Under the pieces are notes generated by a model. It was not told the DNA's origin. It made no database searches and saw nothing but the letters and a program-made list of their open reading frames with translations. Source: Ahniellaceae bacterium (lineage in GTDB: Bacteria > Pseudomonadota > Gammaproteobacteria > Xanthomonadales > Ahniellaceae). Taken from it: DNA of 64,000 bases. Of this stretch, positions 1 to 64,000 are shown one piece after another. The first letter of the stretch is position 1, and every line of letters begins with the position of its first letter. Location: positions 577,961 through 641,960 of the forward strand of contig JBGAHD010000004.1 of NCBI GenBank assembly GCA_044226395.1, given 5' to 3'. The translations under genes were made by a program, and so were the position numbers.

Positions 1-7
1 GTCGGCC

Positions 8-1831
8 TCAGCCGGCCTTTTTCCGGGCGATGTAGTCGTCGACCACGCGCTCGAGGATGGACATGGGCATGGCGCCATTGCCCAGCACCACGTCATGGAA
101 CTCGCGGATGTCGAAGCGATCGCCCAGCTGATCGCGCGCGCGCTCGCGCAGTTCCACGATCTTCATCATGCCGACCTTGTAGGCCAGGGCCTGACCCGGG
201 TTGACCAGATACCGCTCGATCTCGGCGGTGACATCGTCATCGCCCATGCCGGTGTTGTCGATCATGTACTGAATCGCCTGCTCGCGCGTCCAGCGCTTGG
301 CGTGCATGCCGGTGTCCACGACCAGGCGCACGGCGCGGAACATCTCGGCCTGCAGGCGCCCCAGGTTGTCGAGCGGGTTCTTTTGGAAGCCCACTTCCCA
401 GGCCAGGCGCTCGGCGTACAGGGCCCAGCCTTCCGAGTACGCGGTGAACGGCACCAGGCGACGGAAGATCGGCAGGCCCTGCAGATCTTGCGCGATGCCG
501 ATCTGGAAGTGATGGCCCGGCACGGCCTCGTGATAGGCCAAGGTGCGCATGCCGAAGCGCGGCAGCTCCTTGACGTTGCGCAGATTGGCGAAGAAGCGTC
601 CGGGACGTTGACCGTCGAGCGAGGCCGGCTCGTAGTAGGCGCCAGGCGCGGTCTTTTCCGCGAACTCCGGCACGCGCACTACTTCCACGGCGTTCTTGGG
701 CCTGAGCGAGAAGTAGGGATCGAGACCCGCGCTGATCTCGTCGATGATCGCCTGATAGTCCTTGAGGATCTGCTCGCGGCCGGCATCGGTGTCGGGATAG
801 AGCTGCTCGGGCGCCTGCGACAACAGACGCACGCGCGCGCCGATCGTGCCTTCGGTGTAGCCGGCGTCGCGCAGGATCTGATCCATTTCGGCGCCGATGC
901 GCGCGACTTCGGCCAGACCCTTGGCGTGGATTTCGTCGGGCGTCATCGTGGTGGTCGTGTTTTCCTCCACGGCAAAGCGGTAGTACGCATCGCCATCGGG
1001 CAGCGACCAGGCGCCGTTGTTGGCCGTGGCCTTGGGCGCGAGCGACTCAAAGTAGCCGATCAACTTGCGATAGGCCGGAAACACCGACTGATCGATCGCC
1101 TGCTCGACTTCGGCCGACAGCGAATCGCGCACCGGCTGGCTCATCTGCTCGGCCGGAATCTTGGCCAGGTGCTCCTGAAAGCTGACATACAGCACATTGG
1201 CCTTCACACCCTTGTCGACGAACTCGCGCATTTGCGTGAGTACTTTCTCGACCACGAACTTCGGCGGAATGATGCCCTTGTCCTCGCGCAAGCGCAGGCC
1301 TTCGATGACTTGATCGAACTTGACCGGGAACTGGCTCAGGCGCGCCACGTAGTCGCGACAGTCGCGTTCGTCCTCGATGCGATGCACTTGCGCCATGAAG
1401 TTCGGCAGCGCGCTCTGCACGCCGAACAGCTGATTGACCGGGAAGTTGTGATAGCGCCACGGCTCGCCCTTGACCTGGGTGCCGAGGAAGTAGTCAAAGA
1501 TGTCGTACGAGAGCCGATCCTGGCCTTGCAGGCTGGAGACGTCGTAGCGGTGCAGCACTTCGTAGTCGCGCTTGAGGCGCGCGAACACGGCGTCATCGTG
1601 CGCGATCGAGGCATCGGTGAGCTTCTTGTTGTGGAAGCGGATGCCCATGCTCTCGGCGATGCCGAGCGAGGACAGCAGCTCCGGATCATCGACGACGAAC
1701 TGCGCGAACACGCGCGTGTACAGCCAGTCGATCTTGAACGGCTTGAAGTACCACACATGCACGAAGAAACCGCCGGCCAGAACCACGGCCAGCAACAACA
1801 AGCGAACGATCCACTTGAACAAGGTTTTCAT
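8..1831 (-). CDS. DUF885 family protein with N-terminal membrane anchor/signal (putative peptidase-like lipoprotein)
   Basis: 607-aa ORF. N-terminal hydrophobic segment. Conserved HEAVPGHHFQ motif typical of DUF885. Paralog of the ORF at 48698..50533. Confidence 0.7.
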   Translation of the reverse strand: MKTLFKWIVRLLLLAVVLAGGFFVHVWYFKPFKIDWLYTRVFAQFVVDDPELLSSLGIAESMGIRFHNKKLTDASIAHDDAVFARLKRDYEVLHRYDVSSLQGQDRLSYDIFDYFLGTQVKGEPWRYHNFPVNQLFGVQSALPNFMAQVHRIEDERDCRDYVARLSQFPVKFDQVIEGLRLREDKGIIPPKFVVEKVLTQMREFVDKGVKANVLYVSFQEHLAKIPAEQMSQPVRDSLSAEVEQAIDQSVFPAYRKLIGYFESLAPKATANNGAWSLPDGDAYYRFAVEENTTTTMTPDEIHAKGLAEVARIGAEMDQILRDAGYTEGTIGARVRLLSQAPEQLYPDTDAGREQILKDYQAIIDEISAGLDPYFSLRPKNAVEVVRVPEFAEKTAPGAYYEPASLDGQRPGRFFANLRNVKELPRFGMRTLAYHEAVPGHHFQIGIAQDLQGLPIFRRLVPFTAYSEGWALYAERLAWEVGFQKNPLDNLGRLQAEMFRAVRLVVDTGMHAKRWTREQAIQYMIDNTGMGDDDVTAEIERYLVNPGQALAYKVGMMKIVELRERARDQLGDRFDIREFHDVVLGNGAMPMSILERVVDDYIARKKAG

Positions 1832-1973
1832 CCAATCCCCCGGGGGCGTGAGAGCCGGCGCACTCTAGCAGCCCGGCCACCGCCGTCGGAACGGCCAAGC
1901 GTCACCCCGGAGCGGCCGGCTATACTGCGCCCGGCCCGGCATCGGCCGGCGCGCATCGATCCCCGGGGTGGGC

Positions 1974-2825
1974 ATGAACTACCGCCACAGCTTTCATGCC
2001 GGCAACTTCGCCGACGTGCTCAAGCACGCGGTCCTGGTGGCCTTGATCGAGTCGCTCAAGGTCAAGCCCACGGGCTTTAGTTACATCGAATCGCACGCGG
2101 GCGCGGGCCGCTACAACCTGGCCGGGCCCGAGGCCAACAAGACCCAGGAATACACCGCCGGCATCGCGCGCCTGCTCGGCGCCTCGCGCTTGCCGAGCCT
2201 GCTGCACATTTACGTCAACCTGGTGCGCTCGCTCAATGCGCGCCATCCCGACGCGCCCCTGCAGGAATATCCCGGCTCGCCCCTGATCGCCAACCTCCTG
2301 CTGCGCGAGGACGATCGCCAGATCCTGTGCGAGCTGCAGGATCAGGAATCGGCGCAGCTGCGCCTGGAATTCGCCGAAGACGCGCGCGTGGCCGTGCATC
2401 AGCGCGACGGCTACGCCGCGCTCAATGCCCTGCTGCCGCCCAAGCCGCGCCGCGGCATGGTGCTGATCGATCCGCCGTTCGAGGCGCAAGAGGCCGAGTT
2501 CGATCGGATCACGCAAGCCCTCAAGCAGGCGCACAAGCGCTGGCCCACGGGCATCTACGCCGTGTGGTATCCGATCAAGCTGCATCAACACGTGACGCCC
2601 TTTCATCGCTGGCTCAAGGGCTCGGGCCTGCGCAAGGTGCTGATCGCGGAGCTGTGCCTGCACACCACGGATTCGGCCCTGCGCCTCAACGGCTGCGGCA
2701 TGGCCATCATCAACGCGCCGTGGAAACTCGATCACGCCCTGGGCGAAATTCTGCCGGCCTTGCTGACCTTGCTCGGCCAAGGCCGCTTCGGTTCGCAGCG
2801 CGTGGAGTGGCTGGTCGAGGACTGA
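1974..2825 (+). CDS. rlmJ: 23S rRNA (adenine2030-N6)-methyltransferase RlmJ
   Basis: N-terminus MNYRHSFHAGNFADVLKH matches the RlmJ/YhiR family signature. Length ~284 aa. ATG at 1974 preferred over the GTG at 1968. Confidence 0.85.
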   Translation: MNYRHSFHAGNFADVLKHAVLVALIESLKVKPTGFSYIESHAGAGRYNLAGPEANKTQEYTAGIARLLGASRLPSLLHIYVNLVRSLNARHPDAPLQEYPGSPLIANLLLREDDRQILCELQDQESAQLRLEFAEDARVAVHQRDGYAALNALLPPKPRRGMVLIDPPFEAQEAEFDRITQALKQAHKRWPTGIYAVWYPIKLHQHVTPFHRWLKGSGLRKVLIAELCLHTTDSALRLNGCGMAIINAPWKLDHALGEILPALLTLLGQGRFGSQRVEWLVED

Positions 2826-2829
2826 GCGA

Positions 2830-3288
2830 TCAGGCCTCTTCGGCGGCGAGATAGGCGCGCGGGTCGTAGCGTTCCATGAAGCGTTCCGGCGCGGCCAAGG
2901 GCGTGAAGCCGTATTGCGCGTAGAGGCCATGCGCGTCGCGCGTGGCCAGCAGCCAGCGACGCAGATGGGTCAGGCGCGGATGATCGAAGACGAAGCGCAT
3001 CAGCCGCTTGCCGACGCCGGCGCCACGCGCCTCGGGCAGCACGAAGACATCGCACAGATACGCGAACGTGGCGCCATCGGTGACCACGCGCGCGAAGCCG
3101 ACCTGACGGCCCTCGCGATACACGCCGCAGCACAACGAGCCCGCGATCGCGCGGCGCAGCACGCGCGGTCCGATGCCGGGCACCCAGTACGATTGATCGC
3201 GCAGAAACTGCAAGATCGTATCGAGGTCCAGACGCGCCGCGTCGTCGGAATACTCGTAGCCATCCTCGATCAGCGCATGCACCGCCAT
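2830..3288 (-). CDS. GNAT family N-acetyltransferase
   Basis: 152 aa. Acetyl-CoA binding-like R/Q-x-x-G-x-G/A region (ARGAGVGKRLM) and a GNAT-like C-terminal motif. Confidence 0.65.
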   Translation of the reverse strand: MAVHALIEDGYEYSDDAARLDLDTILQFLRDQSYWVPGIGPRVLRRAIAGSLCCGVYREGRQVGFARVVTDGATFAYLCDVFVLPEARGAGVGKRLMRFVFDHPRLTHLRRWLLATRDAHGLYAQYGFTPLAAPERFMERYDPRAYLAAEEA

Positions 3289-3388
3289 GGCATCTCCTGA
3301 ACCGGTTCCGCGCGACGCGCGTCACGCGCGTCCTTCCCGCCCCGGCTCGCGGTATAAAGATACCCGACTCCCCGTTGGACCCGGCATC

Positions 3389-3880
3389 ATGATCGCGATG
3401 GTTCGTTTCCTTGTTGGCGCCTTGGCGCTGATCAGCCTCTCGGGCTGCGTCACGCAGCCGCCGCTCGATCCGCAAGGCGTGCGCCCCGAACTGTCGCCCA
3501 TCACCGCCGCCAGCGACGCCGGCGCCGACAACGCGCGCGTGATTTGGGGCGGCATGATCATCAGCGTGCGTAATCTCGCCGACAGTACCGAGATCGAGGC
3601 ACTGGCCTATCCGCTCGACAATCGCCAGCGCCCGTTGCTCAAGGCGCCGACCCAGGGTCGCTTCATCGTGGTGCTGCCGGGCTATGTCGAGGCCTATGAC
3701 TACCCGCAAGGGCGCTTTGCCACATGGCGCGGTCGCGTGATCGGCACGCGCGAAGTCACGCTCGGCGAGCATCCCTATCGCTATGCCCTGATGCGCGCCG
3801 ACGCGGGTCATCTGTGGCCGCAGGGTTTTCAGAACAGTGGCGTGCAGTGGAGCATCGGCGTGGGCGTGGGGGTGCATTGA
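3389..3880 (+). CDS. Slp family outer-membrane lipoprotein
   Basis: Lipoprotein signal MIAMVRFLVGALALISLSGC. Slp-family-like core (VIWGGMIISV ... GRFATWRGRVIG). Start chosen at the internal ATG after the spurious upstream extension. Confidence 0.6.
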   Translation: MIAMVRFLVGALALISLSGCVTQPPLDPQGVRPELSPITAASDAGADNARVIWGGMIISVRNLADSTEIEALAYPLDNRQRPLLKAPTQGRFIVVLPGYVEAYDYPQGRFATWRGRVIGTREVTLGEHPYRYALMRADAGHLWPQGFQNSGVQWSIGVGVGVH

Positions 3881-4818
3881 TGTCGATCACGAGTCTTTTG
3901 TTCGCCGCCGCGCTGGCCGCATCGCCGGCCTCGCCGCCGCCGCGTGAAGTCGCGATCACGATCGACGATCTGCCCTGGGTCGAGTACGACCAGTCCACGC
4001 CGGAAGAGGTCGCTCAACGCCATCGCGCCCTGATGCGCGCCACGCACGGCACGCGCGCGATCGGCTTCGTCAACGAGGACAAGCTCGAAGTCGACGGCCA
4101 GGTCGTGCCCGCGCGCCGCGAGATGATGGAAGACTGGCTGCGCAACGGCCTGAGCCTCGGCAATCACACGTACGGCCATCTGGGACTGCACAGCACGCCG
4201 ATCGCTGACTATGAAACCGCAATCACGCGCGGCGAGCGCGAGCTGCGCCCGATGCTCGCGCGCCATGGCGAGACGCCGCGCTGGTTTCGTCATCCGTATC
4301 TGCAAGCCGGTCGCGATGAAGCCACGCGCGCTGAACTCGATACGTTTCTCGCGGCGCACGGCTACCGCATCGCGCCGGTGACGGTCGACAACGGCGATTG
4401 GGTGTTCGCGCGGGCGTATTTGAATTTGCTCGCGCGCCACGAGGACGCGCGCGCCGAGGCCCTGGTCGACACCTACATCAATTACATGGAAGCGAAATTC
4501 CAGTTCTTCGAACAGAACGCCAAGCGCCTTTTCGGTCGCGAGATCCGGCAGATTCTGCTGATCCACGCCAGCGCCCTCAACGCGCGGGCCTTGCCGCAAT
4601 TGCTCGCGCGATTGCGCGAACGCGGCTACGTCTTCATCGATCTCGATCGCGCCATGGCCGATCCGGCCTACACGCATGCCGATGGTTATCGCGGCGGCGC
4701 GGGCATTTCCTGGCTGCATCGCTGGGCGATGGCGGAAAAGATGCCGCGGACGTTTTACGACAACGAACCGGCGGTGCCGAAGGACGTGCTCGATCTGGCC
4801 GGCGTCGAAGGCGAATGA
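3880..4818 (+). CDS. polysaccharide deacetylase family protein (NodB homology domain)
   Basis: ATGA start/stop overlap with the Slp gene. Signal-like N-terminus. ITIDDLPW and HTYGHLGLH motifs typical of NodB-type deacetylases. Confidence 0.7.
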   Translation: MSITSLLFAAALAASPASPPPREVAITIDDLPWVEYDQSTPEEVAQRHRALMRATHGTRAIGFVNEDKLEVDGQVVPARREMMEDWLRNGLSLGNHTYGHLGLHSTPIADYETAITRGERELRPMLARHGETPRWFRHPYLQAGRDEATRAELDTFLAAHGYRIAPVTVDNGDWVFARAYLNLLARHEDARAEALVDTYINYMEAKFQFFEQNAKRLFGREIRQILLIHASALNARALPQLLARLRERGYVFIDLDRAMADPAYTHADGYRGGAGISWLHRWAMAEKMPRTFYDNEPAVPKDVLDLAGVEGE

Positions 4819-4836
4819 GCGCGCGCTGACCGCGCC

Positions 4837-5307
4837 CTACGCGCGGTGATAGGGATGACCCTGCATCAGGGTCCACGCGCGATACAACTGCTCGGCCAGC
4901 AACACGCGCACCAGGGCATGCGGCAAGGTCAGGTTCGACAACGACCAGCGCTGCTGCGCGCGCGCCATCACCGCGGGCGCGTGACCGTCGGGGCCGCCGA
5001 TGAGCAGCGCCACGTCTTGCCCTTCGCGCGACCAGTGCGCCAACTGGCGTGATAGTTCCACGCTGGTCCAGGCCGCGCCGCGCTCGTCGAGCGCGACCAC
5101 GTGCGCTTGCTTGGGCAAGGCCGCGAGCACGCGCGTGCCTTCGTCGGCGATCGCACGCGCGGGGTCGCTCGAACCCGCGCGCTTGCCGAGCGGCAATTCG
5201 ATCAGTTCCGGCGCGTAAGGCTTGGGCAGACGCTTGACGTAATCGCCATAGGCGTCGCGCACCCAGGCGGGTGGCTTTTCACCGACGGCGATGATGGCGA
5301 TCTTCAT
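4837..5307 (-). CDS. rlmH: 23S rRNA (pseudouridine1915-N3)-methyltransferase RlmH
   Basis: MKIAIIAVGEK N-terminus. ~155 aa SPOUT fold. Conserved position downstream of rsfS. Confidence 0.85.
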   Translation of the reverse strand: MKIAIIAVGEKPPAWVRDAYGDYVKRLPKPYAPELIELPLGKRAGSSDPARAIADEGTRVLAALPKQAHVVALDERGAAWTSVELSRQLAHWSREGQDVALLIGGPDGHAPAVMARAQQRWSLSNLTLPHALVRVLLAEQLYRAWTLMQGHPYHRA

Positions 5308-5449
5308 GCGGACTTCGCTCGACGACGGCACGGGCGAGACGATGACGAGTTCAAGGGCGACGCGACCCCCGCGCGCGATGAACGCGCGCGATCACTCGGA
5401 TGCGCGATCGCGCGCGGCGGCGACGGGCGCCACGCGCGCGATGCGATCG

Positions 5450-6079
5450 CTACAGCGCCTCGTTGGCGGCGGTCGGTTCCTCGCCCACGGTCCACAGGCG
5501 CTCGAGGCCGTAGAACTCGCGAATGCGCGGCAACATCACGTGCACGACAATGTCGCCCAGATCGACCAGGACCCACTCGGCCTCGCGCTCGCCTTCCACG
5601 CCCAGGGGCAACACGCCCGAGCGCTTGGCGAAACGCACCACTTCATCGGCGATGGACTTCACATGCCGCGTCGAGGTGCCGCTGGCGATGATCAGCATGT
5701 CGGTGAACGAGGCCTTGCCGCGCACATCGACTTCCTTCACGTCCTTGGCCTTGAGATCGTCCAGCGCGGTCAGCACTTGCTTGCGCAGTTGCGCCACGAC
5801 GGTGGGCAATTTTCCGGGACCGGCCTGATCGATGATCGACTCGGACGGCGCGGTCTTGGCGGGCGCGGGAGCCTTGGCGGGCTTGGCGGGCTTAGCGAGT
5901 GTGGGTGCCTTGGCGGGCTTGGCGGCCTTGGCGGGCGCGTCGGACTTGCGTGGGGTCTTGACGCCGCGAGCGGGCGCCTTGGCCTTCGGCCGGTCGGCGG
6001 CTTTGGCGCCGGCCTTCTTCGGGGCCCGCTTGGCGGGCGACGCGGACTTCTTGCTGGCTACAGCGGTTTTTTTGACCAA
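5450..6079 (-). CDS. rsfS: ribosomal silencing factor RsfS (Iojap) with Lys/Ala/Pro-rich histone-H1-like N-terminal extension
   Basis: C-terminal ~120 aa align with RsfS (LDDLKAKDV ... GTSTRHVKSIADEVV ... LPLGVEGE ... WVLVDLGDIVVHVM). N-terminal ~85 aa of KPAKA-type repeats use genome-typical codons (AAG/GCC/CCC). No ATG is available; the start is the TTG at 6079 or an internal GTG. Confidence 0.7.
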   Translation of the reverse strand: MVKKTAVASKKSASPAKRAPKKAGAKAADRPKAKAPARGVKTPRKSDAPAKAAKPAKAPTLAKPAKPAKAPAPAKTAPSESIIDQAGPGKLPTVVAQLRKQVLTALDDLKAKDVKEVDVRGKASFTDMLIIASGTSTRHVKSIADEVVRFAKRSGVLPLGVEGEREAEWVLVDLGDIVVHVMLPRIREFYGLERLWTVGEEPTAANEAL

Positions 6080-6459
6080 GTTGGCGTGTGCCTCTCGTCG
6101 GTAGGGGGACGCCCGCGCGCGCGGGCGTGTTCAGTATATGCCGATGCCCGCGATGCGCAAACCCGGCGCGGCCGCGCCCTGATCGCGACCACTTCGACGG
6201 CGTTGACCGCCGCGCGGCGACGTCATGGCGTAATGCGCGCCGCTGAGTGATTCGATACCGCCGTAAGTCGCGCTTATCGCCGCGCGAAATGCCCTTCTCG
6301 CGCGCGCCATCGAAAGCGAAAACTGCGGACCAATCCCCGTTTCAATCGCGCATTGGCGCGCGTAGCATGCCCGGGCCCAGTACGCCCAGGGAGGGCGCGC
6401 GGGTCGCGGAAGGGGTTCCGCGTCACATCCATGTTGAATCATTGAGTGGGGACAATTCG

Positions 6460-7863
6460 ATGCTTCGCAAAACCAAACTCGTGCTTGCCGTATGCCTGGC
6501 CTTCACCGCGATCGACGCGATGGCCACGGGTGAAACCGAAATGGGTTCCGATGTCGTGACCGTCGCGCCGGATTTCGGCGCGCTCGGTGGCGCGCGCTTC
6601 CAGACCACGTCGCCACGCAACGACGTGATCGCGCTGGGCGCGCCCAGCAGCGACGAGATCAACGCGCTGCGCGCGCGTCGTCACTTGCAACTCAAGCAAG
6701 GCGAGCCGCTGGAAGTCGGCATGCCGCGTGAAGTCGGTAGCAAGCAGATGCTCAAGGAGCTTTCCTGGGAATCGCTGCGCGGTGGCAACCTGGGCGCGCG
6801 CTTCGACGTGTCGTCGCAGGGCGCGGCCGCGCTGCGCGCCTCGCTCGCCTTCGAATGGGGCGGACCCGCGCTGCGCTCGCTGCGCGGCGGCAGCAATCCG
6901 CTGCGCGCCCTGCTCGATAAATCGACGTTCCGCTTCCAGGGCAATGGCGAAACCTTCGAAGTGGCCGGTCGCGACATGCTGATCGACGAGGAGAACTGGT
7001 CGCCCGCCGTCAGCGGCGATGCGTTGGCCGTGGAAATCGTACTGCCCAAGGACGCCGATCCGAGTTTTCTGCGCGTGCGCGTCGCGCAGCTGTCGCATCT
7101 GGACATCGACCCCAAGAGCAGTGACAAGGCGATCGCGGCCAAGATCGGCGAGAGCGATTCCTGCGAGCGCGACATCGTCTGTCGCACCAGTCCGCCGTCG
7201 GGCTTCCGCTCCACCGCCGACGCGGTCGCGCGCATGATCTTCACCAAGAGCGGCAGTTCCTATCTGTGCACCGGCACCTTGCTCAACAACAGCAATTCGC
7301 CGCGCAAGCACATGTTCTGGACCGCCAACCACTGCATCAGCACGCAGTCCGTGGCCAATACCTTGCAGACCTACTGGTTCTACGAGGCCACGACCTGCGG
7401 CGGCCTGACCGCGAGTTCACGTCGCACCACGCTGACCGGTGGCGCTTTCCTGCGTCATCACAACACCGCGCGCGACACCTCGCTGCTCGAGCTCAAGACC
7501 ACGCCGCCGACGGGCGCGGTCTACGCCGGCTGGAACTCCGCGGCGATCGCCAGCACCGGCACCGCCATCGAGGGCATCCATCACCCGGCGGGCGACGTGA
7601 AGATGTATTCGCTGGGCACGGTCAACCTGCTCAGCGGCAACATCGACGGCAAGGGCCCGTTCTATCGCGTGGTGTGGTCCACGGGCGTGACCGAGGGCGG
7701 TTCCTCGGGCTCGGGCCTGTTCACGGTCAACGGCTCCGGCGCGTATCAGTTGCGCGGCGGTCTGTACGGTGGCCTGTCTTTCTGCTCGGCGCCAAGCGAT
7801 CCGGACTACTACTCGCGCCTGGCCGATGTGTGGACCAGCATCCAGCCGTACTTGAGTCCGTAA
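6460..7863 (+). CDS. secreted trypsin-like serine peptidase (S1 family)
   Basis: Signal peptide MLRKTKLVLAVCLAFTAIDAMA. Catalytic His context TANHC and Ser context GGSSGSGLF. Start at the ATG at 6460 inside the longer listed ORF. Confidence 0.65.
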   Translation: MLRKTKLVLAVCLAFTAIDAMATGETEMGSDVVTVAPDFGALGGARFQTTSPRNDVIALGAPSSDEINALRARRHLQLKQGEPLEVGMPREVGSKQMLKELSWESLRGGNLGARFDVSSQGAAALRASLAFEWGGPALRSLRGGSNPLRALLDKSTFRFQGNGETFEVAGRDMLIDEENWSPAVSGDALAVEIVLPKDADPSFLRVRVAQLSHLDIDPKSSDKAIAAKIGESDSCERDIVCRTSPPSGFRSTADAVARMIFTKSGSSYLCTGTLLNNSNSPRKHMFWTANHCISTQSVANTLQTYWFYEATTCGGLTASSRRTTLTGGAFLRHHNTARDTSLLELKTTPPTGAVYAGWNSAAIASTGTAIEGIHHPAGDVKMYSLGTVNLLSGNIDGKGPFYRVVWSTGVTEGGSSGSGLFTVNGSGAYQLRGGLYGGLSFCSAPSDPDYYSRLADVWTSIQPYLSP

Positions 7864-7908
7864 ACGAAAGTCGCGCGATCCTCGCGATCGCGCGATGTTG
7901 AAATAAGA

Positions 7909-7940
7909 CGCCACGGCACCTCGCGGTGCCGTGGCGTTTT
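7909..7940. terminator. bidirectional rho-independent terminator between convergent genes
   Basis: Hairpin CGCCACGGCACC-TCGC-GGTGCCGTGGCG followed by TTTT, between the protease (+) and SPFH (-) genes. Confidence 0.5.
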
Positions 7941-7942
7941 CT

Positions 7943-9106
7943 TCACGGCAGGGCCTGCCGCTTCACTTCCTCGAGCACGCCTTCGAGCCCACCGAAGACG
8001 GTCAGCTTGTCGATCTTGCCGGTGACCTTTTCCAAGGTCTCCAACTCCTTCAACCGCATCATCACCGGGCTTGCTTCCATCAAGCGCGCGGTGTTCAACA
8101 GCGAGCGCGTTGCCGCGGTCTCCTCGCGACGACGGATCACGTTGGCCAACGCGGCCTTCTCGGCCTCGACCACCTGGTTCAAGATGGTCTTCATCTCGCC
8201 GGGCAGGATGATGTCGCGCACGCCGACACTGACCAGGGCGATGCCGAACTCGGCGCACTTGCGCGTGGCGTATTCGGCCACCGCCGCGTCCAGCTCGCCC
8301 TTGTTGCCCAACAGCTCGTCCAAGGTGCGCGTGCCCACGGCCTGGCGCAAGCCGAACTGCAGCTCGCGGTACATCGCTTCCTTGTAGTCGCTCAAGCGCG
8401 TGCGGGCCGTCACCGGATCGATCACGCGATAGCTCGCCGACAAGTTCACGCGCAAGGACACCTTGTCCTTGGTCAGGATCTCCTGCCCCTGCACCTCGAC
8501 CGGGGTCAGACGCAAGTCGATCACATCGACCTGCACCTGGCGCTGCGCCTTCCAGAAGCCATGCACGCCCGGCGCCAAGGTCCGCTGCAAGCAGCCGTCG
8601 ATGAACAACAGGCCCACGGCATTTTCCGGCACCTCGCGGCGCAGGATCATGTGGCCGGCATCACGCGTGAGGGTCGTCGAGGCGGCGGTTTGCACCGCGC
8701 GCATCACCGACACCTCGACTTCGGTGACGGCCTCGATATCCACCTTGCGCACCTCCACCGCGACCGCGCCCTTCCAGTACAACTGCCGCGCGCCCGGCAT
8801 CAAGATGCCCGACAGACGACCGTCCTTGTACACCAGGCCAACCTCGTTGGCGCCGACCTCGACGAGCTGCATGTACGGCTCGCACAGCGCCGGATTGTCC
8901 TGGACGTACAGGACCGCGCGCGGATAGTTCACCTCCGGCTCGCCCACGTCGACCACGACGACCGGCGTGCGATTGCGCGGATCCCAGATTGAATAAACAC
9001 CCGGCGCCAGCACCGCGATCAAGCGTCCGTCACGGAACTTGAAGCCACGCTGGAACTGGGCAATGACATAACGCTTGAAACCCAACATTTCCATTTTCCT
9101 TGGCAC
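7943..9106 (-). CDS. SPFH/band-7 (stomatin/flotillin-like) domain protein
   Basis: 387 aa. The central region has typical SPFH sequence (VSLRVNLSASYRVIDPV ... ILPGEMKTILNQVVEAEKAA) with a coiled-coil C-terminus. Confidence 0.8.
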   Translation of the reverse strand: MPRKMEMLGFKRYVIAQFQRGFKFRDGRLIAVLAPGVYSIWDPRNRTPVVVVDVGEPEVNYPRAVLYVQDNPALCEPYMQLVEVGANEVGLVYKDGRLSGILMPGARQLYWKGAVAVEVRKVDIEAVTEVEVSVMRAVQTAASTTLTRDAGHMILRREVPENAVGLLFIDGCLQRTLAPGVHGFWKAQRQVQVDVIDLRLTPVEVQGQEILTKDKVSLRVNLSASYRVIDPVTARTRLSDYKEAMYRELQFGLRQAVGTRTLDELLGNKGELDAAVAEYATRKCAEFGIALVSVGVRDIILPGEMKTILNQVVEAEKAALANVIRRREETAATRSLLNTARLMEASPVMMRLKELETLEKVTGKIDKLTVFGGLEGVLEEVKRQALP

Positions 9107-9519
9107 CGCGGATTAGCGACGACGGATCGCGATGCGGATGCCGTCGCCCTGGACGATCGCTTCGATCGTCCGCCGGACGTCCGCGAATGCGGACGTTTGC
9201 ACGCGCGAAGCCATGAGCTTCGCCAGCACGCGCTCGCGCGCGCGTTAGAAGAAGTCGGTGCCACTCCCGCGATGCCGCGGGGGCATGACCTGTTCACGCG
9301 TGGTGACGCGCGCGATCTCGGACTCGGCATCGGCCCCTGTTCCGAATGCCCTGCCCTCGTCTTGCGCGCCACGCGCGGCCGTGAACCTTCGGCCATGCCC
9401 GCGAAGCGTCATCCCGTCGTGCCTTCGACTTGGATCGCGATTGCCATCGCGACCCCCCGGCACCGAGGGACACCGATGCCCGTGTCGCCACGGGCGGTAC
9501 AGCTAGGCCAGATCTGATC

Positions 9520-9564
9520 TGGTGCGGGATTCGAACCCGCGGGCGGTTGTCCGCCATTACCGTG
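9520..9564 (-). other. tRNA 3'-end-like fragment (T-arm + ACCA), possible att/integration remnant
   Basis: Minus strand reads ...GGCGGACAACCGCC-CGCGGGTTCGAATCCCGC-ACCA. It has a T-loop and a CCA tail but no matching 5' half. A CCAGATC-T-GATCTGG palindrome lies immediately downstream. Confidence 0.35.
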
Positions 9565-9637
9565 TTGTGCAGCCGGACTCGAACCGGCGACAGCTGGATT
9601 ATCAGTCCAGTGCTCTAACCAACTGAGCTATGCGCAC
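9565..9637 (-). tRNA. tRNA-like gene with Ile(GAT)-type anticodon arm but imperfect acceptor stem (possible pseudo-tRNA)
   Basis: Minus strand reads GTGCGCA-TA-GCTCAGTTGGTTAGAGC-A-CTGGA-CTGATAA-TCCAG-CTGTC-GCCGGTTCGAGTCCGGC-TGCACAA. D, anticodon and T arms are canonical. The acceptor has two mismatches and there is no encoded CCA. Confidence 0.4.
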
Positions 9638-9914
9638 TTGCCCATGAGCCGACGTTGCTTCGGTACGCGGGAGTTCAAGGAACACCGCGCCTGACGATTT
9701 CGGTTGCCCGACAAATCGTTGTCGTTGAAGCGACGCGTCTCATCGACGCCTGACCGCGGTTGCCCGCGGAATCCCTCGCGCCTCGCCCCGCCCCACCCGG
9801 ACACTTCAACGTTCGCGCGAATCCGCATCGGCCTGCCGCATGCGGGGGTCCGCGCGCCACGCGACGGAACCCACGTCGAAGTGTCCGGGCACCAACCCGG
9901 CGGCGCCAAGCGCC

Positions 9915-9951
9915 AAAAACAAAAAACCCCTGGAAGCCTAGCCTCCAGGGG
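9915..9951 (-). terminator. rho-independent terminator (minus strand)
   Basis: Plus strand reads AAAAACAAAAAA-CCCCTGGA-AGCCTAGCC-TCCAGGGG. On the minus strand this is an 8-bp GC-rich stem followed by a U-run. It lies ~420 nt downstream of the nadD stop. Confidence 0.5.
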
Positions 9952-10369
9952 TTTGATCAACCCGGAGGCCCGCGAAGCGGGCCTCATGTCCGAGCCCGCT
10001 ATCCGCGCACTTCGCGCACGCACGCATCATTGCCGACGACTTGCAGTCGCGGCGACGATGGGGTGTGGAGGAAACTCGGAACGCGGGTCATAACTTTTCT
10101 GCCTAGCAAAATGAAAGCGCGCGAATGCAGCGCCAATGGGCCGCGCACTATACGCCCACTTTTTGATTCGTCAACGGGGAGATTTCGCGAGCCGACGAAC
10201 GGTGAGTCGTCGCGAGTCCGCGATGCGCGTCGCGATGACGACGTATCGCTTCGAGAAAACATCCTCGATGGACCTGGGAGAATTCAATATCGGAGTCGCG
10301 CTGGCGTCGAGCGGAAACTCCGCGCGAACTTCGCGCCAAGCCGCGCGATCTTGGCAGCGACCCACCGCC

Positions 10370-11008
10370 CTACTCGCGATACAGCCCCTGCGCCGCGATG
10401 TAGTCGACCACCGCATCGGGCATCAAATACCGCGGCTCGCGCCCCTCGCGCAGCAAGTCGCGAATCATCGTCGCCGACAAATCCAACGCCGTGACTTCGA
10501 TTGGCAGGATCGCGCCCGCGGGTTCCGTGCGCAGCATCTCGACATCCTGCACGCGCCGCGCATACCACTCGCCCGCGAGTTCGGCCTCGAACACGCCGCC
10601 ATGACCGGGGCGCGTGAGCACGCCCACGTGCGCGTGCTCGAAGATCTCGCGCCAGCGATGCCAGGTGGAGAATCCCGCGAAGGCATCCGCGCCGACGAGC
10701 AACACCAGCGGCGCGTTCTCGGGCAGTTCCGCGCGCAGGCCAATCACGGTATCGATCGAATACGACGGCCCCGAGCGCAGCAACTCGCGCGCATCGGCGA
10801 TCAATCGCGTTTGTCCGCGCAAGGCGAGTTCGAGCATGGCCAGGCGATGGCCCGCGTCGGCGCCCGGTTGTTCGCGATGCGGGGGCACGGCGGCCGGCAT
10901 CATGCGCACGGTCGCGTCGAGCAGTTCCGCCACTTCGAAGGCCACGCGCAGATGCCCGAAGTGAATCGGATCAAACGTGCCGCCGAAGATCGCCGTGATC
11001 GTCGACAC
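10370..11008 (-). CDS. nadD: nicotinate-nucleotide adenylyltransferase
   Basis: N-terminus MSTITAIFGGTFDPIHFGHL with the (H/T)xGH nucleotidyltransferase motif. ~212 aa. Conserved position after holA. Confidence 0.85.
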   Translation of the reverse strand: MSTITAIFGGTFDPIHFGHLRVAFEVAELLDATVRMMPAAVPPHREQPGADAGHRLAMLELALRGQTRLIADARELLRSGPSYSIDTVIGLRAELPENAPLVLLVGADAFAGFSTWHRWREIFEHAHVGVLTRPGHGGVFEAELAGEWYARRVQDVEMLRTEPAGAILPIEVTALDLSATMIRDLLREGREPRYLMPDAVVDYIAAQGLYRE

Positions 11009-11012
11009 GGCC

Positions 11013-12038
11013 TTAGATCACCGCGCGCGCCAACCGCGGTTCGGTCATGGCCGCGATCAGGCGCTCGAATTCGCGCCAGGCATCGCCGGCCGCGCGGCCT
11101 TTGCCGACGCGTTCGACGCGCGTGGCCAGCGCCAGCAGCGCTTCCCAATACGAGGTGCGGCCGCGCGTCAGCGCCGCGCGATACAGCCCGAAACGCGATT
11201 GCCACACGCGTTCGTTGCGCAGCGCCGTGTCGGCACTCTGGCCCGCTTCGACCGTGTTGGCCAGGCGCACCATGATGTTGAGCTGGGTGACGATCCACGA
11301 CAGCAGCTGCGGCACGTGTTCGCCCTCGGCCTTGAGCGCCGCGACCATGCGCAACGCGCGCACGGTCTCGCCCGCGAGCGCCGCGTCGGCGAGCCGGAAC
11401 ACATCGAAGCGCGCGCTGTCGGCGACCAGTTCCTCGAGCGCATCGGCGTCGAGCATGCGACCACCGGCCAGCAGCACGAGCTTTTCGATTTCCTGCGCCG
11501 CCGCCAGCAGATTGCCCTCGACGCGTTCGATCAACAGCGCCACGGCGTCATTGCTGAGCTTGAGCCCGGCCTTGATCGCGCGCGCCGCGATCCAGCCGGG
11601 CAGATCCTGCGGCCGCAACGGCCAGAACGGCACGAAGGCGCCGGCGCGTTCGACCGCGTCGACCCAGGCGGTTTCGTGGGCCTTGCTCCAATTGGTCGAG
11701 GTGATCAACAACACCGTGTCCGGCGGCGGCCGTTCCACGAAAGCGATGATCGCCTCCGAGCCTTCCTTGCCGGGCTTTCCCGTGGGCAGACGCAAATCGA
11801 TCACGCGCCGCGCGCCGAACAGCGACAGGCTCGCGCCCGCGCGCGCCAAATCGTTCCAATCGAAGCCGGACTCGACTTCGTAGACTTCGCGTTCGTCATA
11901 GGCCAGTTGCCGCGCGCGCGCACGAATGGCGTCGGCGGCTTCGAGCAGGAGCAGATGCTCCTCGCCCGCGAGCAGATACACCGGCTTGAGATCGCCGCCG
12001 GCGAGGTGCTTATCCAGTTGCGCGGGCGTCCAGGGCAT
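11013..12038 (-). CDS. holA: DNA polymerase III subunit delta
   Basis: 341 aa. N-terminus LKPVYLLAGEEHLLLLEAADAIR typical of HolA. Conserved lptE-holA-nadD order. Confidence 0.8.
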   Translation of the reverse strand: MPWTPAQLDKHLAGGDLKPVYLLAGEEHLLLLEAADAIRARARQLAYDEREVYEVESGFDWNDLARAGASLSLFGARRVIDLRLPTGKPGKEGSEAIIAFVERPPPDTVLLITSTNWSKAHETAWVDAVERAGAFVPFWPLRPQDLPGWIAARAIKAGLKLSNDAVALLIERVEGNLLAAAQEIEKLVLLAGGRMLDADALEELVADSARFDVFRLADAALAGETVRALRMVAALKAEGEHVPQLLSWIVTQLNIMVRLANTVEAGQSADTALRNERVWQSRFGLYRAALTRGRTSYWEALLALATRVERVGKGRAAGDAWREFERLIAAMTEPRLARAVI

Positions 12039-12048
12039 CGCCCGACGC

Positions 12049-12549
12049 TCAGTGCACGGTTTCGAGGCGGTTGATCACTTGCTGCGTCATCTCGCGACGC
12101 AGCTCCTTGCGGATCAGGTCTTCCTCGGCGGCGGCGCCGAGTGCTTGCGTCTCGTCGAAGCTGTAATCGCGCGTCAGATCGATCGGCGTGCGCGCGAGCA
12201 GCGCCTGGCCCGCGGGACCGGCGACTTCGACTTCGACGTGATAACGAATCGTGTATTCGGTCACGCGCGCGCGACCGCTGGCGGAGAGCACCTCGGTCGA
12301 CATCTGATCGGCGACGATGCGCACCGCGCCCACGCCTTCGGTGGCGGCCGGCACGATCTTGGCGCCGGCGCGTTCGAGCGCCGCGCGCACGTCGCGCTGC
12401 AAGGGGCTGTAGGGGTCGACGCTGTCGACGCTCACTTGTCGCAGCGCGTCCGGCAGGCGCAGTTCCGCGCGCGGATGAAACCCGCAGGCGCCCAGCGTGC
12501 CCACGACCAGACCCGCCACCATCGCTCGCACCCACACACGCTTGCTCAT
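12049..12549 (-). CDS. lptE: LPS-assembly lipoprotein LptE
   Basis: Lipoprotein signal MSKRVWVRAMVAGLVVGTLGAC. Located immediately downstream of leuS as in most Gammaproteobacteria. Confidence 0.7.
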   Translation of the reverse strand: MSKRVWVRAMVAGLVVGTLGACGFHPRAELRLPDALRQVSVDSVDPYSPLQRDVRAALERAGAKIVPAATEGVGAVRIVADQMSTEVLSASGRARVTEYTIRYHVEVEVAGPAGQALLARTPIDLTRDYSFDETQALGAAAEEDLIRKELRREMTQQVINRLETVH

Positions 12550-12580
12550 CGGTTTCGCCCGCCGTCTTCGGTCGTGGTGA

Positions 12581-15184
12581 TCACAGCACAATATTGACGA
12601 TCTTGCCCGGCACCACGATCACTTTCTTGATCGTCTGCCCGGTGGTGAACTTCTGCACGGCCGGATCGGCCAGCGCTTGCTGTTCGATCGCGTCCTTGGT
12701 CGCATTGACCGGCACTTCGATCTCGGCGCGCAGCTTGCCGTTGACTTGAATGGCGAGCTTGAGCGCGTCACGCACCAGCGCGGCCGGATCGGCCTTGGGA
12801 TAGGGCAGATCGTCGAGCAAGGTCTCGGCATGCCCCAAGGCCTGCCACAACGCGTGACTGGCGTGCGGCACGATCGGGTTCAACAGCAGCACGATGGCTT
12901 CGAAGGCTTCCTGGCGCAACGCGCGCGCCTGATCCGACGTTTCCTCGAAGCGGCCGATGGCGTTCATCAACTCCATCACCGCGGCGATGGCGGTGTTGAA
13001 GGTGTAGCGACGCGCCACGTCGTCGGCGACTTTGTCGATGGTCTCGTGCAGCTTGCGTCGCAGGGTCTTTTGATCGCCCGTGAGCGCGGCGACATCGAGC
13101 TTCGGCGCCGAGCCTTGGCTGACGTGCAAATAGATCTCGCGCCACAGGCGACGCAGAAAACGCGCCATGCCTTCGACGCCATTGTCCGACCACTCCAGCG
13201 ACAGCTCCGGCGGCGAGGCGAACATCGAGTACAGCCGCACGGTATCGGCACCGAAGGACTCGACCATCTGACGCGGGTCGACGCCGTTGTTCTTCGACTT
13301 CGACATCTTCTCGACCGGACCGATGTGCACGGGCTGGCCATCGTCGCGCAGGCGCGCGCCGATGATCTTGCCGCGCTCGTCGAGTTCGACATCGACGTCG
13401 CCGGGGTTGAACCATTCCTTGTTGCCGTCGGCGGCCTCGCGATAGTACGACTCGGCCACGACCATGCCCTGACACAACAAGCGCGTCGCCGGCTCGTCGG
13501 TCTTGACCATGCCCGCGTCGCGCAGCAGCTTGTGATAGAAGCGGAAATACAGCAGATGCAGGATCGCGTGCTCGATGCCGCCGATGTATTGATCGACCGG
13601 CAGCCAGTAGTTGGCGCGTTCGTCGATCATGTCGGCGGCGCCGGGCGATGTGTAGCGCGCGTAATACCAGCTCGACTCCATGAAGGTGTCGAAGGTATCG
13701 GTCTCGCGTTCGGCCTCGCCACCGCAAGTCGGGCACGTGGTCTTGCGCCAATTCGGATCGGCCTTGATCGGCGATTGCACGCCCATGAAGTCGACGTCCT
13801 CGGGCAGACGCACGGGCAATTGATCTTCCGGCACCGGCACCGCGCCGCATTTCGCGCAGTGAATCATCGGGATCGGACAACCCCAATAACGCTGACGGCT
13901 CACGCCCCAGTCGCGCAGACGGAAGTTGACGCGACGACGACCGCGACCTTCGCGCTCGAAGCGCGCGGCCAGATGGTCGAAGGCCTGCTTGTAACTCTTG
14001 CCATCCAACTCGCCGGAATTGACCACGCGCAACTGCGGCTGAGTCTTGTCGGCGTACCACGCCTGCCATTGCGTGGCGTCATACGGATGCTGGTCGCCGA
14101 TCGAGATCACTTGCTTGATCGGCAGGCCGTATTTGCGCGCGAATTCGAAATCGCGCTCGTCATGACCGGGCACGGCCATCACCGCGCCAGTTCCGTAGCC
14201 CATCAGCACGAAATTCGCGACCCAGATCGGCACGCGCTCGCCGCTGATCGGATGGATGGCGTGCAAGCCAGTGGCGATGCCGCGCTTGTCCTGCGTTTCC
14301 AGTTCGGCCTCGGACACGCCGCCCGCGCGACACGCGGCATTGAACGCGGCCACGTCGGCATTGCGCTCGGCCGCGAGCACGGCCAGCGGATGTTCGGCGG
14401 CGACGGCGACATAGGTCACGCCCATCAAGGTGTCGGGGCGCGTGGTGAACACGGTCAGCGGTTCGGACTGACCGTCGACGGCGAACTGGATTTCCAGGCC
14501 TTCGGAACGGCCGATCCAGTTGCGCTGCATGGTCTTGACCGCCTCGGGCCAGCCGTCGAGCTTGTCCAACTCGTCGAGCAGTTCCTGGCCGTAGTCGGTG
14601 ATCTTGAGAAACCACTGCGGGATCTCGCGCTTTTCGACGATCGCGCCCGAGCGCCAGCCGCGACCCTCGACGACCTGTTCATTGGCGAGCACGGTCTGAT
14701 CGACCGGGTCCCAATTCACCACGGAATTGCGGCGATAGACGATGCCGGATTTGAACAGACGCACGAACATGCGCTGCTCGTGCACGTAGTACTCGGGCCG
14801 ACACGTGGCGAACTCGCGCGACCAATCGATGGCATAGCCCATCTGATTGAGCTGGTCGCGCATGTGATCGATGTTGGCGTAGGTCCACTTGGCCGGCGCG
14901 GTCTTGTGCTTGATCGCGGCGTTCTCGGCCGGCAGACCGAAGGCGTCCCACCCCATCGGTTGCAGCACATTGAAACCCTGCATGCGCTTGTGACGCGAGA
15001 TCACGTCGCCGATGGTGTAGTTGCGCACATGGCCCATGTGCAGCGCGCCGGAGGGATAAGGCAGCATCGACATGCAGAAATACTTCGGCTTGGTCGAGCG
15101 CTCGCTTACCTCGAAGGCGCGCGTGCGCCGCCAAAAGTCCTGGGCGGCCGTTTCAACGGCCTTGGGATCGTAGATTTCTTGCAT
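12581..15184 (-). CDS. leuS: leucine--tRNA ligase
   Basis: 867 aa. HMGH (HIGH-type) motif and KMSKS motif present ([13 protein letters not shown]). N-terminus [18 protein letters not shown]. Confidence 0.95.
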
Positions 15185-15415
15185 GGCGGGCAGTCGCGAA
15201 CCACAACGGAATCGGGTCAGCGAGACTAGCGGAAGACGCGTCCCAGCGAAACCCGGCGGGCCAATAAATCCAGGCCAATCATCGCCTTGCCGAGTCCCCG
15301 AGGGCGCGTTCGGCGGCCGCCTCGGAGCCCGCGTCCCGCGCCGCGCTGATAGTCGACCCCGAACCCTGACGCATCACTGCCCGATAACGCGCGTCGCCAC
15401 GACGCGCGAAACGCT

Positions 15416-16723
15416 TTGCGCCACCGAGGCCCCGTGAGCACGTCGATTACGTTTTGGAACCACGCCTGCATCGAAATCGCCCTGAGCGACGGCAGCCTGT
15501 TGTGCGATCCCTGGTTCTCCGGCCGCGTGTACAACGACGCCTGGGAACTGCTCGAAGAGACCGACATCCAGGCCCTGGTGCTGGGTCGCATTCGACACGT
15601 CTGGATCTCGCAGGAACAGCCCGATCATCTGCACTTGTCGACCCTGCGCCAGATCCGCGCGGGCTGCTCGCAGCCGATCACGGTGTACTTTCGCGAGAGC
15701 GCGGATGCGACCTTGACCGCCGCCGTGCGCGCGCTCGGGTATCAGACTCAAGTGCTGCGCGCCGAAGTGCCGGTGCGGCTCGATGATGACAGCGAGATCT
15801 GGTGTTATCCCACGCGCGCGAGCAGCGCCTTGGTGGTGCGTCATCGCGACGAGGTGATCCTCAATCAAAGCGATTGCGCGCTGGGCCGGTCCGCGATCTC
15901 GCGGTTATTGGCGCGGCACGGCAAGGTCGATGTCTGGTGCTATCAGTTCTCGCCGCCGGGCCGACCGACGCGCGATGACGATCGCGCGGCGCTGGCCCGC
16001 GCGGGTCGCTCGCGGCTGCGACGCATCGCGCGTTATCTTCGCTGGCTGAGGCCGCGGGTGTTCGTGCCGTTCGCGAGCTTCGTGCGCTATTGCCATCCGC
16101 GCAATCTCTATCTCAATCGCTGGCGCGTGACGCCGGATCGCTTGCTCCAAGACCTGCCGTTCGACTGCACGACCTTGCGCCTGCTGCGACCTGGCGACAT
16201 CGTGCTCGCCGATGGCACGCACGACGTGCCCGACGCCACGGCGGCCGTGAGCTATTGGCGCAATCTGTTCGGCAAAGTCGCTTCGCCGCGAACGCTGACG
16301 CCCATCGCGGTCGAGGCGCTCGATGAAGTCGGCCGCCGCAGCGTGGCGCAGATCGCCACGATTTGGCCGCGGCTCGCGGTACCGGGGCGCGTTTTCGTGC
16401 AGGTCGATGATCTGCGGCTGCACGCGATGATCGATTGCCGCGCGGGCACTTTCGCGCTGAGCGAGCAGCCGACCTCGCCGCCAATCGCCGTGCTCGATGC
16501 CTCGACCTTGATGCTGTTGCTGCGTTATCCCTGGGGCGCGAGCACCATCGACATGGCCAGCACGGTCAACGTGCGCGATGCGTTTCGCTGGCGCTGGTTG
16601 CTGTCGGTGCGTCAGGTCGATCATCAGCGCGCGCATCTGGGCCGATGGCGCGCCTTCCTGCCCTTGGCGCTGGCCATGTTCTCAACCATGCGCGGGCGCT
16701 TTCATCACGCGTCGCGCGCCTGA
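15416..16723 (+). CDS. hypothetical protein with N-terminal MBL-fold metallo-hydrolase-like domain
   Basis: N-terminus ITFWNHACIEI ... DPWFSG ... HVWISQEQPDHLH resembles the Lactamase_B_2/UPF0173-type fold with a degenerate His motif. C-terminal half unassigned. Confidence 0.4.
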   Translation: MRHRGPVSTSITFWNHACIEIALSDGSLLCDPWFSGRVYNDAWELLEETDIQALVLGRIRHVWISQEQPDHLHLSTLRQIRAGCSQPITVYFRESADATLTAAVRALGYQTQVLRAEVPVRLDDDSEIWCYPTRASSALVVRHRDEVILNQSDCALGRSAISRLLARHGKVDVWCYQFSPPGRPTRDDDRAALARAGRSRLRRIARYLRWLRPRVFVPFASFVRYCHPRNLYLNRWRVTPDRLLQDLPFDCTTLRLLRPGDIVLADGTHDVPDATAAVSYWRNLFGKVASPRTLTPIAVEALDEVGRRSVAQIATIWPRLAVPGRVFVQVDDLRLHAMIDCRAGTFALSEQPTSPPIAVLDASTLMLLLRYPWGASTIDMASTVNVRDAFRWRWLLSVRQVDHQRAHLGRWRAFLPLALAMFSTMRGRFHHASRA

Positions 16724-16780
16724 AAACAAAGGCCCGTCCGACGGTCGATGTCGAACGGGCCTCGTGTCATCACGCGATGC

Positions 16781-19557
16781 TCAGCGCGTCTTCATCGGCG
16801 TATAGCTGGGATCGACGAAGACTGAAACCGGGTTGTAACTCAGGCGACCGCCGCTGGCGATCATCTCGCGCCAGACAAAGACTTCGCCCGAGGACTGATC
16901 CCACCACGTGATGCCGGACTGGCCGTAGTCCGGATCGCCCGCGACCGCCAGATGCGCGGGGCCGATGATGTAGTGCTTGCCGCCGCGCGCGCGATCGACG
17001 GCGCGATCGATCACCTTGCCGGCGCCCATGTACCAGATCTCGACCGTGCCTTGCGATTCCTCGTACCACGCCACGTCCTCGACGCCATCGCCATTGAAAT
17101 CACCGGCGGCGGCCGCGAGCAAACCGGTCGGCACGGGCGGGCCCTGGATCTCGGACAGCATGCGCGGACCATCCATCAACCAGACATAGGTGCGCGAGCC
17201 GGAGGGATCTCGCCACATCAGATCCTGACGACCATCGCCGTTGAAATCACCGGTGATGGTGACGCGGAACTCGGGCTTGGGCGGCAACATGTCGAAGCGT
17301 TCGCAGTTGTCACGCTCGAACACGCAGCTGACCATGTTGTGCGCGGCGCGGCTCGGGTCGTAGGTCAAGGCATCCATGCGCGAATCGCCGTCGAACAAGG
17401 TGAAATCGACGATACGATCGGTGCTCTTGAGCGAATTCGACACCACTGGATCGACGCGATTGTTGATCACGTCGTACAGCAGGAAATCGGTGTTGGCCGG
17501 ATCGTCCGTGACCAGTCGATCGAGCCGCTCGTCACGGAACTGCGCGGCATCGAGATAGCGCGCGCCCATTGGCGCTGTCACCTGCATCCAGCTGCCACGC
17601 GTGTTGTCCACCTCGAAGTCGCTGGCACCAACGCGCTGACGCGTGAATGAAGTCAGGCGATAGTCGATCAATGCCGAGGCCGGACGGAACACGACGACCT
17701 CGCGACGATCTTCACTGCCGCGGAATCGCGAGTCACCCAAGTATGTCGCGCGAATCGCATACGCGCCGGCTCGCGGCAAAGGATTGGCCAACGACAACGT
17801 CGCCACGCCGGCCGACAGTGGCGTCGTGCCCAGCGCATCGCTGCGACCATCGGTGTCGAGGAAGAACGCGACATTGCCCATCGGCGTGCCGCCGTTCGCG
17901 CTGACCTTGGCCGAGATGCGAATGCTCGGGTCCGTCGCCGGCACGTGGGTCGGCAGCGAGGTCACCATCGTCGTCGTGGGCACCAGCGCCTGGATCGGCT
18001 GACACGCGGAGAACTCCGACGAATTGGTCGGCGTCTCGGGCACGCCATCGCCATCGAGATCGGCGATCTCGGTCGCGATCGCGGTCATGAAGGTGCCGGG
18101 ACGAAGGCCGCCGAGCGGCGCTTGCGTGGTTTGCGCGCTGGCCCCGACCTTGCCATTGCCGTCGGTGACCACGCGCGTCTCGCCCAGGAACATGTCCGAG
18201 CCGCCGAAGCCGATGGGCAGGCACGAGGACGTGAGGAAGAACTCGATGCGATACGTCTTATTCGCCTCGCTCATCAGCTCGAAATCGACGCGGCCGGTTT
18301 CGTTGGCGTAGGTCAGCACGGGCTTGTTCTGCAGATTGTTGGCGCCGGTGTCGACGTCGAGGCCGTCATTGATGCGCGGCATGAACTGACTGTTGGCATC
18401 GATGCCGATCGCGGTGTAGGCGACGTCGTTGATCAAGTTGCGCGAGAGCTGATTGCCGGTGCCGGCGACTTCCGGCGGCGACGTGCGGGCGTCGCCGAGC
18501 AGGATGCCGTAGTTCGCGCGGGCGATGCGGTTGTCGATCATCGCCGTGTTGGTGACGCCGCGACTCAGGCGAATGCCGCCGTCCAGATTCGGACCCGGCG
18601 TCGCCCACAGGTCGAGACCGAGGGTGTTACCAATGATCGTATTGTTGTTCGACGTCGTGAGCAGGATCAGGATCGCATCGCGGATCGTCTGCGTGATGCG
18701 ATTGGCCGCGATGCGCGACGAGCGCATGCCGAAGTACGACTGCTGCACGGCCACGCTGTAGGTTCGCGCCAACCGCGCCGGCGCGCCGTAGGCAATGGCG
18801 CCGCTGATGATCGCCTGTCCGCCGATGACATTGCCAAACGACGTCTTGCCGAAGCGATCCATGCCGAACCAGTTGTTCGCGATCGTATGGCCCGATCCGG
18901 TGAGGAGCACGGCGGCGCCACTGGTCTTGGCGACCAGATTGCCATCGCCCAGACCGTTGCCACCGAAGGTTACGCGGTCGGCGCACAGGCCGCCGAAGGC
19001 CGCGTCGATGCCGCTGGTGGTCGAACCATCGGCGCGTAGGCCGAAGTAGCTCGCGCTCACGCGCACGCCGTCGGCCAGCGCGAGCACGGCGGCGCGGCTA
19101 CGCCCGCCAGCGCCGCTGCCAATGAAAGCGATGCCGCTGACCGCGCTGCGTTCGGCGCCGCGCACGAAGGTGAAGGTGCCGCCGTGATTGTCGGGATTGT
19201 CGGCGATGTTGGTGGCATCGATCTCAATCATGATCGTGCCGCCGCCTTGAACCAGTGGCACGACCGAACCCGGCTGCGAGTAGCCTTGCACGATCACGGG
19301 CGCCGTGAATTCCTGATACTCCGACTTCGGCTTGATGGTGAATGGTCCGCTGCCGGCGATCGCGAAACGAATGGTGCTGCGATCGCTGTTGGCGTTGGCG
19401 TCGAGAATGGCCTGACGCAGTGAACCAGCGCCGGCATCACCGACGGTGGTGACCGTGAAAGTGCTCTGAGCCCAAGTCGCGCCGCTCGCCACCGCGAGCA
19501 CGAGCGTCGCGGCGAGCTGCCAGATGCGGTGACGCGGGAATAATCGCTGCGTATCCA
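16781..19557 (-). CDS. large secreted right-handed beta-helix / Ig-like / FG-GAP(VCBS)-repeat protein
   Basis: GTG start 8 nt after a strong AAGGAGGA RBS. Signal peptide RIWQLAATLVLAVASGATWA. Parallel beta-helix-like repeats (NNWFG, NTIIGN). Ig-like segment. C-terminal GDFNGDGxxD FG-GAP-type repeats. Confidence 0.65.
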
Positions 19558-19750
19558 CGAAGTCCTCCTTGCGAACGGATCCGCGGGCAGCCGCGAGCCG
19601 CGGACGTGATGTCCCGCTCGCGCGGTGTCTCGGGATCGGGAATGGTGACGGGGGCGTGCATGCCGCGTCGTGCTTTCTTCTACGCGAGGTGGCGGCGATT
19701 CCCATCATGGGCGTGGGCGCGCCCTTTCGCGACGCGCGACGTGCGCGACG

Positions 19751-19807
19751 CGCGACGTGCGCGACGCGCGACGTGCGCGACGTGCGCGGTGCGGCGCGCG
19801 GCGCGAA
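19751..19807. repeat. tandem 16-bp repeat (GACGCGC+GACGTGCGC) x ~3.5
   Basis: Reads gacgcgcgacgtgcgcgacgcgcgacgtgcgcgacgcgcgacgtgcgcgacgtgcgc. It lies in the intergenic region upstream (5') of the beta-helix protein gene. Confidence 0.6.
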
Positions 19808-19829
19808 GTCGCGCGGTGACGCGGTGAAC

Positions 19830-20849
19830 TCAGTCGTCGCCGAGCGCGGTCCAGCGCGGTTGACGCGCGGCGTCGAGCAAGGCGCGCAGCGTCGCGGCGT
19901 TATCGATGCTTTCGCGATCGAGCGCGGCGCGATCGGCGCGACGGCCATCGATCAGATCGACGAAAGCTTCGGTCTCGCAGCGGAACCCGTGCGGCGGCGC
20001 CGGCAACTCGATGCGATCGAAATCCATGCGCCAGGCCGTGCCGCGGCGGATGTGGATCTCGAACGGTCGCGTCGGATCGGGCGTGTTGGGATAGGTGCTC
20101 TCGATCACGCCCTGCGTGCCGAACACGCGCAACGCGCGATGCGGCGCGTGATCGAAGCTGCACGCGATCTGGCCTTGCACGCCGTCGCCGTAGTCGAGCA
20201 TGGCGCTCAACTCGCGATCGACGCCGCTGGCGTCCCAGTTCGCGAGCGCACACACCTGGCGCGGCGCGCGACCGACCAGGGCACGAAGCGCATTGACCGC
20301 GTAGCAGCCGACATCGAACAGCGCGCCACCTTCGAGCTCGGGATGCAAACGCACGTTCGGGCCTTCGCGCAAGGTGATGCCGAACGTCGCCTGCAACTGA
20401 CGCACGACGCCGATCTCGCCGCCGTGCACGAGGCGCAGCAGTTCCTGAAAGTACGGTTGGAAGCGGTACGGGAAGGCTTCGAGCAGCACGCGTTGTTGGC
20501 GCTCGGCCAGCGCGAACAAGGCGCGCGCGGTCGCGGGCGAACCGGTCAGCGGCTTCTCGCACAACACATGCTTGCCAGCGCGCAATGCGGCCTCGGCCCA
20601 GGGCGCGTGCAAGGCATTGGGCAGCGGGATGTAGAGCGCGTCGAGCTCGGGATCAGCGATCATCGCCTCGTAGCCCACGTGCGCGCGGGGGATGCCGTGC
20701 TCCTCGGCGAAGGCGCGCGCGCGGCTCGCGTCGCGACTGCTCACCGCGTCAATGCGCACGCGCGGGAAATCCTTCGCGCCGGTCAGGAATTCACCGGCGA
20801 TCTTGGCCACGCCCAGAATGCCCATGCGCAGGGGTGGGTGCTTGCTCAT
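19830..20849 (-). CDS. Gfo/Idh/MocA family NAD(P)-dependent oxidoreductase
   Basis: N-terminal Rossmann motif MGILGVAKIAGEF. EKP motif (VLCEKPL) typical of the family. Confidence 0.75.
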   Translation of the reverse strand: MSKHPPLRMGILGVAKIAGEFLTGAKDFPRVRIDAVSSRDASRARAFAEEHGIPRAHVGYEAMIADPELDALYIPLPNALHAPWAEAALRAGKHVLCEKPLTGSPATARALFALAERQQRVLLEAFPYRFQPYFQELLRLVHGGEIGVVRQLQATFGITLREGPNVRLHPELEGGALFDVGCYAVNALRALVGRAPRQVCALANWDASGVDRELSAMLDYGDGVQGQIACSFDHAPHRALRVFGTQGVIESTYPNTPDPTRPFEIHIRRGTAWRMDFDRIELPAPPHGFRCETEAFVDLIDGRRADRAALDRESIDNAATLRALLDAARQPRWTALGDD

Positions 20850-20916
20850 CTCATGCTCCGCGATCGCGACTGCGACTGCGGGCAAGCATAACCGCTGACG
20901 CCGCGGCGGGCGCGCC

Positions 20917-21498
20917 TCAATTCGCGCCGCTGGCGAACTTCAGCGCCGAATGCGCGGGGTCGAGACGCGGCGCGAGTTCATACACATTGCGATAACCGTA
21001 GGTGTACAGCGCGACATACGTCGACAGATTCAACGACGCCATTGGCAACTTGCTCGGAAACGCGCGCTCGCTGTTGACGAAGTTGTTGTTGCAATAGATC
21101 AGAATGCGCGCGTCTTTGTCCGGCAGCGTTTGTTCGAGCGTGGCCAACGCGATGTCGGGAAAGCTCAAGTTGATCGCGCCATCGATGTGCAGCTCGCGGA
21201 ATTTCTCCGCGCTGCGCGCATCGAGAATGATCGTACCCGGCTCGCGACTGAGCGCGATGAACTCCGCCTCCGACACCCGCCGCTGCGCGCGATGACGCGC
21301 GGCCTCGTCGGCGATGGCGAGGAAGCCCGCCATGTCGATGTTGGGGTTGTCGAGCGTGGTGGTCGGTGGCGCGGTGGCGGCCGCTGGGGCCGAAGCCGAA
21401 GCCGAAGTGGCCGCGGATTGGCGAGAGGGCGAAGTGGCGCAAGCGCCGAGCATGAGAATCAGTGAGGCGAGCGTGAGTGATACGACGGTGCGTTCCAT
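20917..21498 (-). CDS. rhodanese-like domain lipoprotein
   Basis: Lipobox LILMLGAC. Rhodanese active-site loop context ILIYCNNNFVNSERA. Confidence 0.6.
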   Translation of the reverse strand: MERTVVSLTLASLILMLGACATSPSRQSAATSASASAPAAATAPPTTTLDNPNIDMAGFLAIADEAARHRAQRRVSEAEFIALSREPGTIILDARSAEKFRELHIDGAINLSFPDIALATLEQTLPDKDARILIYCNNNFVNSERAFPSKLPMASLNLSTYVALYTYGYRNVYELAPRLDPAHSALKFASGAN

Positions 21499-21576
21499 GT
21501 TCCCCTCCCAAGCGCGTCAGGCGCGAGGGACTTGATTCGAGGGGTGGGGGGAAGTTCCCGGGGGTGGGGGCCGGTT

Positions 21577-22240
21577 GGGGACACCCAAGATTCCCAAGAG
21601 CCGCGAAGGCTCCTCGATTGGGGACACCCATGATTCCGGTCAGACCTGGGGGTCCTCCGACAGGGGGGCCGATATCTGGACACCCATGATCACCAGATGC
21701 CGGGGCCGCGAATGGGAACACCCATGAGCCTCAATCGAGATCAGGACACCCATGATCCCCACATGCCGGGCTTGTGAAATCGAGGACACCCATGGTCATC
21801 AGCGAGAATCGGACTGCCGATCCCGGACAACAAACGCTTTCAATTCAGCCAGATACTTCTGAATCGGGCGAACAATGGCGGTCCAATACCGAATCCCCAG
21901 GATTATGGGTGTGAAATCGAGGACACCCATGGTCATCAGCGAGAATCGGACTGCCGATCCCGGACAACAAACGCTTTCAATTCAGCCAGATACCTCTGAA
22001 TCGGGCGAACAATGGCGGTCCAATACCGAATCCCCAGGATTATGGGTGTCCCGATCTACGCCGATCGCCTGTGCGAACTGTGGGTGTCCCGATCAGCTCG
22101 GGAATCGGTGGGTGTCTCCAATCCCTCGCCTCCGGTCGCCTTCCCGAACCGTGGGTGTCCCGATCTGCTCGGGTGTCCCGATCTGCTCGGGAATCGGTGG
22201 GTGTCCCCATTCCCTCCCCGTGGGTGTCCCCATTCCCTCC
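21577..22240. repeat. array of ~15 copies of an ~11-bp core (GGACACCCATG / CACGGGTGTCC); ~7 forward then ~8 reverse; central 137-bp tandem duplication (21776..21912 and 21913..22049)
   Basis: Direct reading. Forward cores at ~21577, 21612, 21679, 21716, 21753, 21784 and 21921. Reverse cores at ~21907, 22044, 22081, 22110, 22153, 22170, 22199 and 22222. Spacing is mostly 30-40 bp. The 137-bp units differ by one base. Confidence 0.75.
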
Positions 22241-22242
22241 CC

Positions 22243-22944
22243 TCACCCCTCCACCCCCCGAAACCTCAACCCTACCCCCGGCTCGGTAATCAGGTACCTC
22301 GGCTCCGCGGCGCTGTCGCCCAGGCGCTGACGCAGGCGGCCGACGAGGACGCGCAGATAGTGGGTGTCCTCATCGTGGGATGTGCCCCAGACTTCGCGCA
22401 GGAGCTGCGCCTGCGTCACCACTCGACCCGCATGCCGCAGCAAAATCGCAAGCAGCGCGAATTCCTTACGTGACAACGCGACGGGCTGCCCTTCCCGCGT
22501 GACGACGCGACGCGCGAGGTCGATGCGCAGCACGCCGTCGTCGTACACCACGTCGCCGCTTTCGCCCGCGCCGCGCGCGCGCAGCAGGGCGCGCACGCGC
22601 GCCATGAGTTCTTGCACGCCGAAGGGCTTGGTCACGTAGTCATTCGCGCCGAGGTCGAGCAGTCGCACTTTCTCGACTTCGCGATCGCGCACCGAAAGCG
22701 CGATGACGGGCACGGTCGAGGTAGTCCGCAATTCGCGCAGCACATCGCCGCCGTCGCGGTCGGGCAGGCCGAGGTCGAGGATGATCAAATCGGGCTGCAA
22801 CGCAGCGGCGGCGGCGAGTCCTTCTTCGCCGTTGGCGGCTTCGATCACGGCGAAATCTTGCGCGCGCAGGCTGATTTCCAGGAATCGCCGGATCGCGGGT
22901 TCGTCGTCGATGATCAGGATGCGCGCCTTGGCCGCGGCCGGCAT
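22243..22944 (-). CDS. kdpE: KDP operon response regulator KdpE (OmpR family)
   Basis: MPAAAKARILIIDDEP receiver domain plus a winged-helix C-terminus. The start is 2 nt after the kdpD stop. The listed ORF's N-terminal extension is rejected. Confidence 0.9.
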   Translation of the reverse strand: MPAAAKARILIIDDEPAIRRFLEISLRAQDFAVIEAANGEEGLAAAAALQPDLIILDLGLPDRDGGDVLRELRTTSTVPVIALSVRDREVEKVRLLDLGANDYVTKPFGVQELMARVRALLRARGAGESGDVVYDDGVLRIDLARRVVTREGQPVALSRKEFALLAILLRHAGRVVTQAQLLREVWGTSHDEDTHYLRVLVGRLRQRLGDSAAEPRYLITEPGVGLRFRGVEG

Positions 22945-22946
22945 GG

Positions 22947-25664
22947 TCAATCCGCTTCGCGCGAGCCGGTCGGCGGCTCGGTCAGCGGCAACGATACGCG
23001 GATCAAGGTGCCGCGGCCATCGGGCCCCGCGTGCGCGCTTACTTCGCCGCCATGCGCGCCGATCATGCCCTGACAGATGGTCAGGCCCAGGCCCGTGCCC
23101 TGCCCGCCGCGATCGCCGCGCGCGACGGTGTAGAACATGTCGAAGATGCGCGCGCGCTCGTCGTCGGGAATGCCCGGGCCTTCGTCGCTGATCTCGATCA
23201 CCAGCCGCTCGCCTTCGCGATGCGCGCGCACGCGCACGGGGCTGCCGGGCGGCGAGAACTTCGCCGCGTTTTCGAGAATATTGAACAGCGACTGCTCGAT
23301 CAGCGCCGGATGCACGTAAAGCAGCGGCAAATCCTCCGGCAGGCTGACATCGACGCTCGCGCCCGGCGCGAGGCGACGCAGCCGCGTGACCGCGGCGCCC
23401 AGCACGTCCTCGAGTTGAATCCAATCGCGATCGAGCTTCAAGCCGCCATGACCCAAGCGCGTCATGTCGAGCAAGTTTTGAATATAGCGATCCAAACGCT
23501 GCCCTTCCTCGAGCACCGAGCGCAGCAACTGGCGCCGATCATCGCCGCTCAACTGCTCGCCATAGGCATGCAGGCTCGTGGCCGCGCCGATGATCGCCGA
23601 CAACGGCGAGCGCAGATCGTGCGAGACCGACGACAACAGCGCCGCGCGCAGTCGCTCCGTCTCGCCCTGCACTCGCGCGGCTTCCAAATCATTGAGCAAG
23701 CGCACGCGCTCGGCCGCTTGCGCGATATCTTGCACCAAGGCCTGCGCGAGATGTTCTTGCTCGGGCGTCAGGCGCTCGAGCCCTTCGCCCAGTCGCAGAC
23801 CGGCCACGCCCAGCGCGCGCCGCTCGATGATCAAGGGCAAGAACCACCAGCTCGAACCCGCCAGCGTGTCGGTGAATCGCCCCGCGGCTTGAGCATGCGC
23901 GATCGCCCAATCCGCCGCGGCGCGATCGCCATCGTCGAGCCGCGCGGATTCCGGTTGCGTCGCCACCACGCGCGCGACGCCGCCTTCGCGCGGCGTGGTC
24001 AGCAACACGCATTCGGCTTGCATCGCGCGCGCCAACCCCGCGGCGCCGGCGCGAAATACTTGCGCCTCGTCCGCCGCCGACGCCAGCGTTTGACCCAACG
24101 CGCGCATCGCGCCCGCATGCGCATTGGCCGCGCGCAGCATCACGACTTGTTCGCGCAATCGCGCGGCCATGCGCCCGCACAGCAGCGCCGTGATCAGGAA
24201 CGCCGCCACCGTCACCACGCCTTGGCGCGCGTTGATATAAAACGTGTAGCGCGGTTCGATGAAGAAGAAGTTGTAGCCAACGAAGCACAACACCGCCGCG
24301 TACACCGCCACGCTCATGCGCGAGCGCGTGGCCACCAGCAGCACGGCGGTGAGAAACACCAGCGACAGATCCGTCAGGCCCAACCACGATTCGGCCGCGA
24401 AGGCCAAGGCCACCGCGCCGATGGCCACGCCCGTGGCGAACAAGCCCCCGCGCAGGCGCTCGCGCGTGACATCGGGCGCCGTCTTCGACTCACGTCGCGA
24501 CTGCGCGCGCGCCGCCGGCGAGTGCACGATGGTCAGCTCGAAATGCGCGCCCCGCTGCAGCAACTGCTGCGTGATGGTGCGATTGAACATGCGCGCCAGC
24601 GGCCGCTCGCGCGTGCGTCCGAGCACGATGGTCGACACACCTTCGCGCATGGCGTAGTCGAGCAGTTCATCGACGATCTGCGTGCCGCGCAAGACCGCCG
24701 TGTCCGCGCCCAGTCGCCGCGCCAACTCAAAGGCCGCGTTCAAGGTGCGTCGCGTCGTCTCGCCGCGCGGCGCGCCGCGATCGACCCACACCACCGACCA
24801 CGGCGCCTGCCGACGTTCGGCGATGCGTCGACTCACGCGCACCAGATACTCGCTATTGGCGCTGCCATCGATGGCCAGCAGCACGCGTCGACGCACGCCC
24901 ACCGGCCCGCGCGCGCCTTGTTGGGTGAATTGATCGCGCAGATCGGCGTCGACGCGATCGGCCACGGCCTGTACCGCGAGTTCCCGCAGCGCCGTCAAGT
25001 TCGAAGGCGAAAAGAACTGCCGCAGCGCGGCTTGCGCGGTCTCGGGCAAATACACCTTGCCTTGTTGCAGTCGCTCGATGAGTTCACGCGGCGGCAGATC
25101 GATCAGCACCAGATCGCGCGCGCGATCGAACAGCGCGTCGGGCACGGTCTCGCGCACGGGCACGCCGGCGATGCGCGCGACGACATCGTTCAAACTCTCC
25201 AGATGCTGGATGTTGACCGTGGTGTAGACATCGATGCCGGCATCGAGCAGTTCCTCGATGTCCTGATAACGCCGCTCATGACGACTACCCGGCGCATTGC
25301 GATGCGCCAGCTCGTCGACCAGGATCAACGCGGGCCGTCGCGCCAGCGCGGCGTCGAGATCAAATTCGCGCACGCCGTGACCGCGATACTCGACTTGTCG
25401 CGGCGGCAAGATCTCCAAACCTTCGAGCAGCGCCGCGGTCTCGCGCCGCCCGTGCGTTTCGACCCAGCCCACGACCACGTCCACGCCCTGGCGCTTGAGA
25501 TCGCGCGCGGCGCCGAGCATCGCGTAAGTCTTGCCCACGCCGGGCGCGGCGCCGAGAAAAATCTTCAAGCGCCCGCCACGTTCGCGACTGACTTGCGCGA
25601 GCAAGGCCTCGGCGCGTTCGTGACGCTCGGGCGCGGATTCGGGTTCGGGTTCGCGCGTCGTCAT
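22947..25664 (-). CDS. kdpD: sensor histidine kinase KdpD
   Basis: N-terminal KdpD P-loop domain (GAAPGVGKTYAML), USP-like domain, TM region, and HisKA/HATPase C-terminus. Confidence 0.9.
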   Translation of the reverse strand: MTTREPEPESAPERHERAEALLAQVSRERGGRLKIFLGAAPGVGKTYAMLGAARDLKRQGVDVVVGWVETHGRRETAALLEGLEILPPRQVEYRGHGVREFDLDAALARRPALILVDELAHRNAPGSRHERRYQDIEELLDAGIDVYTTVNIQHLESLNDVVARIAGVPVRETVPDALFDRARDLVLIDLPPRELIERLQQGKVYLPETAQAALRQFFSPSNLTALRELAVQAVADRVDADLRDQFTQQGARGPVGVRRRVLLAIDGSANSEYLVRVSRRIAERRQAPWSVVWVDRGAPRGETTRRTLNAAFELARRLGADTAVLRGTQIVDELLDYAMREGVSTIVLGRTRERPLARMFNRTITQQLLQRGAHFELTIVHSPAARAQSRRESKTAPDVTRERLRGGLFATGVAIGAVALAFAAESWLGLTDLSLVFLTAVLLVATRSRMSVAVYAAVLCFVGYNFFFIEPRYTFYINARQGVVTVAAFLITALLCGRMAARLREQVVMLRAANAHAGAMRALGQTLASAADEAQVFRAGAAGLARAMQAECVLLTTPREGGVARVVATQPESARLDDGDRAAADWAIAHAQAAGRFTDTLAGSSWWFLPLIIERRALGVAGLRLGEGLERLTPEQEHLAQALVQDIAQAAERVRLLNDLEAARVQGETERLRAALLSSVSHDLRSPLSAIIGAATSLHAYGEQLSGDDRRQLLRSVLEEGQRLDRYIQNLLDMTRLGHGGLKLDRDWIQLEDVLGAAVTRLRRLAPGASVDVSLPEDLPLLYVHPALIEQSLFNILENAAKFSPPGSPVRVRAHREGERLVIEISDEGPGIPDDERARIFDMFYTVARGDRGGQGTGLGLTICQGMIGAHGGEVSAHAGPDGRGTLIRVSLPLTEPPTGSREAD

Positions 25665-25681
25665 GTCGCGACGATACTCGC

Positions 25682-26311
25682 TCAGGACCCGGCGTGCCCA
25701 GCGTCGGCGGGCGCGCGCGCGTGCTCGTCGAGCCACAGATTCAAGGCCAGCACGTTGACGCGCGGTTGGCCGAGCACGCCCAGACTCGGTGCCTCGGTGA
25801 AGCGCGCGATGGCGTCATTCACGACGTCGACCGAGACACTCCGCGCGCGCGCCACGCGCGGCGCCTGCAGCATCGCCGCCGCTGGCGACAGGTGCGGATC
25901 GATGCCGCTGCCCGAGGCCGCGACCAGTTCCACGGGAATCGCTGTCGGCGTCACACCCTCGCGCGCCGCGATCGCCGCCGAAGCGTGTTGCGCGCGCTCG
26001 CGCAAGGCCGGCTGACTCGGCGCCCAATTGCTGCCCGCGAGCGAAGACGATGAGTAGTTCGCCGCCGAAGGTCGCGAGATGAAGTAGCGATCGTCGGCAA
26101 ACGGCTGCGCCATCAACAGCGAACCGACGACTTGCCCCTCGCGCTCGACCAAACTGCCGCGTGCCGCTTCGGGAAACAAGGCGCCGCTCACACTCACCGC
26201 GAGCCACGGATACACCAGCCCCGCGAACACGACACCGACCGCGGCGAACACGATTCCCGCGCGCCAACCGCCACCGCGCGCGTCGAGCGACTCAACAGAA
26301 GTCTCGTTCAT
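25682..26311 (-). CDS. kdpC: potassium-transporting ATPase subunit C
   Basis: ~200 aa with a single N-terminal TM helix. KdpC-like sequence. Its coordinates overlap the kdpB stop. Confidence 0.9.
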   Translation of the reverse strand: MNETSVESLDARGGGWRAGIVFAAVGVVFAGLVYPWLAVSVSGALFPEAARGSLVEREGQVVGSLLMAQPFADDRYFISRPSAANYSSSSLAGSNWAPSQPALRERAQHASAAIAAREGVTPTAIPVELVAASGSGIDPHLSPAAAMLQAPRVARARSVSVDVVNDAIARFTEAPSLGVLGQPRVNVLALNLWLDEHARAPADAGHAGS

Positions 26312-28356
26312 GACCCCACCCTCAGCGCGGCCAACACCAGATCGATGCCCTTGATCGCGGCGAACGGCAGCAGCACGCCACCCAAGCCATAGATCAGCAA
26401 ATTGTCCCGCAACAGCGCCGTCGCGCCGACGCGACGCAGACGCACGCCGCGCAAGGCCAACGGAATCAGCGCGGGGATTACCAGCGCATTGAAGATCAAC
26501 GCCGCCAACACCGCGCCGCGCGGGCTGTGCAGGCGCATCACATCGAGCGCCGCGATCGCCGGCAGCGCGCCCGCGAACACGGCGGGAATGATGGCGAAGT
26601 ATTTCGACACATCATTGGCCAGCGAGAACGTAGTCAATGCACCACGCGTGACCAGCAACTGCTTGCCGATCTCGACCACGGCGATGAGCTTGGCCGGATC
26701 GGAATCGAGATCGACCATGTTGCCCGCTTCTTTCGCCGCCTGCGTGCCCGAGTTCATGGCCAGGCCGATGTCGGCCTGCGCCAGCGCCGGCGCATCATTG
26801 GTGCCATCGCCGACCATGGCCACCAGCTTGCCGCCGGCTTGTTCGGCGCGGATGCGCGCGAGCTTGGCCTCGGGCGTGGCTTCCGCGACGAAACTGTCGA
26901 CGCCCGCGGTCGCGGCAATCGCCGCGGCGGTGAGTGGATTGTCGCCGGTGATCATCACCGTCTTCACGCCCAGCGCGCGCAGATTCGCGAAGCGTTCGCG
27001 AATGCCGGGCTTGATCACGTCCGACAAGGCGATCGCGCCGAGCAGGCGACCATCGCGCGCGACCACCAGCGGCGTCTGCCCCTTGCGCGCGATCGTCTCG
27101 ACGGCGTGACGCAGTTCGTTCGGCGCCGCGCCCGAGCCGGCCCAAGTGATCACCGCATCGAGCGCGCCCTTGCGATAGCGCGCGCCGTCGGCGCGATCGA
27201 GCCCGGACAGCCGCGTTTGCGCGCTGAAGGCCACGAAGACGTCGCCTTCGATCGCCTCGCCGCGCGCACCCTGCTCGCGCGCGAGCGCGGCGACGGACTT
27301 GCCTTCGGGCGTGGGGTCGGCGAGCGAGGCGAGCAGCGCCGCTTCGCGCAGTTCCGAGGCATTCACCGCCGCGAGCGGCATGAACTCGGTCGCGCGACGA
27401 TCGCCGAAAGTAATCGTCCCAGTCTTGTCGAGCAACAAGGTGTCGATATCGCCCGCGACTTCCACCGCCTTGCCCGACTTGGCCACGACGTGCGCTTGTA
27501 GCGCGCGATTCATGCCAGCGATGCCAATCGCCGGCAGCAAGCCACCGATCGTGGTCGGAATCAAACACACCAGCAGCGCGATCACGATCACTGGATCGAC
27601 GTCCGCGCCGACGAAGGCGCCCATCGCCGGCAAGGCCGCGCACACGATCAGGAACACCAGCGACATCGCCGCGAGCAGTACGGTCAGCGCCAATTCGTTC
27701 GGCGTCTTCTGACGCGATGCGCCTTCGACCAGGCGGATCATGCGATCGAGAAAGCTCTCGCCGGGATCGGCCGCGACGCGCACCACGATCTCGTCGGTCA
27801 GCACGCGCGTGCCGCCGATCACGCCGGAACGATCGGTGCCGGCCTCGCGCAACACGGGCGCGGATTCGCCGGTGACCGCGGCCTCGCTGATGCTGGCGAC
27901 GCCCGCGATGATCTCGCCGTCGGCGGGAATCAGTTCCCCGGCGCTGACGACCACAACATCGCCCTTGCGCAAGTTCGCGGCGGGAACACGTTCCTCGCCG
28001 CGCGCTTCGCGTCGACGCGCGGTGAGTTCGGCGCGCGCGGAACGCAAGCTCGCGGCCTGACCGCGGCCGCGCGCTTCCGCGATGGCTTCGGCGAAATTCG
28101 CCAGCACCACGGTCAACAGCAAGATCACGCCGACCACGGCCTCGAAGCCCCAGTCGACGCCCGCGGCCGCATGACGCGCGGCGATCAGCGCGACCAGGAT
28201 CGCGCCGACCAGCACCACGGCCATGACCGGATTGCGCAGCGCGTGACGCGGCGCGAGCTTGACCCACGCGTCGCGCCAGGCCTGCAGGATCTGCGCGCGA
28301 TCGGCGAAGGCCACGCGCGAAGCGTTGTGCGAATGCTTGTCCATGGTTGTCATCAC
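26308..28356 (-). CDS. kdpB: potassium-transporting ATPase subunit B (P-type ATPase)
   Basis: DKTGTIT phosphorylation motif and TGDN/GDGTND motifs. 682 aa. Confidence 0.95.
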   Translation of the reverse strand: MMTTMDKHSHNASRVAFADRAQILQAWRDAWVKLAPRHALRNPVMAVVLVGAILVALIAARHAAAGVDWGFEAVVGVILLLTVVLANFAEAIAEARGRGQAASLRSARAELTARRREARGEERVPAANLRKGDVVVVSAGELIPADGEIIAGVASISEAAVTGESAPVLREAGTDRSGVIGGTRVLTDEIVVRVAADPGESFLDRMIRLVEGASRQKTPNELALTVLLAAMSLVFLIVCAALPAMGAFVGADVDPVIVIALLVCLIPTTIGGLLPAIGIAGMNRALQAHVVAKSGKAVEVAGDIDTLLLDKTGTITFGDRRATEFMPLAAVNASELREAALLASLADPTPEGKSVAALAREQGARGEAIEGDVFVAFSAQTRLSGLDRADGARYRKGALDAVITWAGSGAAPNELRHAVETIARKGQTPLVVARDGRLLGAIALSDVIKPGIRERFANLRALGVKTVMITGDNPLTAAAIAATAGVDSFVAEATPEAKLARIRAEQAGGKLVAMVGDGTNDAPALAQADIGLAMNSGTQAAKEAGNMVDLDSDPAKLIAVVEIGKQLLVTRGALTTFSLANDVSKYFAIIPAVFAGALPAIAALDVMRLHSPRGAVLAALIFNALVIPALIPLALRGVRLRRVGATALLRDNLLIYGLGGVLLPFAAIKGIDLVLAALRVGS

Positions 28357-28357
28357 C

Positions 28358-30061
28358 TCAACGCGGCAAGCTCAAGCCTTCGGCCACCGGACCCAACACC
28401 AGGGCCGGCAGATACGACAGCACCGCGAGCACAATCACCACGGCCACGAGCGTGATGCCGAAGGTCAGGCTCTCGATGCGCAGCGTCGCGGTGCTCTCCG
28501 GCGCGGCGCGCTTGGCGCCGAGGCTCGCCGCGACGAACAGCGGAAGCAGCAAGGTCGGATAACGGCCGAGCAGCAACACGATCACGGTGCTCACGTTCCA
28601 CCACACCGTGCCATCGCCCAGGCCCTCGAGGCCCGAACCGTTGTTCGCATAGGCCGAGGTGTATTCGTAGAAGACCTGCGCGAAGCCATGCGCGCCCGGG
28701 TTCGACGTGCCCGCCACGCCCGGCACCGCCATCGTCAACGCGGTCGCGCCGAGAATGGCCAGCGGTTGCAGCACCACGAGCAGCGACAGCAGACGCACTT
28801 CGCGCACTTCGAGCTTGCGGCCGAAGATCTCGGGCGAGCGGCCAATCAGCAAGCCCGCCAGGAACACGGTCAACAACACGAACACGAGAAAGTTCACCAA
28901 GCCACAGCCAATGCCGCCCCACGTCGCGTTCATCAGCATGCCGCACAGCGCGATCAGCACCGTCGTCGGCTGCATCGAATCGTGCATGGCATTGACCGAA
29001 CCGTTCGAGGTCTGCGTGGTCAAGGTCGCCCACAGCGCCGAAGCTTCCGCGCCGAAGCGCACTTCCTTGCCTTCGAGATTCGCGCCCGGCGCGGCGAGGC
29101 CCGCGAATGCCGCGTTGCTCTGATCCTCGGCCACGACCGCGCCGATGATCATCGCGAGCGACAGCGCGCCCATCACGCCCAACACCAAGGCACTGAGCCG
29201 ACGTCGACCCGTGAACGGCCCGACCATGAAGCCGATCGCGATCGGCCACAGCACAATCGCGATGGTCTCCAGCGCGTTCGACACCGGCGTGGGGTTTTCG
29301 AACGGCACGGCGCTGTTGGGGCCATACCAACCGCCACCATTCGTGCCCAGCTGCTTGGTCGCGATCATCGGCGCGACCGGACCGCGCGCGATGAGTTGTT
29401 CGCTCATCCCCGCGCTCGCGTCGATCGGCGTCGCGCGCGCCGCGCCCGACCACGTCGCCGGCACGCCCGTGGCGGTGAGGATCAGCGCGAACACCAAGGC
29501 CATCGGCAGGAACACGCGCAGGCTCAGTCGCGTGACATCGACGTAGTAGTTGCCGACATCGATCGCGCCATCGGCATCCTTCGCGCCGCGACCGCCGAAC
29601 AAGGCGCGCAGCATCGCCGCCGCGATCGCCAGGCCCATCATCGGCGTCAGCACCTGCAACGTGGTCAGCCCCGCGAGCTGCGACAGATACGACAACTGCG
29701 CCTGCCCCGAGTAGTGCTGCTGATTGGTGTTAGTCAGGAACGACACCATGGTGTGCAGCGCGGTGTCCCAGCTCAACGCGGACACGTGGTCGGGGTTGAG
29801 TGGCAGACGGTGCTGCAGCATCAAGATCGCGAACACGATCAGACCCAGACTCAGATTGCTGATCGCGAAGGCGCGCGCGTAACCGCCGGCGGTCATGCCG
29901 CGACCGGCGTCGATGCCGAGAAGTCGATAGCACGCGCGTTCGATCGGCGCGAACACGCGATCGAGGGGCGAAGCGCCGCCAGCAAGGACGCGCGCCAAGT
30001 AGTAACCCAAGGGCCAGGCCAGCAGCACGCTGGCCAGCAGGATCAGGACGATCTCGCTCAT
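28358..30061 (-). CDS. kdpA: potassium-transporting ATPase subunit A
   Basis: 567 aa polytopic membrane protein. N-terminus MSEIVLILLASVLLAWPLGYYLARV typical of KdpA. Confidence 0.95.
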   Translation of the reverse strand: MSEIVLILLASVLLAWPLGYYLARVLAGGASPLDRVFAPIERACYRLLGIDAGRGMTAGGYARAFAISNLSLGLIVFAILMLQHRLPLNPDHVSALSWDTALHTMVSFLTNTNQQHYSGQAQLSYLSQLAGLTTLQVLTPMMGLAIAAAMLRALFGGRGAKDADGAIDVGNYYVDVTRLSLRVFLPMALVFALILTATGVPATWSGAARATPIDASAGMSEQLIARGPVAPMIATKQLGTNGGGWYGPNSAVPFENPTPVSNALETIAIVLWPIAIGFMVGPFTGRRRLSALVLGVMGALSLAMIIGAVVAEDQSNAAFAGLAAPGANLEGKEVRFGAEASALWATLTTQTSNGSVNAMHDSMQPTTVLIALCGMLMNATWGGIGCGLVNFLVFVLLTVFLAGLLIGRSPEIFGRKLEVREVRLLSLLVVLQPLAILGATALTMAVPGVAGTSNPGAHGFAQVFYEYTSAYANNGSGLEGLGDGTVWWNVSTVIVLLLGRYPTLLLPLFVAASLGAKRAAPESTATLRIESLTFGITLVAVVIVLAVLSYLPALVLGPVAEGLSLPR

Positions 30062-30068
30062 GGCCGCC

Positions 30069-30155
30069 TCAAAACTTTTCCGGGCGCCAGATGACGTAGG
30101 CGAGATAGCCGCCCACCGCCAGCACCACCCCGATCACGAACAGAAGCTCGCTCAT
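30069..30155 (-). CDS. kdpF: KdpF-like small hydrophobic peptide (28 aa)
   Basis: Not in the supplied ORF track. Minus strand encodes MSELLFVIGVVLAVGGYLAYVIWRPEKF, a single TM peptide immediately upstream of kdpA, as in kdpFABC operons. Confidence 0.55.
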   Translation of the reverse strand: MSELLFVIGVVLAVGGYLAYVIWRPEKF

Positions 30156-30341
30156 TTCGCTAGCCCGCCATCGCGCCGGTCATGCCGGCCTGGCGCACAG
30201 CCTGCGCGCCGGGGCCGTAACGTCGCCATGCCGGCCGGGGGTGGTGGCGTATCAAATGCATAACAGCGGTCACGCCTTCTGGCCTGGACGCGCCACCGGG
30301 ACTTGTGGCTATCATCGGCGCCTTGCCTTCAGGGGGATGCC

Positions 30342-31649
30342 ATGGTCAGTCTTCGCCCGTTCTTCATCGGCGCCGCGTGCCTCGCGGCCACGTCCGCGCT
30401 CGCGCAAACGCCTGCAGTGGATAAGCCGCTCACCGTGCTTCATTGCGGCGCTTACATCGACGTGATGGCGGGCAAGAAGCTCGGCGCCACGAGTCTGGTG
30501 ATCGAAGGCGATCGCGTGCGCGAAGTGCTGGCCGGTTCGGTCACGCGCGAAGGCGCCAAGACCATCGACTTGCCCGAACACACCTGCATGCCGGGCTGGA
30601 TCGACATGCACACGCACTTGACCTCCGAGACCAGCCCCAAGCAATACGAGGAAGGCTTTCGTCTCAACCCCGCCGACTACGCGCTGCGCGGCGTGGCCTA
30701 TGCCAATCGCACGCTGATGGCGGGCTTCACCACGGTGCGCAATCTCGGCGATGCCGGCAATGCCTCGATCGCGCTGCGCAATGCCATCAATGAAGGCTAT
30801 GTCGCGGGACCGCGCATCTTCACCGCCGGCAAGTCGATCGCGACCACGGGCGGTCATGCCGATCCCAGCAATGGTCGCAGCTGGGAACTGACCGGCGATC
30901 CGGGCCCGAAGGATGGCGTGATCAATTCCGAAGCCGACGCGCGCAAGGCCGTGCGTCAGCGCTACAAGGACGGCGCCGACGTGATCAAGATCACCGCCAC
31001 GGGCGGCGTGCTGTCGTACGCGAAGAACGGGCAGAACCCGCAGTTCCGCGTCGATGAAGTGCGCGCCGTGGTCGATGTCGCGCATGACTATGGTTATCGC
31101 GTCGCGGCGCACGCGCATGGCGACGAGGGCGCGCGCCGCGCCATCCTGGGCGGTGTCGATTCGATCGAGCACGGCACCTTCATCAGCGACGCGACCATGC
31201 AGCTGATGAAGAAGCAAGGCACGTACTACGTGCCCACGCTCGCCGCGGGCGCCTTCGTCGGCGACAAGGCGCGCGAGCCGGGATACTACCCCGAGATTGT
31301 GCGGCCCAAGGCGCTGGCGGTCGGGCCGCAGATTCGTCAGACCTTCGCGCGCGCCTACAAGGCCGGCGTCAAGATTGCGTTTGGCACCGACGCGGGCGTG
31401 TTCTCGCACGGTCAGAACGCGCGCGAATTCCAATTGATGGTCGACGCCGGCATGCCCGCGATGACCGCGATCCAATGCGCGACGCGCAACGCCGCCGATC
31501 TGTTGGGTCAAAGCGAATCGCTGGGTTCACTCGAACCCGGCAAGTTCGCCGATGTCGTCGCCGTGCCCGGCGATCCGCTCGCCGACATCACGCTGACCTC
31601 GCGCGTGGACTTCGTGATGAAGGGCGGCACGGTCTACAAGCAGCCCTGA
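30342..31649 (+). CDS. amidohydrolase family protein (metal-dependent hydrolase), secreted
   Basis: Signal peptide. HTHL metal-binding motif (IDMHTHLTSE). AGGRIFTAG/GTDAG-type motifs of the amidohydrolase superfamily. AGGGGGA RBS before the ATG. Confidence 0.75.
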   Translation: MVSLRPFFIGAACLAATSALAQTPAVDKPLTVLHCGAYIDVMAGKKLGATSLVIEGDRVREVLAGSVTREGAKTIDLPEHTCMPGWIDMHTHLTSETSPKQYEEGFRLNPADYALRGVAYANRTLMAGFTTVRNLGDAGNASIALRNAINEGYVAGPRIFTAGKSIATTGGHADPSNGRSWELTGDPGPKDGVINSEADARKAVRQRYKDGADVIKITATGGVLSYAKNGQNPQFRVDEVRAVVDVAHDYGYRVAAHAHGDEGARRAILGGVDSIEHGTFISDATMQLMKKQGTYYVPTLAAGAFVGDKAREPGYYPEIVRPKALAVGPQIRQTFARAYKAGVKIAFGTDAGVFSHGQNAREFQLMVDAGMPAMTAIQCATRNAADLLGQSESLGSLEPGKFADVVAVPGDPLADITLTSRVDFVMKGGTVYKQP

Positions 31650-32005
31650 GCCGCGCGGCCTTTGCCTCGCGCGCGATCGATCGTGCGAGGCGAAGTCACG
31701 ATGTGTTCTTGCGCTTCGCCCCGTGCACGGGCGTTTCGCCCGTGCGTCGCGCCAGTGTCGTCGCGCCAATGCGCACGCCTCTCGATTGACGCTGTCGCGC
31801 GTATCACACGCCGCCCCTCGCGCGGTGCCACGCAGGAACAATCCCCTAGATTGATTTCGTAGTGCCGAAGGCACGCGCGCGTTAATCGCGCGTTAGCGCC
31901 GAAGCGCGCGATCGCGCATCGCGCAAGATCGCTTCGCGCCTTGGCACGGCGGTTGCTGACTTCCCCACGGGACACTGATGCCCGTGAATTGAGGTGGAGG
32001 TCACC

Positions 32006-32635
32006 ATGCGAACGCCCCTGTTGACGATGCTTGCCACGCTGACGCTCGCCATCGCGCCCTGGCGCGCCACCTCGGCGCAAGAGATCACCGCCGAGCCCTC
32101 ATCGCCCTCGACCGCGCCCGTCGCGAACCTCGCCGATCGACCCGCGAGCCTCGCGAGCATCGGCCCCAACGTGGCGACCAACACGCCCGAGGACGTGGCG
32201 CTGTCGGTGCTGCGTGAATTCAACGCGCATCAAATCGCGCTCGCCGATCTGGCGCTGGCGCGCGCGCCCGATGCCGAAGTGACGCGACACGCGCGCATGC
32301 TGCGCGAGGACTACGTCACCCATCAGCACGCGTTGAACGCGCTCGCCGGCGAAGCGGGCTATGCGCTGCGCTTCCCGGCCGCCGAGTTCAAGACGCAGTT
32401 GCAGGCCGAGCGTCAGGCGCTGGCCAAACAGACCGGCGCGCGCTTCGCGCCCGCGTACTGGCGCGCGGTCGAGGACGCGCAACGCGAACTGATCGCGCGT
32501 CTCGACACCCTGATGCTGCCAATCGTCGACGACCGCCAGGTCTACGATTTTCTGCTGCTCACGCGCGTGCAGGCGGGCATGCAATGGGTCGAGGCGCGTC
32601 GTCAGATCGACGCGCGCGACGTGGCCCTGCGCTGA
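32006..32635 (+). CDS. DUF4142-like periplasmic protein
   Basis: GAGGTGGAGG RBS. Signal peptide MRTPLLTMLATLTLAIAPWRATSA. Helical H/E-rich pattern of the DUF4142 type. Assignment is tentative. Confidence 0.5.
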   Translation: MRTPLLTMLATLTLAIAPWRATSAQEITAEPSSPSTAPVANLADRPASLASIGPNVATNTPEDVALSVLREFNAHQIALADLALARAPDAEVTRHARMLREDYVTHQHALNALAGEAGYALRFPAAEFKTQLQAERQALAKQTGARFAPAYWRAVEDAQRELIARLDTLMLPIVDDRQVYDFLLLTRVQAGMQWVEARRQIDARDVALR

Positions 32636-32648
32636 TCGGAGCCCCGCC

Positions 32649-33137
32649 ATGATCCTGATGCTGGACGAGGCCCCGTGCCCGACCGCGCTGCTCGCGGCCG
32701 ATCATCGCTTGATCGAGAAGCTGATGCGCGAACTCGCGTCGTGCAACGAACCCACGCGCGCCGAGGACCTGCGCGCGCGATTGGTCGCCGAGCTGCACGC
32801 GCATCTGCGCCGGGAGAGCCAGTGGCTGCACCCGGCCGCGCGACGGCTCGCGCGGGCCGATGCCCTCGCCGCGGATCGCGCGCTCGACGAGGTGCGTCGC
32901 GCCTTGGCCCAGGTCGCGGCGACGCGCAGCGATGACGACGCCTTCGCCGACCGACTCGCGCGGCTGAGCGCGCGCATGGACGAGCACGTGCGCGCCGAGG
33001 AAGACGCGCTGTTCCCGCGTCTGCGCGCCTCGCGCTGGGCGCGGCAATGGCTCGCGGGGCTGCTCGCCGAGGGACCGGCGAGTCCGCGCCCCGGAATACC
33101 AACGCGCGCGGTCGCGCCCACCATCGCGCCCGCCTGA
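32649..33137 (+). CDS. hemerythrin-like (HHE cation-binding) domain protein
   Basis: Repeated H-x-x-x-E motifs (DHRLIEKL, HAHLRRESQ, HVRAEEDALFP). Weak family assignment. Confidence 0.4.
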   Translation: MILMLDEAPCPTALLAADHRLIEKLMRELASCNEPTRAEDLRARLVAELHAHLRRESQWLHPAARRLARADALAADRALDEVRRALAQVAATRSDDDAFADRLARLSARMDEHVRAEEDALFPRLRASRWARQWLAGLLAEGPASPRPGIPTRAVAPTIAPA

Positions 33138-33257
33138 GGCCGAACCCGGAACGCGCGCGTCGACCCGCGCGCGTTCTGGCGCGCGGACCACGCTCGACCC
33201 GCGCCCACGCCCCGCGCGGGGCTTGCGAGCCGCCGTCGTCGCCCCCACACTGCGCGG

Positions 33258-34124
33258 ATGAACGACACCACCTACGTTTACGACGTCACCCAAGCCGATT
33301 TCGAGGAAAAAGTCCTCGTCGCCTCGACCCGCGTGCCCGTGCTGGTCGATTTCTGGGCGCCCTGGTGCGCGCCGTGCCGGCAGATCTCGCCGGTACTCGA
33401 CAAGCTCGCGGCCGAGTATCGCGGCCAGCTGCTCGTGGCCAAGGTCAACACCGATGACGAGATGCAGATCGCCGCGCTGTTCGGCATCCGCTCCTTGCCG
33501 ACCGTGATGTTGATCCGCAATGGCCGCCCGGTCGATGGCTTCATGGGCGCGCAACCCGAGTCCGTGATCCGGCAATTCCTCGCCCAGCATCTGGGCGCCG
33601 AGCCCGGTCCCCTGCCCGAGGACGAACTCGAACTCGTCGACGAGATCGAACTCACGCCCGAAGAGCGCGTCGAGGACGCGCGCGCCCGCGTCGCCGCCGA
33701 GCCGGACAAGGACGAGCTCAAGCTCGAACTCGCGCAGGCCTTGATCGAGATCGGTGAAGTCGAAGAAGTGGTGCGCATCCTCGATCGCCTGCCGGCCAAC
33801 TTGGCCGAGGGCGATGTGCCGAAGAAACTGCGCGCGCGCATCGGCTTCGCGCACGCGATCAAGGACGCGCCCGATCTCGACTCGCTGCGTCGCGCGGTCG
33901 CCGCGCAACCGGGCGACCTGCGCGCGCGTCATCAACTCGGCACGCGCTATCTGTTGCAGGGCAACGAGGCCGAGGCGCTGGAACAGTTCTTCGAGATCAT
34001 GAAGCGCGATCGCGCGTTCGATGATGACCTGGGCCGCAAGACCTTGATCGCGGCCTTCGCCCTGATTGACGACGCCGATCTGGTCAGCGCGACGCGACGC
34101 AAGATGTCGGCGGTGCTGTTCTAA
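33258..34124 (+). CDS. thioredoxin-domain/TPR co-chaperone (YbbN/CnoX family)
   Basis: N-terminal thioredoxin fold with WAPWCAPCRQ and a C-terminal TPR-like helical domain. 288 aa as for YbbN. Confidence 0.75.
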   Translation: MNDTTYVYDVTQADFEEKVLVASTRVPVLVDFWAPWCAPCRQISPVLDKLAAEYRGQLLVAKVNTDDEMQIAALFGIRSLPTVMLIRNGRPVDGFMGAQPESVIRQFLAQHLGAEPGPLPEDELELVDEIELTPEERVEDARARVAAEPDKDELKLELAQALIEIGEVEEVVRILDRLPANLAEGDVPKKLRARIGFAHAIKDAPDLDSLRRAVAAQPGDLRARHQLGTRYLLQGNEAEALEQFFEIMKRDRAFDDDLGRKTLIAAFALIDDADLVSATRRKMSAVLF

Positions 34125-34131
34125 GTCCGCG

Positions 34132-35496
34132 ATGAACGCGCCCGACACCGGCTCACCCACGGCGGCGCCGGTGTCGGCGATCGCGGCGCTGACGTATCCG
34201 GTCGCGACCGCGGCCTTGATGGTCAGCGGCATGCTGATCTTCCTGCAGATCCTCGCGGTTGGCGTGATCCAGATCGGTGGCATGGTGCCGCGCTTCTTCG
34301 GCGCGCCGCTCGCGGGCACGATCGGCGAGATCGCGGTGAGCGCGATCGGTTATCTGGTCCATGTCGTCATTTGGATTTGCCTGTATCGCTACGGCTTCGA
34401 GGTGCTGTTTCTCAGCGCCAACGGCCGTCGTCAGCCGCCCGAAGTCGTGGGCCTGGTGGAAGGCGAGGTGGCCAATCGCCATGTCTGGCTGCAAATCGCC
34501 TTGATGTTCGCCTGCGTCATCGTGGCGCGTCACGCGGGCACCTCGATGGGCTTGATCGTAGCGGTGGCGCTGGGCGCGCTGATGCCGGCCGCGGCGATCA
34601 CGCTGACGGTGACGCAGAGCCTGGTCGCCGCCATCAATCCGCTGCAATGGGGGCGCGCCTTGGGCGTCCTCGGCCCGCGTTACGTCGCGCCCATGCTCGT
34701 GGCCATGATCATGGCCCCGCTGACCACGTTCGCCATCGACTGGATGCCGAAGACCGAGCCCTACGTCGCGGGCGTGATCATCTACTACGCGTCCGCGCAT
34801 TTCGTGGTGATGCTGGGTTTTCATCTGATGGGCCTGGCGCTGCATGCCGAGGCCGCGCGTTTGCATTTTCAGGTCGACGCGAAGACATTGCCGGCGCATC
34901 GCTTGCGCGTGGACGAAGATCCGATCCTGCGACGCGCCGAATTGCTCGCGCGCGGCCATGATCTCGCCGCCGCGGCGGCGCTGCTCGAGGATGCGCTCAA
35001 GCACGGCGGCGGCATCGCGATGCATCATCGCTATCGCGAATACCTGACGCGTCTCGGCGATCGCGATCGCCTGCGGGCGCATTCATCCACCTTCATAACC
35101 TTGCTGCGCGCCACTCACGGTGATAGACCGGCACTGAAACTACTACTGGACTGCAGGTCAGAAGACTCCACCTTCTTACCAACAGAGGTTGAAGACAGCA
35201 CTGCCCTAATCATCTCCCTCGCAAAGTCAGGGAACAACGCAGCTGCATTGTCCGCGTTTGCAGATCTTCAGAACTCTATTCCGCGTAGCACCAAGACAAT
35301 GCTCTGCGCATTGACTCTCGCACAGGAATTTCTATTCAAAAACCAACGCATCGAGGATGCAATACGCCTATCTCAACAAGCGAAGCAGACTGCAAAATCC
35401 ACAAATTGCTCCAGTCCCGAAATCCTTTCATTGATAGACGCTGTAGAAGAGCAACTCGCGAAGAATCGTGGTGAGTCTAATGAAAGTGAAGGATAA
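34132..35496 (+). CDS. polytopic membrane protein whose C-terminal ~135 aa are encoded by low-GC foreign DNA (chimeric 3' end)
   Basis: Multiple TM helices in high-GC DNA up to ~35085. The reading frame then continues into ~48% GC sequence encoding a TPR-like helical tail. Confidence 0.5.
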   Translation: MNAPDTGSPTAAPVSAIAALTYPVATAALMVSGMLIFLQILAVGVIQIGGMVPRFFGAPLAGTIGEIAVSAIGYLVHVVIWICLYRYGFEVLFLSANGRRQPPEVVGLVEGEVANRHVWLQIALMFACVIVARHAGTSMGLIVAVALGALMPAAAITLTVTQSLVAAINPLQWGRALGVLGPRYVAPMLVAMIMAPLTTFAIDWMPKTEPYVAGVIIYYASAHFVVMLGFHLMGLALHAEAARLHFQVDAKTLPAHRLRVDEDPILRRAELLARGHDLAAAAALLEDALKHGGGIAMHHRYREYLTRLGDRDRLRAHSSTFITLLRATHGDRPALKLLLDCRSEDSTFLPTEVEDSTALIISLAKSGNNAAALSAFADLQNSIPRSTKTMLCALTLAQEFLFKNQRIEDAIRLSQQAKQTAKSTNCSSPEILSLIDAVEEQLAKNRGESNESEG

Positions 35497-36523
35497 GAAA
35501 TGGCGATCAAAAAGACGAATGAAGGTCATTCGTGCAAAAGAGAGGAAACGGGCACTTAGAACGCGCCGCCAGAAAGCAAACAAAAGACGCGGCTTGGGCC
35601 TGAAGCGTCGGTCTTGGACTTTGACCTCCATAAGAGTCCAGATGCCGGAGCAGATCGCATTAGATCTTCACCCGAACCATGGAGACGTCTGCAAGACCAT
35701 TCAGGAGATAAGGTCAGCAGTTGCGAGGTCAAAACACGTCCAGCTTGACTTCTCGCGAACCAAAAAGGTGATTGCTGGAGGGATGTTAAGAGTGTATGCA
35801 GAACTACACGCACTCGCGACACTTTTCCCTCGAGTCCGATTCACATGCAAGCCACCTAAGGATGATGTTGTTGATCAAGTTCTACAGCACTTGTCCCTCT
35901 ATGATTTCTTTGGTTACACCTCGAACACCAAGCCGACCAGATCAGATGTAGTTTCCTGGAAGACTGCTTCATCAAACATAGTAGACGGTGTTTTAGCGGG
36001 TCAGCTCCTAGAGACCTATCATGGTCTGCAGAAGGAGCGCGCGAAGGCCCTCTTCAGAGGCACAACAGAAGCGATTTCCAACGTCATCTATCATGCATAT
36101 CCTGAATCGGTTCTTCCTGATGCAGCCAAATGGTGGATGTTCTGCCGAGAAGACGAGGACAAATTAGTGGTTGCAGTTTGTGACAGAGGAATTGGAATTC
36201 CAAGGTCACTGCCGGCCCGATACCCGCGAGAAGTCTGGGGTCGACTTGTCGATAGATTTAGCTTTGGGAGTCATCATCGAGACGGAGCCTTTATTCGCGC
36301 AGCTTTGGAAATGAGGAGATCTAGGACTGGCAAATCGAATCGAGGCAAGGGCCTTCACGACGTTGTTTCGGTGGCGAGATCTTGCGAGGGATCGAGAGTA
36401 TTCATATTCAGCAACAGGGCTTGCGTTACATATGATTACCTCGGAGAGAAAATCAAAGTATCTAACTTCAAGAGGTCAATTGAGGGCACGCTGATCCTCT
36501 GGTTTCTACCATTGCAGAAGTGA
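35477..36523 (+). CDS. GHKL/histidine-kinase-like ATPase (RsbW/SpoIIAB-type HATPase_c) with highly basic N-terminal tail
   Basis: K/R-rich first ~45 aa. N-box EAISNVIYHAYPE, G1 VAVCDRGIGIP, G2 GKSNRGKGLHDV, G3 GSRVFIFSN. Start ambiguous (GTG 35468, ATG 35477, ATG 35519). Confidence 0.5.
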   Translation, partial: LMKVKDKKWRSKRRMKVIRAKERKRALRTRRQKANKRRGLGLKRRSWTLTSIRVQMPEQIALDLHPNHGDVCKTIQEIRSAVARSKHVQLDFSRTKKVIAGGMLRVYAELHALATLFPRVRFTCKPPKDDVVDQVLQHLSLYDFFGYTSNTKPTRSDVVSWKTASSNIVDGVLAGQLLETYHGLQKERAKALFRGTTEAISNVIYHAYPESVLPDAAKWWMFCREDEDKLVVAVCDRGIGIPRSLPARYPREVWGRLVDRFSFGSHHRDGAFIRAALEMRRSRTGKSNRGKGLHDVVSVARSCEGSRVFIFSNRACVTYDYLGEKIKVSNFKRSIEGTLILWFLPLQK

Positions 36524-36530
36524 GATCGCC

Positions 36531-36854
36531 ATGAAAGGAAAAGAAACTACAATCAATATTGGAAAGACCTTTAACCGCTTCCCCGCTGGCAGGACGGAGA
36601 AGGATGGAATAGGGAGCGGCGAGGAGTTCAGGAAAAAGGTCCTGAGTACCGCACTTGGCGACTATGAAGTTCTTAACATCGAAATGGACGATACTCTGGG
36701 ATATGGATCTTCGTTCCTAGAAGAGGCCTTCGGCGGGCTCGTTCGTGACGGATTCTCCGCATCTGATCTACGACGCAGAATAAGAATACTGTCTGAAGAC
36801 GACTCACTTAAAGTCGAGATATTTGGGTACATTGACGAAGCGAGCAAATCATGA
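36531..36854 (+). CDS. STAS-like / DUF4325-like small protein (putative partner of the GHKL ATPase)
   Basis: 107 aa. EVLNIEMDD...GYGSSFLEEAFGGLV motif as I recall it for DUF4325-type STAS-like domains. 8-nt gap after the upstream gene. Confidence 0.45.
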   Translation: MKGKETTINIGKTFNRFPAGRTEKDGIGSGEEFRKKVLSTALGDYEVLNIEMDDTLGYGSSFLEEAFGGLVRDGFSASDLRRRIRILSEDDSLKVEIFGYIDEASKS

Positions 36855-37396
36855 GCGACCTCATCGCATGCTTCGATATCTTGATCAAGTTGGTTTCTCC
36901 AATTGTTACCTGGTCGCTCGTTGTCGCTGGGTGGGAGATCATTGGCCGCCAACAGGACCAACGCGAGCACATCAAGTTCCTTGCATCCAGCGCGCAGGAC
37001 GTCAGACAAAGGGTAAGGAGGCTAGCCGAGGATGCAGCAGAATTTCATATGAAAGAGAGATTTGAGCCTAAGCATGCTCATCTCCTTTTGCGCACCCTTA
37101 AGCAAATAGCTTCGGACATCACAGTGTTGGGCAAGGCACACCTTGCCGGGGAGAACTACTTGGGCGCGATTGTAAGCCTGAGACAAGCTGTTACCGGGAG
37201 CAACTTTTCTGAAGCATCGTTTAGCCAAAGGTCCGCAGACGACTTGACCGTAAGAAGCATCGAGATTAGCGCTGATGGCTTGGATTTCCTTCTTGCAAGA
37301 TCAATCAATGCAAAGCTCCTTGGCGGCGTCCAAAGACTTAGCATCTGGAACGTTGCGCTGTCCATGTTCAGTTCATCGTCGCCCACAAACCGCTGA
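36851..37396 (+). CDS. hypothetical membrane-anchored protein
   Basis: ATGA overlap with the upstream gene. N-terminal hydrophobic helix LIACFDILIKLVSPIVTWSLVVAGWEII followed by ~150 aa of helical soluble region. No recognisable family. Confidence 0.4.
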   Translation: MSDLIACFDILIKLVSPIVTWSLVVAGWEIIGRQQDQREHIKFLASSAQDVRQRVRRLAEDAAEFHMKERFEPKHAHLLLRTLKQIASDITVLGKAHLAGENYLGAIVSLRQAVTGSNFSEASFSQRSADDLTVRSIEISADGLDFLLARSINAKLLGGVQRLSIWNVALSMFSSSSPTNR

Positions 37397-37540
37397 GTAA
37401 ATACGATTGATGGCATTGAGTTCTTGGCTGCGGCCAATAGATGATGCTTGTTTCGCATGCGCGAACCCAAGATGAGGCCCTCCGTAGGCGGGAGGGCTCT
37501 CATTGGCATGCCGAGTTGCTATTGAAAAGTCGAAGTTGCG

Positions 37541-37909
37541 CTAGTTCGGACACCCCGCATTGATCCAATCGATCAGCGGTTGAATCTGCGCCGCCGTCCA
37601 CGGCCCCGTGCCATCGGCCGGCATCTGCCCATAGCTGCCGTTGGGCCCAAACAGCGGGCCGACGCCTTGCAGCGCCTGCACGATGTTCGAGTTCGCGGCA
37701 TTGCCCGGCACGCAGACGCGCACGGGCGGGCTGATGTTGGGCACATTGCCGGTGATGAACTGCTGATACGTGAGCACGTTCCAGAACGCGTGATGCGGCG
37801 CGCTGGCGATCGAGGTGTTGTAGTACGCGATCAACTTATTCATGTACGCCTGGAATTGCGCGTAGTTCTGGATCACGGCCGCGGCGGTATTGGCTTCGGT
37901 GGTGGTCAT
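37541..37909 (-). CDS. hypothetical protein (122 aa)
   Basis: Only the C-terminal part of listed ORF 37541..38407 has a protein-like composition (MTTTEANTAAAVIQNYAQFQAYMNKLIAYY...). The upstream part is R/S/T/P-rich frame noise overlapping the real 603-aa gene. Confidence 0.5.
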   Translation of the reverse strand: MTTTEANTAAAVIQNYAQFQAYMNKLIAYYNTSIASAPHHAFWNVLTYQQFITGNVPNISPPVRVCVPGNAANSNIVQALQGVGPLFGPNGSYGQMPADGTGPWTAAQIQPLIDWINAGCPN

Positions 37910-37922
37910 GTGGTTTCCCTGA

Positions 37923-39734
37923 TCATCGCGTGGTGGAAGGTTTGGCCGGATCGGCGGCGTCGTCGCTCTTGGCGTCCGGCTTGCCGGCGTCGTCGGCGGA
38001 CACGCCGGCATCCGGGTCGAACACCGCTTTGAAGCGCGTCTGCGACACTTGCACCTGCTGCGCGTTGGCCGCGGTTTCGGGCGCGCGCGCGGGCTGATTG
38101 CCCAGGATGAAACTGAAGTCCGCGCCCAGCGTCGACTGCGCCACGGAATGACAGCCCATGCAGCCGCCCATGTCGTACGAGGCCTTGAGCGAGCCATTGG
38201 CGTTGAGCACGTAAGCGTTCTGCTGATACAGCGTGCCCGAACTCGTGTAGTTGGTCGGCGCGCCATTGCTGGCCACGCGGCCGTTGAAGTTCTGCAGCGT
38301 GTAGTTGGTTTCGACCACGCTGTTGGCCAGATAGAACGTCGCGGCGTTATGCGGGTCGCTCGGGTTGTTGACGATCTGCGTAACGCTGAACGGATACGCC
38401 TGGACATTGACCAGCTTGTAGTACTGCCACGGCGAGTTCTTAATGCCCTTGCTTTGCGAATACGTCGCGATGGCCGCGTGCGCTTGCTGATTGGCGGTGA
38501 CGATCGGCGGCGGAATGGCGCGATCGCGCTGATTGACGCAGATGCTGCCGCCCGTGGGCACGCCGGTCTGACCGGCCGTGTTGTTGTAGAACAGATGCGG
38601 ATTGTTCTTGGTGTTGCAGTAAGGCTGACCCGCCACCACGCTCACTTGTGGATTGTTCGGATCGTCCTTGTACGTCAGCGCTGGCGAAGTCGCGGTGCCC
38701 GAGGGATTGATCACCTTGCCGTTGACGTCTTCCACGGCCACCGGCTTGCCGTTGACCACGGTCAGCAGATTGTCGGCTTGCTCGAACGTGGCGAAGACGA
38801 AGGCCGGCGCGGTCGGCGTCTTCTGAATGATGTGCAGCGCCACCAGGCCCCACACGGCTTCGCGATAGCAAGGGCCGCCGCCGCTGGCGGTCTCGTAGTA
38901 ACGCACCGTGGTCGAGTAGAAGCGCTGCGAGCTTTGCTCGGCGGCGGTCAGCGGCCGGAAGGCGGCCTTGGTCTCGATCGTGCCCGCGGGAAAATTGATG
39001 TAGGGCGACGCCGGCGGAAACGTGCCCGTGTTCACCGCCTTGATGAAGTTCTGCCGCGCCGTGCGGCGTGGCGCGTTGGCGACTTCATACCAATACTTGT
39101 TGGCCGCGACATAGGTGTACTCGACGCTGTTGGCCTTGGCCATGAAGCGGATCAATTGCGGCGCCGCGTTCTTGGGCTGCGCGGCGGCGGGATTGATGCC
39201 CGCGTACATCGAATCGAGTCCGATCTGAGTCACTTCATCGAGATTGATCCACGCCGGTTGCGGCGGCGGAGTCTGACCACTGCACGCGGGCACCACGCCA
39301 TTGGTGCCGACGCCGGCGTTGTAAACATAGCTCGGCGGCGTGTTGTAGCCATACGTCGGCGGTCCCGCGCTGTAGCCCGCGGGCGGCGACGAGGCACTGT
39401 TGGTGCCGGGGAAGATTTCGATCTTGGCGCGATACGTGTGCCACACCAGCGGCCCCGTGCCCGCGCCGAAGTTCTGCGTGGTGTCCGGCACGTCGCGCTG
39501 ACCGGCCTTGGCCGGCCAATTCAAGGCGATGAACTCCTGCCACGCGAAGGTGGCGGCGGTGGCGAGGCTGGCGTTCGGCGCGCCGCCGGGAATGTCCTTG
39601 GGCACGACGGGCGAGATAGTGATCGCGGCGGCGGCCGAAGCGTCATCGCTCGACGCGGCGGGCGGATCGTCGGCGCCAGCGATACCGGGCACGACGACGA
39701 GAGTGGCACTGAGGAATGCACGGATGAGTTTCAT
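37923..39734 (-). CDS. secreted hypothetical protein with single CXXCH motif
   Basis: Signal peptide MKLIRAFLSATLVVVPGIAGA. 603 aa, rich in G/N/P/T. CMGCH near the C-terminus. Lies 13 nt upstream of the 122-aa ORF, so a likely operon. Confidence 0.55.
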   Translation of the reverse strand: MKLIRAFLSATLVVVPGIAGADDPPAASSDDASAAAAITISPVVPKDIPGGAPNASLATAATFAWQEFIALNWPAKAGQRDVPDTTQNFGAGTGPLVWHTYRAKIEIFPGTNSASSPPAGYSAGPPTYGYNTPPSYVYNAGVGTNGVVPACSGQTPPPQPAWINLDEVTQIGLDSMYAGINPAAAQPKNAAPQLIRFMAKANSVEYTYVAANKYWYEVANAPRRTARQNFIKAVNTGTFPPASPYINFPAGTIETKAAFRPLTAAEQSSQRFYSTTVRYYETASGGGPCYREAVWGLVALHIIQKTPTAPAFVFATFEQADNLLTVVNGKPVAVEDVNGKVINPSGTATSPALTYKDDPNNPQVSVVAGQPYCNTKNNPHLFYNNTAGQTGVPTGGSICVNQRDRAIPPPIVTANQQAHAAIATYSQSKGIKNSPWQYYKLVNVQAYPFSVTQIVNNPSDPHNAATFYLANSVVETNYTLQNFNGRVASNGAPTNYTSSGTLYQQNAYVLNANGSLKASYDMGGCMGCHSVAQSTLGADFSFILGNQPARAPETAANAQQVQVSQTRFKAVFDPDAGVSADDAGKPDAKSDDAADPAKPSTTR

Positions 39735-40067
39735 CGCGTTCTCCTGAAGATGGATTGCTCGCGCGTGGACGCGCGACCCCTGTGAGGGTTCGCGGGCGCG
39801 TCAGGAGAGCCATCGCGCGGACGCGCGATGAACACGCGCGTCCCCACGACGCGCGCGCATGATCGTTCGATGGTTCGCTCCCCCGAGCCTGCCGACGAAC
39901 TCTGCCATGCAGTCTGCGAGGGCATCGAAGACGCGCCAAGCTGTTGGAAGAGACAGCTCTCGCGGGTGGGAGATCGGCGCGTCGGGCCGCCGCGCGCGTG
40001 GCGCCGCTGCTAAGCTCGCGACCGATCCTTCATCGAATATCGACGTCGACGAGCGTCGCCTTCCACC

Positions 40068-40565
40068 ATGGCCATGAAACTCTCACCCCGTCGCTTGCGT
40101 TGGTTGTTCAACATCTGGCCGCCCTTTCTCGCCGCGGGCATTCGCGTGCGCGCGCTTAGCGATGACTGGCGTTACGCGCGGGTCGAATTGCGTCGGCATT
40201 GGTACAACCAGAACTACGTCGGCACGCATTTCGGCGGCAGCTTGTTCGCGATGACCGATCCCTTCCTGATGATTCTGCTGATGGAATGTCTCGGCCGCGA
40301 TTACCTGGTGTGGGACAAGGCCGCCGAGATCGAATTCATCGCGGCCAAGCGCGAACCGGTGTTCGCCGAGTTCCGCATCGACGAGGCGCTGCTCGACGAG
40401 ATTCGCGCGGCCACCGCCGATGGCGAGAAATTGCTGCGCTGGTTCGAAGTGCCCGTGGCCACGGCCGACGGCGAAGTGGTCGCGCGCGTGCGCAAGCAAG
40501 TCTACGTGCGCCGCAAACCGCGCGCGCGACCGGACAAGAGCGAGGCGGCGTCGTCGACGCCGTGA
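40068..40565 (+). CDS. DUF4442-like hotdog-fold protein
   Basis: N-terminus MKLSPRRLRWLFNIWPPF and overall ~160 aa match my recollection of the DUF4442/thioesterase-like family. Confidence 0.5.
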   Translation: MAMKLSPRRLRWLFNIWPPFLAAGIRVRALSDDWRYARVELRRHWYNQNYVGTHFGGSLFAMTDPFLMILLMECLGRDYLVWDKAAEIEFIAAKREPVFAEFRIDEALLDEIRAATADGEKLLRWFEVPVATADGEVVARVRKQVYVRRKPRARPDKSEAASSTP

Positions 40566-40575
40566 GCGCGCGCCG

Positions 40576-41130
40576 CTAGCGCGCGTTCGCCAACTGCGTG
40601 CGCACCGCCACCAGGGCCTGTTCCTCGACCACGTCGGCGTCGGCGCTGGCGTCGATCACCACGATCGGCGGCTGCGGTTTTTCGAAACGCGCCAGCACTT
40701 CATCGACCAGATGCGGCGTGCGATCGGCGGCCAGATGATGACCGTCGGCGACATCCCGGGCCACGCGCTGACGCGCCAGTTCGGGCGAGACATCCAACCA
40801 CAGGCGCAGCACGCGCGCGCCGTAACGTTCGGCTAGGGTCTGGACGCGGCGGCGATCGCGGCGACGCGAAAACGTCATGCCGTCGATCACGCAATGCCGA
40901 CCCAAGGCCAGATTGACCTCGGTCGCGAGCATGACCGCGCGAAACGCGGCGCGTTTTTCCGTGGGCGTGTAAGCGCAATCGGGAAACAAAGCGCTACGAA
41001 TCAAGTCACGACAAACCCGGTGCAAACCGCAACGCTTGACCAGGGCTTCGGCCACGGCGCTCTTGCCGGCGCCCGGCAGGCCAATCAGCATCACCACCAG
41101 CGGCGAACCGCTGTTGTCCTCGCTCGACAT
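40576..41130 (-). CDS. P-loop NTPase (AAA_33/kinase-like)
   Basis: Walker A MLIGLPGAGKS near the N-terminus. ~185 aa. Confidence 0.6.
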   Translation of the reverse strand: MSSEDNSGSPLVVMLIGLPGAGKSAVAEALVKRCGLHRVCRDLIRSALFPDCAYTPTEKRAAFRAVMLATEVNLALGRHCVIDGMTFSRRRDRRRVQTLAERYGARVLRLWLDVSPELARQRVARDVADGHHLAADRTPHLVDEVLARFEKPQPPIVVIDASADADVVEEQALVAVRTQLANAR

Positions 41131-41216
41131 CGATCCCCATCCCCTGTCTTGCCCGCCCGACGGCGGCAGCCGATACACTACCTGGACCGCCCGTTCCGCA
41201 CGAGCACCCCTTCTGG

Positions 41217-43388
41217 ATGAACGCCACGAGCGCCAGCATCGAACGCAAACCGGAGATTCCCGGCTATCGCCTGGAACGCCGGCTCGGCGCGGGCGGCATG
41301 GCCGAAGTGTGGCTGGCGACCCAGGTCTCGCTCGAGCGCCTGGTGGCGGTGAAGATTCTTTCGACCGACGGCGGCATCACCACCGACATGGCCGCGCGCT
41401 TCGAGCGCGAGGCGCGCGTCATCGCCAAGCTCGATCATCCGCACATCGTCGGCATCTACGACGTCGGGCGCATGACCGACGGGCGCTTGTTTTACTCCAT
41501 GCCTTATCTCAACAACGGCGATCTGGGTCGGCGCGATCTGCGCTACGCGCCGGTGGAGATTCTGCGCATCCTGCGCGCCTTGCTCGATGCCCTGGCCTAC
41601 GCGCACGCGCAAGGCGTGGTGCATCGCGACGTCAAGCCGCAGAACGTGCTGTTTGACAAGAACCAGCGCCCGCTGCTGGCCGATTTCGGTATCGCGCTCG
41701 CGCGCGGCGAAGGCGTGCGCGTGACCAGCCAGCGCCAGACGCTGGGGTCGACCGGCTACATGAGTCCGGAGCAAGCGCGCTCGGGCGATGTCGATGGTCG
41801 CGCTGATTTGTACAGCCTGGGCGTGGTCGCGTACGAGATGCTCACGGGCGAGCTGCCCTATCGCGGCTCCGACGCCTTGGCCGTGGCGATCGCGCACGTC
41901 GAGGAACCGATTCCGCGCCTGTCGCCGACCTTGCGCGCGTGGCAGGCCTTCATCGATCGCGCGCTGGCCAAGGTGCCCGATCTACGCTTCGCCACCGCGG
42001 CCGAGATGCGCGCGGCGCTCGATCAGGTCGAGCAAGTGCTCGCCGGCATCGCCGAAGCGCCCGCGGACGCGCCCGCGCCGAATGCCGCGCGCGCGCGACC
42101 GTTCAACGGTCGACTGGTCGCTTACGGACTGGCCTTGATCGCGGCGATCGTCGGCGCCTACGCCGGCGTGCGTTGGTATCAGACCCGCGAAGTCGTCGCC
42201 GACACGCCGCCGACCGCGTCACCGGACGTGCGCATCGTCGACGCCGAAGCGCTCGACACCTTGTTGCGCGACGGTTACGCCGCGCTCAAGCGCGGCGCCA
42301 CCGTGCTGCCCGAGGACGACAACGCCGCGCAACGCTTCGCCGAGATCCTGCGGCAAGCGCCCGCGCACACCGAAGCGCGCGTGGGCTTCGATCAAACTCT
42401 CGAAGCCGCCGCGCAATCGAGCGAACGCGCCATCGCCGCCGGTCAAGGCGTGCAGGCCGCGCAGTGGTACGACGCCACCTACGGCGCGGTGCAGGCCAGC
42501 GGCTTGCGCGACTACATCGGTTGGGCGAGCTACGCGATGCGCTTCGAGAAAGCGGTCGAACAAGCGCTGCAAGGCGCGATCGATCGTCTCGACCGCGGCG
42601 TGCTCGAACGCCTGGGCCCGGCCTTCGATCGCGCCTTGATGAATTCACCGGGCTTGGAAGCCTTGCGGCAACGCGTCGCCGCCCTGCCCGCCGCCGGCAG
42701 CATCGTCAACGATCCTTCGGGCGCGCGCGTGGCCTTGATTCCCGCGGTGCGCGACGGCAGTCGCATCGAGCACGCCTTCGCGCTGGGCGTGACCGAAGTC
42801 ACGCGCGCCGAATACGCCGAATTCGCGCGCGCGACGCGGCGCGAATCGGCGCGCTGTCGCGACAACTCCGGTCCCATCGCGCTGCTGCGTCGACGCGATT
42901 GGGAAAACCCCGGCATCGATCAAGGCCCCACCGAACCCGTGATCTGCGTCAGCGGCGACGACGCGCGCGCCTACGCCGCATGGCTGGCCAAGCGCAGCGG
43001 CCTGCCCTATCGCCTGCCCACGCGCGCCGAATGGCGACACGCCGCCGCCGGCATCGGCGAGCAAGCATGCAAGGTCGGCAATCTCCTCGATCAACGCACC
43101 GAGCGCGCGTTCTCCATGACCTCGCGCTACGAATGCGATGACGGCTACGTGCGCACCGCGCCGGTCGGCCGCTTCCCCGCCAATGTCTTCAACCTGCGCG
43201 ACCTCGCCGGCAACGTCAGCGAGTGGCTCGGCGAATGCGCCGAAGACAACTGCGCGCGCCGCTTCGTCGCCGGCTCGTCCTACCGCGACGGCCCCGACCT
43301 GCCAGTGCTCGGCGCGGTGCAATCGCGCGAAGACGACGCCGCGAGCACGAGCATCGGGTTTCGGGTGGCGCGGGATTTGAGTTTTTAA
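41217..43388 (+). CDS. serine/threonine protein kinase fused to C-terminal FGE-sulfatase (SUMF1-like) domain
   Basis: Kinase motifs GAGGMAEVW, VAVK, HRDVKPQNVLF, DFGIA and SPEQ. TM segment LIAAIVGAYAGV. C-terminal formylglycine-generating-enzyme-like region (RLPTRAEWRHAAAG ... GNVSEWLGE). Confidence 0.8.
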   Translation: MNATSASIERKPEIPGYRLERRLGAGGMAEVWLATQVSLERLVAVKILSTDGGITTDMAARFEREARVIAKLDHPHIVGIYDVGRMTDGRLFYSMPYLNNGDLGRRDLRYAPVEILRILRALLDALAYAHAQGVVHRDVKPQNVLFDKNQRPLLADFGIALARGEGVRVTSQRQTLGSTGYMSPEQARSGDVDGRADLYSLGVVAYEMLTGELPYRGSDALAVAIAHVEEPIPRLSPTLRAWQAFIDRALAKVPDLRFATAAEMRAALDQVEQVLAGIAEAPADAPAPNAARARPFNGRLVAYGLALIAAIVGAYAGVRWYQTREVVADTPPTASPDVRIVDAEALDTLLRDGYAALKRGATVLPEDDNAAQRFAEILRQAPAHTEARVGFDQTLEAAAQSSERAIAAGQGVQAAQWYDATYGAVQASGLRDYIGWASYAMRFEKAVEQALQGAIDRLDRGVLERLGPAFDRALMNSPGLEALRQRVAALPAAGSIVNDPSGARVALIPAVRDGSRIEHAFALGVTEVTRAEYAEFARATRRESARCRDNSGPIALLRRRDWENPGIDQGPTEPVICVSGDDARAYAAWLAKRSGLPYRLPTRAEWRHAAAGIGEQACKVGNLLDQRTERAFSMTSRYECDDGYVRTAPVGRFPANVFNLRDLAGNVSEWLGECAEDNCARRFVAGSSYRDGPDLPVLGAVQSREDDAASTSIGFRVARDLSF

Positions 43389-43419
43389 GTCCGACGCGCG
43401 CAGTCACTCAGCTCGTACT

Positions 43420-44754
43420 TCAACGCAGGCTCGTGTTGACCACTGGCCGATGCGTGTAAAAGGCCACGGCCGCGAGCCCGCCTTCGGACACGGTCACTGA
43501 AAAACCTTCGCCATTGCGCGCGTCGCCGCCGTACCACACGCCATTCATCCAATCGTGGGTGGTGGTCTCCGCGAAGCCGGTGGCTTCGCATTGCGTGGTG
43601 AAGCGCGTGCCGAGCAGCAGGCGAATGGGATAGCCGCCGGTGCCGAAGCCCGCGGCATTGGCGCCGGTGGAATCCCAGCTCACTTGACCCGTCGTGCAGG
43701 AGTCGAAGGCGATGCGCACGCTGCCCCAGCGCGCGTTGCGAATGTCGGCGGGATTGAACGCGGCGCCGAAGGCCGTGCCCGTGGCCGAGGTCATTTCCGC
43801 CTGCACGATCTTGTTGGCGATGGTGCCGGCGCCGACGATCCAATACTGCGTGCCGACTTGCGTGACGGTGTCGGTGGCGTTGGCGATGCTGATCGCGAAG
43901 GTCGCGCCCGAAAGTCCACCGGTGCCGCTCGCGCCGATCAGGCCCAGAAACTGGCCTTGCGCGCTCACGCGAATGGCGGAGTCGCCTTCGGCCACCAGCA
44001 GATTGCCGTCGGGCAACCAGCTCATGCCCGTGGGCTGGCCGAGGTTTTCGGCGAACACGCCGATGAAGGCGCCCGTGGTGCCGTAACGCAGGATCTTGCC
44101 CGAGCCTTCGCTGCTCACGAGCATGTTGCCATTGGCTTCGAACACGATGCCGCGCGGACGGAACAAACCGCCAGCCGCGCGCGCGACGAAGATGCTGGCC
44201 TGCTGCGAGTTCGGATCCCAGGCGACGATGGTGTTGGCGTCGTACGCGGGAATGTACAGACGACCATCGGGACCGAAGGACATGCCATTGTCGGGACCAT
44301 TGAGGCCGGCCGCGCCGGCGGCGACGACCGTGGCCTTGAGCGCGCCGGTCTGACGATCGTAGCGACGCACTGAGTCGCCCTCGTAACCGCCGACGTAGAC
44401 ATCGCCGTCGGGACCGAAGGCCATGCCGGTCGGGTTGAAGCCCGTGCCGGTGTTGATGAAGCTGTCCTGGAAGGCGAGCGTCGATGCGTTGTAGCGCAGG
44501 ATCTGGCCATTGCCTTCGCTGACCACGTACAGCAGACCATCGGGACCGATGCGCATGGCCTGCGGGCCGACGATGTGGTTGCCGCTGTCGAGCGTGCGTT
44601 CGAAGGTGCCCGTGCAGGCGTCGAAGACGCTGACGCTGTTGCTGAAGTAGCCGCCGATCAGGATGCGTTGCGCGCACGCGGCCTCCGCGGTCGAGGCGAG
44701 GGCGAGCAGCGCGAGGGTCGGCAGGGCCGGGAGGAGGGACTTCAGTCGCGACAT
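43420..44754 (-). CDS. secreted NHL-repeat / six-bladed beta-propeller protein
   Basis: Signal peptide MSRLKSLLPALPTLALLALASTAEA. Repeated GPDGxLYV/NxPxGMxFGPDG blades. Preferred over the overlapping frame 43385..45103. Confidence 0.65.
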   Translation of the reverse strand: MSRLKSLLPALPTLALLALASTAEAACAQRILIGGYFSNSVSVFDACTGTFERTLDSGNHIVGPQAMRIGPDGLLYVVSEGNGQILRYNASTLAFQDSFINTGTGFNPTGMAFGPDGDVYVGGYEGDSVRRYDRQTGALKATVVAAGAAGLNGPDNGMSFGPDGRLYIPAYDANTIVAWDPNSQQASIFVARAAGGLFRPRGIVFEANGNMLVSSEGSGKILRYGTTGAFIGVFAENLGQPTGMSWLPDGNLLVAEGDSAIRVSAQGQFLGLIGASGTGGLSGATFAISIANATDTVTQVGTQYWIVGAGTIANKIVQAEMTSATGTAFGAAFNPADIRNARWGSVRIAFDSCTTGQVSWDSTGANAAGFGTGGYPIRLLLGTRFTTQCEATGFAETTTHDWMNGVWYGGDARNGEGFSVTVSEGGLAAVAFYTHRPVVNTSLR

Positions 44755-44906
44755 GGATCGACTCCGGTTTCGAGGGGCGGCCAGGGTGCCGGGGGCGATT
44801 GATGGGTGTCCCGAAGTCGGGTTCCTTTTTTTCTCCGTTCGTGGCGAGGTAGCTGCAAGCGCTTGATGGGCTTGGCAAGTCGCGCGCGCTGGGGCAAGGT
44901 GAGGCG

Positions 44907-47141
44907 ATGAGCGAATGGCCGCGCGCACGACTTCGAATCGGCGAGTTCGACTTCGATACCTCGAGCTTCGAACTGCATCGCGCCGGCGTGACCCAGCGCC
45001 TGCCCCATCGCCTGGGCGGCTTGTTGTGGCGTCTGGCGCGCGCGCCGGGCGAAGTGCTCGGTCGCGACACCTTGATCGCCGACGTCTGGTCCGGCCGCGC
45101 CACCGACGACGTGCTCTCGCGCGCGGTCGCCGACCTGCGCCGCTTCCTCGCCGACGATTCCCGCCAGGCGCGTTACATCGAGACCGTGCCGAAGATTGGC
45201 TATCGCCTGATCGCCCCGGTGCGCGACCTCGCCGAATCGAGGACACCCATCGATTCCAGGACACCCCTCGAAGCGAACTCCGATTCGGGGACACCCATCG
45301 AATCCGGAACCACCCGCAACTTCGGGACACCCACGGATCTGGGTCTCGATTCCAGGACACCCACGGATCGACGCCAGCCCAAGCCGCGCCAATCCAGGAC
45401 ACCCACCAAACGCCAACTCGCGCTCGCCATCGGCCTGACCCTGCTGGCCTCGCTCGCCGCGTGGCGCTGGTCGACCTCCGATTCGCCACGCACCGACCCC
45501 AGCCCCCTCGGCCTCTCACCACAACGCCTCACCACCGAACGTCCGCTCACCGCCGACCCCGGCTGGGAACTCCACCCCAGCCTGTCGCCCGACGGCAGCC
45601 TCGTCGCCTTCGCGCGCATGGACAAGTTCGGCGCGAGCAGCACCCTGGTCGCGCGCTACGTCGACGGCAGTTCCGAACGCGAGTACGCCGAGCCCGCCGG
45701 CTGGAATCTGCATCCCGCATTCTCGCCACGCGGTCAGCAACTGGCCTTCATCCACGTCGGCGCCGACGGCGATTGCGAAGTGCGCCTGCGCCCCGTGCAT
45801 GGCGATCCTTCCGTCGTGGTCGGTCGCTGCGCGGGACTCAACACCGCCGTCGCCTGGCGCGCGGACGGCGAGGCGCTGACCTTCACCGCGCCCGCGGACG
45901 ACGATCACGATCCCGGCCTTGTCGAACTCACGCTCGCCACGCGCGCGATCGAGCCGCTCACCCAACCGGCGCGCGGCGCCGGGCCCGACAGCGATCCGCA
46001 GTACGTGCCCGGCGGCGACGAGATCAGCTTCGCGCGCGGCACCGGCAGCGACGCGCGCCTGCTCGCCGTCACGCGCGACGACGCGCATCGCGAACGCACG
46101 CTGTTCGGCGGCGGCAATCTGATCCAGGGCCACGCGTGGAGCGCCGACGGCGCGCAAATCATCATGGCCACCGACTGGCCCGGCTATCGCGCGCTGATCG
46201 GCATCGATCCGCGCACGCTCGTGGGCAACACGCTCGGCGCGCGCGGCGCGCGCAGTCCCACGACCAACGCGCGCGGCGACTGGGCCTACGAGATCGCGCG
46301 TTACGACGCCAATATTCATCGCGTCGATTTTCGCGACGACTCGGTCGACGAACACGCGCTCGTCGCCAGCACGCGCTACGACGCTTCGATCGCGCTGTCG
46401 CCCGATGGTCGACGTCTCGCCTTCGTCAGCACGCGTCTCGATCACGAATCCATCTGGATCGTCGACACCGCCGGCGGCGACGCGGTGCGCGCGCCACTGC
46501 CCGACACCGGTCGCTGGGTGCGCCCCGCGTGGTCGCCCACGGGCGATGCGCTGCTGGTCACGCGCTATCTCGACGACATCACCACCGCGCATCGCCTCGA
46601 CCTAGCCAGCGGCCGCGCGCGCGAACTCACCGCGCTGGGCCGCGCGTTCTACGCGCAATATCTCGAAGACGGCGAACGCTTCGTGTTCGCGCGACTCGAA
46701 GCCACGGGCTATCGCCTCTTTCTCGCGCCGGCCGACGGCTCGGTCGAACCCGAAGCGCTCGACATCGCTGGCGCCGTCGGCGAGTTCTACGCCGGCGATC
46801 ACTGGCTCGCCTGGCAGCGTCGCGACGACAACACGCTCGCGGTCTACGATCTGCGTCGTCGCGCGCTGACGCCCTTGCCCGATGACTGGGCCACCGCGCG
46901 CCCCGAGGACTGGCGCTTGCAAGGTCATCGCCTCTACCGCATCGTCGACGACGAAGGTCAAGCTCCGCGCCTGCGGCGCCTCGATCTCGAAGACGGCCAG
47001 ACCCACGAGTGGCCCGCGCGCGCCACGCGCGCGACGGCGCCCGCGCTCGCGGTGGCGCCGGACGAAAGCTTCGCGCTGTTCGCCAGCCTCGACGATCTCG
47101 AGGTCGATCTGATGTGGGTGCCCGCCGCGCGCTCGCCCTGA
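44907..47141 (+). CDS. CadC/ToxR-like winged-helix transcriptional regulator fused via TM helix to periplasmic TolB-like beta-propeller
   Basis: N-terminal trans_reg_C-like region (FDFDTSSFELHRAGVTQRLPHRLGGLLWRL ... ETVPKIGYRLIAP). Linker with S/G-R-T-P repeats. TM helix LALAIGLTLLASLAAW. TolB-like repeats (SLSPDGSLVAFAR, AFSPRGQQLAFIHV, ALSPDGRRLAFVS). Confidence 0.7.
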   Translation: MSEWPRARLRIGEFDFDTSSFELHRAGVTQRLPHRLGGLLWRLARAPGEVLGRDTLIADVWSGRATDDVLSRAVADLRRFLADDSRQARYIETVPKIGYRLIAPVRDLAESRTPIDSRTPLEANSDSGTPIESGTTRNFGTPTDLGLDSRTPTDRRQPKPRQSRTPTKRQLALAIGLTLLASLAAWRWSTSDSPRTDPSPLGLSPQRLTTERPLTADPGWELHPSLSPDGSLVAFARMDKFGASSTLVARYVDGSSEREYAEPAGWNLHPAFSPRGQQLAFIHVGADGDCEVRLRPVHGDPSVVVGRCAGLNTAVAWRADGEALTFTAPADDDHDPGLVELTLATRAIEPLTQPARGAGPDSDPQYVPGGDEISFARGTGSDARLLAVTRDDAHRERTLFGGGNLIQGHAWSADGAQIIMATDWPGYRALIGIDPRTLVGNTLGARGARSPTTNARGDWAYEIARYDANIHRVDFRDDSVDEHALVASTRYDASIALSPDGRRLAFVSTRLDHESIWIVDTAGGDAVRAPLPDTGRWVRPAWSPTGDALLVTRYLDDITTAHRLDLASGRARELTALGRAFYAQYLEDGERFVFARLEATGYRLFLAPADGSVEPEALDIAGAVGEFYAGDHWLAWQRRDDNTLAVYDLRRRALTPLPDDWATARPEDWRLQGHRLYRIVDDEGQAPRLRRLDLEDGQTHEWPARATRATAPALAVAPDESFALFASLDDLEVDLMWVPAARSP
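45240..45406 (+). repeat. in-CDS tandem repeats of the GGACACCCA core (encode D/E-S-R/G-T-P linker repeats)
   Basis: Units GAGGACACCCATCGATTCC, AGGACACCCCTCGAAG, GGGGACACCCATCGAATCC, GGGACACCCACGGATCTGG, AGGACACCCACGGATCG and AGGACACCCACCAAACG. Confidence 0.6.
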
Positions 47142-47172
47142 CGCCGACGCGCCGACCCGCTACCATCGCGCC

Positions 47173-47835
47173 ATGGATCGCCATCACCTGCATCTGCAAC
47201 GCTATCTGTTCACCGGCGTGCTGACCTTGCTGCCGTTGTGGTTGACCTGGGTCGTGTTCAAGTTCGTGTTCAATCTGCTCTCGGGCCTGTCGGCGCCGTG
47301 GATTCAGGCGATCGCGGGCACCTTGGCCAGTCATTTCCCGCGCGCCTTCGGCTGGTTGCAGGCGATGTGGGTGCAAAGTCTCGTCGCGCTGGCGATCACC
47401 ATCATCGTGATTTATCTGGTCGGCTTCGCCGTGCATCGCGTCGTGGGTCAACGCGCGCTGGCCTGGCTCGAAGGCGTGATCGCGCGCATTCCGCTGGTGC
47501 AGTCGATTTATGGCGGCACCAAGAAACTCGTCGAGCTGATGCAGAACAAGCCCGATGGCACGCAGCGCGTGGTGTTGATCGATTTTCCGAACGACGGCAT
47601 GAAGGCCGTGGGCCTGGTCACGCGCATCATCCGCGACGAGACCGATGGCACCGAATACGCCGCGGTCTACGTGCCGACCACGCCGATCCCCACTTCGGGC
47701 TATCTCGAAATCGTGCCGCTCGATCGCGTGATTCCGACCGACTGGACCATGGATCAAGCCATGGCCTTCATCATCTCCGGCGGCGCGGTCGCGCCCGACC
47801 GGTTCCGCGTGCCCTCGCCCAAGCCGACGCTCTGA
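47173..47835 (+). CDS. DUF502 family membrane protein
   Basis: N-terminus LFTGVLTLLPLWLTWVVFKF, typical of DUF502/YqgC-like proteins. Confidence 0.7.
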   Translation: MDRHHLHLQRYLFTGVLTLLPLWLTWVVFKFVFNLLSGLSAPWIQAIAGTLASHFPRAFGWLQAMWVQSLVALAITIIVIYLVGFAVHRVVGQRALAWLEGVIARIPLVQSIYGGTKKLVELMQNKPDGTQRVVLIDFPNDGMKAVGLVTRIIRDETDGTEYAAVYVPTTPIPTSGYLEIVPLDRVIPTDWTMDQAMAFIISGGAVAPDRFRVPSPKPTL

Positions 47836-47844
47836 GGACTCTTC

Positions 47845-48615
47845 ATGCCCTTTCATGATTCACCGCGCGCGCAGCGGTTGTTCGTGGTGCTCACCGGCAT
47901 CTTCGTCGCCAGCGCCTTGATGGCCGAGTTCATCGGCGTGAAGATTTTCGCGCTGGAAACCACGCTCGGCATCGATCCGTTCAACTGGAATCTGTTCGGG
48001 CAAACGGGCTCGCTCAACTTCACCGCGGGCGTGTTGCTGTGGCCGGTCGTGTTCATCATGACCGACGTCATCAACGAGTACTTCGGCCGCCGCGGCGTGC
48101 GCCTGATCAGTTGGCTCACGGTGGGCTTGATCGCGTACGCGTTTCTGTTTGCTTACATCGCCATTGTGCTGTCGCCCGCGCCGTGGTGGATCAAGGCCGG
48201 CGAGAACCAGGGCGTGGCCGACATGCAGGCCTCGTTCGCGGCGATCTTCGGTCAGGGGCTGTGGACGATTGGTGGTTCGATCGCGGCCTTCCTGATCGGT
48301 CAGTTGATCGACGTGTGGATCTATCACCGCGTGCGCCGCGTCACCGGCGAGAAGCGCGTGTGGCTGCGCGCCACCGGGTCGACCTTGGTCTCGCAATTGG
48401 TCGACAGCTTCGTGGTGCTCTACATCGCCTTCGTGCTGGGGCCACAGCATTGGCCGCTGTCGTTGTTCTTCGCCGTGGCCACCGTGAACTACATCTACAA
48501 GTCCCTGGTCGCCGTGGCTTCGACGCCGCTGATCTACCTCGGTCACGGCCTGATCGATCGCTACCTGGGCGCGCGCACCGCCGAGGAACTCAAGCAAGCC
48601 GCCGCGCGCGGCTGA
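47845..48615 (+). CDS. queuosine precursor transporter (YhhQ / DUF165 family)
   Basis: Polytopic membrane protein with motifs FIMTDVINEYFG and IYKSLVAVASTPLIYL characteristic of YhhQ-family proteins. Confidence 0.7.
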   Translation: MPFHDSPRAQRLFVVLTGIFVASALMAEFIGVKIFALETTLGIDPFNWNLFGQTGSLNFTAGVLLWPVVFIMTDVINEYFGRRGVRLISWLTVGLIAYAFLFAYIAIVLSPAPWWIKAGENQGVADMQASFAAIFGQGLWTIGGSIAAFLIGQLIDVWIYHRVRRVTGEKRVWLRATGSTLVSQLVDSFVVLYIAFVLGPQHWPLSLFFAVATVNYIYKSLVAVASTPLIYLGHGLIDRYLGARTAEELKQAAARG

Positions 48616-48697
48616 TTTTCGGCGCGCCCCTGACCACCGGCACATGGGCCGGTGGCGGCGCGCGCCTAAGGTGGGCGGATTACCCCGGGAGTCCGTC

Positions 48698-50533
48698 ATG
48701 CCCCAATCACGTTTGCTCGTCCTCGCCATCGCCCTGTCCCTGGCCGCCTGTGGCGGCGAACCGGCCACCGCGCCCGCGACCGACACCGCCGCCACCGCGC
48801 CAGCGGCCGCGCCGCAAGTCTCGCCCGCCGAGCGCGTGGCGCAACTCAACACGATGTACGCCGAGTACTGGGAAGCCAATCTGCAGCGCGATCCGATGAC
48901 CGCCACGCAGATCGGCGACACGCGCTACAACGATCAGCTGCCGAATTTCCTCTCGCCGGACTACATCAAGGCGGGTCTCGCGTTCAGCCAGACTTATCTC
49001 GATCGCGCCAAGGCCATCGGCGACGCCGGCATCGAAGGTCAGGACAAGTTGTCCTATGACATCTTCGTGCGCGACCGCATGCTCGAGATCGAAGGCGCCA
49101 AGTTCCCGCAGGAACTCGTGCCGATCAATCAGTTCTACAACATCGCCAATTACGTGGCGATCTTCGGTTCGGGCACCAACGCGCAGCCGTTCAAGACGCC
49201 GGCCGACTACGAGAACTGGATCAAGCGCGCCAGCCACGTGCCCGAGCTGTTCGATCAAGCCATCGCCAACATGCGCGAAGGCATCGCGCGCGGCGTGGTG
49301 CAGCCGAAGGTGCTGATGGAGAAAGTGCTGCCGCAACTCGATCAGCAGATCACCACCGATCCGACCAAGAGCGTGTTCTGGGGCCCGATCACCAACATGC
49401 CCGCCGAGTTCAGCGATGCCGACAAGCAGCGCCTGACCGAAGCCTACAAGCAGATGATCACCACGAGCCTGGTGCCCGCCTTCACCGAGCTGCGCGCCTT
49501 TATCGCCGATGAGTATCTGCCCAAGTGTCGCGACACCGTGGGCCTGGGCGCCCTGCCCGATGGCGCGGCGTGGTACGCGTTTCAGGTCAAGGTCAACACC
49601 ACGACCGATCTGACGCCTGATCAGATTCATCAGATTGGTCTCGACGAAGTAGCGCGCATCCAGGGCGAGATGCTCAACGTGCTGGCCGAACTCAAGTTCA
49701 AGGGCGAGCTCAAGGATTTCTTCGTCGAGATCAAGAAGAATCCGAAGATGTACTTCAAGAGCGAGGACGAGTTGCTGACCAGCTACCGTCAGCTGCGCGC
49801 CACGGTCGATCCGCTGCTGCCGAAGCTGTTCAACATTCAACCGAAGGCGGATTTCGAAATTCGTCCGGTCGAAGCGTTCCGCGCGGCCTCGTCGTCCTCG
49901 GGTCAGTACCAGGGCCCGGCGCAGGATGGCAGTCGTCCCGGCATCTTCTTCGTCAACACTTTCGATCTGAAGGCGCGGCCGCGCTACGCGATGGAAGCGC
50001 TGTATTTGCATGAAGCGACGCCGGGCCATCACTTCCAGATCGCGCTGCAACGCGAACTGCCGGATCTGCCGAACTTCCGCCGCTTCGGTGGCGAGACCGC
50101 GTTCGCCGAAGGTTGGGGTTTGTATTCCGAATCGCTGGGCAAGGAACTCGGCGTTTACACCGATCCCTACATGTACTTCGGCGCGCTCGAGGCCGAACTG
50201 TGGCGCGCGATTCGTCTGGTGACCGACACCGGCATCCACGCCAAGGGCTGGACGCGCGATCAAGTGCTCGAATACATGTACGCCAATTCGCCCGCCGAAC
50301 CCACGCGCGCGATCTCCGAGGCCGAACGCTTCATGGCCATTCCCGGCCAGGCGCTGGCGTACAAGATCGGTCAGCTGAAGATTCGCGAACTGCGCACGCG
50401 CGCCGAGCAAGCGCTCGGCGACAAGTTCGACGTGCGCGCCTTCCACACCGAAGTGTTGAAGGACGGCTCGCTGCCGCTGGGCGTGCTCGAAGCGAAGATC
50501 GATCGCTGGATCGCGACGCAGAAAGGCGCCTGA
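48698..50533 (+). CDS. DUF885 family lipoprotein (paralog of 8..1831)
   Basis: Lipobox LVLAIALSLAACGG. HEATPGHHFQ motif. ~610 aa. Confidence 0.7.
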   Translation: MPQSRLLVLAIALSLAACGGEPATAPATDTAATAPAAAPQVSPAERVAQLNTMYAEYWEANLQRDPMTATQIGDTRYNDQLPNFLSPDYIKAGLAFSQTYLDRAKAIGDAGIEGQDKLSYDIFVRDRMLEIEGAKFPQELVPINQFYNIANYVAIFGSGTNAQPFKTPADYENWIKRASHVPELFDQAIANMREGIARGVVQPKVLMEKVLPQLDQQITTDPTKSVFWGPITNMPAEFSDADKQRLTEAYKQMITTSLVPAFTELRAFIADEYLPKCRDTVGLGALPDGAAWYAFQVKVNTTTDLTPDQIHQIGLDEVARIQGEMLNVLAELKFKGELKDFFVEIKKNPKMYFKSEDELLTSYRQLRATVDPLLPKLFNIQPKADFEIRPVEAFRAASSSSGQYQGPAQDGSRPGIFFVNTFDLKARPRYAMEALYLHEATPGHHFQIALQRELPDLPNFRRFGGETAFAEGWGLYSESLGKELGVYTDPYMYFGALEAELWRAIRLVTDTGIHAKGWTRDQVLEYMYANSPAEPTRAISEAERFMAIPGQALAYKIGQLKIRELRTRAEQALGDKFDVRAFHTEVLKDGSLPLGVLEAKIDRWIATQKGA

Positions 50534-50554
50534 TTTCGCGAAGCGTTGAACGAG

Positions 50555-50589
50555 GCCCGCGCGAGTGATCGCGCGGGCTTTTTGTTTTG
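50555..50589 (+). terminator. rho-independent terminator
   Basis: GCCCGCGCGAGTGATCGCGCGGGC stem-loop followed by TTTTTGTTTTG. Confidence 0.6.
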
Positions 50590-50813
50590 TGGGCATGCGT
50601 GATCGAGGAATCGAGAGTCATTGGCGAAACACGGCGGGCAAATCGCGAATCGGCGAGCGCGCGGTCCTGCTTCGACATGAAGCGGAAACTTCCGCATATA
50701 CGGACACAGAAGTTGTCCGTTCGCGCGCGCACGTCATCGCGCGCGTCGCTTGACGAATCCCATCGGTCTATCAGAGGCTAGTGGCATGGGGGGGGCTTGC
50801 TGTCGGAGGCCCC

Positions 50814-51839
50814 ATGCGAAATTCGAGATCGCTTTACCCCTGTGCCTTGCTGCTTCTGCTTTCGCTCGTCGACATACGAGCCGTCCTCGCCGCCGAGGAA
50901 ACCTGCGGCCTCGTCGCCGATACCTTCCACGATGGCTTCGAAGCCGGCGGCCTGCCGCCGATCACGCCGCCGAATCCTCAAGCTTCGCTCGCGCTGACGC
51001 TCGATGAAGGCTTCGATGGTCGCATCGTCAACGCCCGACGCCTCGCGCTGAGCGGCACCTTCGACGGCCCGCCCACCACGGGCGTCGGCGCGCGCGATCG
51101 GCCCGCGCGACTCGTCGGCCGTCGCTGGCTCATCCCCGATGTGCCGCTCGATCCTGGACCCAACGCCATCCGCGTCGCCGCGACCACGATCAACGGCGCG
51201 AAGATCGAACGCACGCTCACCATCATCCGCGATGACACGCTGCCGCCCGCGCCTGAGTGGCAAGCCACCGCGGCACCCGGCTTCGCACCCATCGGCGCGC
51301 GCTTCACCCTGAGCTTGCCGGCCGAAGTCAGAGCGCAGCGCCTGCGCATCGACTTCGATGGCGATGGACGGGATGAGGTCGACACGCGGCAAGTGGAAAG
51401 CGTCTTCACCACGCGCTTCGACGTGCCGGGGTTCTATCGCGCGCGGATCATCATCGATCGCGTCGCGGGGCAGGCACCGACGCCAATCACGCTGACTACG
51501 CCGGTGCTGGTCGAACACCTCGACGAAGTCCGCCTGAGCCAATGCGCGGCCTTCGGCGCCATGCGCGGCGCGCTGATCGCGAACGATATCCCTGGCGCGC
51601 TGAAAGCGCTGCACCCGCGCCTGCAAGCCGACTTCACGACGCTGTGGAATTCCCTCGGCACGCGACTGCCCACCGTCGCGACGCAACTGGGCACGCTGGC
51701 CAGCGGCACAGTCTCCAGCGATGGCTTCGCCGAATGGCTGATCCTGCGACCCGACCCCGGACACACCGGCGAGTTCATGGGCTATCGCGTCCAGTTCGAT
51801 CGAGGCAACGACGGCGTGTGGCGCATCGGGAGCATGTGA
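50814..51839 (+). CDS. secreted hypothetical protein
   Basis: GGAGG RBS. Signal peptide MRNSRSLYPCALLLLLSLVDIRAVLA. No recognisable family. Confidence 0.45.
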   Translation: MRNSRSLYPCALLLLLSLVDIRAVLAAEETCGLVADTFHDGFEAGGLPPITPPNPQASLALTLDEGFDGRIVNARRLALSGTFDGPPTTGVGARDRPARLVGRRWLIPDVPLDPGPNAIRVAATTINGAKIERTLTIIRDDTLPPAPEWQATAAPGFAPIGARFTLSLPAEVRAQRLRIDFDGDGRDEVDTRQVESVFTTRFDVPGFYRARIIIDRVAGQAPTPITLTTPVLVEHLDEVRLSQCAAFGAMRGALIANDIPGALKALHPRLQADFTTLWNSLGTRLPTVATQLGTLASGTVSSDGFAEWLILRPDPGHTGEFMGYRVQFDRGNDGVWRIGSM

Positions 51840-51841
51840 GC

Positions 51842-52777
51842 ATGCCGCTTCAGTTGCGCGTGTTCCTCGCGGTCGTCGGAAGCGGCGTGGCGGTGCTGAT
51901 CGTCTACAGCATCGTCACGGGCCCGCTGTTCCATCCGGATCCGTTCGAGGGTCGGGATGTCCTTCAATTCAGCGGAAAGGTTCGCGAGCAAGGCACCGGC
52001 AAGCCCATGCCCGGTGTCTTCGTGGTGGTGAACATTTCGTCGTGGCGAGCGGCGCCGTTTGGTAATGGGGCTTCATCGTGCCTCGATGGCAGCCAAGTGG
52101 TTCGCACGGATTCTCGTGGCGACTATCGCGTCGCGGTCGACTGGTGGCGGCATGGTTGGCCGGTACCAAAGAACGTGGATGTGCAACTGAACATCTATCT
52201 GCCGAGCGAGAAGCGCTTCATGGTGGTTGGTGAGTCTGCCATCTATTCCGCGAGGCGACGACAGTCGTTTGAGTTGAAACCCGACGCTCGGCCGCTCGTT
52301 GATCGCTTGCGCATGCTCGACAACGTGCTCGACTACAACTGCGAAATGACTGCCTTTGGAGAAACGTATCGACCAATGGCTCGCGCAGTTCACGATGAAG
52401 TCTGGCGAGGAGTCTGCGTCAACGACGTGGCGGTGACCTTGGATGAACTGATGCTGGCGAATAAGGTGATGGGCCACGCAGGATTCTATTTCCGCTCGCT
52501 CTACACGCGAGAAGACGATGCCCAGTTCCACGCATCGGAGGACGCATTTCTGGCGATGTTGCCAGAGGCCCGAAGCTGGTCGGAGCCTCGGCTCGACGAT
52601 CCGCCGCATGTGAGCGCGCCTGTCCCCGATGCCGTGCGCCGTTTGCTCTGTGATTCGCTCCGTCCGGAGCTCTTGTTCCCGAAGAGGAGATCGCGTGATG
52701 TCTTGGAAAATACCCATAATCCTCAAGTGCCTGATCGCCCTATTGCTATTGAGCCCCGTAAGCGGCTGGACGTATGA
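51842..52777 (+). CDS. membrane-anchored hypothetical protein with carboxypeptidase-regulatory-like beta-sandwich segment
   Basis: Start immediately after the upstream stop (ATGTGAGCATG). N-terminal TM helix. GKVREQGTGKPMPGVFVVV...TDSRGDYRV resembles the CarboxypepD_reg fold. Tentative. Confidence 0.4.
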   Translation: MPLQLRVFLAVVGSGVAVLIVYSIVTGPLFHPDPFEGRDVLQFSGKVREQGTGKPMPGVFVVVNISSWRAAPFGNGASSCLDGSQVVRTDSRGDYRVAVDWWRHGWPVPKNVDVQLNIYLPSEKRFMVVGESAIYSARRRQSFELKPDARPLVDRLRMLDNVLDYNCEMTAFGETYRPMARAVHDEVWRGVCVNDVAVTLDELMLANKVMGHAGFYFRSLYTREDDAQFHASEDAFLAMLPEARSWSEPRLDDPPHVSAPVPDAVRRLLCDSLRPELLFPKRRSRDVLENTHNPQVPDRPIAIEPRKRLDV

Positions 52778-55259
52778 GGTCGACACGCATGCGCTGATTA
52801 CGGCGAATGCGTACGAGCAGTCGCAAGTCGCGACAGATTCGGAGATCGCGGCCCGTCTTGGTTGGGCACGCTACCCGAAGGAGTCCCCCTTTAATCTGCC
52901 GAATGGACTCGGACACTTGAGGTTCGAGCGCGCGTATTTAGATGTAAGTGCGCCCTACTGGGAGGGAAGGGGCCAAGGCGAAGCATTCATGCGATTTCCC
53001 TTCGATGACTACGAACTTGTTCGATTTCCTGGAGACACGCGAACGGTCGCCAATCGCGCTTCCGAGGTACGCGCCTGGTTCATTCGCGGCGCCATTCGCG
53101 AAGACGATCTGCCTCAGAAGTACTATCAACTGGGCGAGCCCAGACCCGATGCCGATAGGTTTGGAGAAGTTGTCCGTGTCTTTCATCACTTCTACGACCC
53201 CGCCAATGATCGAGGACTTACGCCAACCGGCATCGGAATTCTCGGTTGGATCTGTGAAAGCCTGCCTGACCAGATTCCCTCGGGACACTGCGTGAATGCG
53301 ACGGACTGGGCCATGGGCACGCCCGACGAAACCGTGGCGAACGACGCGCAATCACCTCCCGATCGCGAACGACGCAATCACTTCACCTGGGCCGACGCGC
53401 GAGAGGCGATGTGGTGCGGCTTGATCAGCCGCACGGTGCCTTCCAACCCCGAAGAAGATGCCGTGCGGAGACGCTACTGTTGGGCCACGATGGCGCTGTC
53501 GCTCGGCCATGTCCTGCATCTGCTTCAGGACCTCTCGCAACCACAGCACACTCGCAATGATCGACACAATCCGCCGTTGGGTCAGGTCTGGGATTTCGTC
53601 AAGGCGACTGACATGTCGCGCCGCACTTATGAATCGTATACGAACTGGCTGGCGACCAAAGGGCGAGATGTCGGCGCCACGGGACTGGAAGGCGAGTCAT
53701 ATCGCGAGTACTTCACGGCCAACAGCACGCTCGAAGTACCGCCTACTAGCGGCTATCCCATTCCTCGCTTCACCACGCCGATCGACTACTTCACGACACG
53801 CCGCTTGGATGCCGACATCCGACAGCGCCGCGGGCTCGCGGATTTCAGCAACCGCAACTTTGTTTCCGAGGGAACGCAGTTCTCGAGCTACGATCTTCCT
53901 GGCGGGTCTGACCTTCGCGTCGAACAGTCCCCGCCCCTGCAGATCGGCAGCCGCGTTTTTCGCGAGGAGCGCAAGGTCTGGGATGTCATCGACACCGTGG
54001 CGCCGGGATACCGAGACCCGGTTCTCGCGGCCTACAACGGGCACTTACCCTTGTCGCTCACCAGCTTATGGCGTGACTTCGATGCCCGCATCGGAGAAAG
54101 CAAGGTCGTCATTCCATTGGCCTACTATCGTGCGCATGCTTATGTGCTACTGCCCCGCGCCGTGGCCTACTCCACCGGCCTCATCGACTTTTTCTTCCGC
54201 GGCAAGCTGGAAGTGAGCGACCCGACGCAAGGCCTGGTCGCCGCGATCGATCAAGGCGTGCCGCATCGGATGGTGGACGGTTACCCTCGTCGCTTGGACA
54301 ACAATCAGATCATGGGCTTCACGCGGCTGCGGCTGACGGTACGCAATACGACCGCCGCGATCACGGAGACGGGCACGGGTCGCGTGTTGCCGCAAGGCAT
54401 GGCCAATGGATTGATCATCGCGGTGGCGCGCTATCACCGCAATCCGTGCTATTTGCCAAGCCTTCAAGGGGAATGGGTCAAGCCCGATGGCAATGCGCCC
54501 GCCAGTATTCCCAGCGGAGCGTGCACGCTGGATCAGACACGCACCAACTACGAGGAAGCTTCGATCTCGAAAGCCTTCCTGGTCAACAGCGAGATTCCCA
54601 GCGATCGCCCGCGCTCCTATGCCTTCGACTTCTCGCTGGATCCGATTCCGATCAATGCCACGGATTTGTTCGTGCAGGTCGTCTATCGCGGTCAGCTGGG
54701 CGCGGAGCGCGATGGCATCGCGGTGGGGCGCATGGACTTGCCCGAGCCTTACTACTTCCCATTCCTCAACGGCACGGACTTCGTGTCATGGCACGGAACG
54801 TGGCGAGAGACTGTTCCGGGCGATCGCGACAACACGTCGCCCGAACTCGTGAAAACGCTTCTTCTGGGCTGGAACGAGGATGTCAACTCGCCGCTCACCG
54901 GCGTGATCGCGACCACGCGCGTGCCGCTGCCGCCGAAACGATTTGTCCGCTTTGCCCTGATAGGACGAAGCGGCACCGGCAAGCTGCGAACGGACTTGAC
55001 GACGGAATTCCACGGCAGCCTGACGCTGAACTTACCCAGTCCGATGCGACTGGGCACGATTCGCCAGGCGGAGACCGAGGAGATTGGACCCGACGACTAT
55101 TCGCCAGTCCCCTTGGTTATCGATCGCGGCGTCATTGGCAACATCAACTGGTGGTATTCGAGAAGGGATGGCGATAGACCCGATCGGCCGCGCTCGGAGT
55201 TGCCGACGGTCGACCCAAATGCCATGCCAGAAGTGATCACGATCTCGTCGCCGTATTGA
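52698..55259 (+). CDS. large secreted protein with N-terminal zinc-dependent phospholipase C / P1-nuclease-like domain
   Basis: Signal peptide ends ...SPVSG, with a mature N-terminal Trp (WTYEVDTHALI). HxxxDxxQPxH-type motif HVLHLLQDLSQPQH as in the zinc PLC/S1-P1 superfamily. GAGGAGA RBS. The region is lower in GC (~56%) than its surroundings. Confidence 0.5.
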   Translation: MSWKIPIILKCLIALLLLSPVSGWTYEVDTHALITANAYEQSQVATDSEIAARLGWARYPKESPFNLPNGLGHLRFERAYLDVSAPYWEGRGQGEAFMRFPFDDYELVRFPGDTRTVANRASEVRAWFIRGAIREDDLPQKYYQLGEPRPDADRFGEVVRVFHHFYDPANDRGLTPTGIGILGWICESLPDQIPSGHCVNATDWAMGTPDETVANDAQSPPDRERRNHFTWADAREAMWCGLISRTVPSNPEEDAVRRRYCWATMALSLGHVLHLLQDLSQPQHTRNDRHNPPLGQVWDFVKATDMSRRTYESYTNWLATKGRDVGATGLEGESYREYFTANSTLEVPPTSGYPIPRFTTPIDYFTTRRLDADIRQRRGLADFSNRNFVSEGTQFSSYDLPGGSDLRVEQSPPLQIGSRVFREERKVWDVIDTVAPGYRDPVLAAYNGHLPLSLTSLWRDFDARIGESKVVIPLAYYRAHAYVLLPRAVAYSTGLIDFFFRGKLEVSDPTQGLVAAIDQGVPHRMVDGYPRRLDNNQIMGFTRLRLTVRNTTAAITETGTGRVLPQGMANGLIIAVARYHRNPCYLPSLQGEWVKPDGNAPASIPSGACTLDQTRTNYEEASISKAFLVNSEIPSDRPRSYAFDFSLDPIPINATDLFVQVVYRGQLGAERDGIAVGRMDLPEPYYFPFLNGTDFVSWHGTWRETVPGDRDNTSPELVKTLLLGWNEDVNSPLTGVIATTRVPLPPKRFVRFALIGRSGTGKLRTDLTTEFHGSLTLNLPSPMRLGTIRQAETEEIGPDDYSPVPLVIDRGVIGNINWWYSRRDGDRPDRPRSELPTVDPNAMPEVITISSPY

Positions 55260-55437
55260 CGTATCGGCCTCTCGGAAAAAAGACCCACCCGGAACCACCC
55301 GGGTGGGCTACCCAAAAGTCACACACTCGCCGTATGCCTGTTTCACGCTGCCGGACGGCGCGGCTGGCAGCGATCCATGCCTTCGGTGTCGGCGCGCGCG
55401 GGCGATTATTCGATCGCCTTCGCGCGCGCGCGATGAA

Positions 55438-55974
55438 TCAGTTCTCGCAAGCCTTCACTTCGATCGTGCCGGTGATGCGATCGATGGGCGGCTTGCATTC
55501 GAGTTGCGAGATCTTGGTGCCGGCTTCGGCGCGATCCTGGCAGTACATGCCAGTGGCTTTCATGCCGAACTGATCGAGATAGGTCTTGGCCAGTTGCTCG
55601 GCGGCTTGCTTGTGCTCGGCCGGAATCAGGCCAGCCACGCGATCACGCGCGCGCTTGTAGTCGCCCTTGCCCGACTCGGCCGCGACGACGTACCACGCAT
55701 AGGCCTTCATGCCGTCGGGCTGCGTGCCCTGACCAAACAGATACATGCTGCCCAGCGCGAATTGACTGGACTTGTCGCCCATGCAGGCGTTGCGCTGATA
55801 CAGCGGCAGCGCGGCATCGTAGTCCTCGCGCTCGTAGGCGCGATGACCATCGCGCAGCAACAAGCGATATTCCTGGAATTTCATGCGTTCGAAGCCGGGC
55901 GCCAGCGCGTTGGCGTCGCGCGCCATCAGCGTGGAACCCAACACGATGGCCACGATCCAGGTCACGTACTTCAT
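55438..55974 (-). CDS. Sel1-like repeat (TPR-family) secreted protein
   Basis: Signal peptide MKYVTWIVAIVLGSTLMA. Sel1-type repeats (SQFALGSMYLFGQGTQPDGMKAYAWY). Confidence 0.6.
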   Translation of the reverse strand: MKYVTWIVAIVLGSTLMARDANALAPGFERMKFQEYRLLLRDGHRAYEREDYDAALPLYQRNACMGDKSSQFALGSMYLFGQGTQPDGMKAYAWYVVAAESGKGDYKRARDRVAGLIPAEHKQAAEQLAKTYLDQFGMKATGMYCQDRAEAGTKISQLECKPPIDRITGTIEVKACEN

Positions 55975-56367
55975 CTCTTGCTCTCCCATGTCCCAGTTAG
56001 TTGCCCGTGCGTCGCGCGTGCTTGGTCACGACGCTCGCGCAGGCTAGTGAATGCAACCGCGCCTTCGTGAGTGAAGGAAGTCCGTAGGTCTTCAGTCACG
56101 ATGCTTCCTCACGCTGGGCGCGCGTGTCACGTCTTCTCCTTGGATGCGGCGAAGGTCGATTTGGTTACATCGACGATCACGCGCGTAGTCGGAGCGACGC
56201 GCGCTCGCGAAAGTTCCGAACGGCTCGCGCCACGAGACGCGGTCGGCGCGCGCGAGCGATCGTCGCCGACCTGATTCGATGCGCAAGAAGCGCGAGGAGT
56301 GACTCACCCGATCACACCTGGGCACAATAGCCGCGCTCGCAAGATCACTTTGCCTAGGTAGGAAGTC

Positions 56368-58140
56368 ATGCTTCGTCGATCGATGGCCGTTGCCTTGTTC
56401 ATGTTCGCCGCGATCGCCGCGGCCCGGTCGCCGGACTGGCGCACGCACGCGGAAGCGACGCGCTACGCCGAGACCGCGCGCTACGCGCCGAGCCTCGCCT
56501 GGTTCGAGCGACTCGACGACGCCGCCGAGGACATTCACATCGAAGACTTCGGCCGCACGCCCGAAGGTCGCCGCATGATCACGGTCATCGCCACGACCAA
56601 CGGCGACTTCACGCCCGAACGCGCGCGTGCCGCGGGCAAGGCGGTGGTGCTGATTCAGGCCGGCATTCACGCCGGCGAGATCGAAGGCAAGGACGCGGGC
56701 ATGGCCCTGCTGCGCGATCTCACCGTGGCGCATCGTCATCGCGGCCTGCTCGATCGCGTCGTCATCGTGTTCGTGCCGGTGTTCAATGTCGATGGTCACG
56801 AGAACGCGAGCCCATTCAAGCGCGCCAATCAGAACGGCCCGCGCGAGATGGGCTGGCGCGCCACCGCGCAGCGCATCAACCTCAATCGCGATTACATGAA
56901 GGCCGATGCGCCCGAGATGCGCGCGTGGCTGACGTTGTGGCGGCATTGGCAGCCCGATCTGCTGATCGACTCGCACACCACGGATGGCGCCGACTATCAG
57001 TACGACTTGACGTGGTATCTCGAGGAGTGGGGCAATCAGCATCCGGCGGTGAATGCGTGGCAGCAGCGCCATCTGGTCAACGGCGTGTTCCCGCGCATGG
57101 AGCGCATGGGCCACAAGCTCGCGCCGTATCTCGAGCTCAAGGACGGCGGCGACATCACGCAAGGCTTCGTCAACTTCGGCTCGGGTCCGCGCTTCGCCAC
57201 GGGTTACGCGGCGCTATGGCATCGGCCCTCGCTGCTGATCGAAACGCACATGCTCAAGGACTATCGCACGCGCGTGCGCGCGACCTACGACATGATGCTC
57301 GAAGTGCTGCGCGAACTCGATCGCGATCCCGCGTCGCTGCGCGAAGCCGTCGCCCGCGCGGACGCGGACACCCTCGCGCGCGTGCCCGGCGCCAAGGTGC
57401 CGCTGACCGTCGTCGGCATGGAGACGCCCGAACGCTTCACGCTGCGCGGTGTCGATTTCACGCGCACGCCGAGCGATATCTCCGGCGCGACGTGGACGCG
57501 CTACGACCCGCGTCGCCCGCGCCGTTTCGACGTGCCCTTCTATCGTCAGTTGAAGGTTGATCGTGAAGTCGCTGCACCAGCCGCCTACATCGTGCCCGCC
57601 GGTTGGCCTCGTGCGTTGGAACTGCTGCAAGCGCATGGCCTGCGCGTGGAAACGCTCAAGGCGCCGACGCGCGTCACCGCGCGCGCGTGGCGACTGGCCT
57701 CGCCGCAATGGGCGACCGCGCCGTTCGAGGGTCGTCTGGTGGTGAAGAGCTTCGAGAGCAGCGAACTCACGCGCGATGTCGAACTGCCCGCGGGCAGCGC
57801 CATCGTCGCGCTGGATCAACCGGGCGCCGACGTGGCCGTGCATCTGCTCGAACCCGAAGCGCCGGATTCGATGCTGCGCTGGGGCTTGTTCAATCTGATC
57901 TTCGAACGCCGCGAGTACGGCGAGTCGCGCGTCAACGAACAGATCGCGCGCGATCTGCTCAAGGCGCGACCCGAGTTGCGCGCCGAGTTCGAAGAGAAAC
58001 TGCGCGACCCCGTCTTCGCCGCCGATCCGGCCGCGCGACTAACCTGGTTCTACGACCGCAGCGACTGGGCCGACGCCGATCTCAACGTCTATCCAGTCTG
58101 GCGCGTCGACGCGGACACGCTCGCGCGTCTGCGTCGGTGA
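56368..58140 (+). CDS. M14 family zinc carboxypeptidase
   Basis: Signal peptide. HAGEIEG zinc-binding motif. NVDGHE and NLNRDY motifs of the M14 family. Confidence 0.75.
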   Translation: MLRRSMAVALFMFAAIAAARSPDWRTHAEATRYAETARYAPSLAWFERLDDAAEDIHIEDFGRTPEGRRMITVIATTNGDFTPERARAAGKAVVLIQAGIHAGEIEGKDAGMALLRDLTVAHRHRGLLDRVVIVFVPVFNVDGHENASPFKRANQNGPREMGWRATAQRINLNRDYMKADAPEMRAWLTLWRHWQPDLLIDSHTTDGADYQYDLTWYLEEWGNQHPAVNAWQQRHLVNGVFPRMERMGHKLAPYLELKDGGDITQGFVNFGSGPRFATGYAALWHRPSLLIETHMLKDYRTRVRATYDMMLEVLRELDRDPASLREAVARADADTLARVPGAKVPLTVVGMETPERFTLRGVDFTRTPSDISGATWTRYDPRRPRRFDVPFYRQLKVDREVAAPAAYIVPAGWPRALELLQAHGLRVETLKAPTRVTARAWRLASPQWATAPFEGRLVVKSFESSELTRDVELPAGSAIVALDQPGADVAVHLLEPEAPDSMLRWGLFNLIFERREYGESRVNEQIARDLLKARPELRAEFEEKLRDPVFAADPAARLTWFYDRSDWADADLNVYPVWRVDADTLARLRR

Positions 58141-58143
58141 GGC

Positions 58144-59529
58144 TCAGACCTCGGCGCTCATGCCCGGCTGCGTGAGCGTGACCGCGCAGCCGTAGTCGTG
58201 CTTGAGGCGCTCGGCGAGCACGCCGCGCGCCTTGTCCTCGCCATGCACCAAGTACACGGGCGGCCGGCCGTTGATGTGGCCATACCATTCGAGCAGGCCC
58301 GCTTGATCGGCGTGCGCGGAAAGTCCGCCCACGGTGTGCCGCTGCGCCTTGACGATGATCTTCTCGCCGAAGATGTGCACGCTCTTGGCGCCATCGACGA
58401 GTTCGCGGCCCAGCGTACCCGCGGCCTGATAGCCGACGAAGATCACATGCGTGTTCGGTCGCCACAGGTGATGACGCAAGTGATGGACGATGCGTCCGCC
58501 ATTGCACATGCCCGACCCCGCGATGATGATGCAGCCGCCGCGCTGTTCGTTGAGCAGGCGCGACTGATCGGGTTCGATCGAAATCTCGAGATTGCGCATC
58601 TTGAACGGTTGCTGGCGTCGCCACAGCGCGAGCGTCTGTTCGTCGAACAACTCGGTGTGACGCTCGTAGATGTCCACGACCTTGGCCGCCATCGGCGAGT
58701 CGAGCACGATGCGCCAGCGATCGAGTTCCCATTCCTCGTAGTGCTGGCTCATCCAGTACAGCAGTTCCTGCGAGCGACCCACGGCGAAGGCGGGGATCAG
58801 CACCATGCCGCCTTCCTGACGCGCCTGCTTGAAGGCTTCGCCCAGTTCGCGCACGGTGTCGGCGCGATTGCGATGCAGGCGATCGCCATAGGTCGACTCG
58901 AGCATGACCATGTCGGCCGAGTCGATGAAGGTCGGATCGCGCAGGATTGGCGTGCCGCGCGGGCCGATGTCGCCGGAGAACACGAGCTTGCGCGCGTGGC
59001 CGCGATCGCCGCCCCAGAGTTCGACGATGGCCGCGCCGAGGATGTGGCCGGCATCGCGCAACTTCACGCGCACGCCGGGCAGGATCTCGCGTTCTTCGTC
59101 GTAAGGCATGGGCTCGAGCAGGCGCAGCACCTTGCGCACGTCATCGCCGTCATACAAGGGCGAAATGGGCTTGAGGCCGCGACGCTGGCGTCGGCGGTTT
59201 TCCTGCGCGGTGTCGGACTCGGCCAGACGCGCGGCGTCCTCGAGCATGACCCGGGACAATTCGGCCGTGGCGCGCTGGGTGAAGATCGGCGCGCGGAAGC
59301 CGCGCTTGACCAGCAGGGGCAGACGCCCAACATGATCGATGTGCGCGTGCGACAGCACCATGGCATCGATGCGCGCTGCGTCGAAGCCGAACGCGGCGGC
59401 ATTGCGCTTGCGCTCATCGCGCCCGCCCTGAATCATGCCGCAGTCGAGCAAGATGCGCTTGTCGCCCACGTGCACCAGGTGATTGGACCCGGTGACCTCG
59501 CCCGCCGCTCCGAAAAATTCCACGCGCAT
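58144..59529 (-). CDS. MBL-fold metallo-hydrolase with beta-CASP/RNA-metabolising domain (RNase J/CPSF-like)
   Basis: HAHIDHVG motif. beta-CASP region. C-terminal RMBL-like segment. 461 aa from MRVEFFG. Confidence 0.8.
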   Translation of the reverse strand: MRVEFFGAAGEVTGSNHLVHVGDKRILLDCGMIQGGRDERKRNAAAFGFDAARIDAMVLSHAHIDHVGRLPLLVKRGFRAPIFTQRATAELSRVMLEDAARLAESDTAQENRRRQRRGLKPISPLYDGDDVRKVLRLLEPMPYDEEREILPGVRVKLRDAGHILGAAIVELWGGDRGHARKLVFSGDIGPRGTPILRDPTFIDSADMVMLESTYGDRLHRNRADTVRELGEAFKQARQEGGMVLIPAFAVGRSQELLYWMSQHYEEWELDRWRIVLDSPMAAKVVDIYERHTELFDEQTLALWRRQQPFKMRNLEISIEPDQSRLLNEQRGGCIIIAGSGMCNGGRIVHHLRHHLWRPNTHVIFVGYQAAGTLGRELVDGAKSVHIFGEKIIVKAQRHTVGGLSAHADQAGLLEWYGHINGRPPVYLVHGEDKARGVLAERLKHDYGCAVTLTQPGMSAEV

Positions 59530-59659
59530 CACTGTTCTCCGAAGTCGTCCACGCGCAGCATAGCCGGTGCGGCGGCACTGGCGCGCGTGGGCGCGCGGTG
59601 CCACGCTGAGGCCGCGTTGTGACGCGGCGCGCGCGGGCGTTCGCCCGCTGGAGGCGACG

Positions 59660-60169
59660 ATGAACCTGACCCGATATGTCCTGGCCGCGACCCTGCTCGC
59701 GGGGCTGCTGTGGCCGCGCGCGGCGGCGGCGGGCAGTTACGGTTCCGATGCCGCCGTGCCCGATCTGGCCGACGTGGTCACGCGCAGCGATGACTTCGAG
59801 CGCTTCGCCAAGGCCCTGAGCGACGCGGGCCTGCTCGACGAATTGCGCAAGCCCGGCCAGTACACCTTGCTCGCGCCCACCGACGATGCCTTCGATCAAT
59901 TGCCGGAGGGACGCTGGCAGGCCCTCAGCGCGCCCGAGGGGCGCGAGGCCCTGCGCGCCCTGTTGCGCCGGCATGTGGTGACGGGCCTGGTGTCCGCCAC
60001 GCAACTGGAAACCGCCAAGCAAGTGACCACGATCGACGGCGAAACCCTGCCCGTTTCCCTGGGCGATGGCGGTGTCCGCATCGGCAAGGCGCAGCTGGTG
60101 CGCGGGGACATTGACGCGGCCAATGGCGTGGTCCAAGTGGTCGATCAGCTCCTCGACGACGCGCCTTGA
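59660..60169 (+). CDS. fasciclin (FAS1) domain protein, secreted
   Basis: GGAGG RBS. Signal peptide. FAS1 motifs (YTLLAPTDDAF, ANGVVQVVDQLL). Confidence 0.75.
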   Translation: MNLTRYVLAATLLAGLLWPRAAAAGSYGSDAAVPDLADVVTRSDDFERFAKALSDAGLLDELRKPGQYTLLAPTDDAFDQLPEGRWQALSAPEGREALRALLRRHVVTGLVSATQLETAKQVTTIDGETLPVSLGDGGVRIGKAQLVRGDIDAANGVVQVVDQLLDDAP

Positions 60170-60258
60170 CGCGCCCGTCGCGAGCCTTTCACGCGCGGCG
60201 ACTTCATTCCGGGGCCCGCGCTGCGCCATAATCCGCGCCCCTTGTCGCGGATGTCACC

Positions 60259-63108
60259 ATGCAGCGCTTCGCCCCCGGACAACGCTGGATTTCGATCGCC
60301 GAGCCGGAACTGGGTTTGGGCACGCTGCTTCGGCTCGACGGGCGCAATGTCCAGGTGCTGTTCGCCGCGGCCAATGTCATGCGCGTCTATGCCGCGGCTT
60401 CGGCGCCGCTGACGCGCGCGGAGTTCCGCCCCGGCGATCGCGTCAATACCCAGGGCCAGGCCTTCGTGGTCGAGGCCGTGGAGGAGCGCGACAACGTGCT
60501 GCACTACCGCCGCGGCGAGGCCTGGGTGCCCGAGGGCGCGCTCGATGACGTGCAGAACGTCTCCAAGGCCGGCGATCGCTTGACCAGCGGCCGCGTCGAT
60601 CGCCTCGATCGATTCGATCTGCGCCTGTCTGCCTTGACCCGCCGCGCGCACGCGCTGCGGCACGCGGGCTACGGCATTTTGTCCTCGCGCATCGATCTGA
60701 TTCCGCATCAGTTGCGCGTGGCCGAGATCGCGTCCAATCGTCGTCCGCCGCGCGTGCTGTTCGCCGATGAGGTGGGCCTGGGCAAGACCATCGAAGCCAG
60801 TCTCGTGATCGCGCGCAGTATCGCCAGCGGTCGCGTCGGCCGCGTGCTGATCCTGGTGCCCGAGGCCCTGGTCTATCAGTGGTTCGTTGAACTGCTGCGC
60901 CGCTTCAATTTGAGCTTTTCGATCTTCGACGCCGAGCGCGTGGAGTCGATCGAGCTGGAGAACGACGGCCGCAATCCTTTCCAGGACGAGCAACTGGTCA
61001 TTACCGACCTGCCCTTCGTGCTGTCCAAGCCCGGCCTCGCCGATCAACTGGCGCACGCGGGCTGGGACATGCTGGTGGTCGACGAAGCGCATCACCTGCA
61101 GTGGTCGCCCGAAGAAACGAGCCCGGGCTATGCCCTGGTCGAACAACTCGCGCGACGCACGCCGGGCGTCCTGCTGCTCACGGCCACGCCGGAACAGCTC
61201 GGTCGCGCGGGACATTTCGCGCGCCTGCGCTTGCTCGATCCAGCGCGCTTTCACGATCTTTCCGCGTATCAGGCCGAGGCGCATCAGTACGTGGCGTTGT
61301 CGGGCCTGGCCGAAGCCCTGCAAGGCGAGCAAGCGCTCGATGCCGAACAACTCGCGCTGCTGCGCCAACTGCTGACCGACGAACCCGATGTCGAGGCCAT
61401 GACCGCGCTCGCGCGCGAGGATGCCGCCGGTCGTCGCGAACTGCTGCGGCGCTTGATCGATCGTCATGGCACGGGTCGTGTGATGTTCCGCAATCGGCGC
61501 GCCGTGGTCGGTGGCTTTCCGAAGCGCGAGCCGCTGATCACCATCGCGCCAGCCGATAGCGTCGACGCCGCGCGTCGCGAGGCCCTGCTCGAGGAATTCC
61601 ACGGCGATGTCGCGCAACCGCCCTTCGCGCCCGCGCTCAACTACGCCGACGATCCGCGCCTGCCGTGGCTGATCGACTTGCTCGATGCGCATCCGCGCGA
61701 GAAATTCCTGCTGATCTGCCGCACGCAGCCGAAGCTGCACGCGCTGGAAGAAGCGTTGCGCACGCGGTCGGGCGTGGCGCTGGCGCGCTTTCACGAAGGC
61801 CTGGGCATCGTGCAGCGCGATCGCAACGCGGCGCACTTCGCCGACCCCGAAGGCGCGCGCCTGCTGTTGTGCACCGAGATCGGTTCCGAAGGCCGCAACT
61901 TTCAGTTCGCGAGTCATTTGATTCTGTGGGATCTGCCGGCCGATCCGGACCTGCTCGAGCAGCGCATCGGTCGCCTCGATCGCATCGGTCAAAGCAAGGA
62001 CATCAGCCTGCACGCCTTCGCCGTCGAGGGCAGCGCTCAGCATGCGCTGCTGTCGTGGTTCGATCGCGCGCTCGATGCGCTGCGCGCCAGCCCCGAGGAC
62101 GGCCGTGAGTTGCTCAAGCGCTTTGGCGAACGCGTGGTTGATACCGCGCTCGCGTGCGCGCGCGGTCTGCCCGACGCCGGCGCGCAGCTCGATGCCTTGA
62201 TCGACGAGACGCGCAGCGTTCACGAAGAACTGGCCGCGACCATCGCGCGCGGCCGCGATCGTCTGCTGGAACTCGCCACGCGTCATGCCGACGAGGCCGA
62301 TCACTTGATGCTGGCCTTGCGCGACGCCGATTCGCGCATCGAGGACGATGATTTCGTCTTGAAGCTGTTCGAGCACTTCGGCGTGACCGTCGATGAGCTG
62401 GGCCCGCGCACGGTGCTGCTCGATCCCGAGATGCTCACCACCGAGGCCTTTCCGGGCCTCGATCAGCCGCGTCAGGCGACCTTTGATCGCCGCACGGCGC
62501 TGGCGCGCGAGGACATGCTGTTCCTGCGCGCCGATCACCCGATGGTCGAAGGCGCGATCGAACTGCTGCTCGGCAGCGAGGTCGGCAATGCGGTGTTCCT
62601 GATCGACGACTCCTTGCCCGCGCGCACGGCGCTGCTGGAAGCGGTGTTCGTGCTCGAATGCGTGGCGCCGGTGGAACTGGGCATCGAGCGTTTTCTGCCG
62701 CCCCTGCCGGTGCGCGCGATGGTCGACTCCAAGCTCGCGGATCGTCGCGAGTACTCGCCGTCGACCTCGACCGTGGATCGCGCCATGCAGCGCACCATCG
62801 ATCTCACGCGTTATCGCAAGACCTTGACCGCGCTGATTCCGCCCATGCTCGCGCAAGCGGAGAAGTACGCCGCCCGCGACGGCGAACGCGAGATCGCGCG
62901 CGCGCTCGATCGCGCCGATCTGGCGCTGCGCAGTGAAGTCGATCGCCTGCGCGCCTTGGCCCGCGTCAACCCGGCCGTGCGCGCCGAGGAAATCGAGAAC
63001 ACCGAACAGGAACTCGAGCGCCTGCGCGAATACCTGCCGCAAGCACGCCTGCGTCTGGATTCGCTGCGCTTCATCGGCAGCGGGGATTTTCTGGCCTTGC
63101 GGCAATGA
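60259..63108 (+). CDS. rapA: RNA polymerase-associated protein RapA (SNF2-family ATPase)
   Basis: 949 aa. N-terminal MQRFAPGQRWISIAEPELGLG typical of RapA/HepA. DEAH box (LVVDEAHHL). Helicase C motifs. Confidence 0.9.
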   Translation: MQRFAPGQRWISIAEPELGLGTLLRLDGRNVQVLFAAANVMRVYAAASAPLTRAEFRPGDRVNTQGQAFVVEAVEERDNVLHYRRGEAWVPEGALDDVQNVSKAGDRLTSGRVDRLDRFDLRLSALTRRAHALRHAGYGILSSRIDLIPHQLRVAEIASNRRPPRVLFADEVGLGKTIEASLVIARSIASGRVGRVLILVPEALVYQWFVELLRRFNLSFSIFDAERVESIELENDGRNPFQDEQLVITDLPFVLSKPGLADQLAHAGWDMLVVDEAHHLQWSPEETSPGYALVEQLARRTPGVLLLTATPEQLGRAGHFARLRLLDPARFHDLSAYQAEAHQYVALSGLAEALQGEQALDAEQLALLRQLLTDEPDVEAMTALAREDAAGRRELLRRLIDRHGTGRVMFRNRRAVVGGFPKREPLITIAPADSVDAARREALLEEFHGDVAQPPFAPALNYADDPRLPWLIDLLDAHPREKFLLICRTQPKLHALEEALRTRSGVALARFHEGLGIVQRDRNAAHFADPEGARLLLCTEIGSEGRNFQFASHLILWDLPADPDLLEQRIGRLDRIGQSKDISLHAFAVEGSAQHALLSWFDRALDALRASPEDGRELLKRFGERVVDTALACARGLPDAGAQLDALIDETRSVHEELAATIARGRDRLLELATRHADEADHLMLALRDADSRIEDDDFVLKLFEHFGVTVDELGPRTVLLDPEMLTTEAFPGLDQPRQATFDRRTALAREDMLFLRADHPMVEGAIELLLGSEVGNAVFLIDDSLPARTALLEAVFVLECVAPVELGIERFLPPLPVRAMVDSKLADRREYSPSTSTVDRAMQRTIDLTRYRKTLTALIPPMLAQAEKYAARDGEREIARALDRADLALRSEVDRLRALARVNPAVRAEEIENTEQELERLREYLPQARLRLDSLRFIGSGDFLALRQ

Positions 63109-63761
63109 ACGCGGGGCGCGCAGTCGATTTCACGTTGCGCGCCGAAACCTTCGCCGATGAGGCCACGGGCGATGTCGCCATCGCCGAGCGCTTGCGCGCG
63201 GATGGCTTGTGCGTCGTCGACGACTTTCTCGATGCGTCGCTGTGCGCGGACTTGCTGTCGCGCGCGCAAGCCTTGGAGCACGCCGGCGCGTTGATCGCGG
63301 CAGGCGTCGGTCAAGGCGCAGCGCGACAATGGCGACCCGAACTGCGCGGCGATCGCACGGCGTGGCTCGATGAATCGCGCGATGCCGTGGAGGCCGCGTA
63401 TCTGGCGCGAATGATGCGGCTGCGCGCGAGCTTAAATCGCGCGACGTATCTCGGCCTCGACGACATCGAGACCCACTTCGCGCTGTATCCACCCGGCACG
63501 CGCTATGGCGTGCATCGCGATCGCTTTCGCGATGATGATCGGCGCGTGGTGTCGAGCGTGTGTTACCTCAACGCCGATTGGCCCGACGATGCGGGCGGCG
63601 CGCTGCGAATCTATCTCGACGCGGAACGCGCGCATTGGCGCGACGTGATGCCGCGCGCGCGACGGCTGGTGGTGTTTCTCTCCGCCGAGTTCGAGCACGA
63701 AGTGCTGCCCGCGACGCGCGCGCGGTGGAGCATCGCCGGTTGGATGCGCGCGCGGGCTTGA
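63105..63761 (+). CDS. 2OG-Fe(II) oxygenase family protein
   Basis: HxD...H iron-binding pattern (HRDRF ... FEHEVLP) and an RxS-like 2OG-binding region. Overlaps the rapA stop (ATGA). Confidence 0.7.
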   Translation: MNAGRAVDFTLRAETFADEATGDVAIAERLRADGLCVVDDFLDASLCADLLSRAQALEHAGALIAAGVGQGAARQWRPELRGDRTAWLDESRDAVEAAYLARMMRLRASLNRATYLGLDDIETHFALYPPGTRYGVHRDRFRDDDRRVVSSVCYLNADWPDDAGGALRIYLDAERAHWRDVMPRARRLVVFLSAEFEHEVLPATRARWSIAGWMRARA

Positions 63762-64000
63762 GTTCGCGTTATCGGGCGCGGCGCGTTGGTGCGTTCGATG
63801 CGATGGAGGATTTCGACTTCGTGACCGCGCGCGTAGTCGTCTTCGCTGGCGTTCGCGTTACGCGCTTGGATGCGGTCTTCGATGTCGACTTCGATGCGGA
63901 TTTCGATGCGGTATTCGATTCGGACCCCGCATTGCCCTTCGAGGCGACCTTCGCTTTCGTCGCCGACTTTCGCGCCTTGGCCCCACCGCTCGACTTAGCT

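Follow-up and report, generated by a model that had tools for sequence, protein, structure and literature searches.

A gene-less inverted array of short repeats beside kdpE, a probable member of a dispersed Y1-transposase-associated repeat family

In the window (the whole 64-kb stretch of DNA that was analysed), the spacer between a kdpE-type response regulator gene and a rhodanese-domain gene is occupied by an array of short repeats that belongs to a repeat family found in many bacteria, and the family follows a firm orientation rule. Very probably, we are dealing with a gene-less and non-autonomous representative of a dispersed family associated with Y1 transposases—an analogue of a REPIN or of an empty TIRtron. 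Many other bacteria carry these repeats on either side of a REP-transposase-like gene, with the two sets facing inward just as they do here, which argues for a gene-less copy of the element rather than a landing pad for a regulator.

Layout and growth of the array

The core GGACACCCA occurs 18 times in exact form in the 64-kb window, as compared to 0.23 occurrences expected from dinucleotide-preserving shuffles (maximum of 2 in 100 shuffles). All of these exact cores are accounted for by two arrays, one solo copy (44803) and one match inside kdpE (22361). The latter encodes part of ...DEDTHYLRV... and is probably a chance match.

The array in the kdpE–rhodanese spacer comprises 11 exact and four near-exact cores. 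Seven forward cores are followed by seven reverse cores plus one truncated reverse core, in line with the roughly 15 cores—about seven forward, then about eight reverse—of a preliminary description of this DNA. The same description had placed the cores at a spacing of about 30–40 bp; the measured start-to-start distances cover a somewhat wider range (18–56 bp, and 137 bp across a duplication described below). It had also stated that the array fills the whole intergenic region of about 750 bp up to the kdpE stop codon, and indeed the spacer measures 744 bp and is filled: the last base of the outermost unit is 22242, abutting the stop codon at 22243–22245, and the last codons of kdpE (…RFRGVEG-stop) overlap the G-rich terminus of the right arm. 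Both neighbouring genes lie outside the element and are given here as context. The rhodanese-domain gene (20917–21498, minus strand; Pfam PF00581) adjoins the left arm, while the gene on the other side (22243–22944, minus strand) carries Pfam receiver and Trans_reg_C domains and was read as KdpE, in agreement with the genomic location first proposed. Upstream of it, a long ORF (22947–25736) is what we take to be kdpD.

The left arm (21560..21792, plus strand) opens with a G-rich outer terminus (21560–21578), which precedes six forward units with cores at 21579, 21622, 21678, 21716 (GAACACCCA, one mismatch), 21744, and 21784; the 3′ end of these cores (…CCCA) points toward the centre. A seventh, exact forward core (21921, plus strand) resides in the second block of the 137-bp duplication. 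On the opposite side, the right arm (22043..22248, minus strand) harbors seven reverse cores at 22043, 22081, 22109, 22152, 22170, 22198, and 22221, and closes with a G-rich outer terminus. Those at 22109 and 22170 have one mismatch each and the other five are exact. A unit of the window type reads AATCGG-GGACACCCA-CCGATTCC, and the outer ends of both arms constitute an inverted-repeat pair (21560–21587 and 22221–22248; 28 nt, 75% complementary). Between the innermost forward and reverse cores lies a central spacer of 113 bp (21930..22042) with a G+C content of 52%, versus about 66% for the window. The overall layout is hence that of a forward arm, a 113-bp spacer instead of a gene, and a reverse arm, and this spacer takes the position that a transposase-like gene occupies in the full elements of other genomes. 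The large-scale palindromic architecture noticed earlier is thus real, and corresponds to the inward-facing ends of an element of the Y1-gene type. The 113-bp spacer itself resembled neither the 119 loci fetched from other genomes nor any other part of the window. No relation to the inner flanks of complete elements was detected either, which leaves an origin of the array by deletion of the gene unsupported.

Tandem Repeats Finder reported 2.0 copies of a 137-bp period at 21773–22049 with 99% matches, and a separate repeat search agreed. The two blocks (21773–21909 and 21910–22046) differ by one mismatch and sit at the point where the orientation switches, confirming the near-perfect tandem duplication of the preliminary description, whose coordinates (21776..21912 and 21913..22049) were offset by 3 nt. 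Each block contains one forward core (21784 or 21921) together with the 113-bp central spacer, and the junction carries a 3-nt TGT microhomology. The truncated reverse core TGGGTGTga (21906–21914, minus strand), which closes the first block, is a product of this duplication. Within the right arm (minus strand), a perfect 23-bp tandem (22197–22242) and an 18-bp tandem (22153–22191) represent recent local duplications, and a 49-nt block of two units is repeated 89 bp apart (22082–22130 and 22171–22219; 92% identity). Both the arms and the centre therefore grew by recent local tandem duplications (137, 49, 23, and 18 bp).

Recent tandem duplications (here those of 137, 23, and 18 bp) are also what one would see in an ordinary minisatellite that arose by slippage only, with no link to a transposase and with the core recurring elsewhere by coincidence. 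Slippage, however, copies whole units, whereas here the core is kept and the spacers differ in both sequence and length. The array is likewise unlike a CRISPR locus, in that its conserved part spans 9 nt, its orientation flips, its spacing varies between 18 and 56 bp, and its flanks are partly repeated.

We also considered a role at the RNA level. The minus-strand RNA of 21560–22260 folds better than its shuffles (z = −3.85) and could form a long imperfect hairpin, and a short stem that holds the core in its loop can be drawn for some units. Both features would suit a structured RNA, either a long hairpin in a kdpE–rhodanese transcript or a protein-sponge RNA with repeated loops, that acts through termination, stability or sequestration. 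Yet the better fold is expected from the inverted arms, and core-enclosing stems are not general: a stem of at least 4 bp encloses the core in 13% of 868+ copies compared to 7% of controls (22% of the window copies). Moreover, units occur in both orientations and within coding sequence; terminator prediction returned no terminator-like site within the array, the sole predicted one being inside kdpE; and an Rfam search yielded nothing at gathering thresholds, with noise only at E up to 10. A structured RNA is therefore a very improbable account of the array. Any effect of the array on the expression of kdpE or the rhodanese gene would be a by-product, for which a long imperfect hairpin in RNA or in single-stranded DNA may be one possible route.

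Several further motif-based candidates were discarded. A hairpin with the core in its loop fits a few window units (AATCGA…TCGATT) and is not general. Mini-ORFs consisting of a ribosome-binding site and an ATG (GGACACCCATG…TGA overlaps) fit two consecutive units and fail at the next, and in other genomes the core is followed by C or T, without an ATG. Finally, CsrA-type sponge RNA, DnaA boxes and parS/centromere arrays were dismissed on account of motif mismatch, orientation flips, and the genome-wide dispersal of arrays.

The core and its transposase-like neighbour in other genomes

We searched one genome per species (596 Gb) for three exact cores separated by gaps of 14–44 nt—a query that selects for exact triple cores—and obtained at least 119 loci with such triple cores, where our rough estimate of the chance expectation for unrelated spacers is <0.1. 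Among the matches listed, the arrays contain 811 exact cores and 108 with one mismatch, and belong mainly to Gammaproteobacteria (Pseudomonadales, Alteromonadales, Chromatiales, and Lysobacterales), with further arrays in Planctomycetota and Acidobacteriota. Most of the listed loci combine an invariant core with near-random outer flanks (identity of about 0.3–0.45), and most have several arrays with irregular spacing (not a multiple of 3), often without a covering ORF. A minority of the listed matches (in Streptomyces, Virgisporangium, Silvanigrella, and others) consist of coding repeats or of plain tandems. These are probably unrelated and coincidental.

The family unit that emerges is about 20–25 bp long and has a non-palindromic, almost invariant core, (R)GACA(Y)CCA, which takes the form GGACACCCA in the window, surrounded by lineage-specific flanks; an extended consensus, AAWTnn-GGACACCCA-Y, is weak. 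Arrays have up to seven units per end, and one gene-less array has 28. Where a gene is flanked, the two ends within a locus share about 20–25 bp that include both the core and the lineage-specific flanks. The units closest to those of the window come from a Gammaproteobacteria metagenome-assembled genome (MAG; AATCGGGGACACCCACCGATTCC and CAATCCAGGACACCCACCAAC); they are nearly identical, and flank the Y1 gene of that locus. Orientation switches in the listed loci are convergent (→←) in 42 cases versus divergent in 10. In the searchable literature, the core was not mentioned in this context, and string matches were to primers and unrelated sequences.

The gene associated with these arrays is exemplified by Marinobacter nauticus, in which a 338-aa ORF has forward copies on its upstream side and reverse copies on its downstream side; the ORF gives a weak match to Y1_Tnp and a sub-threshold match to NCBIfam REP_Tyr_transpos. 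A profile search with this protein retrieved homologues in 28 of the 119 8-kb loci among the matches listed; by our rough estimate, such an association would arise by chance in about 1%. In 20 loci, 61 forward and 6 reverse copies lie upstream of the gene and 4 forward and 49 reverse copies downstream (Fisher P = 5.5e-22), and the innermost copies have median positions of −91 relative to the start codon and +208 relative to the stop codon. Complete elements accordingly present one to seven forward units upstream and one to seven reverse units downstream of a gene of about 330 aa.

As a motif-free test, we chose ten loci by protein similarity alone and then fetched their flanks. The set consists of Ferrimonas balearica, Halomonas denitrificans, Paraglaciecola, Planctobacterium, Agarivorans, Thioalkalivibrio, a Thiotrichales MAG, Thiodiazotropha, and two plasmids, from Shewanella (the conjugative plasmid pNi1-3) and Saccharobesus. 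Forward RGACAYCCA was present at −74 to −114 from the start codon in nine of the ten, and its reverse counterpart at +189 to +270 from the stop codon in eight. Motif-selected and protein-selected loci thus agree, and the association between core and gene holds in both directions. These data bear also on the slippage-only minisatellite introduced above. A 596-Gb scan for a thrice-repeated 9-mer will catch unrelated tandems, as the pure tandem or coding matches L037, L040, L056, and L100 illustrate; against this, orientation switches have one preferred polarity and the core stands at fixed distances from the gene in loci that were selected by protein. We consequently deem a minisatellite of this sort very unlikely.

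The proteins encoded next to the arrays are about 330 aa long (321–348 aa in most loci), and their alignment, with lengths of about 325–340 aa, revealed invariant NH[Y/T]H, WE, and YVDLNP motifs (N70 H71 H73, W165 E166, Y186–P191). By its length, its motifs, its multi-copy habit and the taxa in which it occurs (Alteromonadales and Chromatiales), the neighbour gene matches TnpA_Y1 subclass 2.3, which is related to RAYT and TIRYT; Ferrimonas, for instance, has several copies of the gene. Queries from subclass 2.1 matched only the shared core of the neighbour proteins, plus one fragment in a single locus (L028). In an AlphaFold model (pLDDT 80.8, with the C-terminal 50 residues poorly modelled), the best structural match was the E. 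coli TnpA_REP (RAYT) with a REP hairpin (4ER8, E = 9e-6), followed by IS200/IS605 transposases. Two protein searches each returned >8,000 protein clusters for this gene family, the members of which are annotated as 'transposase', 'DUF1568' or 'REP element-mobilizing transposase RayT'. In the 64-kb window, tblastn and profile searches at maximum sensitivity in all frames detected no Y1 transposase-like gene or remnant (best E = 0.7), and a cognate enzyme in the source organism is hence an assumption.

Copies at a CadC-like locus

A second array (45241..45405, plus strand), not recorded as an array in the preliminary description, is located within the coding sequence of a CadC-like regulator (44907–47141). 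Its six cores, all of them forward, lie at 45241, 45259 (one mismatch), 45289, 45325, 45355, and 45397; apart from the one at 45259, they are exact. The protein consists of a wHTH, one TM helix and a TolB-like beta-propeller; the array lies in frame in its cytoplasmic linker. The spacings between exact cores (48, 36, 30, and 42 nt) are all multiples of 3, and translation of the array yields (D/x)S(R/G)TP(I/T)(D/E) peptide repeats. A linker stretch of about 55 residues is unique to the CadC-like protein of the window, and is missing from 11 aligned homologues. By this alignment, the cores in the CadC gene constitute a lineage-specific in-frame insertion and not an operator. The solo core (44803..44811, minus strand) maps to the divergent intergenic region upstream of the same gene. 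With copies in a tolerant coding linker as well as in the upstream spacer, the repeat behaves as spreading DNA, unlike an operator.

These copies are relevant to the regulatory interpretation, namely that the spacer array consists of operators, iterons or decoy sites for a host DNA-binding protein—the CadC-like wHTH protein or KdpE—and controls the rhodanese gene. There is something to be said for it, as the asymmetric 9-mers, which occur in either orientation, precede a gene and adjoin that of a wHTH regulator, and a second cluster plus a solo copy are found at the CadC-like locus. However, the cores at the CadC locus are within coding sequence, in an insertion that homologues lack; the spacing in the kdpE–rhodanese array is irregular (18–56 bp) and without helical phasing; and no sigma-70-like promoter was predicted in the kdpE–rhodanese spacer. 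The neighbours of the arrays in the 119 listed loci include no CadC-like, rhodanese or KdpE homologue except for one weak response-regulator match, and the gene that does recur beside the arrays is Y1 transposase-like and obeys a strict orientation rule. We thus regard a regulatory function as very unlikely. Of the four roles put forward in the preliminary description, a repeat of the REP/minisatellite type proves essentially right, while the array of transcription-factor sites, the iterons and the nucleoid-protein landing pad find no support, given the recurrent Y1 gene and its fixed orientation rule; its suggestion of the CadC-like regulator as binder is likewise unsupported by the same neighbour survey and by the insertion within the CadC gene.

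Conversely, since the core encodes in-frame RTP/GTP repeats in the CadC-like protein, and since some matches of the genome scan are truly coding, in three different frames, the spacer array might be imagined as a decayed or unannotated coding sequence with an R/G-T-P peptide repeat. The intergenic spacings, however, are not multiples of 3 (43, 56, 38, 28, 40…), frames and strands differ, and the overlapping ORFs are short (up to 153 aa), with none of them spanning the array. Of all the explanations considered, we give this one hardly any credence.

A gene-less copy of a transposase-associated element would account for both loci as follows. The core GGACACCCA would be the recognition or cleavage element of a Y1 enzyme. 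This enzyme, which we assume to be encoded elsewhere in the source genome, may have seeded copies in the kdpE–rhodanese spacer and, likewise, in front of the CadC-like gene as well as in frame within it. By analogy to IS200/IS605 and REP systems, spread may have proceeded by single-strand cut-and-paste or copy. After seeding, local duplications would have enlarged the array. Neither a mobility event nor a target-site duplication or an empty site was observed.

Relation to known systems and significance

Previous work offers several points of comparison. Quentin et al. 2018 used automatic and manual searches and found no REP-like sequences around subclasses 2.1 and 2.3 (PMC6006769), and Bertels et al. 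reported low counts of flanking 16-mers for the related Group 1 (PMC5581495). Relative to TnpA_Y1 subclass 2.3 as published, the loci described here differ in having a conserved, inverted core whose distances from the gene are fixed, and given that published surveys list no flanking repeats for this subclass, the link between repeat and transposase may be new.

TIRtrons form the nearest template in several respects. Di Nocera et al. 2013 describe them as RAYT-like TIRYT genes located between inverted repeats, which often share GGGGWSAS; TIR copies occur scattered, singly, in pairs (dimers) or in groups, as in Stenotrophomonas maltophilia, and the taxa include Xanthomonadales, Acidobacteria, and Planctomycetes (PMC3733652). 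The TIRYTs of that account are about 230–250 aa long, with NHVH, YIELNP and a C-terminal HTH-like tail (PMC3733652), and equate to subclass 2.1. As in TIRtrons, a Y1 transposase-like gene is here flanked by inverted repeats that are unrelated to GTAG REPs. GGGGACAC fits GGGGWSAS, so far as the motif itself and not the individual TIR sequences are compared; GGACAC corresponds to the last six positions of GGGGWSAS, and the full GGGGACAC is found at five of the 18 exact window cores. Unlike TIRYTs, the proteins that accompany GGACACCCA arrays measure about 330 aa and contain NHYH and YVDLNP (subclass 2.3), and the ends are multi-copy arrays whose core of 8–9 nt is invariant across phyla.

The REP/BIME/REPIN–RAYT systems share with the present family short, clustered extragenic repeats that are inverted around a single-strand HUH/Y1 gene, as well as gene-less inverted doublets; in-frame intragenic copies in flexible linkers are known for REPs, too, and the E. 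coli TnpA_REP is the best structural match of the neighbour protein model. In contrast to those systems, the units here have no palindromic hairpin and are not linked to GTAG or GTGG (the GT[AG]G tag), they form same-orientation blocks instead of alternating, and their core is common to several phyla, whereas REP families are lineage-specific. IS200/IS605 elements have in common the HUH/Y1 catalytic fold and short, specific end sequences, but their ends are subterminal hairpins on one strand and not inverted repeats, and their copies are uniform and nearly identical, with the gene included; no tnpB was noted beside the genes examined here. Several asymmetric direct sites per end, with the two ends mutually inverted, are also a feature of Tn7 TnsB sites, Mu att sites and derived MITEs, the gene-less form of which resembles the window array. 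Ends of the Tn7/Mu type, however, go with DDE transposases, fixed site numbers and spacings, and defined termini with target duplications, none of which were seen here.

The general kind of system is therefore known (REP/RAYT, TIR/TIRYT), and what appears to be undescribed is the specific form, with a linear core that crosses phyla, multi-unit inverted ends and an association with subclass 2.3. Taking this further, we see it as an evenly balanced proposition that the orphan enzymes of TnpA_Y1 subclass 2.3, and perhaps those of 2.1/TIRYT as well, have (R)GACA(Y)CCA as their DNA recognition or end sequence, which had so far gone unrecognised. This would amount to a REP-like system that relies on a linear motif instead of a hairpin, that has multi-unit inverted ends, and whose gene-less arrays spread between genes and, in frame, into linkers. 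Earlier surveys, with their focus on palindromes or abundant 16-mers, would then have overlooked it.

For the window, a mobile or selfish repeat replaces the regulatory reading that is so tempting at first sight. The same reading accounts for both the odd RTP/GTP peptide repeats of the CadC-like regulator and the assembly break in short-read contigs. More broadly, such arrays break assemblies and make in-frame insertions, and they can be mistaken for regulatory sites, CRISPR-like or minisatellite loci; the core provides a simple signature to annotate them. While the array alone is of modest interest, the family-level link between repeat and transposase is of greater use: the very large TnpA_Y1 subclass 2.3 lacks a reported DNA substrate, and a core at fixed distances from the gene supplies a concrete oligonucleotide for binding and cleavage assays.

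Boundaries and assembly of the kdpE–rhodanese array

G-rich inverted termini (GGGGTGGGGG-like; inverted-repeat pair I1) enclose the array of inward-facing short repeats in the kdpE–rhodanese spacer, at 21540-21578 and 22243-22260. Since the right terminus overlaps the final kdpE codons (…RFRGVEG*) and the kdpE stop codon adjoins the outermost repeat unit, the repeat element as a whole may provide the final part of the kdpE reading frame. Another exact copy of the core, the 9-nt repeat motif of general form (R)GACA(Y)CCA, lies within kdpE itself (22361-22369, minus strand), where it encodes part of ...DEDTHYLRV...; this copy is probably a chance match, separate from the array.

Short-read assemblies are broken by the 137-bp duplication and the array. 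The rhodanese-bearing short-read contig (L001, from Logan SRR28480388) ends 304 bp upstream of the gene, within the first 137-bp unit, and its portion upstream of the rhodanese gene corresponds to 21499-21802.

A second array within a coding sequence, and other features of the window

Core repeats form a second array at 45241-45405 (plus strand), inside the gene for the CadC-like wHTH–TM–propeller protein (CDS 44907-47141), whose reading frame is kept. The repeats fall in the cytoplasmic linker and are read as RTP/GTP peptides, and this linker segment of ~55 aa is missing in the 11 homologues compared. Two Logan assemblies (L002 and L003) carry an identical copy of the gene, with core positions unchanged.

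Elsewhere in the window, an island of low G+C content (35000-38000; about 50% vs about 66%) looks horizontally acquired. Its first ORF of note (35468-36523) matches HATPase_c_2 below threshold; next come a STAS-like ORF of the DUF4325 type (36531-36854) and several ORFs without Pfam matches. At gathering threshold, Rfam matches the window only once, at a tRNA gene (9566-9637, minus strand).

Arrays and Y1 transposase-like genes in other genomes

Some arrays in other genomes are extreme: a Baikal Gammaproteobacteria MAG (L046, 6719-7564) has 28 cores in one orientation within 850 bp, and loci L041 and L085 carry arrays at four or five separate sites within 8 kb, those of L085 being regular tandems with a 20-bp period.

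At the Marinobacter nauticus locus L007, the 5′ end of the Y1 transposase-like gene recurs as truncated duplicates at 3712-3855 and 6336-6659. Both have the same repeat unit and leader in front of them, a pattern that points to partial duplication of the element anchored at its end. In Thioalkalivibrio sp. ALE9 (L129), the expected downstream repeat is absent 3′ of the Y1 gene, and DUF4160, DUF2442, and CopG-antitoxin-like ORFs follow immediately in its place; replacement or interruption of the right end of this element seems likely. Finally, a subclass-2.3-like gene with a core at −74 resides on the Shewanella decolorationis plasmid pNi1-3 (L132, 216064-219036), a conjugative MOBH/MPF_F plasmid that offers a plausible means of spread between lineages.

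Follow-up and report, generated by a model that had tools for sequence, protein, structure and literature searches.

A low-GC segment linking an apparently mosaic membrane-protein gene to a kinase/STAS/membrane-protein cassette in an Ahniellaceae bacterium

Background

Mosaic pbp genes of Streptococcus and Neisseria are made by interspecies recombination, and integrative elements such as e14 and phage 21 at icd supply a surrogate 3' end of the gene that they target, the known surrogate gene ends being short and almost identical to the target. [quoted passage not shown] DUF4325 genes are also coupled to PIN.4 VapC-like genes (PMC5499597), and Francisella phage KIRK carries three genes (Fhv_0046-0048) in the same order as the cassette described here (PMC7924643), which is designated K-S-T after its genes K, S and T.

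Results and discussion

Composition and edges of the segment

The window is the whole stretch of 64,000 nucleotides that was analysed from contig JBGAHD010000004.1 of an Ahniellaceae bacterium. The features of the locus are as follows.

34132..35085, + strand: native 5' two-thirds of the mosaic gene (residues 1-318), encoding a DUF4013-like/TPR family membrane protein; GC3 0.846, like the flanking genes; family profile columns 15-292
35078..35089, + strand: left junction, crossover placed at about 35080-35085 in codons GCG CAT TCA; likelihood changepoint 35081; left 12-mer of the imperfect repeat
35086..35496, + strand: foreign 3' third of the mosaic gene (residues 319-454), a homologous C-terminal TPR domain apparently of a different lineage; GC3 0.489; 51.5 bits against the family profile
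35480..36523, + strand: K, 347 aa, in which structure prediction and fold search show a Lys/Arg-rich helix at the N-terminus, then a STAS-fold domain, then a GHKL (Bergerat-fold) kinase/ATPase domain
36531..36854, + strand: S, 107 aa, STAS-like (DUF4325, PF14213), in which the motif GYGSSFLEEAFGG is invariant and a short segment at the C-terminus is conserved
36851..37396, + strand: T, 181 aa, a single-pass membrane protein and proposed effector, with a homologue at the same place in every other locus examined
37397..37540, no strand: intergenic spacer with the right edge of the foreign segment inside it; GC rises from about 0.50 to 0.62-0.65 at 37440-37520
37541..37909, - strand: convergent host gene, 122 aa, outside the island; GC3 0.862

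At 35081-35085 the GC content steps down from about 66% to about 49%, and it climbs back somewhere between about 37400 and 37545; 300-nt windows have GC of 0.64-0.69 outside the segment and 0.45-0.53 between 35100 and 37500; no other stretch near 50% GC occurs in the 64 kb, the remainder of which lies at 0.58-0.71 (1-kb windows). A two-state likelihood fit places changepoints at 35081 and 37587, of which the right one is imprecise, and the gene layout bounds the right edge of the foreign DNA to 37397-37545. GC3 changes from 0.846 to 0.489 inside the single ORF 34132-35496, and is 0.50, 0.49 and 0.59 in the three island ORFs as against 0.862 in the right-flank gene. The sequence-only reading of this DNA, which had described a sharply bounded low-GC island with its left edge within the membrane-protein gene and had named the GC profile as a check on it, is therefore borne out by sliding-window GC, by GC3 per segment, and by the position of the left changepoint. 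The 2.45-kb low-GC segment is foreign DNA. A G+C-rich hairpin (about 37474-37499; fold z-score -2.2) lies between the convergent genes at its right end.

The abrupt change in composition, and the lack of close relatives for comparison, are also what would be seen if a low-GC block from another organism had been mis-joined here by assembly error or contamination. This is extremely improbable: both junctions are present in a separately assembled Logan contig with 100% identity over 10,904 bp, a match that speaks against misassembly although the contig may share the same reads; a random misjoin would not yield a left junction that, like this one, keeps both frame and register within a conserved protein family; and the block is small, with host-type DNA on both sides in one contig.

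A membrane/TPR gene of mixed ancestry

The upstream ORF (34132-35496) crosses the left junction in frame, its last 136 or so residues (about 135 had been claimed) are encoded by foreign DNA, and the native 3' end of the membrane-protein gene is lost, all as proposed from the letters of the sequence. The accidental read-through of a truncated gene that went with that proposal does not survive comparison with a family profile and with shuffled sequences, according to which the tail is the C-terminal domain of the family, in register. The profile (416 positions) was built from 119 members, the mosaic protein itself being left out. The whole 454-aa product scores 300.8 bits against positions 15-410 of 416, with residues 17-437 covered and no gap at the junction; the head stops at profile column 292, the junction falls at columns 292/293 without an indel, and the first codon of low-GC type is TCA (35083). 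The tail alone scores 51.5 bits at positions 294-411, the maximum for shuffled sequences being 5.3 (n=500). Family members are 400-440 aa in length, and the N-terminus of the 454-aa mosaic product is about 25 residues longer.

The head and the tail have different closest relatives. Their identities to the 119 relatives are nearly uncorrelated (Spearman rho 0.055), and all 119 controls exceed this value (median 0.45, minimum 0.065); the tail/head identity ratio of 0.77 is at the 1.7th percentile, and the amino-acid identity of the tail to family members is about 20-28%. Because the tail is homologous in register and the closest relatives of head and tail differ, the gene is, as judged from its sequence, a mosaic; the gapless full-length profile match and the score of the tail alone indicate that it was rebuilt in register with a homologous end and is unbroken. 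The tail could owe its score to a common TPR likeness without shared position, but the exact colinearity speaks against this.

The mosaic pbp genes resemble this gene in consisting of segments of differing ancestry, joined in register, with a full-length product. Here, however, the two parents lie much further apart, with about 20-30% protein identity to any known relative, they differ in GC content (67% versus 48%), and the foreign block adds three genes.

The same results bear on the simpler proposal that a short mobile cassette was inserted with a target-site duplication and truncated the gene, which then read through 136 codons by chance. Sharp GC boundaries and flanking 12-mers would fit such an event, yet it is very improbable: the tail is homologous to, and exactly colinear with, the C-terminal domain of the family; an open frame of 136 codons is unlikely at about 48% GC (about (61/64)^136, or roughly 0.0015); excision of the stretch between the two 12-mers would yield a gene that lacks its C-terminal domain and runs into the convergent gene; and the repeat is not significant, as described below.

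A word-indexed protein search with the membrane protein returned only itself, and an exhaustive search returned 479 cluster representatives (E<=0.001), none of them more than 33% identical. Matches to the tail only, sought among the representatives as traces of the donor, numbered zero, and the relatives closest to the tail are on contigs of 67-74% GC and therefore give no lead to a low-GC donor. The first genome scan for a related locus, with either the empty site or the native 3' end, returned nothing. In a second scan, with the neighbouring thioredoxin gene, the best homologues were 46-49% identical and lay amid different gene content; the sole fetched locus that also matched a flanking gene (L007, Stenotrophomonas daejeonensis) has different genes between trx and DUF4442. 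These searches found no close relative of host or donor that would show the pre-insertion state or the donor arrangement.

Flanking 12-mers, recombinases and the displaced gene end

The 12-mers CGCATTCATCCA (35078-35089) and CGCATTGATCCA (37556-37567) had been put forward as an imperfect direct repeat flanking the segment, consistent with a target-site or att duplication. The repeat exists, but the interpretation is not supported, for the match is near chance and the right copy is host coding sequence, specifying W-I-N-A near the C-terminus of the convergent gene's product. In random window pairs, an 11/12 match at a distance of 2460 bp is found in 2.7% (+-30 nt), 7% (+-50 nt) or 29% (+-100 nt) of cases, and 33 of 100 shuffles of the window contain at least two matches to the degenerate repeat pattern. 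A search with the 12-mers as an att core, as had been suggested, gives no match in the window besides these two, a result that is not convincingly beyond chance.

The statement that no integrase or transposase is present agrees with the genes called at 30.7-41.6 kb, among which there is no recombinase, and with the long ORFs scanned beyond them, namely the ten longest high-GC3 ORFs at 19.8-31.6 and 41.2-48.6 kb and four further ORFs at 48.6-55.3 kb; this coverage excludes two smaller ORFs (40576-41178 and 46602-47006) and the outer portions of the window. A family-profile search for the displaced native 3' end, among ORFs of at least 50 aa in six frames at 30.7-41.6 kb, found only the mosaic gene. 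No tRNA or other RNA gene that might serve as an integration target is nearby, the only tRNA being at 9.6 kb, and the terminal inverted repeats detected are short matches at the level of chance.

These observations weigh on the possibility that the segment is the remnant of a site-specific integrative element, which would have targeted the 3' end of the membrane-protein gene, brought a surrogate end that restored the gene, and then shed the integrase and most other genes by deletion, so that only cargo beside one attachment site is left. It is well established that integrative elements can carry replacement gene ends, the cassette occurs mostly on phages and in accessory-gene positions, and the 12-bp imperfect direct repeat brackets the segment with its left copy exactly on the changepoint; as with e14 and phage 21 at icd, the foreign DNA starts in the 3' part of a gene and its codons complete the frame. 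Such an origin is nevertheless improbable. Unlike at icd, the genes and long ORFs scanned within about 13 kb include no integrase or other recombinase, the att repeat is not convincing (near chance, with the right copy in host-gene coding sequence), and the six-frame search of ORFs of 50 aa or more at 30.7-41.6 kb gave no displaced native end, while the surrogate end is long and highly divergent, with 136 codons and about 20-28% identity to the family.

A probable route of acquisition

The explanation that probably applies is that the host acquired a segment of about 2.45 kb, which turned the resident gene into an in-register mosaic and brought a K-S-T cassette with a proposed switch. The analysis shows the foreign composition, the homology and register of the tail, the differing ancestry of head and tail, the folds, and the strict linkage of K-S-T on mobile elements; we infer the recombination route and every functional step. 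A segment from a lower-GC donor, from 35081 to about 37400-37545, would have been gained by horizontal transfer, and would consist of the last third of the donor's own membrane/TPR family gene followed directly by the three-gene cassette. It would have joined the resident gene at the equivalent codon, in a conserved "...L-R-A-H" motif, so that the resident gene would keep a full-length product typical of the family (318 native and 136 foreign residues). The in-register junction points to recombination between two homologous genes, either homeologous or microhomology-mediated, for example by deletion between the resident copy and an incoming copy; it does not indicate insertion of a self-mobile element. 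Genes of 67% and 48% GC are, however, too dissimilar in DNA sequence for ordinary RecA-dependent recombination, which counts against this account.

The K, S and T genes

The first 17 nt of K overlap the 3' end of the mosaic gene. In fold searches, the kinase domain of K matches SpoIIAB, and its catalytic residues are conserved; structure-based searches with the STAS domains give matches to RsbV and anti-sigma antagonists. The STAS domain of K was detected only by structure-based search, since Pfam returned nothing for it and its hhalign probability against the S profile is 2.5%. S matches Pfam PF14213 (DUF4325; 1.8e-10, above cut-off) and phrog_5816 (8e-13), and its residues S60, S61, E96 and Y100 are invariant in nine homologues; the invariant serine may be a phosphorylation site. 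T has a single hydrophobic helix at its N-terminus, which closes with G-W-x-V/I, and then a helical region bearing R-x-A-x-T-x-x-x-F; it has no match in Pfam, NCBIfam, PADLOC, PHROG or the PDB. A word-indexed search for T homologues returned nothing, and homologues were taken from fetched K-S-T loci; neither T nor 11 homologues contain a PIN or other Pfam domain. No sigma factor or DNA-binding domain was found in S or T. PDB sequence searches with K, S and T gave no meaningful match, the only one for K being a marginal match to the RsbW N-box, and the PADLOC-DB 2.0 models had no match at E<=1 to K, S, T or the membrane protein.

Distribution of the cassette

In IMG/VR, S and T are adjacent and on the same strand in all 76 K loci with room downstream. 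The three genes occur in prophage and phage contigs between terminase and portal, after the tape-measure gene, and in replication/immunity regions; on plasmids beside MazEF, RelE/ParE and HEPN-MNT genes; and as a small island that follows glnS directly or sits next to hisS. The GC content of the cassette is 5-20 points under that of its flanks in 8 of 8 other loci measured. K-S-T is thus a fixed three-gene module of phages and plasmids. It falls outside the 2023 defence catalogue (PADLOC), and no description of it was found in the searchable literature. A membrane/TPR family gene is beside the cassette in none of roughly 95 other loci, so that the proposed arrangement in the donor has no counterpart among them, and a sigma factor gene is in or beside it in no locus examined. 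For a DUF4325 gene of a Vibrio plasmid that lacks an upstream K, no PIN partner was found.

Comparison with described kinase/STAS systems

VapKSC and K-S-T share the same order of a STAS- and GHKL-containing kinase without HTH, a small STAS protein, and an effector; the STAS protein of both has an invariant Ser/Thr and a short C-terminal segment; and both occur on mobile DNA in the neighbourhood of other defence or toxin-antitoxin genes. This likeness is one of architecture, seen by structure prediction, fold search and alignment; PDB sequence searches gave no match that ties the cassette to CapK, VapK or VapS. The third gene of VapKSC encodes a PIN nuclease, whereas that of K-S-T encodes a single-pass membrane protein without PIN, and K carries an extra Lys/Arg-rich N-terminal helix.

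CapK/CapS likewise comprises a STAS-containing GHKL kinase and a downstream STAS-domain substrate, but CapK carries an HTH at its N-terminus and CapS a wHTH at its C-terminus that represses the downstream operon, whereas S has no DNA-binding domain and is in a cassette followed not by an immune operon but by convergent host DNA. The kinase-domain and STAS-domain folds are also those of SpoIIAB/SpoIIAA and RsbW/RsbV; K-S-T differs from these anti-sigma partner-switching pairs in having no sigma factor, a kinase with its own STAS domain, and a phage- and plasmid-borne location.

A proposed function

K-S-T resembles VapKSC, and a function is proposed for it by analogy. As in VapKSC and the anti-sigma partner-switching pairs, S may bind its partner, here the membrane protein T, and keep it inactive. 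A signal of infection or DNA damage would switch on the STAS-GHKL kinase K, which would phosphorylate the invariant serine of S; S would then release T, which may halt growth or exclude phage at the membrane.

A rather unlikely alternative is that K-S-T regulates a membrane partner by partner switching of a kinase and a STAS antagonist, for instance in the timing of lysogeny and lysis, without killing. A GHKL kinase with a STAS protein is the classic design of anti-sigma factor and antagonist, to which the RsbW N-box match of K also points; CapK/CapS is purely regulatory; and T has no toxin signature. Against this, neither S nor T has a sigma factor or DNA-binding domain, and the cassette is isolated, low in GC, and relocates freely among chromosomes, plasmids and many unrelated phage positions, a mobility typical of accessory conflict genes and not of core regulators. 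Tentatively, then, K-S-T may be an undescribed, widespread conflict system borne by phages and plasmids, a membrane-effector sibling of VapKSC in which the kinase/STAS pair is a general trigger that can be swapped among different effectors, and the chimeric gene may show its spread together with a piece of a neighbouring gene.

Conclusions

If this is correct, K-S-T would be a tightly linked triad that shares its switch with VapKSC, a system itself characterised only in 2026, and the shared switch suggests a modularity in which a STAS-GHKL kinase and a STAS protein can be coupled to a membrane effector. The left junction would document with unusual clarity a protein-coding gene reassembled in register from parents that are only very distantly related, its composition step being sharp enough to fix the crossover within a few bases. 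The locus would then offer a concrete case of a small recombinase-less cassette entering a chromosome without destroying the recipient gene, and the chimeric gene may show that such cassettes spread along with a piece of a neighbouring conserved gene.

Composition and boundaries of the island

The GC content of 300-nt windows drops from 0.64-0.69 to 0.45-0.53 across approximately positions 35100-37500 and then recovers to 0.60 or more; in 1-kb windows, no other stretch of the 64-kb window comes near 50% GC, the remainder lying between 0.58 and 0.71. A two-state likelihood fit places changepoints at 35081 and, imprecisely, at 37587, and the G+C content at the third codon position (GC3) changes in step, within the membrane-protein gene on the left and ahead of the convergent gene on the right:

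Genes in and around the island, with GC3
Thioredoxin gene (trx): GC3 0.855
34132-35496 (+), membrane-protein gene: GC3 0.846 in codons 1-318 (head), 0.489 in codons 319-454 (tail)
35480-36523 (+), K, first island ORF, STAS-GHKL kinase: GC3 0.503
36531-36854 (+), S, second island ORF, DUF4325 STAS-like protein (1.8e-10): GC3 0.491
36851-37396 (+), T, third island ORF, N-terminal hydrophobic helix ending G-W-x-V/I, then a helical body with the motif R-x-A-x-T-x-x-x-F: GC3 0.593
37541-37909 (-), convergent gene right of the island: GC3 0.862

The discontinuity reported in the sequence-only reading, and the in-frame passage of ORF 34132-35496 through the left junction, are thus confirmed. A contig assembled separately, from a public run, matches 10,904 bp across both junctions without a mismatch. 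The island is real and horizontally acquired, its foreign DNA beginning near 35081 and ending at about 37400-37545.

A mosaic membrane-protein gene

The membrane protein had been read as the product of a truncated gene that runs on into foreign sequence; the gene has instead been rebuilt, the foreign DNA providing an equivalent C-terminal domain. A word-indexed protein search with the membrane protein returned only the protein itself; an exhaustive search returned 479 cluster representatives at E<=0.001 (the best 33% identical), of which nearly all among the matches listed are 400-445 aa long, with alignments extending well beyond residue 318. In members of the family, the membrane part matches DUF4013 weakly and the C-terminus matches TPR. 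A profile of 119 members (416 positions), built with the membrane protein of the window left out, covers residues 17-437 (positions 15-410, 300.8 bits) and is gapless at residues 318/319. The 136-residue tail alone scores 51.5 bits against positions 294-411, compared with a mean of -2.3 and a maximum of 5.3 bits for 500 shuffles of the tail. The native part stops at profile column 292, which makes the join precise to a single residue, and the product is of normal family length, its 454 aa including an N-terminal extension of about 25 residues over its relatives. On these results, the tail is not an accidental read-through.

Head and tail also differ in ancestry. When the identity of each of the 119 members to all others was computed separately for head and tail columns, the two were correlated in ordinary members (median Spearman 0.45, minimum 0.065), and the membrane protein of the window, at 0.055, fell below every one of the 119 controls. 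Compared with its head, the tail is unusually distant (tail/head identity ratio 0.77, 1.7th percentile), and its eight closest relatives by head and eight by tail have one protein in common. This difference, together with the GC3 step, identifies the gene as a mosaic.

Origin of the island

The flanking 12-bp repeat, formerly proposed as an att or target-site duplication, is not convincing as such. Both copies are present (CGCATTCATCCA at 35078-35089 and CGCATTGATCCA at 37556-37567) and nothing else in the window fits the pattern; equally good pairs (11 of 12 matching, 2460 bp apart) arise in 2.7%, 7% and 29% of random window pairs at tolerances of +-30, +-50 and +-100 nt, respectively, and 33 of 100 window shuffles contain the pattern twice or more. 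A repeat finder detected 43 direct-repeat families of at least 11 nt in the 3.3 kb around the island, and the 12-bp pair was not among the 20 largest. The right copy lies within the convergent host gene, where it codes for W-I-N-A five codons ahead of the stop. The repeat is probably coincidental, and at most a microhomology.

No recombinase was found among the called genes at 30.7-41.6 kb, and the ten longest high-GC3 ORFs at 19.8-31.6 and 41.2-48.6 kb proved to be normal chromosomal genes, among them kdpA, kdpD and genes for a kdpB-type P-type ATPase, an amidohydrolase and a Ser/Thr kinase; to this extent the reported absence of an integrase or transposase stands. The sole tRNA gene is 25 kb distant. 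The main rival history, in which an integrative element brought a surrogate gene end with it and has since decayed, is improbable. Searched with the family profile, the ORFs of 50 aa or more in the six frames at 30.7-41.6 kb yielded neither another copy nor a remnant of the membrane gene's 3' end.

The preferred history is recombination between homologous genes. The donor would have carried its own membrane/TPR gene directly upstream of K-S-T, an arrangement suggested by the 17-nt overlap of the tail's stop with the start of K and by the single composition of tail and cassette. The resident and incoming genes may have recombined at a conserved L-R-A-H motif, either on uptake or through a later deletion between the two copies; either route would leave the resident gene whole. 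Such divergence makes ordinary homologous recombination unlikely and an event based on microhomology more plausible, perhaps combined with selection for an intact product. The host-gene promoter may drive the cassette by read-through.

For the adjacent thioredoxin gene, the closest homologues, in a Lysobacterales MAG and in Stenotrophomonas daejeonensis, reach 46-49% identity. Of these loci, only that of S. daejeonensis also matches a flanking gene, and other genes sit between its trx and DUF4442 genes, indicating that this interval is variable. On the right, the minus strand at 37541-39734 encodes two genes of host composition (122 aa and 603 aa) without Pfam or NCBIfam matches; the 122-aa product of the convergent gene has a C-terminal motif, '...WINAGCPN', which we take to resemble that of planctomycete-type cytochrome-like (PSCyt) domains. 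Farther away, positions 52000-56000 form a second, milder low-GC stretch (0.58-0.62 versus about 0.66) with an 876-aa ORF (52629-55259, +) and a 411-aa ORF (51542-52777, +), neither having a Pfam family; this may be another acquired segment.

Distribution of the K-S-T cassette

The K-S-T triad is a mobile module. It occurs in identical order in a prophage replication region, between large terminase and portal genes, behind a tape-measure gene in Acinetobacter baumannii, and adjoining the Cro/CI genes of Marinobacter phage AS1; on Vibrio, Acinetobacter and Leptospira plasmids, adjoining MazEF, RelE/ParE and HEPN-MNT genes; and in small chromosomal islands. The third gene is merely uncalled in two loci. 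Two of the chromosomal cassettes, 38 nt downstream of glnS in Piscinibacterium candidicorallinum (L090, 7001-8876) and beside a divergently oriented hisS (L003, 8001-9900), are sharply bounded low-GC islands (0.51 and 0.46, respectively, versus 0.66) with no recombinase near the cassette, and their GC drop begins past the aminoacyl-tRNA synthetase gene, not within it. In all eight loci measured besides that of the window, cassette GC is 5-20 points below that of the flanks. In IMG/VR, K is found on 79 viral contigs, and S and T follow it directly on the same strand in 76 of the 76 with enough downstream sequence. The STAS-like protein also occurs in other pairings, as a DUF4325 gene of Vibrio vulnificus (L176, 2513-3235 of replicon NZ_CP015514.1) has no K upstream; it adjoins an ImmA/IrrE peptidase gene and is followed by small unknown genes.

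Proteins of the cassette and comparison with known systems

K and S both match PHROG families of unknown function; the match of S is confined to the C-terminal end (positions 338-439) of the 441-position profile phrog_5816, which suggests that kinase and STAS protein are fused in some phages. In S, the motif G-Y-G-S-S-F-L-E-E-A-F-G-G is invariant and a C-terminal segment is conserved. No known domain was found in T, and PADLOC has no model for K, S or T. Residues 1-45 of K (35480-35620) form a conserved, very Lys/Arg-rich segment of the kinase family, predicted as one long helix, that could bind nucleic acid.

Chambers et al. (2026) described CapK/CapS and a three-gene toxin-antitoxin system, VapKSC, in which a STAS-GHKL kinase is followed by a small STAS protein, which has an invariant serine and blocks the toxin with its C-terminal helix, and by the toxin itself, the PIN nuclease VapC (PMC13373217). 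In those authors' model, ssDNA activates the kinase and phosphorylation of the STAS protein frees the toxin; the operon protects against a phage (PMC13373217). An earlier survey noted PIN.4 VapC-like genes coupled to DUF4325 genes (PMC5499597), and Francisella phage KIRK encodes in succession a 293-aa protein (best match Marinobacter phage AS1), a DUF4325 protein and a small membrane protein, adjoining a repressor and an integrase (PMC7924643). The cassette shares with VapKSC the architecture of its kinase and STAS protein but not its third component, T being a membrane protein whereas VapC is a PIN nuclease, and the published description of VapK does not mention the Lys/Arg-rich N-terminal helix of K. 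K-S-T is not a VapKSC; by analogy, its mechanism is plausibly similar, though with another output, one bound to the membrane. S would keep T inactive until phosphorylated by K, itself activated upon infection or DNA damage. The main rival reading of its function, a non-lethal regulatory role for K-S-T, is possible but less likely than a toxin-antitoxin role. No description of the K-S-T form was found in the searchable literature, whose coverage does not extend to subscription journals, and the cargo of the island appears to be an undescribed, membrane-effector variant of the kinase/STAS-controlled toxin-antitoxin design.

Follow-up and report, generated by a model that had tools for sequence, protein, structure and literature searches.

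What is encoded by an islet of low-GC DNA set within a GC-rich chromosome of an Ahniellaceae bacterium, and what use might its genes have? The window analysed comprises 64,000 nucleotides of contig JBGAHD010000004.1, in which a composition profile falls from a GC of 0.65-0.72 outside to 0.48-0.51 within ~35085-37540, in agreement with the foreign low-GC island described in a first-pass annotation made from the DNA letters. That annotation had placed on it three tightly packed forward-strand ORFs, joined by an 8-nt gap and an ATGA overlap, as its only cargo. ORF calls bear out all three genes (g1, g2 and g3; Table 1) and the overlap of g2 with g3 (36851-36854), whereas the spacer between g1 and g2 is 7 nt (36524-36530), the gap having been off by one. 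The three genes do fill the islet, but the last ~136 codons of the ORF upstream are islet DNA as well. We develop below a reading, given roughly even confidence, in which the cassette, one operon of three co-evolving genes, is related to the kinase-gated toxin-antitoxin/defence system VapKSC but has a membrane effector; its role is probably phage exclusion.

Table 1. Features of the islet and its borders (positions are those of the window).
Feature	Residues	Positions	Strand	Description
Upstream ORF		34132..35496	+	454 aa; membrane N-half, helical C-half; chimeric; gene call
Low-GC islet		35085..37540	.	~49% GC vs 65-70% GC chromosome; composition profile
Gene 1 (g1)		35480..36523	+	347 aa from ATG (used by public gene calls); STAS-GHKL serine-kinase-like, basic N-terminal helix
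g1 Lys/Arg-rich helix	1-42	35480..35605	+	AF2 helix 2-42
g1 STAS-fold domain	~50-165	35627..35974	+	
g1 GHKL kinase domain	~185-344	36032..36511	+	SpoIIAB/RsbW-type
Gene 2 (g2)		36531..36854	+	107 aa; single-domain DUF4325 STAS protein
g2 Ser61 codon		36711..36713	+	candidate phospho-acceptor; invariant in 56/56 homologues
Gene 3 (g3)		36851..37396	+	181 aa; predicted single-pass membrane protein, helical cytoplasmic body; start overlaps g2 stop (ATGA)
g3 transmembrane helix	~8-30	36872..36940	+	conserved G-W; hydropathy maximum 1.83 at residue 7
GC-rich hairpin		37472..37503	.	between convergent g3 and 37541-37909(-); MFE fold of 37397-37545, z -2.2

The product of g1 is best called a serine-protein kinase rather than merely an ATPase. 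An AF2 model of it (pLDDT 91.2, pTM 0.82) most closely resembles the structures of SpoIIAB and RsbW in complex with SpoIIAA/RsbV-type partners, and the protein matches phrog_3364 (E 1.4e-43); a GTG at 35468 offers an alternative start, giving 351 aa. The basic tail remarked on in the first-pass annotation contains 24 K/R and two D/E in the first 45 residues and is a property of the family, with a median K+R content of 36% over this stretch vs 14% in the rest and with 152 of 168 relatives reaching 25% or more. Neither Pfam nor the AF2 model revealed an HTH in g1, the tail being a single long basic helix only. The region of ~120 aa that follows had been described as unknown; it is indeed there, but has the fold of a STAS domain. 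The RsbW/SpoIIAB-type ATPase domain with its N, G1 and G2 boxes was correctly recognised, and its residues are intact: those invariant in the family include E197, N201 and H205 of the N-box, D235-x-G237-x-G239 of G1, R288-G289-x-G291 of G2, and T337. The catalytic Asn, N201 (equivalent to CapK N218), is kept in 42/42 sequences in the context E197-A-x-x-N201-x-x-x-H205-A, and the linker between the two domains bears an invariant W160.

The assignment of g2 as a STAS-like DUF4325 protein likewise held in a Pfam search (E 1.8e-10; 40.8 bits against a cut-off of 23), the protein ending ~15 residues past the match. Its family motif, G-Y-G-S-S61-F-L-E-E-A-F-G-G, includes several of the residues that are invariant in an alignment of 56 sequences (P18, R21, G30, S61, F62, E65 and G69). 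Ser61, present intact in this copy, lies at the STAS phosphorylation position and is a candidate phospho-acceptor. The phosphorylated Ser48 of VapS aligns to the adjoining residue, S60; where position 60 is instead R or P in the family, S61 is the sole serine kept.

The third gene had been described as small, N-terminally anchored and helical, and our predictions concur. Its transmembrane helix has a G conserved in 88% of members and a W in 87%, and the median K+R count is 0 before the helix and 5 after it, being higher after it in 96/100 members. This positive-inside bias predicts an N-out/C-in topology, which would place the body of g3 in the cytoplasm, the compartment of g2. No relative of g3 was found in Pfam, PHROG or PDB, and no similarity to known toxins or effectors was detected; a PIN domain sought in g3 and 51 family members gave no match, nor did these proteins show a consistent Pfam match of any kind. 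A single-sequence AF2 model was unusable (pLDDT 41.8). By position and analogy alone, we propose that g3 is the effector; transmembrane proteins frequently serve defence systems as suicide effectors (PMC9122126). A conserved Thr in its 'LR..vT...F' motif might provide a second phospho-site, in which case the kinase would also act on g3 directly.

The arrangement has a close counterpart in VapKSC, comprising the kinase VapK, the STAS antitoxin VapS and the PIN toxin VapC (Chambers et al., EMBO J 2026; PMC13373217), which its authors describe as a toxin-antitoxin (TA) system responding to DNA damage, and which affords ~2 logs of phage protection dependent on the kinase site, VapS Ser48 and the toxin (PMC13373217). 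Both are three-gene operons in which a STAS+GHKL kinase (an architecture shared by VapK and CapK; PMC13373217) is followed by a DUF4325 STAS protein of ~110 aa and a presumed effector; both have a conserved serine at the STAS phospho-site, the catalytic N-box Asn is kept in g1, and both are horizontally mobile and defence-associated. Profile alignment (hhalign) of the g1 family with VapK extends over both domains (248 columns; 95.6% probability, E 1.1e-8) at an identity of only about 18%. VapS scores 62.7 bits on DUF4325, and its alignment with g2 (hhalign, 17%, E 1.4e-3) is weak beyond this common Pfam family.

Several features set the present cassette apart. The product of its third gene, from a novel family, is a single-pass membrane protein and not a PIN nuclease; g1 has an extra Lys/Arg helix of 42 residues, conserved family-wide; and the family is largely prophage-borne. 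In VapS, a C-terminal helix (residues 94-116; 23 residues) blocks VapC (PMC13373217), whereas g2 is without this inhibitory helix, which extends beyond the end of the g2-family profile, so that g2 would have to inhibit g3, if it does, by another route. Single-stranded DNA was shown to activate CapK, and the same was proposed for VapK (PMC13373217). In place of the aromatic residue implicated in sensing it (VapK F54, CapK W68), the alignment puts a Lys in g1, so that the trigger may differ here; across the g1 family the position is F or Y in some proteins, and I, V, K or another residue in others. CapK and CapS regulate CBASS, Bub and Thoeris operons, the serine of CapS being phosphorylated by CapK (PMC13373217). 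This pair also combines a STAS+GHKL kinase with a STAS-domain protein bearing a conserved serine. CapK, however, has an N-terminal HTH, and CapS, a repressor of a downstream immune operon, has a C-terminal wHTH; here neither g1 nor g2 has an HTH, and g3 alone follows, with no downstream operon.

The same order of three genes recurs in ~115 independent loci, wherever the DNA continues, and the triad is thus far beyond chance. On IMG/VR viral contigs there are 94 relatives, placed where prophages typically have accessory or defence genes, a finding that strengthens the mobile, defence-like context suggested in the first-pass annotation. In 77/77 viral loci with DNA continuing, g2 lies directly after g1, and a third forward ORF of 143-273 aa follows at -38 to +20 nt, the exceptions being two loci with a truncated copy; 61 of the 65 distinct third proteins form one family by iterated HMM. 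By the same approach to g3, the triad is complete in 37/37 species genomes, and in each the GC content of the cassette is lower than that of its flanks. It is also present in the cultured Marinobacter phage AS1 and on a Vibrio plasmid, where it adjoins MazEF and an antirestriction gene. The family is large: a profile search retrieved 1663 clusters (formed at 50% identity) with E <= 1e-30, rising to 5373 with E <= 1e-3, and one variant is on at least 1000 Acinetobacter baumannii contigs.

Temperate phages carry the exclusion genes expressed by the lysogen (rexAB, sieB and sie2009 among them) behind the cI repressor or beside the integrase. An S24/cI-type repressor (Peptidase_S24) lies immediately upstream of the cassette in at least 10 of 66 loci, and in AS1 the cassette is right behind the repressor gene, opposite cro, at the position of rexAB behind lambda cI. 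RexAB also joins a cytoplasmic sensor to a membrane protein; RexB crosses the membrane four times, RexA is no kinase, and no sequence or domain relationship of the cassette to RexAB or to P2 old/tin was detected. Francisella phage KIRK shows the layout of AS1 (PMC7924643), the cassette being co-oriented with the repressor as in AS1 and at least 10 IMG/VR loci. The gene downstream encodes a portal protein in 12/73 loci and an integrase in 8/73, and 10 loci have the cassette inserted between gpA and the portal gene, the gpA-gpQ site that is the old/tin defence hotspot of P2 (PMC9122126). The triad is thus strictly conserved, horizontally transferred and resident at prophage accessory and defence hotspots. 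In the species genomes, the two neighbours on either side are mostly housekeeping genes, with few type I R-M, nSTAND or AbiEii-like genes, and hence no association with defence islands is seen for chromosomes. PADLOC-DB v2 returned zero matches at E <= 1 for g1, g2 or g3. The cassette is without a name in PADLOC, NCBIfam and PHROGs, as the first-pass annotation had supposed of its architecture, but a close named analogue exists in VapKSC/CapKS (PMC13373217).

From these features we infer phosphorylation, a trigger, an interaction of g2 with g3, toxicity of g3 and an anti-phage effect, linked as follows. In the uninfected cell, the g2 STAS protein would hold the cytoplasmic domain of g3 inactive. 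Infection would provide a cue, most likely nucleic acid from the phage or from damage, captured by the STAS/GHKL groove of g1 together with its basic helix, that switches on the kinase; g1 would then phosphorylate Ser61 of g2, and phosphorylated g2 would release g3. Self-association of g3 in the inner membrane might cause depolarisation or permeabilisation, and the resulting arrest of the cell would exclude the phage, by abortive infection or superinfection exclusion. A bolder form, 'phospho-Rex', which we offer tentatively and consider somewhat doubtful, would be a widespread prophage-borne system whose kinase, bearing an arginine-rich helix, itself detects the nucleic acid of an invading phage. 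By Ser-phosphorylation of the STAS protein it would open single-pass pore-forming membrane proteins of a class not known before, and temperate phages would have an exclusion switch that is RecA-independent, acts post-translationally and shares a transcript with cI.

Should the scheme be true, the GHKL-kinase/STAS phospho-switch described in 2026 (CapKS/VapKSC) would be a general sensor module, wired to at least three outputs (repressor, PIN nuclease and membrane effector), and the cassette would represent a new system of temperate-phage defence or exclusion at rexAB-like and P2 old/tin positions. Its g3 would define a new family of small membrane effectors, unnamed in Pfam, with phage AS1 serving as a tractable cultured model and the basic N-terminal helix of g1 as a testable handle on sensing by the kinase.

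Other functions would account for parts of this evidence. The cassette may benefit the phage while the host survives, g3 being a Sie-type inner-membrane block to the entry of superinfecting DNA, or an anchor for the kinase, and the kinase/STAS pair tuning or localising it; the frequent place directly behind a cI repressor or beside an integrase would suit such a role, as would the size of g3 (~150-180 aa) with its one N-terminal TM helix and a basic helix in g1 that could bind incoming DNA at the membrane. We think it unlikely, given that the kinase/STAS pair of the closest characterised relative releases a toxin (PMC13373217), that the triad also occurs on a plasmid and, in this window, as a stand-alone chromosomal islet, and that searches brought up nothing similar in sequence to a known Sie protein. 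The cassette might instead be a TA module for addiction or stress, lacking a dedicated anti-phage role, that stabilises mobile DNA or stops growth on DNA damage, with g2 as antitoxin, g3 as toxin and g1 as damage-responsive trigger. Its architectural parallel, VapKSC, is described as just such a damage-responsive system (PMC13373217), and the plasmid copy beside MazEF and the isolated islets amid housekeeping genes are in keeping with it. The strong enrichment at known phage defence hotspots, including P2 gpA-gpQ, makes it rather improbable, and VapKSC is itself phage-protective (PMC13373217), the TA and anti-phage readings not being mutually exclusive.

Classical partner switching, in which g1 would be an anti-sigma factor or anti-regulator, g2 its antagonist and g3 a membrane sensor, with gene expression as output, is appreciably less probable still. 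The kinase and STAS pair that had evoked it is present, with the fold of SpoIIAB-SpoIIAA and RsbW-RsbV and the structural matches noted above, and CapK/CapS provide a precedent for control of transcription by such pairs (PMC13373217); the anti-sigma logic itself is analogy only. The kinases of SpoIIAB-SpoIIAA, RsbW-RsbV and SiaB-SiaC are single domains of ~140 aa that capture a sigma factor and operate alongside PP2C phosphatases, whereas g1 is 347 aa long, its kinase domain being fused to a STAS domain behind a basic tail, and neither a sigma factor nor a PP2C phosphatase occurs in the cassette or its immediate neighbours across 66-136 related loci, where the only three Sigma70_r4_2 matches are LuxR/GerE-type proteins. 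The cassette also has no DNA-binding domain, g2 being a bare STAS domain that lacks the wHTH of CapS; no downstream operon is conserved, neighbours vary by locus, and a self-contained triad moving among phages, plasmids and chromosomes argues for autonomous function. Finally, the copy in this genome might be the inactive remnant of a past insertion. Unlike prophage exclusion cassettes, the islet is flanked in this window by no phage genes; no integrase, tRNA or convincing flanking repeats were found at it, its borders sharing repeats of 10 nt only (chance level) and the sole tRNA of the window lying at 9564. No sigma-70-like promoter was found 5' of g1. The islet begins ~400 nt 5' of g1 within the chimeric upstream ORF, to which the cassette is fused and in which GC3 drops from 0.8-0.97 to 0.40-0.57 at a break near 35100; this ORF has no Pfam or NCBIfam match, and its islet-derived tail is without a relative across 120 related loci. 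Decay is nonetheless very improbable, as three intact, translationally coupled ORFs retain all family-invariant catalytic and acceptor residues, identical copies come from three independent sequencing runs, and the stop of the upstream ORF overlaps the start of g1 by 17 nt, which could give both transcription and translational coupling.

At the opposite border, the genes downstream of g3 are convergent and unrelated to the cassette. The hairpin between them lacks a T-run and is absent from the terminator scan list; it is a possible bidirectional stop for transcription.

The three genes of the cassette, g1 (a STAS-GHKL kinase-like protein), g2 (a DUF4325 STAS protein) and g3 (a single-pass membrane protein, the proposed effector), form a conserved operon that recurs in viral and cellular genomes. 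Pattern scanning of IMG/VR turned up 94 g1 relatives on viral contigs, from which 80 loci were kept. In all 77 of the viral loci with continuing DNA a g2 homologue lies directly downstream of g1; after it, separated by -38 to +20 nt, comes a third plus-strand ORF, which is 143-273 aa long and has a hydrophobic segment at the N-terminus, the two exceptions each carrying a truncated copy. By iterated HMM searching, 61 of 65 distinct third proteins fall into one family with g3 of the window, and the remaining four have a g3-like size and N-terminal helix. A scan of species-representative genomes gave 38 loci, 37 of them real hits, in Lysobacterales (Stenotrophomonas, Lysobacter enzymogenes, Rhodanobacter), Nitrosomonas, Sphingomonadales, Pseudomonas, Endozoicomonas and others; all three genes were present, and the cassette was lower in GC than its flanks, in every one of the 37. 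The triad also occurs in the cultured Marinobacter phage AS1 and on a Vibrio alfacsensis plasmid.

In the window, ORF calling placed the three plus-strand genes exactly where the first-pass annotation had put them, and public gene calls on identical contigs start g1 at the second of its two candidate positions. The ATGA overlap of g2 and g3 claimed there is confirmed; the spacer between g1 and g2 measures 7 nt rather than the 8 reported. The composition profile shows GC falling from 0.65-0.72 to 0.48-0.51 across approximately 35085 to 37540, delimiting an islet of 2.45 kb that is devoid of mobility genes and located at the 3' end of a resident gene. The low-GC island described earlier is thus real, but the cassette is not its only cargo: the left edge falls within the upstream ORF, and because GC3 drops there from 0.8-0.97 to 0.40-0.57 at about 35100, the last ~136 codons of that ORF are likewise islet DNA. 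This foreign tail remains in frame and overlaps the start of g1 by 17 nt; it was considered as a fourth cassette gene and rejected because no relative lies beside any other cassette.

Features of the islet and its immediate flanks
Feature	Position	Strand	Description
Upstream ORF, chimeric	34132-35496	+	454 aa; N-terminal half with multiple TM segments, C-terminal half helical and TPR-like; no match in Pfam or NCBIfam
g1	35468/35480-36523	+	ORF; ATG at 35480 gives 347 aa
g2	36531-36854	+	ORF
g3	36851-37396	+	ORF
GC-rich hairpin	37472-37503		ATGAGGCCCTCC / GGAGGGCTCTCAT; MFE fold; between g3 and the convergent gene
122-aa protein gene	37541-37909	-	convergent, just right of islet; no Pfam or NCBIfam match
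603-aa secreted protein gene	37923-39734	-	convergent, right of islet; no Pfam or NCBIfam match

No integrase was found at the islet and no tRNA near it, direct or inverted repeats flanking it amounted to chance 10-mers, and a promoter scan made no call. A search for an empty site, using the high-GC part of the upstream ORF as query against the species genomes, retrieved no relative. The MFE fold of the 149-nt region (z of -2.2) contains the hairpin beyond g3, which lacks a T-run and went uncalled in the terminator scan. The 603-aa protein encoded to the right has a signal peptide and, near its C-terminus, one CXXCH motif (CMGCH).

The GHKL ATPase domain that had been read in g1 was recovered by profile search, Pfam HATPase_c_2 matching at an E-value of 2.4e-5, slightly below the gathering score, and matching 29 of 42 g1 relatives; in the N, G1 and G2 boxes recognised by eye, the residues E197, N201 and H205, D235, G237 and G239, and R288, G289 and G291, respectively, are invariant across the family. 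An AlphaFold2 model built from 42 homologues is confident (pLDDT 91.2, pTM 0.82) and resolves a long helix (residues 2-42), a beta-alpha domain (51-165) and an alpha/beta sandwich (185-344). A Lys/Arg-rich tail had also been described, and 24 of the first 45 residues are indeed K or R; this tail is basic family-wide, with a median K+R content of 36% vs 14% for the remainder of the protein. Against PDB sequences, all that the g1 profile retrieved was an N-box match of 22 residues to RsbW. The family to which g1 belongs is a large one, mostly prophage-borne; an apparent total of "only 51 homologues" proved to be a word-filter artefact, and an exhaustive profile search retrieved 5373 cluster representatives with E <= 1e-3, of which 1663 reached E <= 1e-30. 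Among its members is an Acinetobacter baumannii variant (the cluster of proteins P0033 and P0055; 382 aa, 31% identity) found on at least 1000 contigs, which could serve as a convenient clinical-strain model. It is annotated merely as "hypothetical" or "ATP-binding protein".

Judged by its sequence, g2 is a genuine member of the DUF4325 STAS proteins, scoring 40.8 bits against a Pfam cut-off of 23, as the first reading had anticipated. Within its motif GYGSSFLEEAFGG, Ser61 is invariant in 56 homologues. A PDB sequence search with g2 alone gave nothing meaningful. Since g2 covers only positions 338-439 of the 441-position PHROG profile phrog_5816, the match suggests that in certain phage proteins DUF4325 forms the C-terminal end of a long fusion, possibly one of a kinase with STAS.

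For g3, the single N-terminal TM helix and helical body proposed earlier were both seen, the helix bearing a conserved G-W and the body a conserved "LR..vT...F" motif. A strong positive-inside bias (median K+R rising from 0 ahead of the helix to 5 behind it, with the larger value behind it in 96 of 100 members) predicts an N-out/C-in topology. No relatives of g3 were found in Pfam, PHROGs, PADLOC or PDB, the profile comparison with PDB giving noise. Because a k-mer-indexed search returned no homologues with the single sequence and three proteins with the profile, no usable deep alignment was available for AlphaFold2; the single-sequence model (pLDDT 41.8) was unusable and was left out of the fold search. 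In two otherwise near-identical viral loci (L052, 3462-3782; L054, 9626-9946) the third gene is cut down to 106 aa and follows a 148-nt gap, owing either to a frameshift in g3 or to faulty assembly.

No named system was recognised in this architecture at the outset, and none emerged from the databases: PADLOC gave no matches to g1, g2 or g3, PHROGs returned only families of "unknown function", and an NCBIfam scan of the cassette proteins yielded nothing beyond histidine-kinase and anti-sigma noise below threshold. Within the literature covered, a search for a STAS/GHKL/transmembrane defence triad yielded nothing, the only directly relevant paper being that on CapKS and VapKSC (Chambers et al., EMBO J 2026; PMC13373217). 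There, CapK is an HTH-STAS-GHKL kinase, activated by ssDNA, that phosphorylates a conserved serine of CapS, a STAS-wHTH repressor; the proposal for the three-gene operon vapKSC, which protects against phage Bas42 by about 2 logs, is that VapK (STAS-GHKL) phosphorylates VapS at Ser48 and so releases the PIN toxin VapC (PMC13373217). Using VapK and VapS sequences taken from the supplementary models of that paper, we found that the g1 family profile matches VapK over 248 columns spanning both domains (95.6% probability, E 1.1e-8). VapS, like g2, is a DUF4325 protein, and its Ser48 aligns to g2 Ser60, adjacent to the invariant Ser61; in some g2 relatives position 60 is R or P, so that Ser61 is the sole candidate there. 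The third gene, however, encodes a membrane protein here and a PIN nuclease in vapKSC; VapK is without the conserved basic helix of g1; VapS has an inhibitory C-terminal helix absent from g2; and the position of VapK F54 is Lys in g1. Because of these differences the cassette falls outside VapKSC and CapKS as these are defined. It has their sensor-adaptor core in common, and we rate it as a version of the CapK/VapK phospho-switch in which the effector is swapped and the sensor carries a new appendage. The three-gene P2-hotspot system described by Rousset et al. as having no recognisable domains was also considered; it was provisionally set aside on that description, g1 and g2 having clear domains, and because no PADLOC model matched the cassette proteins.

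The surroundings of the relatives bear on function. An S24/LexA-cI-type repressor gene lies directly upstream of the cassette in at least 10 of 66 viral loci, and further loci have HTH_3 or Phage_CI_repr matches upstream. In AS1 the cassette comes right after a repressor gene that faces cro, the position that rexAB occupies in lambda. The Francisella phage KIRK has the same layout: CI, a 293-aa protein matching AS1, DUF4325 and a TM protein, with an integrase a few genes on (PMC7924643). Directly downstream, among 73 viral loci, are portal genes in 12 and integrase genes in eight, and in ten loci the cassette stands between a gpA homologue and a convergent portal gene, the P2 old/tin defence hotspot (Rousset et al., PMC9122126). 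The mobile context supposed by the first-pass annotation is strengthened by the viral contigs, and co-occurrence with defence loci is seen at these phage hotspots. In species genomes the cassette is typically a bare islet like that of the window; housekeeping genes make up most of the two neighbours on either side, and a few are type I R-M, nSTAND or AbiEii-like genes. In three related alphaproteobacterial genomes, all Erythrobacteraceae (loci L105, L107 and L118), the cassette adjoins a gene of ~965 aa on the opposite strand; UvrA-domain Pfam matches were obtained in three scanned neighbours, not traced to these loci. If the adjoining genes are UvrA genes, the common insertion site suggests vertical inheritance within Erythrobacteraceae.

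It is highly probable that g1 and g2 are a kinase and its STAS substrate, and an anti-phage role for the cassette is somewhat favoured. The complete chain, the best-supported reading, to which we give an even chance, would run as follows: g2 would keep the cytoplasmic domain of g3 inactive; g1, activated by a cue of infection or damage, probably nucleic acid, would phosphorylate g2 at Ser61; and g3, once freed, would harm the membrane. That g3 is instead a non-lethal Sie-type entry blocker or an anchor appears unlikely, and a pure addiction or stress toxin-antitoxin module we consider quite improbable. Anti-sigma-like control of transcription is very doubtful, since the cassette brings with it neither a sigma factor nor a phosphatase nor a DNA-binding domain. 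That the copy in this genome is an inactive remnant is scarcely credible, given its intact ORFs and conserved residues.

An orphan DUF4325 gene was observed in the 87-kb Vibrio phage vB_VhaM_VH-8 (MN497415; locus L124, 3001-3333), with no GHKL kinase gene adjoining. Its product might, speculatively, act as a decoy substrate or anti-defence protein against kinase/STAS systems.

Follow-up and report, generated by a model that had tools for sequence, protein, structure and literature searches.

The window analyzed here, a stretch of 64 kb of DNA, carries a short repeat in three places: a double array of about 740 bp next to kdpE, a solo copy between the divergent genes for a beta-propeller protein and a regulator, and a block of six copies inside the coding sequence of that regulator. 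The relevant features are the following.

21538..22280, both orientations: gene-less inverted double array ("TIRtron shell", MITE-like), delimited from its sequence, inverted repeats and fold-back
21578..21930, core on the plus strand: left arm of the array, seven copies starting at 21578, 21621, 21677, 21715, 21743, 21783 and 21920
21773..22049, no strand: tandem duplication of 137 bp (2.0 copies at 99% identity) in the middle of the array element
22042..22230, core on the minus strand: right arm of the array, seven copies at 22042, 22080, 22108, 22151, ~22171, 22197 and 22220
22360..22370, minus strand: lone AGGACACCCAC in the kdpE coding sequence, encoding EDTH
43420..44754, minus strand: divergent neighbour encoding a secreted NHL/SGL-type beta-propeller protein; not a member of the repeat family, and syntenic at the orthologous locus (L123/L124)
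44796..44812, minus strand: solo copy GGGACACCCATCAATCG (the plus strand reads CGATTGATGGGTGTCCC), intergenic, between the divergently transcribed propeller and regulator genes
44907..47141, plus strand: host gene of the repeat, encoding a 744-aa membrane one-component regulator with a Trans_reg_C winged helix (wHTH), a repeat-derived linker, a transmembrane (TM) segment and a PD40/TolB-like beta-propeller
45240..45406, plus strand: six in-frame sense copies and one degenerate copy, in the linker between the winged helix and the TM segment

An earlier note on this DNA described the regulator as a fusion of a CadC-like winged helix, a TM helix and a TolB/PD40 domain, with six tandem repeat units encoding the linker between the DNA-binding domain and the TM helix, and both descriptions are correct. 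The winged helix spans residues 37-101 and the hydrophobic TM segment, LALAIGLTLLASLAAW, residues ~171-186, and the cores in between (residues ~112-167) are all in frame and encode (S/G)(R/G)TP. These cores start at positions 45241, 45259 (GGACACCCC), 45289, 45325, 45355 and 45397, with spacings of 18, 30, 36, 30 and 42 bp, all of them multiples of three, and a degenerate unit, GGAACCACCC, is located at ~45305. The corresponding peptides, SRTPID / SRTPLE / SGTPIE / (SGTTRN) / FGTPTD / SRTPTD / SRTPTK, make up ~45 aa of the juxtamembrane linker, and despite these copies the open reading frame is intact and retains both domains. The solo copy lies 42-58 bp upstream of the ATG of the propeller gene (44754) and 95-111 bp upstream of that of the regulator (44907); its presence on the minus strand had been noted, with a position (~44800-44816) that was off by about 4 bp. 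A scan of positions 44650-45000 for promoters and terminators returned nothing, and thus no sigma-70-like promoter was predicted around this copy. A Ser/Thr kinase (Pkinase) gene is located at 41217-43388, two genes upstream of the regulator.

The 9-mer GGACACCCA occurs 18 times in the window as an exact match, against 0.23 expected, and none of 100 shuffles reached 18. All 18 matches are confined to 21579-22369 and 44803-45405, that is, to two loci, which bears out the claim that the same core is found upstream of and inside the regulator gene. When one mismatch to RGGACACCCAY was allowed, 22 matches were found in the window (1.96 expected), all except one of them at the same two loci, the first being the intergenic array at 21538-22280 together with the single kdpE copy, and the second the regulator locus. 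The proposal that an extended unit is common to the array and the regulator locus applies to the best pairs, which share flanks up to 15-19 nt: GGGGACACCCATGATTCC (21620-21637) matches GGGGACACCCATCGAATCC (45287-45305). Likewise, ACTTCGGGACACCCA is common to the promoter copy and that at 45325. The mean identity over the 20 flanking bases is nevertheless only 32% between copies of the array and copies of the regulator locus, and what is truly common to them is a core of about 11 nt. GGGGACAC is present at 21577, 21620 and 45287, and in reverse at 22198 and 22221; the remaining copies in the window have GGGACAC or AGGACAC in its place. Some copies form a hairpin with the core in the loop, such as GATTCG-GGGACACCCAT-CGAATC at 45283-45305 and a copy at another array locus (L059), but this is not general among the copies inspected and was rejected as a defining feature. 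A search of the window against Rfam returned a tRNA-Ile as its sole match, and no family covering either motif locus.

The intergenic array is flanked by a rhodanese-like gene (20917-21498, minus strand) and the 3' end of kdpE (stop codon at 22243-22245), whose last codons are overlapped by the right end of the array. It contains several inverted-repeat pairs, including the outer arms 21538-21587 and 22221-22280, with 73-75% complementarity, and as single-stranded DNA it folds back more stably than shuffled sequences (z = -6.7). Its terminal inverted repeats are imperfect, it is bordered by no definable target-site duplication, and it contains no credible gene. Its copies are present in both orientations at spacings that are not multiples of three; those at 21715 (GGAACACCCAT) and 22108 are degenerate, and the one at ~22171 reads GGGACACCCG. 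The junction of the 137-bp duplication falls inside a reverse core (ATGGG-TGT-GAAATCG versus ATGGG-TGT-CCCGATC). We suspected that the centre of the array, which has a lower GC content, might be a gene remnant, but a tblastn search of the 64-kb window, array centre included, with 17 Y1 transposase proteins (see below) gave no match below E = 0.03. The lone AGGACACCCAC within kdpE may have been seeded or may match by chance.

We screened a collection of 596 Gb with the three-copy pattern GGACACCCA-N12-42-GGACACCCA-N12-42-GGACACCCA, which is expected about 0.07 times by chance under a uniform-composition estimate. At least 120 array loci were found, in Gammaproteobacteria, Acidobacteriota, Planctomycetota and others, although for some of the pattern matches, mainly those in Actinobacteria, the 9-mer just happens to occur in an ordinary tandem repeat of a coding sequence. 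A logo over 905 copies reads R-GGACACCC-A(95%)-Y(85%), and its flanks are near random between genomes: flank identity is 59% within an array, 39% between arrays of one genome and 26% between genomes. Such poor flank conservation, seen even between arrays of a single genome, would also fit a core that selection maintains for protein binding, without recent copying. A literature search with the motif string retrieved only primer coincidences.

All-against-all clustering of the open reading frames at the array loci gave one dominant family, HUH/Y1 proteins, found in 26 loci; among the matches listed, a Y1 gene is located within 8 kb of 26 of the 120 array loci. In most of these 26 loci the copies are in sense orientation upstream and inverted downstream of the gene, with 1-7 direct copies on the upstream side and 1-7 inverted copies on the downstream side, and the array at 21578-22230 in our window has the same plus/minus polarity. 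Taxa with Y1 genes beside arrays include Acidobacteriota, a deltaproteobacterial MAG and Lysobacterales, and some genomes, for example OX638323 (L051, L104, L111) and JAPPLI01 (L072, L073, L109), contain a Y1 locus together with several gene-less arrays. The plus/minus layout of the arrays had also prompted other readings, namely Tn7-, Mu- or IS21-like ends with multiple transposase sites, plasmid or phage iterons, parC-type centromeres, DNA uptake sequences and CRISPR. No DDE transposase and no Rep or Par genes were found among the array neighbours, and all of these readings were dropped, the single recurrent neighbour being the HUH/Y1 gene instead.

The Y1 proteins are 320-340 aa long, typically ~325 aa, with invariant NHYH, FWEGRF, YVDLNP and TS motifs. 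In two alignments, one of sequences from array loci (A1) and one rebuilt from database matches (A2), the invariant positions are N70 H71 (Y72) H73, W162 E163, Y183 (V184) D185 L186 N187 P188 and T203 S204. At a 90% identity level, the family falls into 8000 protein clusters or more. It matches Pfam Y1_Tnp below the cut-off and NCBIfam REP_Tyr_transpos at sub-threshold level (E about 1e-9 to 1e-10), and is labelled "REP element-mobilizing transposase RayT" by JGI. When the Y1 alignment was used as a profile against PDB sequences, no match reached E <= 1. An AlphaFold model (pLDDT 79, pTM 0.81), on the other hand, had as its top Foldseek match 4ER8_A, E. coli TnpA_REP (E 8.8e-4, probability 1.00, target-normalised TM 0.65), followed by the TnpA proteins of ISDra2, IS608 and IS200, and the associated protein is thus predicted to have an HUH/Y1 (IS200/IS605-RAYT) fold. 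To our knowledge, there is no biochemistry on TnpA_Y1 subclass 2.3, to which we assign the family: the signature (~325 aa; NHYH, WE, YVDLNP, TS) is that given for this subclass in Table 1 of PMC6006769.

The regulator is not the only protein that contains the repeat. In-frame arrays are present in the inter-domain linkers of an M81/MlrC peptidase (L029), of methionyl-tRNA synthetase (MetRS; L043 and L109) and of HrpA (L110), as well as in the C-terminal tail of a sigma-54 activator (L027), and the two MetRS orthologues differ in unit number even though they are 88% identical. No reading frame of the core contains a stop codon, and the peptides that its sense strand specifies (RTP, GTP, DTH, GHP) are polar and compatible with disorder. 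The other proteins use each of its three frames (GTP, DTH, GHP), in some cases within a single array, which argues for a DNA-level origin without peptide constraint. As for the regulator itself, GGACACCC is absent from 14 kb covering the promoter, coding sequence and flanks of its syntenic orthologue, whose linker, 20 aa long, is shorter by 42 aa, seen as a 42-aa alignment gap where the tract sits. For this species three sources are available, namely the window, L001 and L002, and they are identical. None of the 119 other homologues of the regulator, the nearest of which is 45% identical, contains the RTP repeat tract; their linkers are instead unrelated and rich in Ala and Pro. By these comparisons, the linker block appears to be a lineage-specific insertion or expansion.

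Based on these results, we consider it probable (about 80%) that the repeats in the window belong to a TIRYT/RAYT-type family that has seeded both non-coding DNA and a disordered linker. This corresponds to the first of two alternatives in the earlier note, that one repeat family seeds coding and non-coding DNA alike, and it is supported by the arrays at 120 or more loci of unrelated genomes, by the presence of the core on both sides of a RAYT-like HUH/Y1 gene and by its in-frame occurrence in linkers of unrelated proteins. RGGACACCCAY would be the conserved core of dispersed repeats belonging to a RAYT-like family of TnpA_Y1 subclass 2.3, and this family would be akin to the "TIRYT" genes with their GGGGWSAS-bearing terminal inverted repeats. 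The autonomous unit would consist of a Y1 gene with direct copies upstream and inverted copies downstream, gene-less arrays and solo copies being present elsewhere in the genome. The Y1 enzyme would recognise or cleave the core and seed new copies, and arrays would grow and shrink locally by slippage, by unequal exchange or by Y1 cleavage and rejoining at cores. The position of the 137-bp duplication junction inside a core is a hint that growth may occur in the last of these ways. No Y1 gene is present in the 64-kb window, so its three forms of the repeat would all be non-autonomous, and they could be relics. The copies at the regulator locus would have no operator function, and the linker block, which sits in a cytoplasmic juxtamembrane segment tolerant of changes in length, would have survived because the core is stop-free, its sense peptides are disorder-friendly and its landing segment tolerates such changes.

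The other alternative in the earlier note was that the regulator recognises the motif and autoregulates. Its winged helix would then bind GGGACACCCAT, with the promoter copy controlling both the regulator and the propeller gene, the kdpE-proximal array serving as a second target and the coding copies being incidental. The location of a copy in the divergent promoter region, close to both start codons, would fit such a role, and a core that is conserved across genomes while its flanks are not has the look of a protein-binding site. Yet the syntenic orthologue does without any copy in 14 kb, the regulator family is widespread without RTP linkers, and among the matches listed a regulator homologue is present at none of the 120 array loci, against 26 for the Y1 protein. 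In addition, winged helices of the OmpR/CadC type usually bind direct repeats, whereas this promoter has a single copy and no predicted sigma-70-like promoter around it. Autoregulation through the motif is thus decidedly unlikely, and the motif is most likely selfish DNA and not the binding site of the regulator. Somewhat less improbable, but still unlikely, is that the peptide (S/G)(R/G)TP(I/T)(D/E) has been exapted, either as a signalling linker tuned in length and flexibility or as a multi-site Thr-Pro phospho-acceptor for the kinase encoded at 41217-43388. Linkers of CadC-type regulators do matter for signalling, every linker copy keeps the frame and the sense orientation, and a Pkinase gene is located near the orthologous regulator locus as well as near this one; against this, other proteins read the core in all three frames and homologues of the regulator manage with unrelated Ala/Pro-rich linkers.

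Two further readings dispense with a mobile element. Some units of the array translate to GTPMI- or RTPMI-like peptides akin to those of the linker, as would be the case if the array were a decayed paralogous linker-coding sequence or if gene conversion had occurred between the loci. This is highly improbable, since the array has copies in both orientations at spacings that are not multiples of three, its polarity is that found around Y1 genes elsewhere, identical cores are present in unrelated phyla, and no wHTH or PD40 remnants were found flanking it. It is hardly conceivable that the match arose by chance, between a coding tandem repeat of an ordinary kind and an intergenic repeat of other origin: several of the actinobacterial pattern matches are exactly such coding repeats, but 18 copies in the window far exceed expectation and shuffles, and the best pairs have flanks in common.

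Seeding by a TIRYT/RAYT-type family has a wider implication, which we put forward tentatively and at somewhat less than even odds: the RGGACACCCAY arrays may be the unrecognised cognate DNA of TnpA_Y1 subclass 2.3, forming a distinct, non-hairpin class of REP-like sequences with iteron-like oriented arrays. It is part of the same tentative reading that arrays on the sense strand have repeatedly given rise to, or extended, disordered linkers between domains, as in MetRS, HrpA, MlrC and the CadC-like regulator. An abundant "orphan" RAYT-like family, reported without cognate repeats, would thus be tied to a searchable DNA signature, and its DNA recognition would become testable with an 11-nt oligonucleotide. 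The motif would tell nothing specific about the binding target of the regulator, which removes an unsupported regulatory story, and clear cases would be added of selfish DNA that builds protein linkers and differs in copy number between orthologues. There are also practical consequences, because the arrays break metagenome assemblies and spawn spurious open reading frames with DTH, GTP, GHP, WVS or GCP repeats, which annotators should recognise.

It is of interest to compare the repeats with known systems. The REP/REPIN-RAYT systems, reportedly the subject of work by Nunvar (2010), Bertels and Rainey (2011) and Ton-Hoang and Messing (2012; PDB 4ER8), likewise have short extragenic repeats on either side of the gene for a single-domain HUH Y1 enzyme, which presumably mobilises them, with dispersed non-autonomous copies and inverted pairs able to fold back. 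However, the classical REP unit is an imperfect palindrome with a 5' GT[AG]G foot, whereas GGACACCC lacks both self-complementarity and a GTAG/GTGG foot, short flanking inverted repeats being present in some copies only. Furthermore, only the ~11-nt core is conserved here, whereas REPINs keep the whole unit of 20-100 nt, and this core is conserved across phyla and does not co-diverge with the host.

The architecture of the host gene, including a disordered cytoplasmic linker between wHTH and TM segment, is that of ToxR/CadC-type regulators with a periplasmic TolB-like propeller, but the repeat is not a trait of the family (0 of 119 homologues). For the in-frame copies, the closest parallels are the Rickettsia RPEs, in-frame intragenic palindromic elements (Ogata et al. 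2000, as summarised in PMC3733652), and the intragenic GTAG/CGTC REPs (Di Nocera et al. 2013, PMC3733652). The regulator tract resembles RPEs in being in frame, stop-free, within an intact gene and missing from the orthologue. In these systems too, as far as that summary describes them, selfish repeats lie in frame in functional genes, where loops, linkers and termini tolerate them, and tRNA synthetases and helicases recur as hosts; on the same account, the units there are single or dual hairpins, whereas here tandem arrays contribute tens of linker residues and vary in unit number between orthologues.

With subclass 2.3 as described in PMC6006769, the Y1 proteins share the ~325 aa median length, the NHYH / WE / YVDLNP / TS motifs, multiple copies per genome and prevalence in marine Gammaproteobacteria. 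They differ from that description in having a wider taxonomic range and in being flanked by oriented RGGACACCCAY arrays: no REP-like sequences had turned up for subclasses 2.1 and 2.3, whether searched for automatically or by hand (Quentin, Siguier, Chandler and Fichant 2018, PMC6006769), so that the association of arrays with Y1 genes, as it appears from our sequence comparisons, comes from the present analysis. The TIRtrons/TIRYTs differ in that each "TIR" here is a multi-copy array with a short core and variable spacers, in that Quentin et al. placed most TIRYTs in subclass 2.1 and not 2.3, and in that in-frame intragenic arrays like those seen here are not described for TIR families. On the other hand, they have much in common with the repeats analyzed here. 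The terminal repeats of TIRYTs carry GGGGWSAS, which GGGGACAC fits, and also occur as dimers and clusters; TIR families are moderately abundant as singles, dimers or clusters, Xanthomonadales (S. maltophilia) included (Di Nocera et al. 2013, PMC3733652). Likewise, in the loci related to our window, which itself lacks the Y1 gene, a RAYT-like Y1 gene lies between inverted repeats that are not GTAG hairpins, and the repeats are also found away from that gene as singles or clusters.

The motif that the earlier note had described as common to an intergenic array and the regulator locus proved to be real: GGACACCCA was found 18 times in the whole window against 0.23 expected, a number that none of the shuffled sequences approached, and RGGACACCCAY, hereafter the core, was found 22 times with one mismatch allowed (1.96 expected). 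Save for one weak match, the RGGACACCCAY matches are confined to two loci, A and B. The window is GC-rich, and the contigs carrying its locus have a GC content of 68%. Its other short tandem repeats (3.7 CGCGACG-based 16-bp units at 19728-19805, 5-10 units of 9/18 bp at 5850-5948 and five 12-bp units at 63865-63925) are all unrelated to the GGACACCC family.

20917-21498, minus strand: rhodanese-like gene, bounding locus A on one side
21578-21930, plus strand: block of seven core copies, locus A
21773-22049: 137-bp tandem duplication, 99% identical, centre of locus A
22042-22230, minus strand: block of seven core copies, locus A, after the plus-strand block
22360-22370, minus strand: isolated AGGACACCCAC in the kdpE coding sequence, encoding EDTH in ...SHDEDTHYLRV...
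44796-44812, minus strand: solo core copy, locus B, between the divergently oriented genes of the regulator and of a secreted NHL/SGL propeller protein
44907-47141, plus strand: regulator (Trans_reg_C winged helix, TM helix, PD40/TolB-like propeller)
45240-45406, plus strand: six sense-strand core copies and one degenerate copy inside the regulator gene

Locus A lies between the rhodanese-like gene and the 3' end of kdpE. The junction of its duplication falls inside a reverse core (ATGGG-TGT-GAAATCG versus ATGGG-TGT-CCCGATC), which hints that cores may act as breakpoints for array growth and would fit microhomology or enzyme-mediated exchange alike. The outer flanks show imperfect complementarity, and the unit of ~740 bp folds back as single-stranded DNA (z = -6.7). 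The isolated kdpE copy, 130 bp from the array, may be a chance match or one that was seeded into a conserved domain. At 22243-22280, the outer arm of the array element, which is C-rich, overlaps the last ~12 codons of kdpE (...GLRFRGVEG) and its stop; REPs occasionally provide stop codons, and the element may have reshaped the KdpE C-terminus.

At locus B, the core copies fill the stretch of the regulator that joins its DNA-binding domain to the TM helix, and both this architecture and the linker placement had been read correctly from the sequence. All copy spacings are multiples of three, and the encoded peptide units are of the (S/G)(R/G)TP(I/T)(D/E) type. The promoter copy reported in the earlier note is present, although its coordinates were off by 4 bp, whereas the extended unit said to be shared with the array holds for the best pairs only, since the flanks of the two loci average 32% identity. 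The source organism has no close sequenced relatives: the nearest regulator homologue is merely 45% identical, and a Tahibacter (Xanthomonadales-type) protein 32%. Because an RTP-type linker was absent from all 119 of these homologues, other genomes were scanned for core arrays.

The scan covered one genome per bacterial or archaeal species and required three exact cores 12-42 nt apart, a pattern expected ~0.07 times by chance (uniform-composition estimate); at least 120 loci were found. Among the matches listed, most are from marine or freshwater Gammaproteobacteria (Microbulbifer, Marinobacter, Pseudohongiella, Halieaceae, Lysobacterales, Woeseiaceae), with others from Acidobacteriota, Planctomycetota, a deltaproteobacterial MAG and further sources. 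Arrays contain 3-28 copies at irregular spacings of 15-60 nt, frequently with a block on the plus strand preceding one on the minus strand. The logo of 905 copies reads R-GGACACCC-A-Y with flanks near random between genomes; core conservation is partly ascertained by the exact-core requirement, and additional copies outside the matched triplets have A at +8 in 95% and Y at +9 in 85%. Flank identity is 59% within an array, 39% between arrays of one genome and 26% between genomes; thus, new sites seem to be seeded by little beyond the core, with local expansion afterwards. Array sets from single genomes (L072, L073 and L109 from one MAG; L051, L104 and L111 from one Pseudohongiella genome) have the core in common and array-specific flanks.

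The largest array listed (L048, 6720-7565, from a Lake Baikal gammaproteobacterial MAG) spans ~900 bp, with 28 same-strand copies interleaved with sub-repeats GGGTTTCCC / GGATTGCC. Arrays appear to break short-read assemblies, many being at contig ends (L019, L022, L026, L037, L054, L078) or assembly gaps (N run in L072, ~1183-1196), and long spurious ORFs with DTH, GTP, GHP, WVS or GCP repeats cross them. Coding tandem repeats, mainly Actinobacterial, account for some of the matches: eight from Actinobacteria (L038, L042, L058, L066, L074, L075, L087, L099) have regular 9-36-bp units, such as DKDPGQDTHQQP in Streptomyces; no Y1 transposase gene was found near them, and they are probably unrelated false positives.

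Clustering of all locus ORFs gave a single dominant family, in 26 loci among the matches listed. These Y1 proteins have 320-340 aa and invariant NHYH, FWEGRF, YVDLNP and TS motifs, match the NCBIfam "REP-associated tyrosine transposase" model below its cut-off, are named "REP element-mobilizing transposase RayT" by JGI, and fall into no fewer than 8000 clusters when grouped at 90% identity. The best structural match of an AlphaFold model (pLDDT 79) is 4ER8, the complex of E. coli TnpA_REP with a REP hairpin, followed by IS200/IS608/ISDra2 transposases. In a stereotyped arrangement, sense-strand copies lie ~30-370 bp upstream of the Y1 gene and inverted copies ~145-500 bp downstream, exactly the polarity of locus A. 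No Y1 gene is present in locus A or elsewhere in the 64-kb window, and locus A is a gene-less shell. The Y1 enzyme may recognise or cleave the core, would seed its copies, and possibly drives local duplication.

Arrays also lie in frame in other host proteins:

L029: M81 peptidase/MlrC protein, between its two domains
L043 and L109: methionyl-tRNA synthetase, between the anticodon-binding and tRNA_bind domains
L110: HrpA helicase, between DEAD and Helicase_C
L027: sigma-54 activator, in the C-terminal tail

The two synthetases are 88% identical, yet their arrays differ in unit number and sequence. The core is read as GTP/RTP, DTH or GHP depending on the protein, with frames even mixed inside one array, which argues that coding copies were seeded at the DNA level and that no particular peptide was needed. 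In every verified intragenic array the core lies on the sense strand, a bias that is only suggestive with about six independent cases; antisense frames (WVS, GCP or MGV) are probably poorly tolerated in a disordered linker. The syntenic orthologue lies in a locus whose genes are arranged alike (propeller gene, regulator, DUF502, Vut_1). GGACACCC is absent from the 14 kb of this locus and the orthologue's linker is 42 aa shorter, with the gap exactly at the repeat position; the tract is thus a lineage-specific insertion or expansion. Next to its propeller/regulator pair, the window encodes a Ser/Thr protein kinase with a fused FGE-sulfatase (SUMF1-like) domain (41217-43388, plus strand); in the orthologous locus L123 (1418-4628), the corresponding position is taken by an ECF sigma factor together with a Pkinase-TPR protein.

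The earlier note had offered two alternatives, one repeat family in coding and non-coding DNA or an operator through which the regulator, by binding the core, controls its own gene. The latter is unsupported: the syntenic orthologue has no corresponding site, no regulator homologue is near any other array among the matches listed, and the promoter holds one core copy only, with no promoter-like signal predicted around it. Conservation is restricted to the core, which may be retained as a protein-binding site. Exaptation of the peptide is conceivable at best, and would act either by tuning of the linker or through putative TP phospho-sites for the neighbouring kinase. Geometry and statistics exclude both a pseudogene origin and chance coincidence. 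The one-family alternative is supported by the arrays in other genomes: the repeats are explained as non-autonomous copies of a RAYT/TIRYT-type family, with in-frame colonisation of the regulator linker.

This kind of element is already known, since in-frame REP-type insertions in genes are documented by Quentin et al. 2018 (PMC6006769) and Di Nocera et al. 2013 (PMC3733652), as well as in the earlier Rickettsia RPE work that both cite. Di Nocera et al. described "TIRYT" genes, a term with no use in the literature thereafter, flanked by non-hairpin terminal inverted repeats sharing GGGGWSAS, which GGGGACAC fits; TIRYT repeats form families whose members occur singly, as dimers or in clusters, with Stenotrophomonas as a notable case (PMC3733652). 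REPINs differ from the arrays described here, in which only the core is conserved. The Y1 family agrees in length and all four motifs with TnpA_Y1 subclass 2.3, and no REP-like sequences had been found for subclasses 2.1 and 2.3 (PMC6006769). New with respect to both papers are the oriented multi-copy arrays of a phylum-spanning 11-nt core, the multi-copy in-frame arrays and the link of the arrays to subclass 2.3; the last, at the level of the family, is the part that deserves pursuit.
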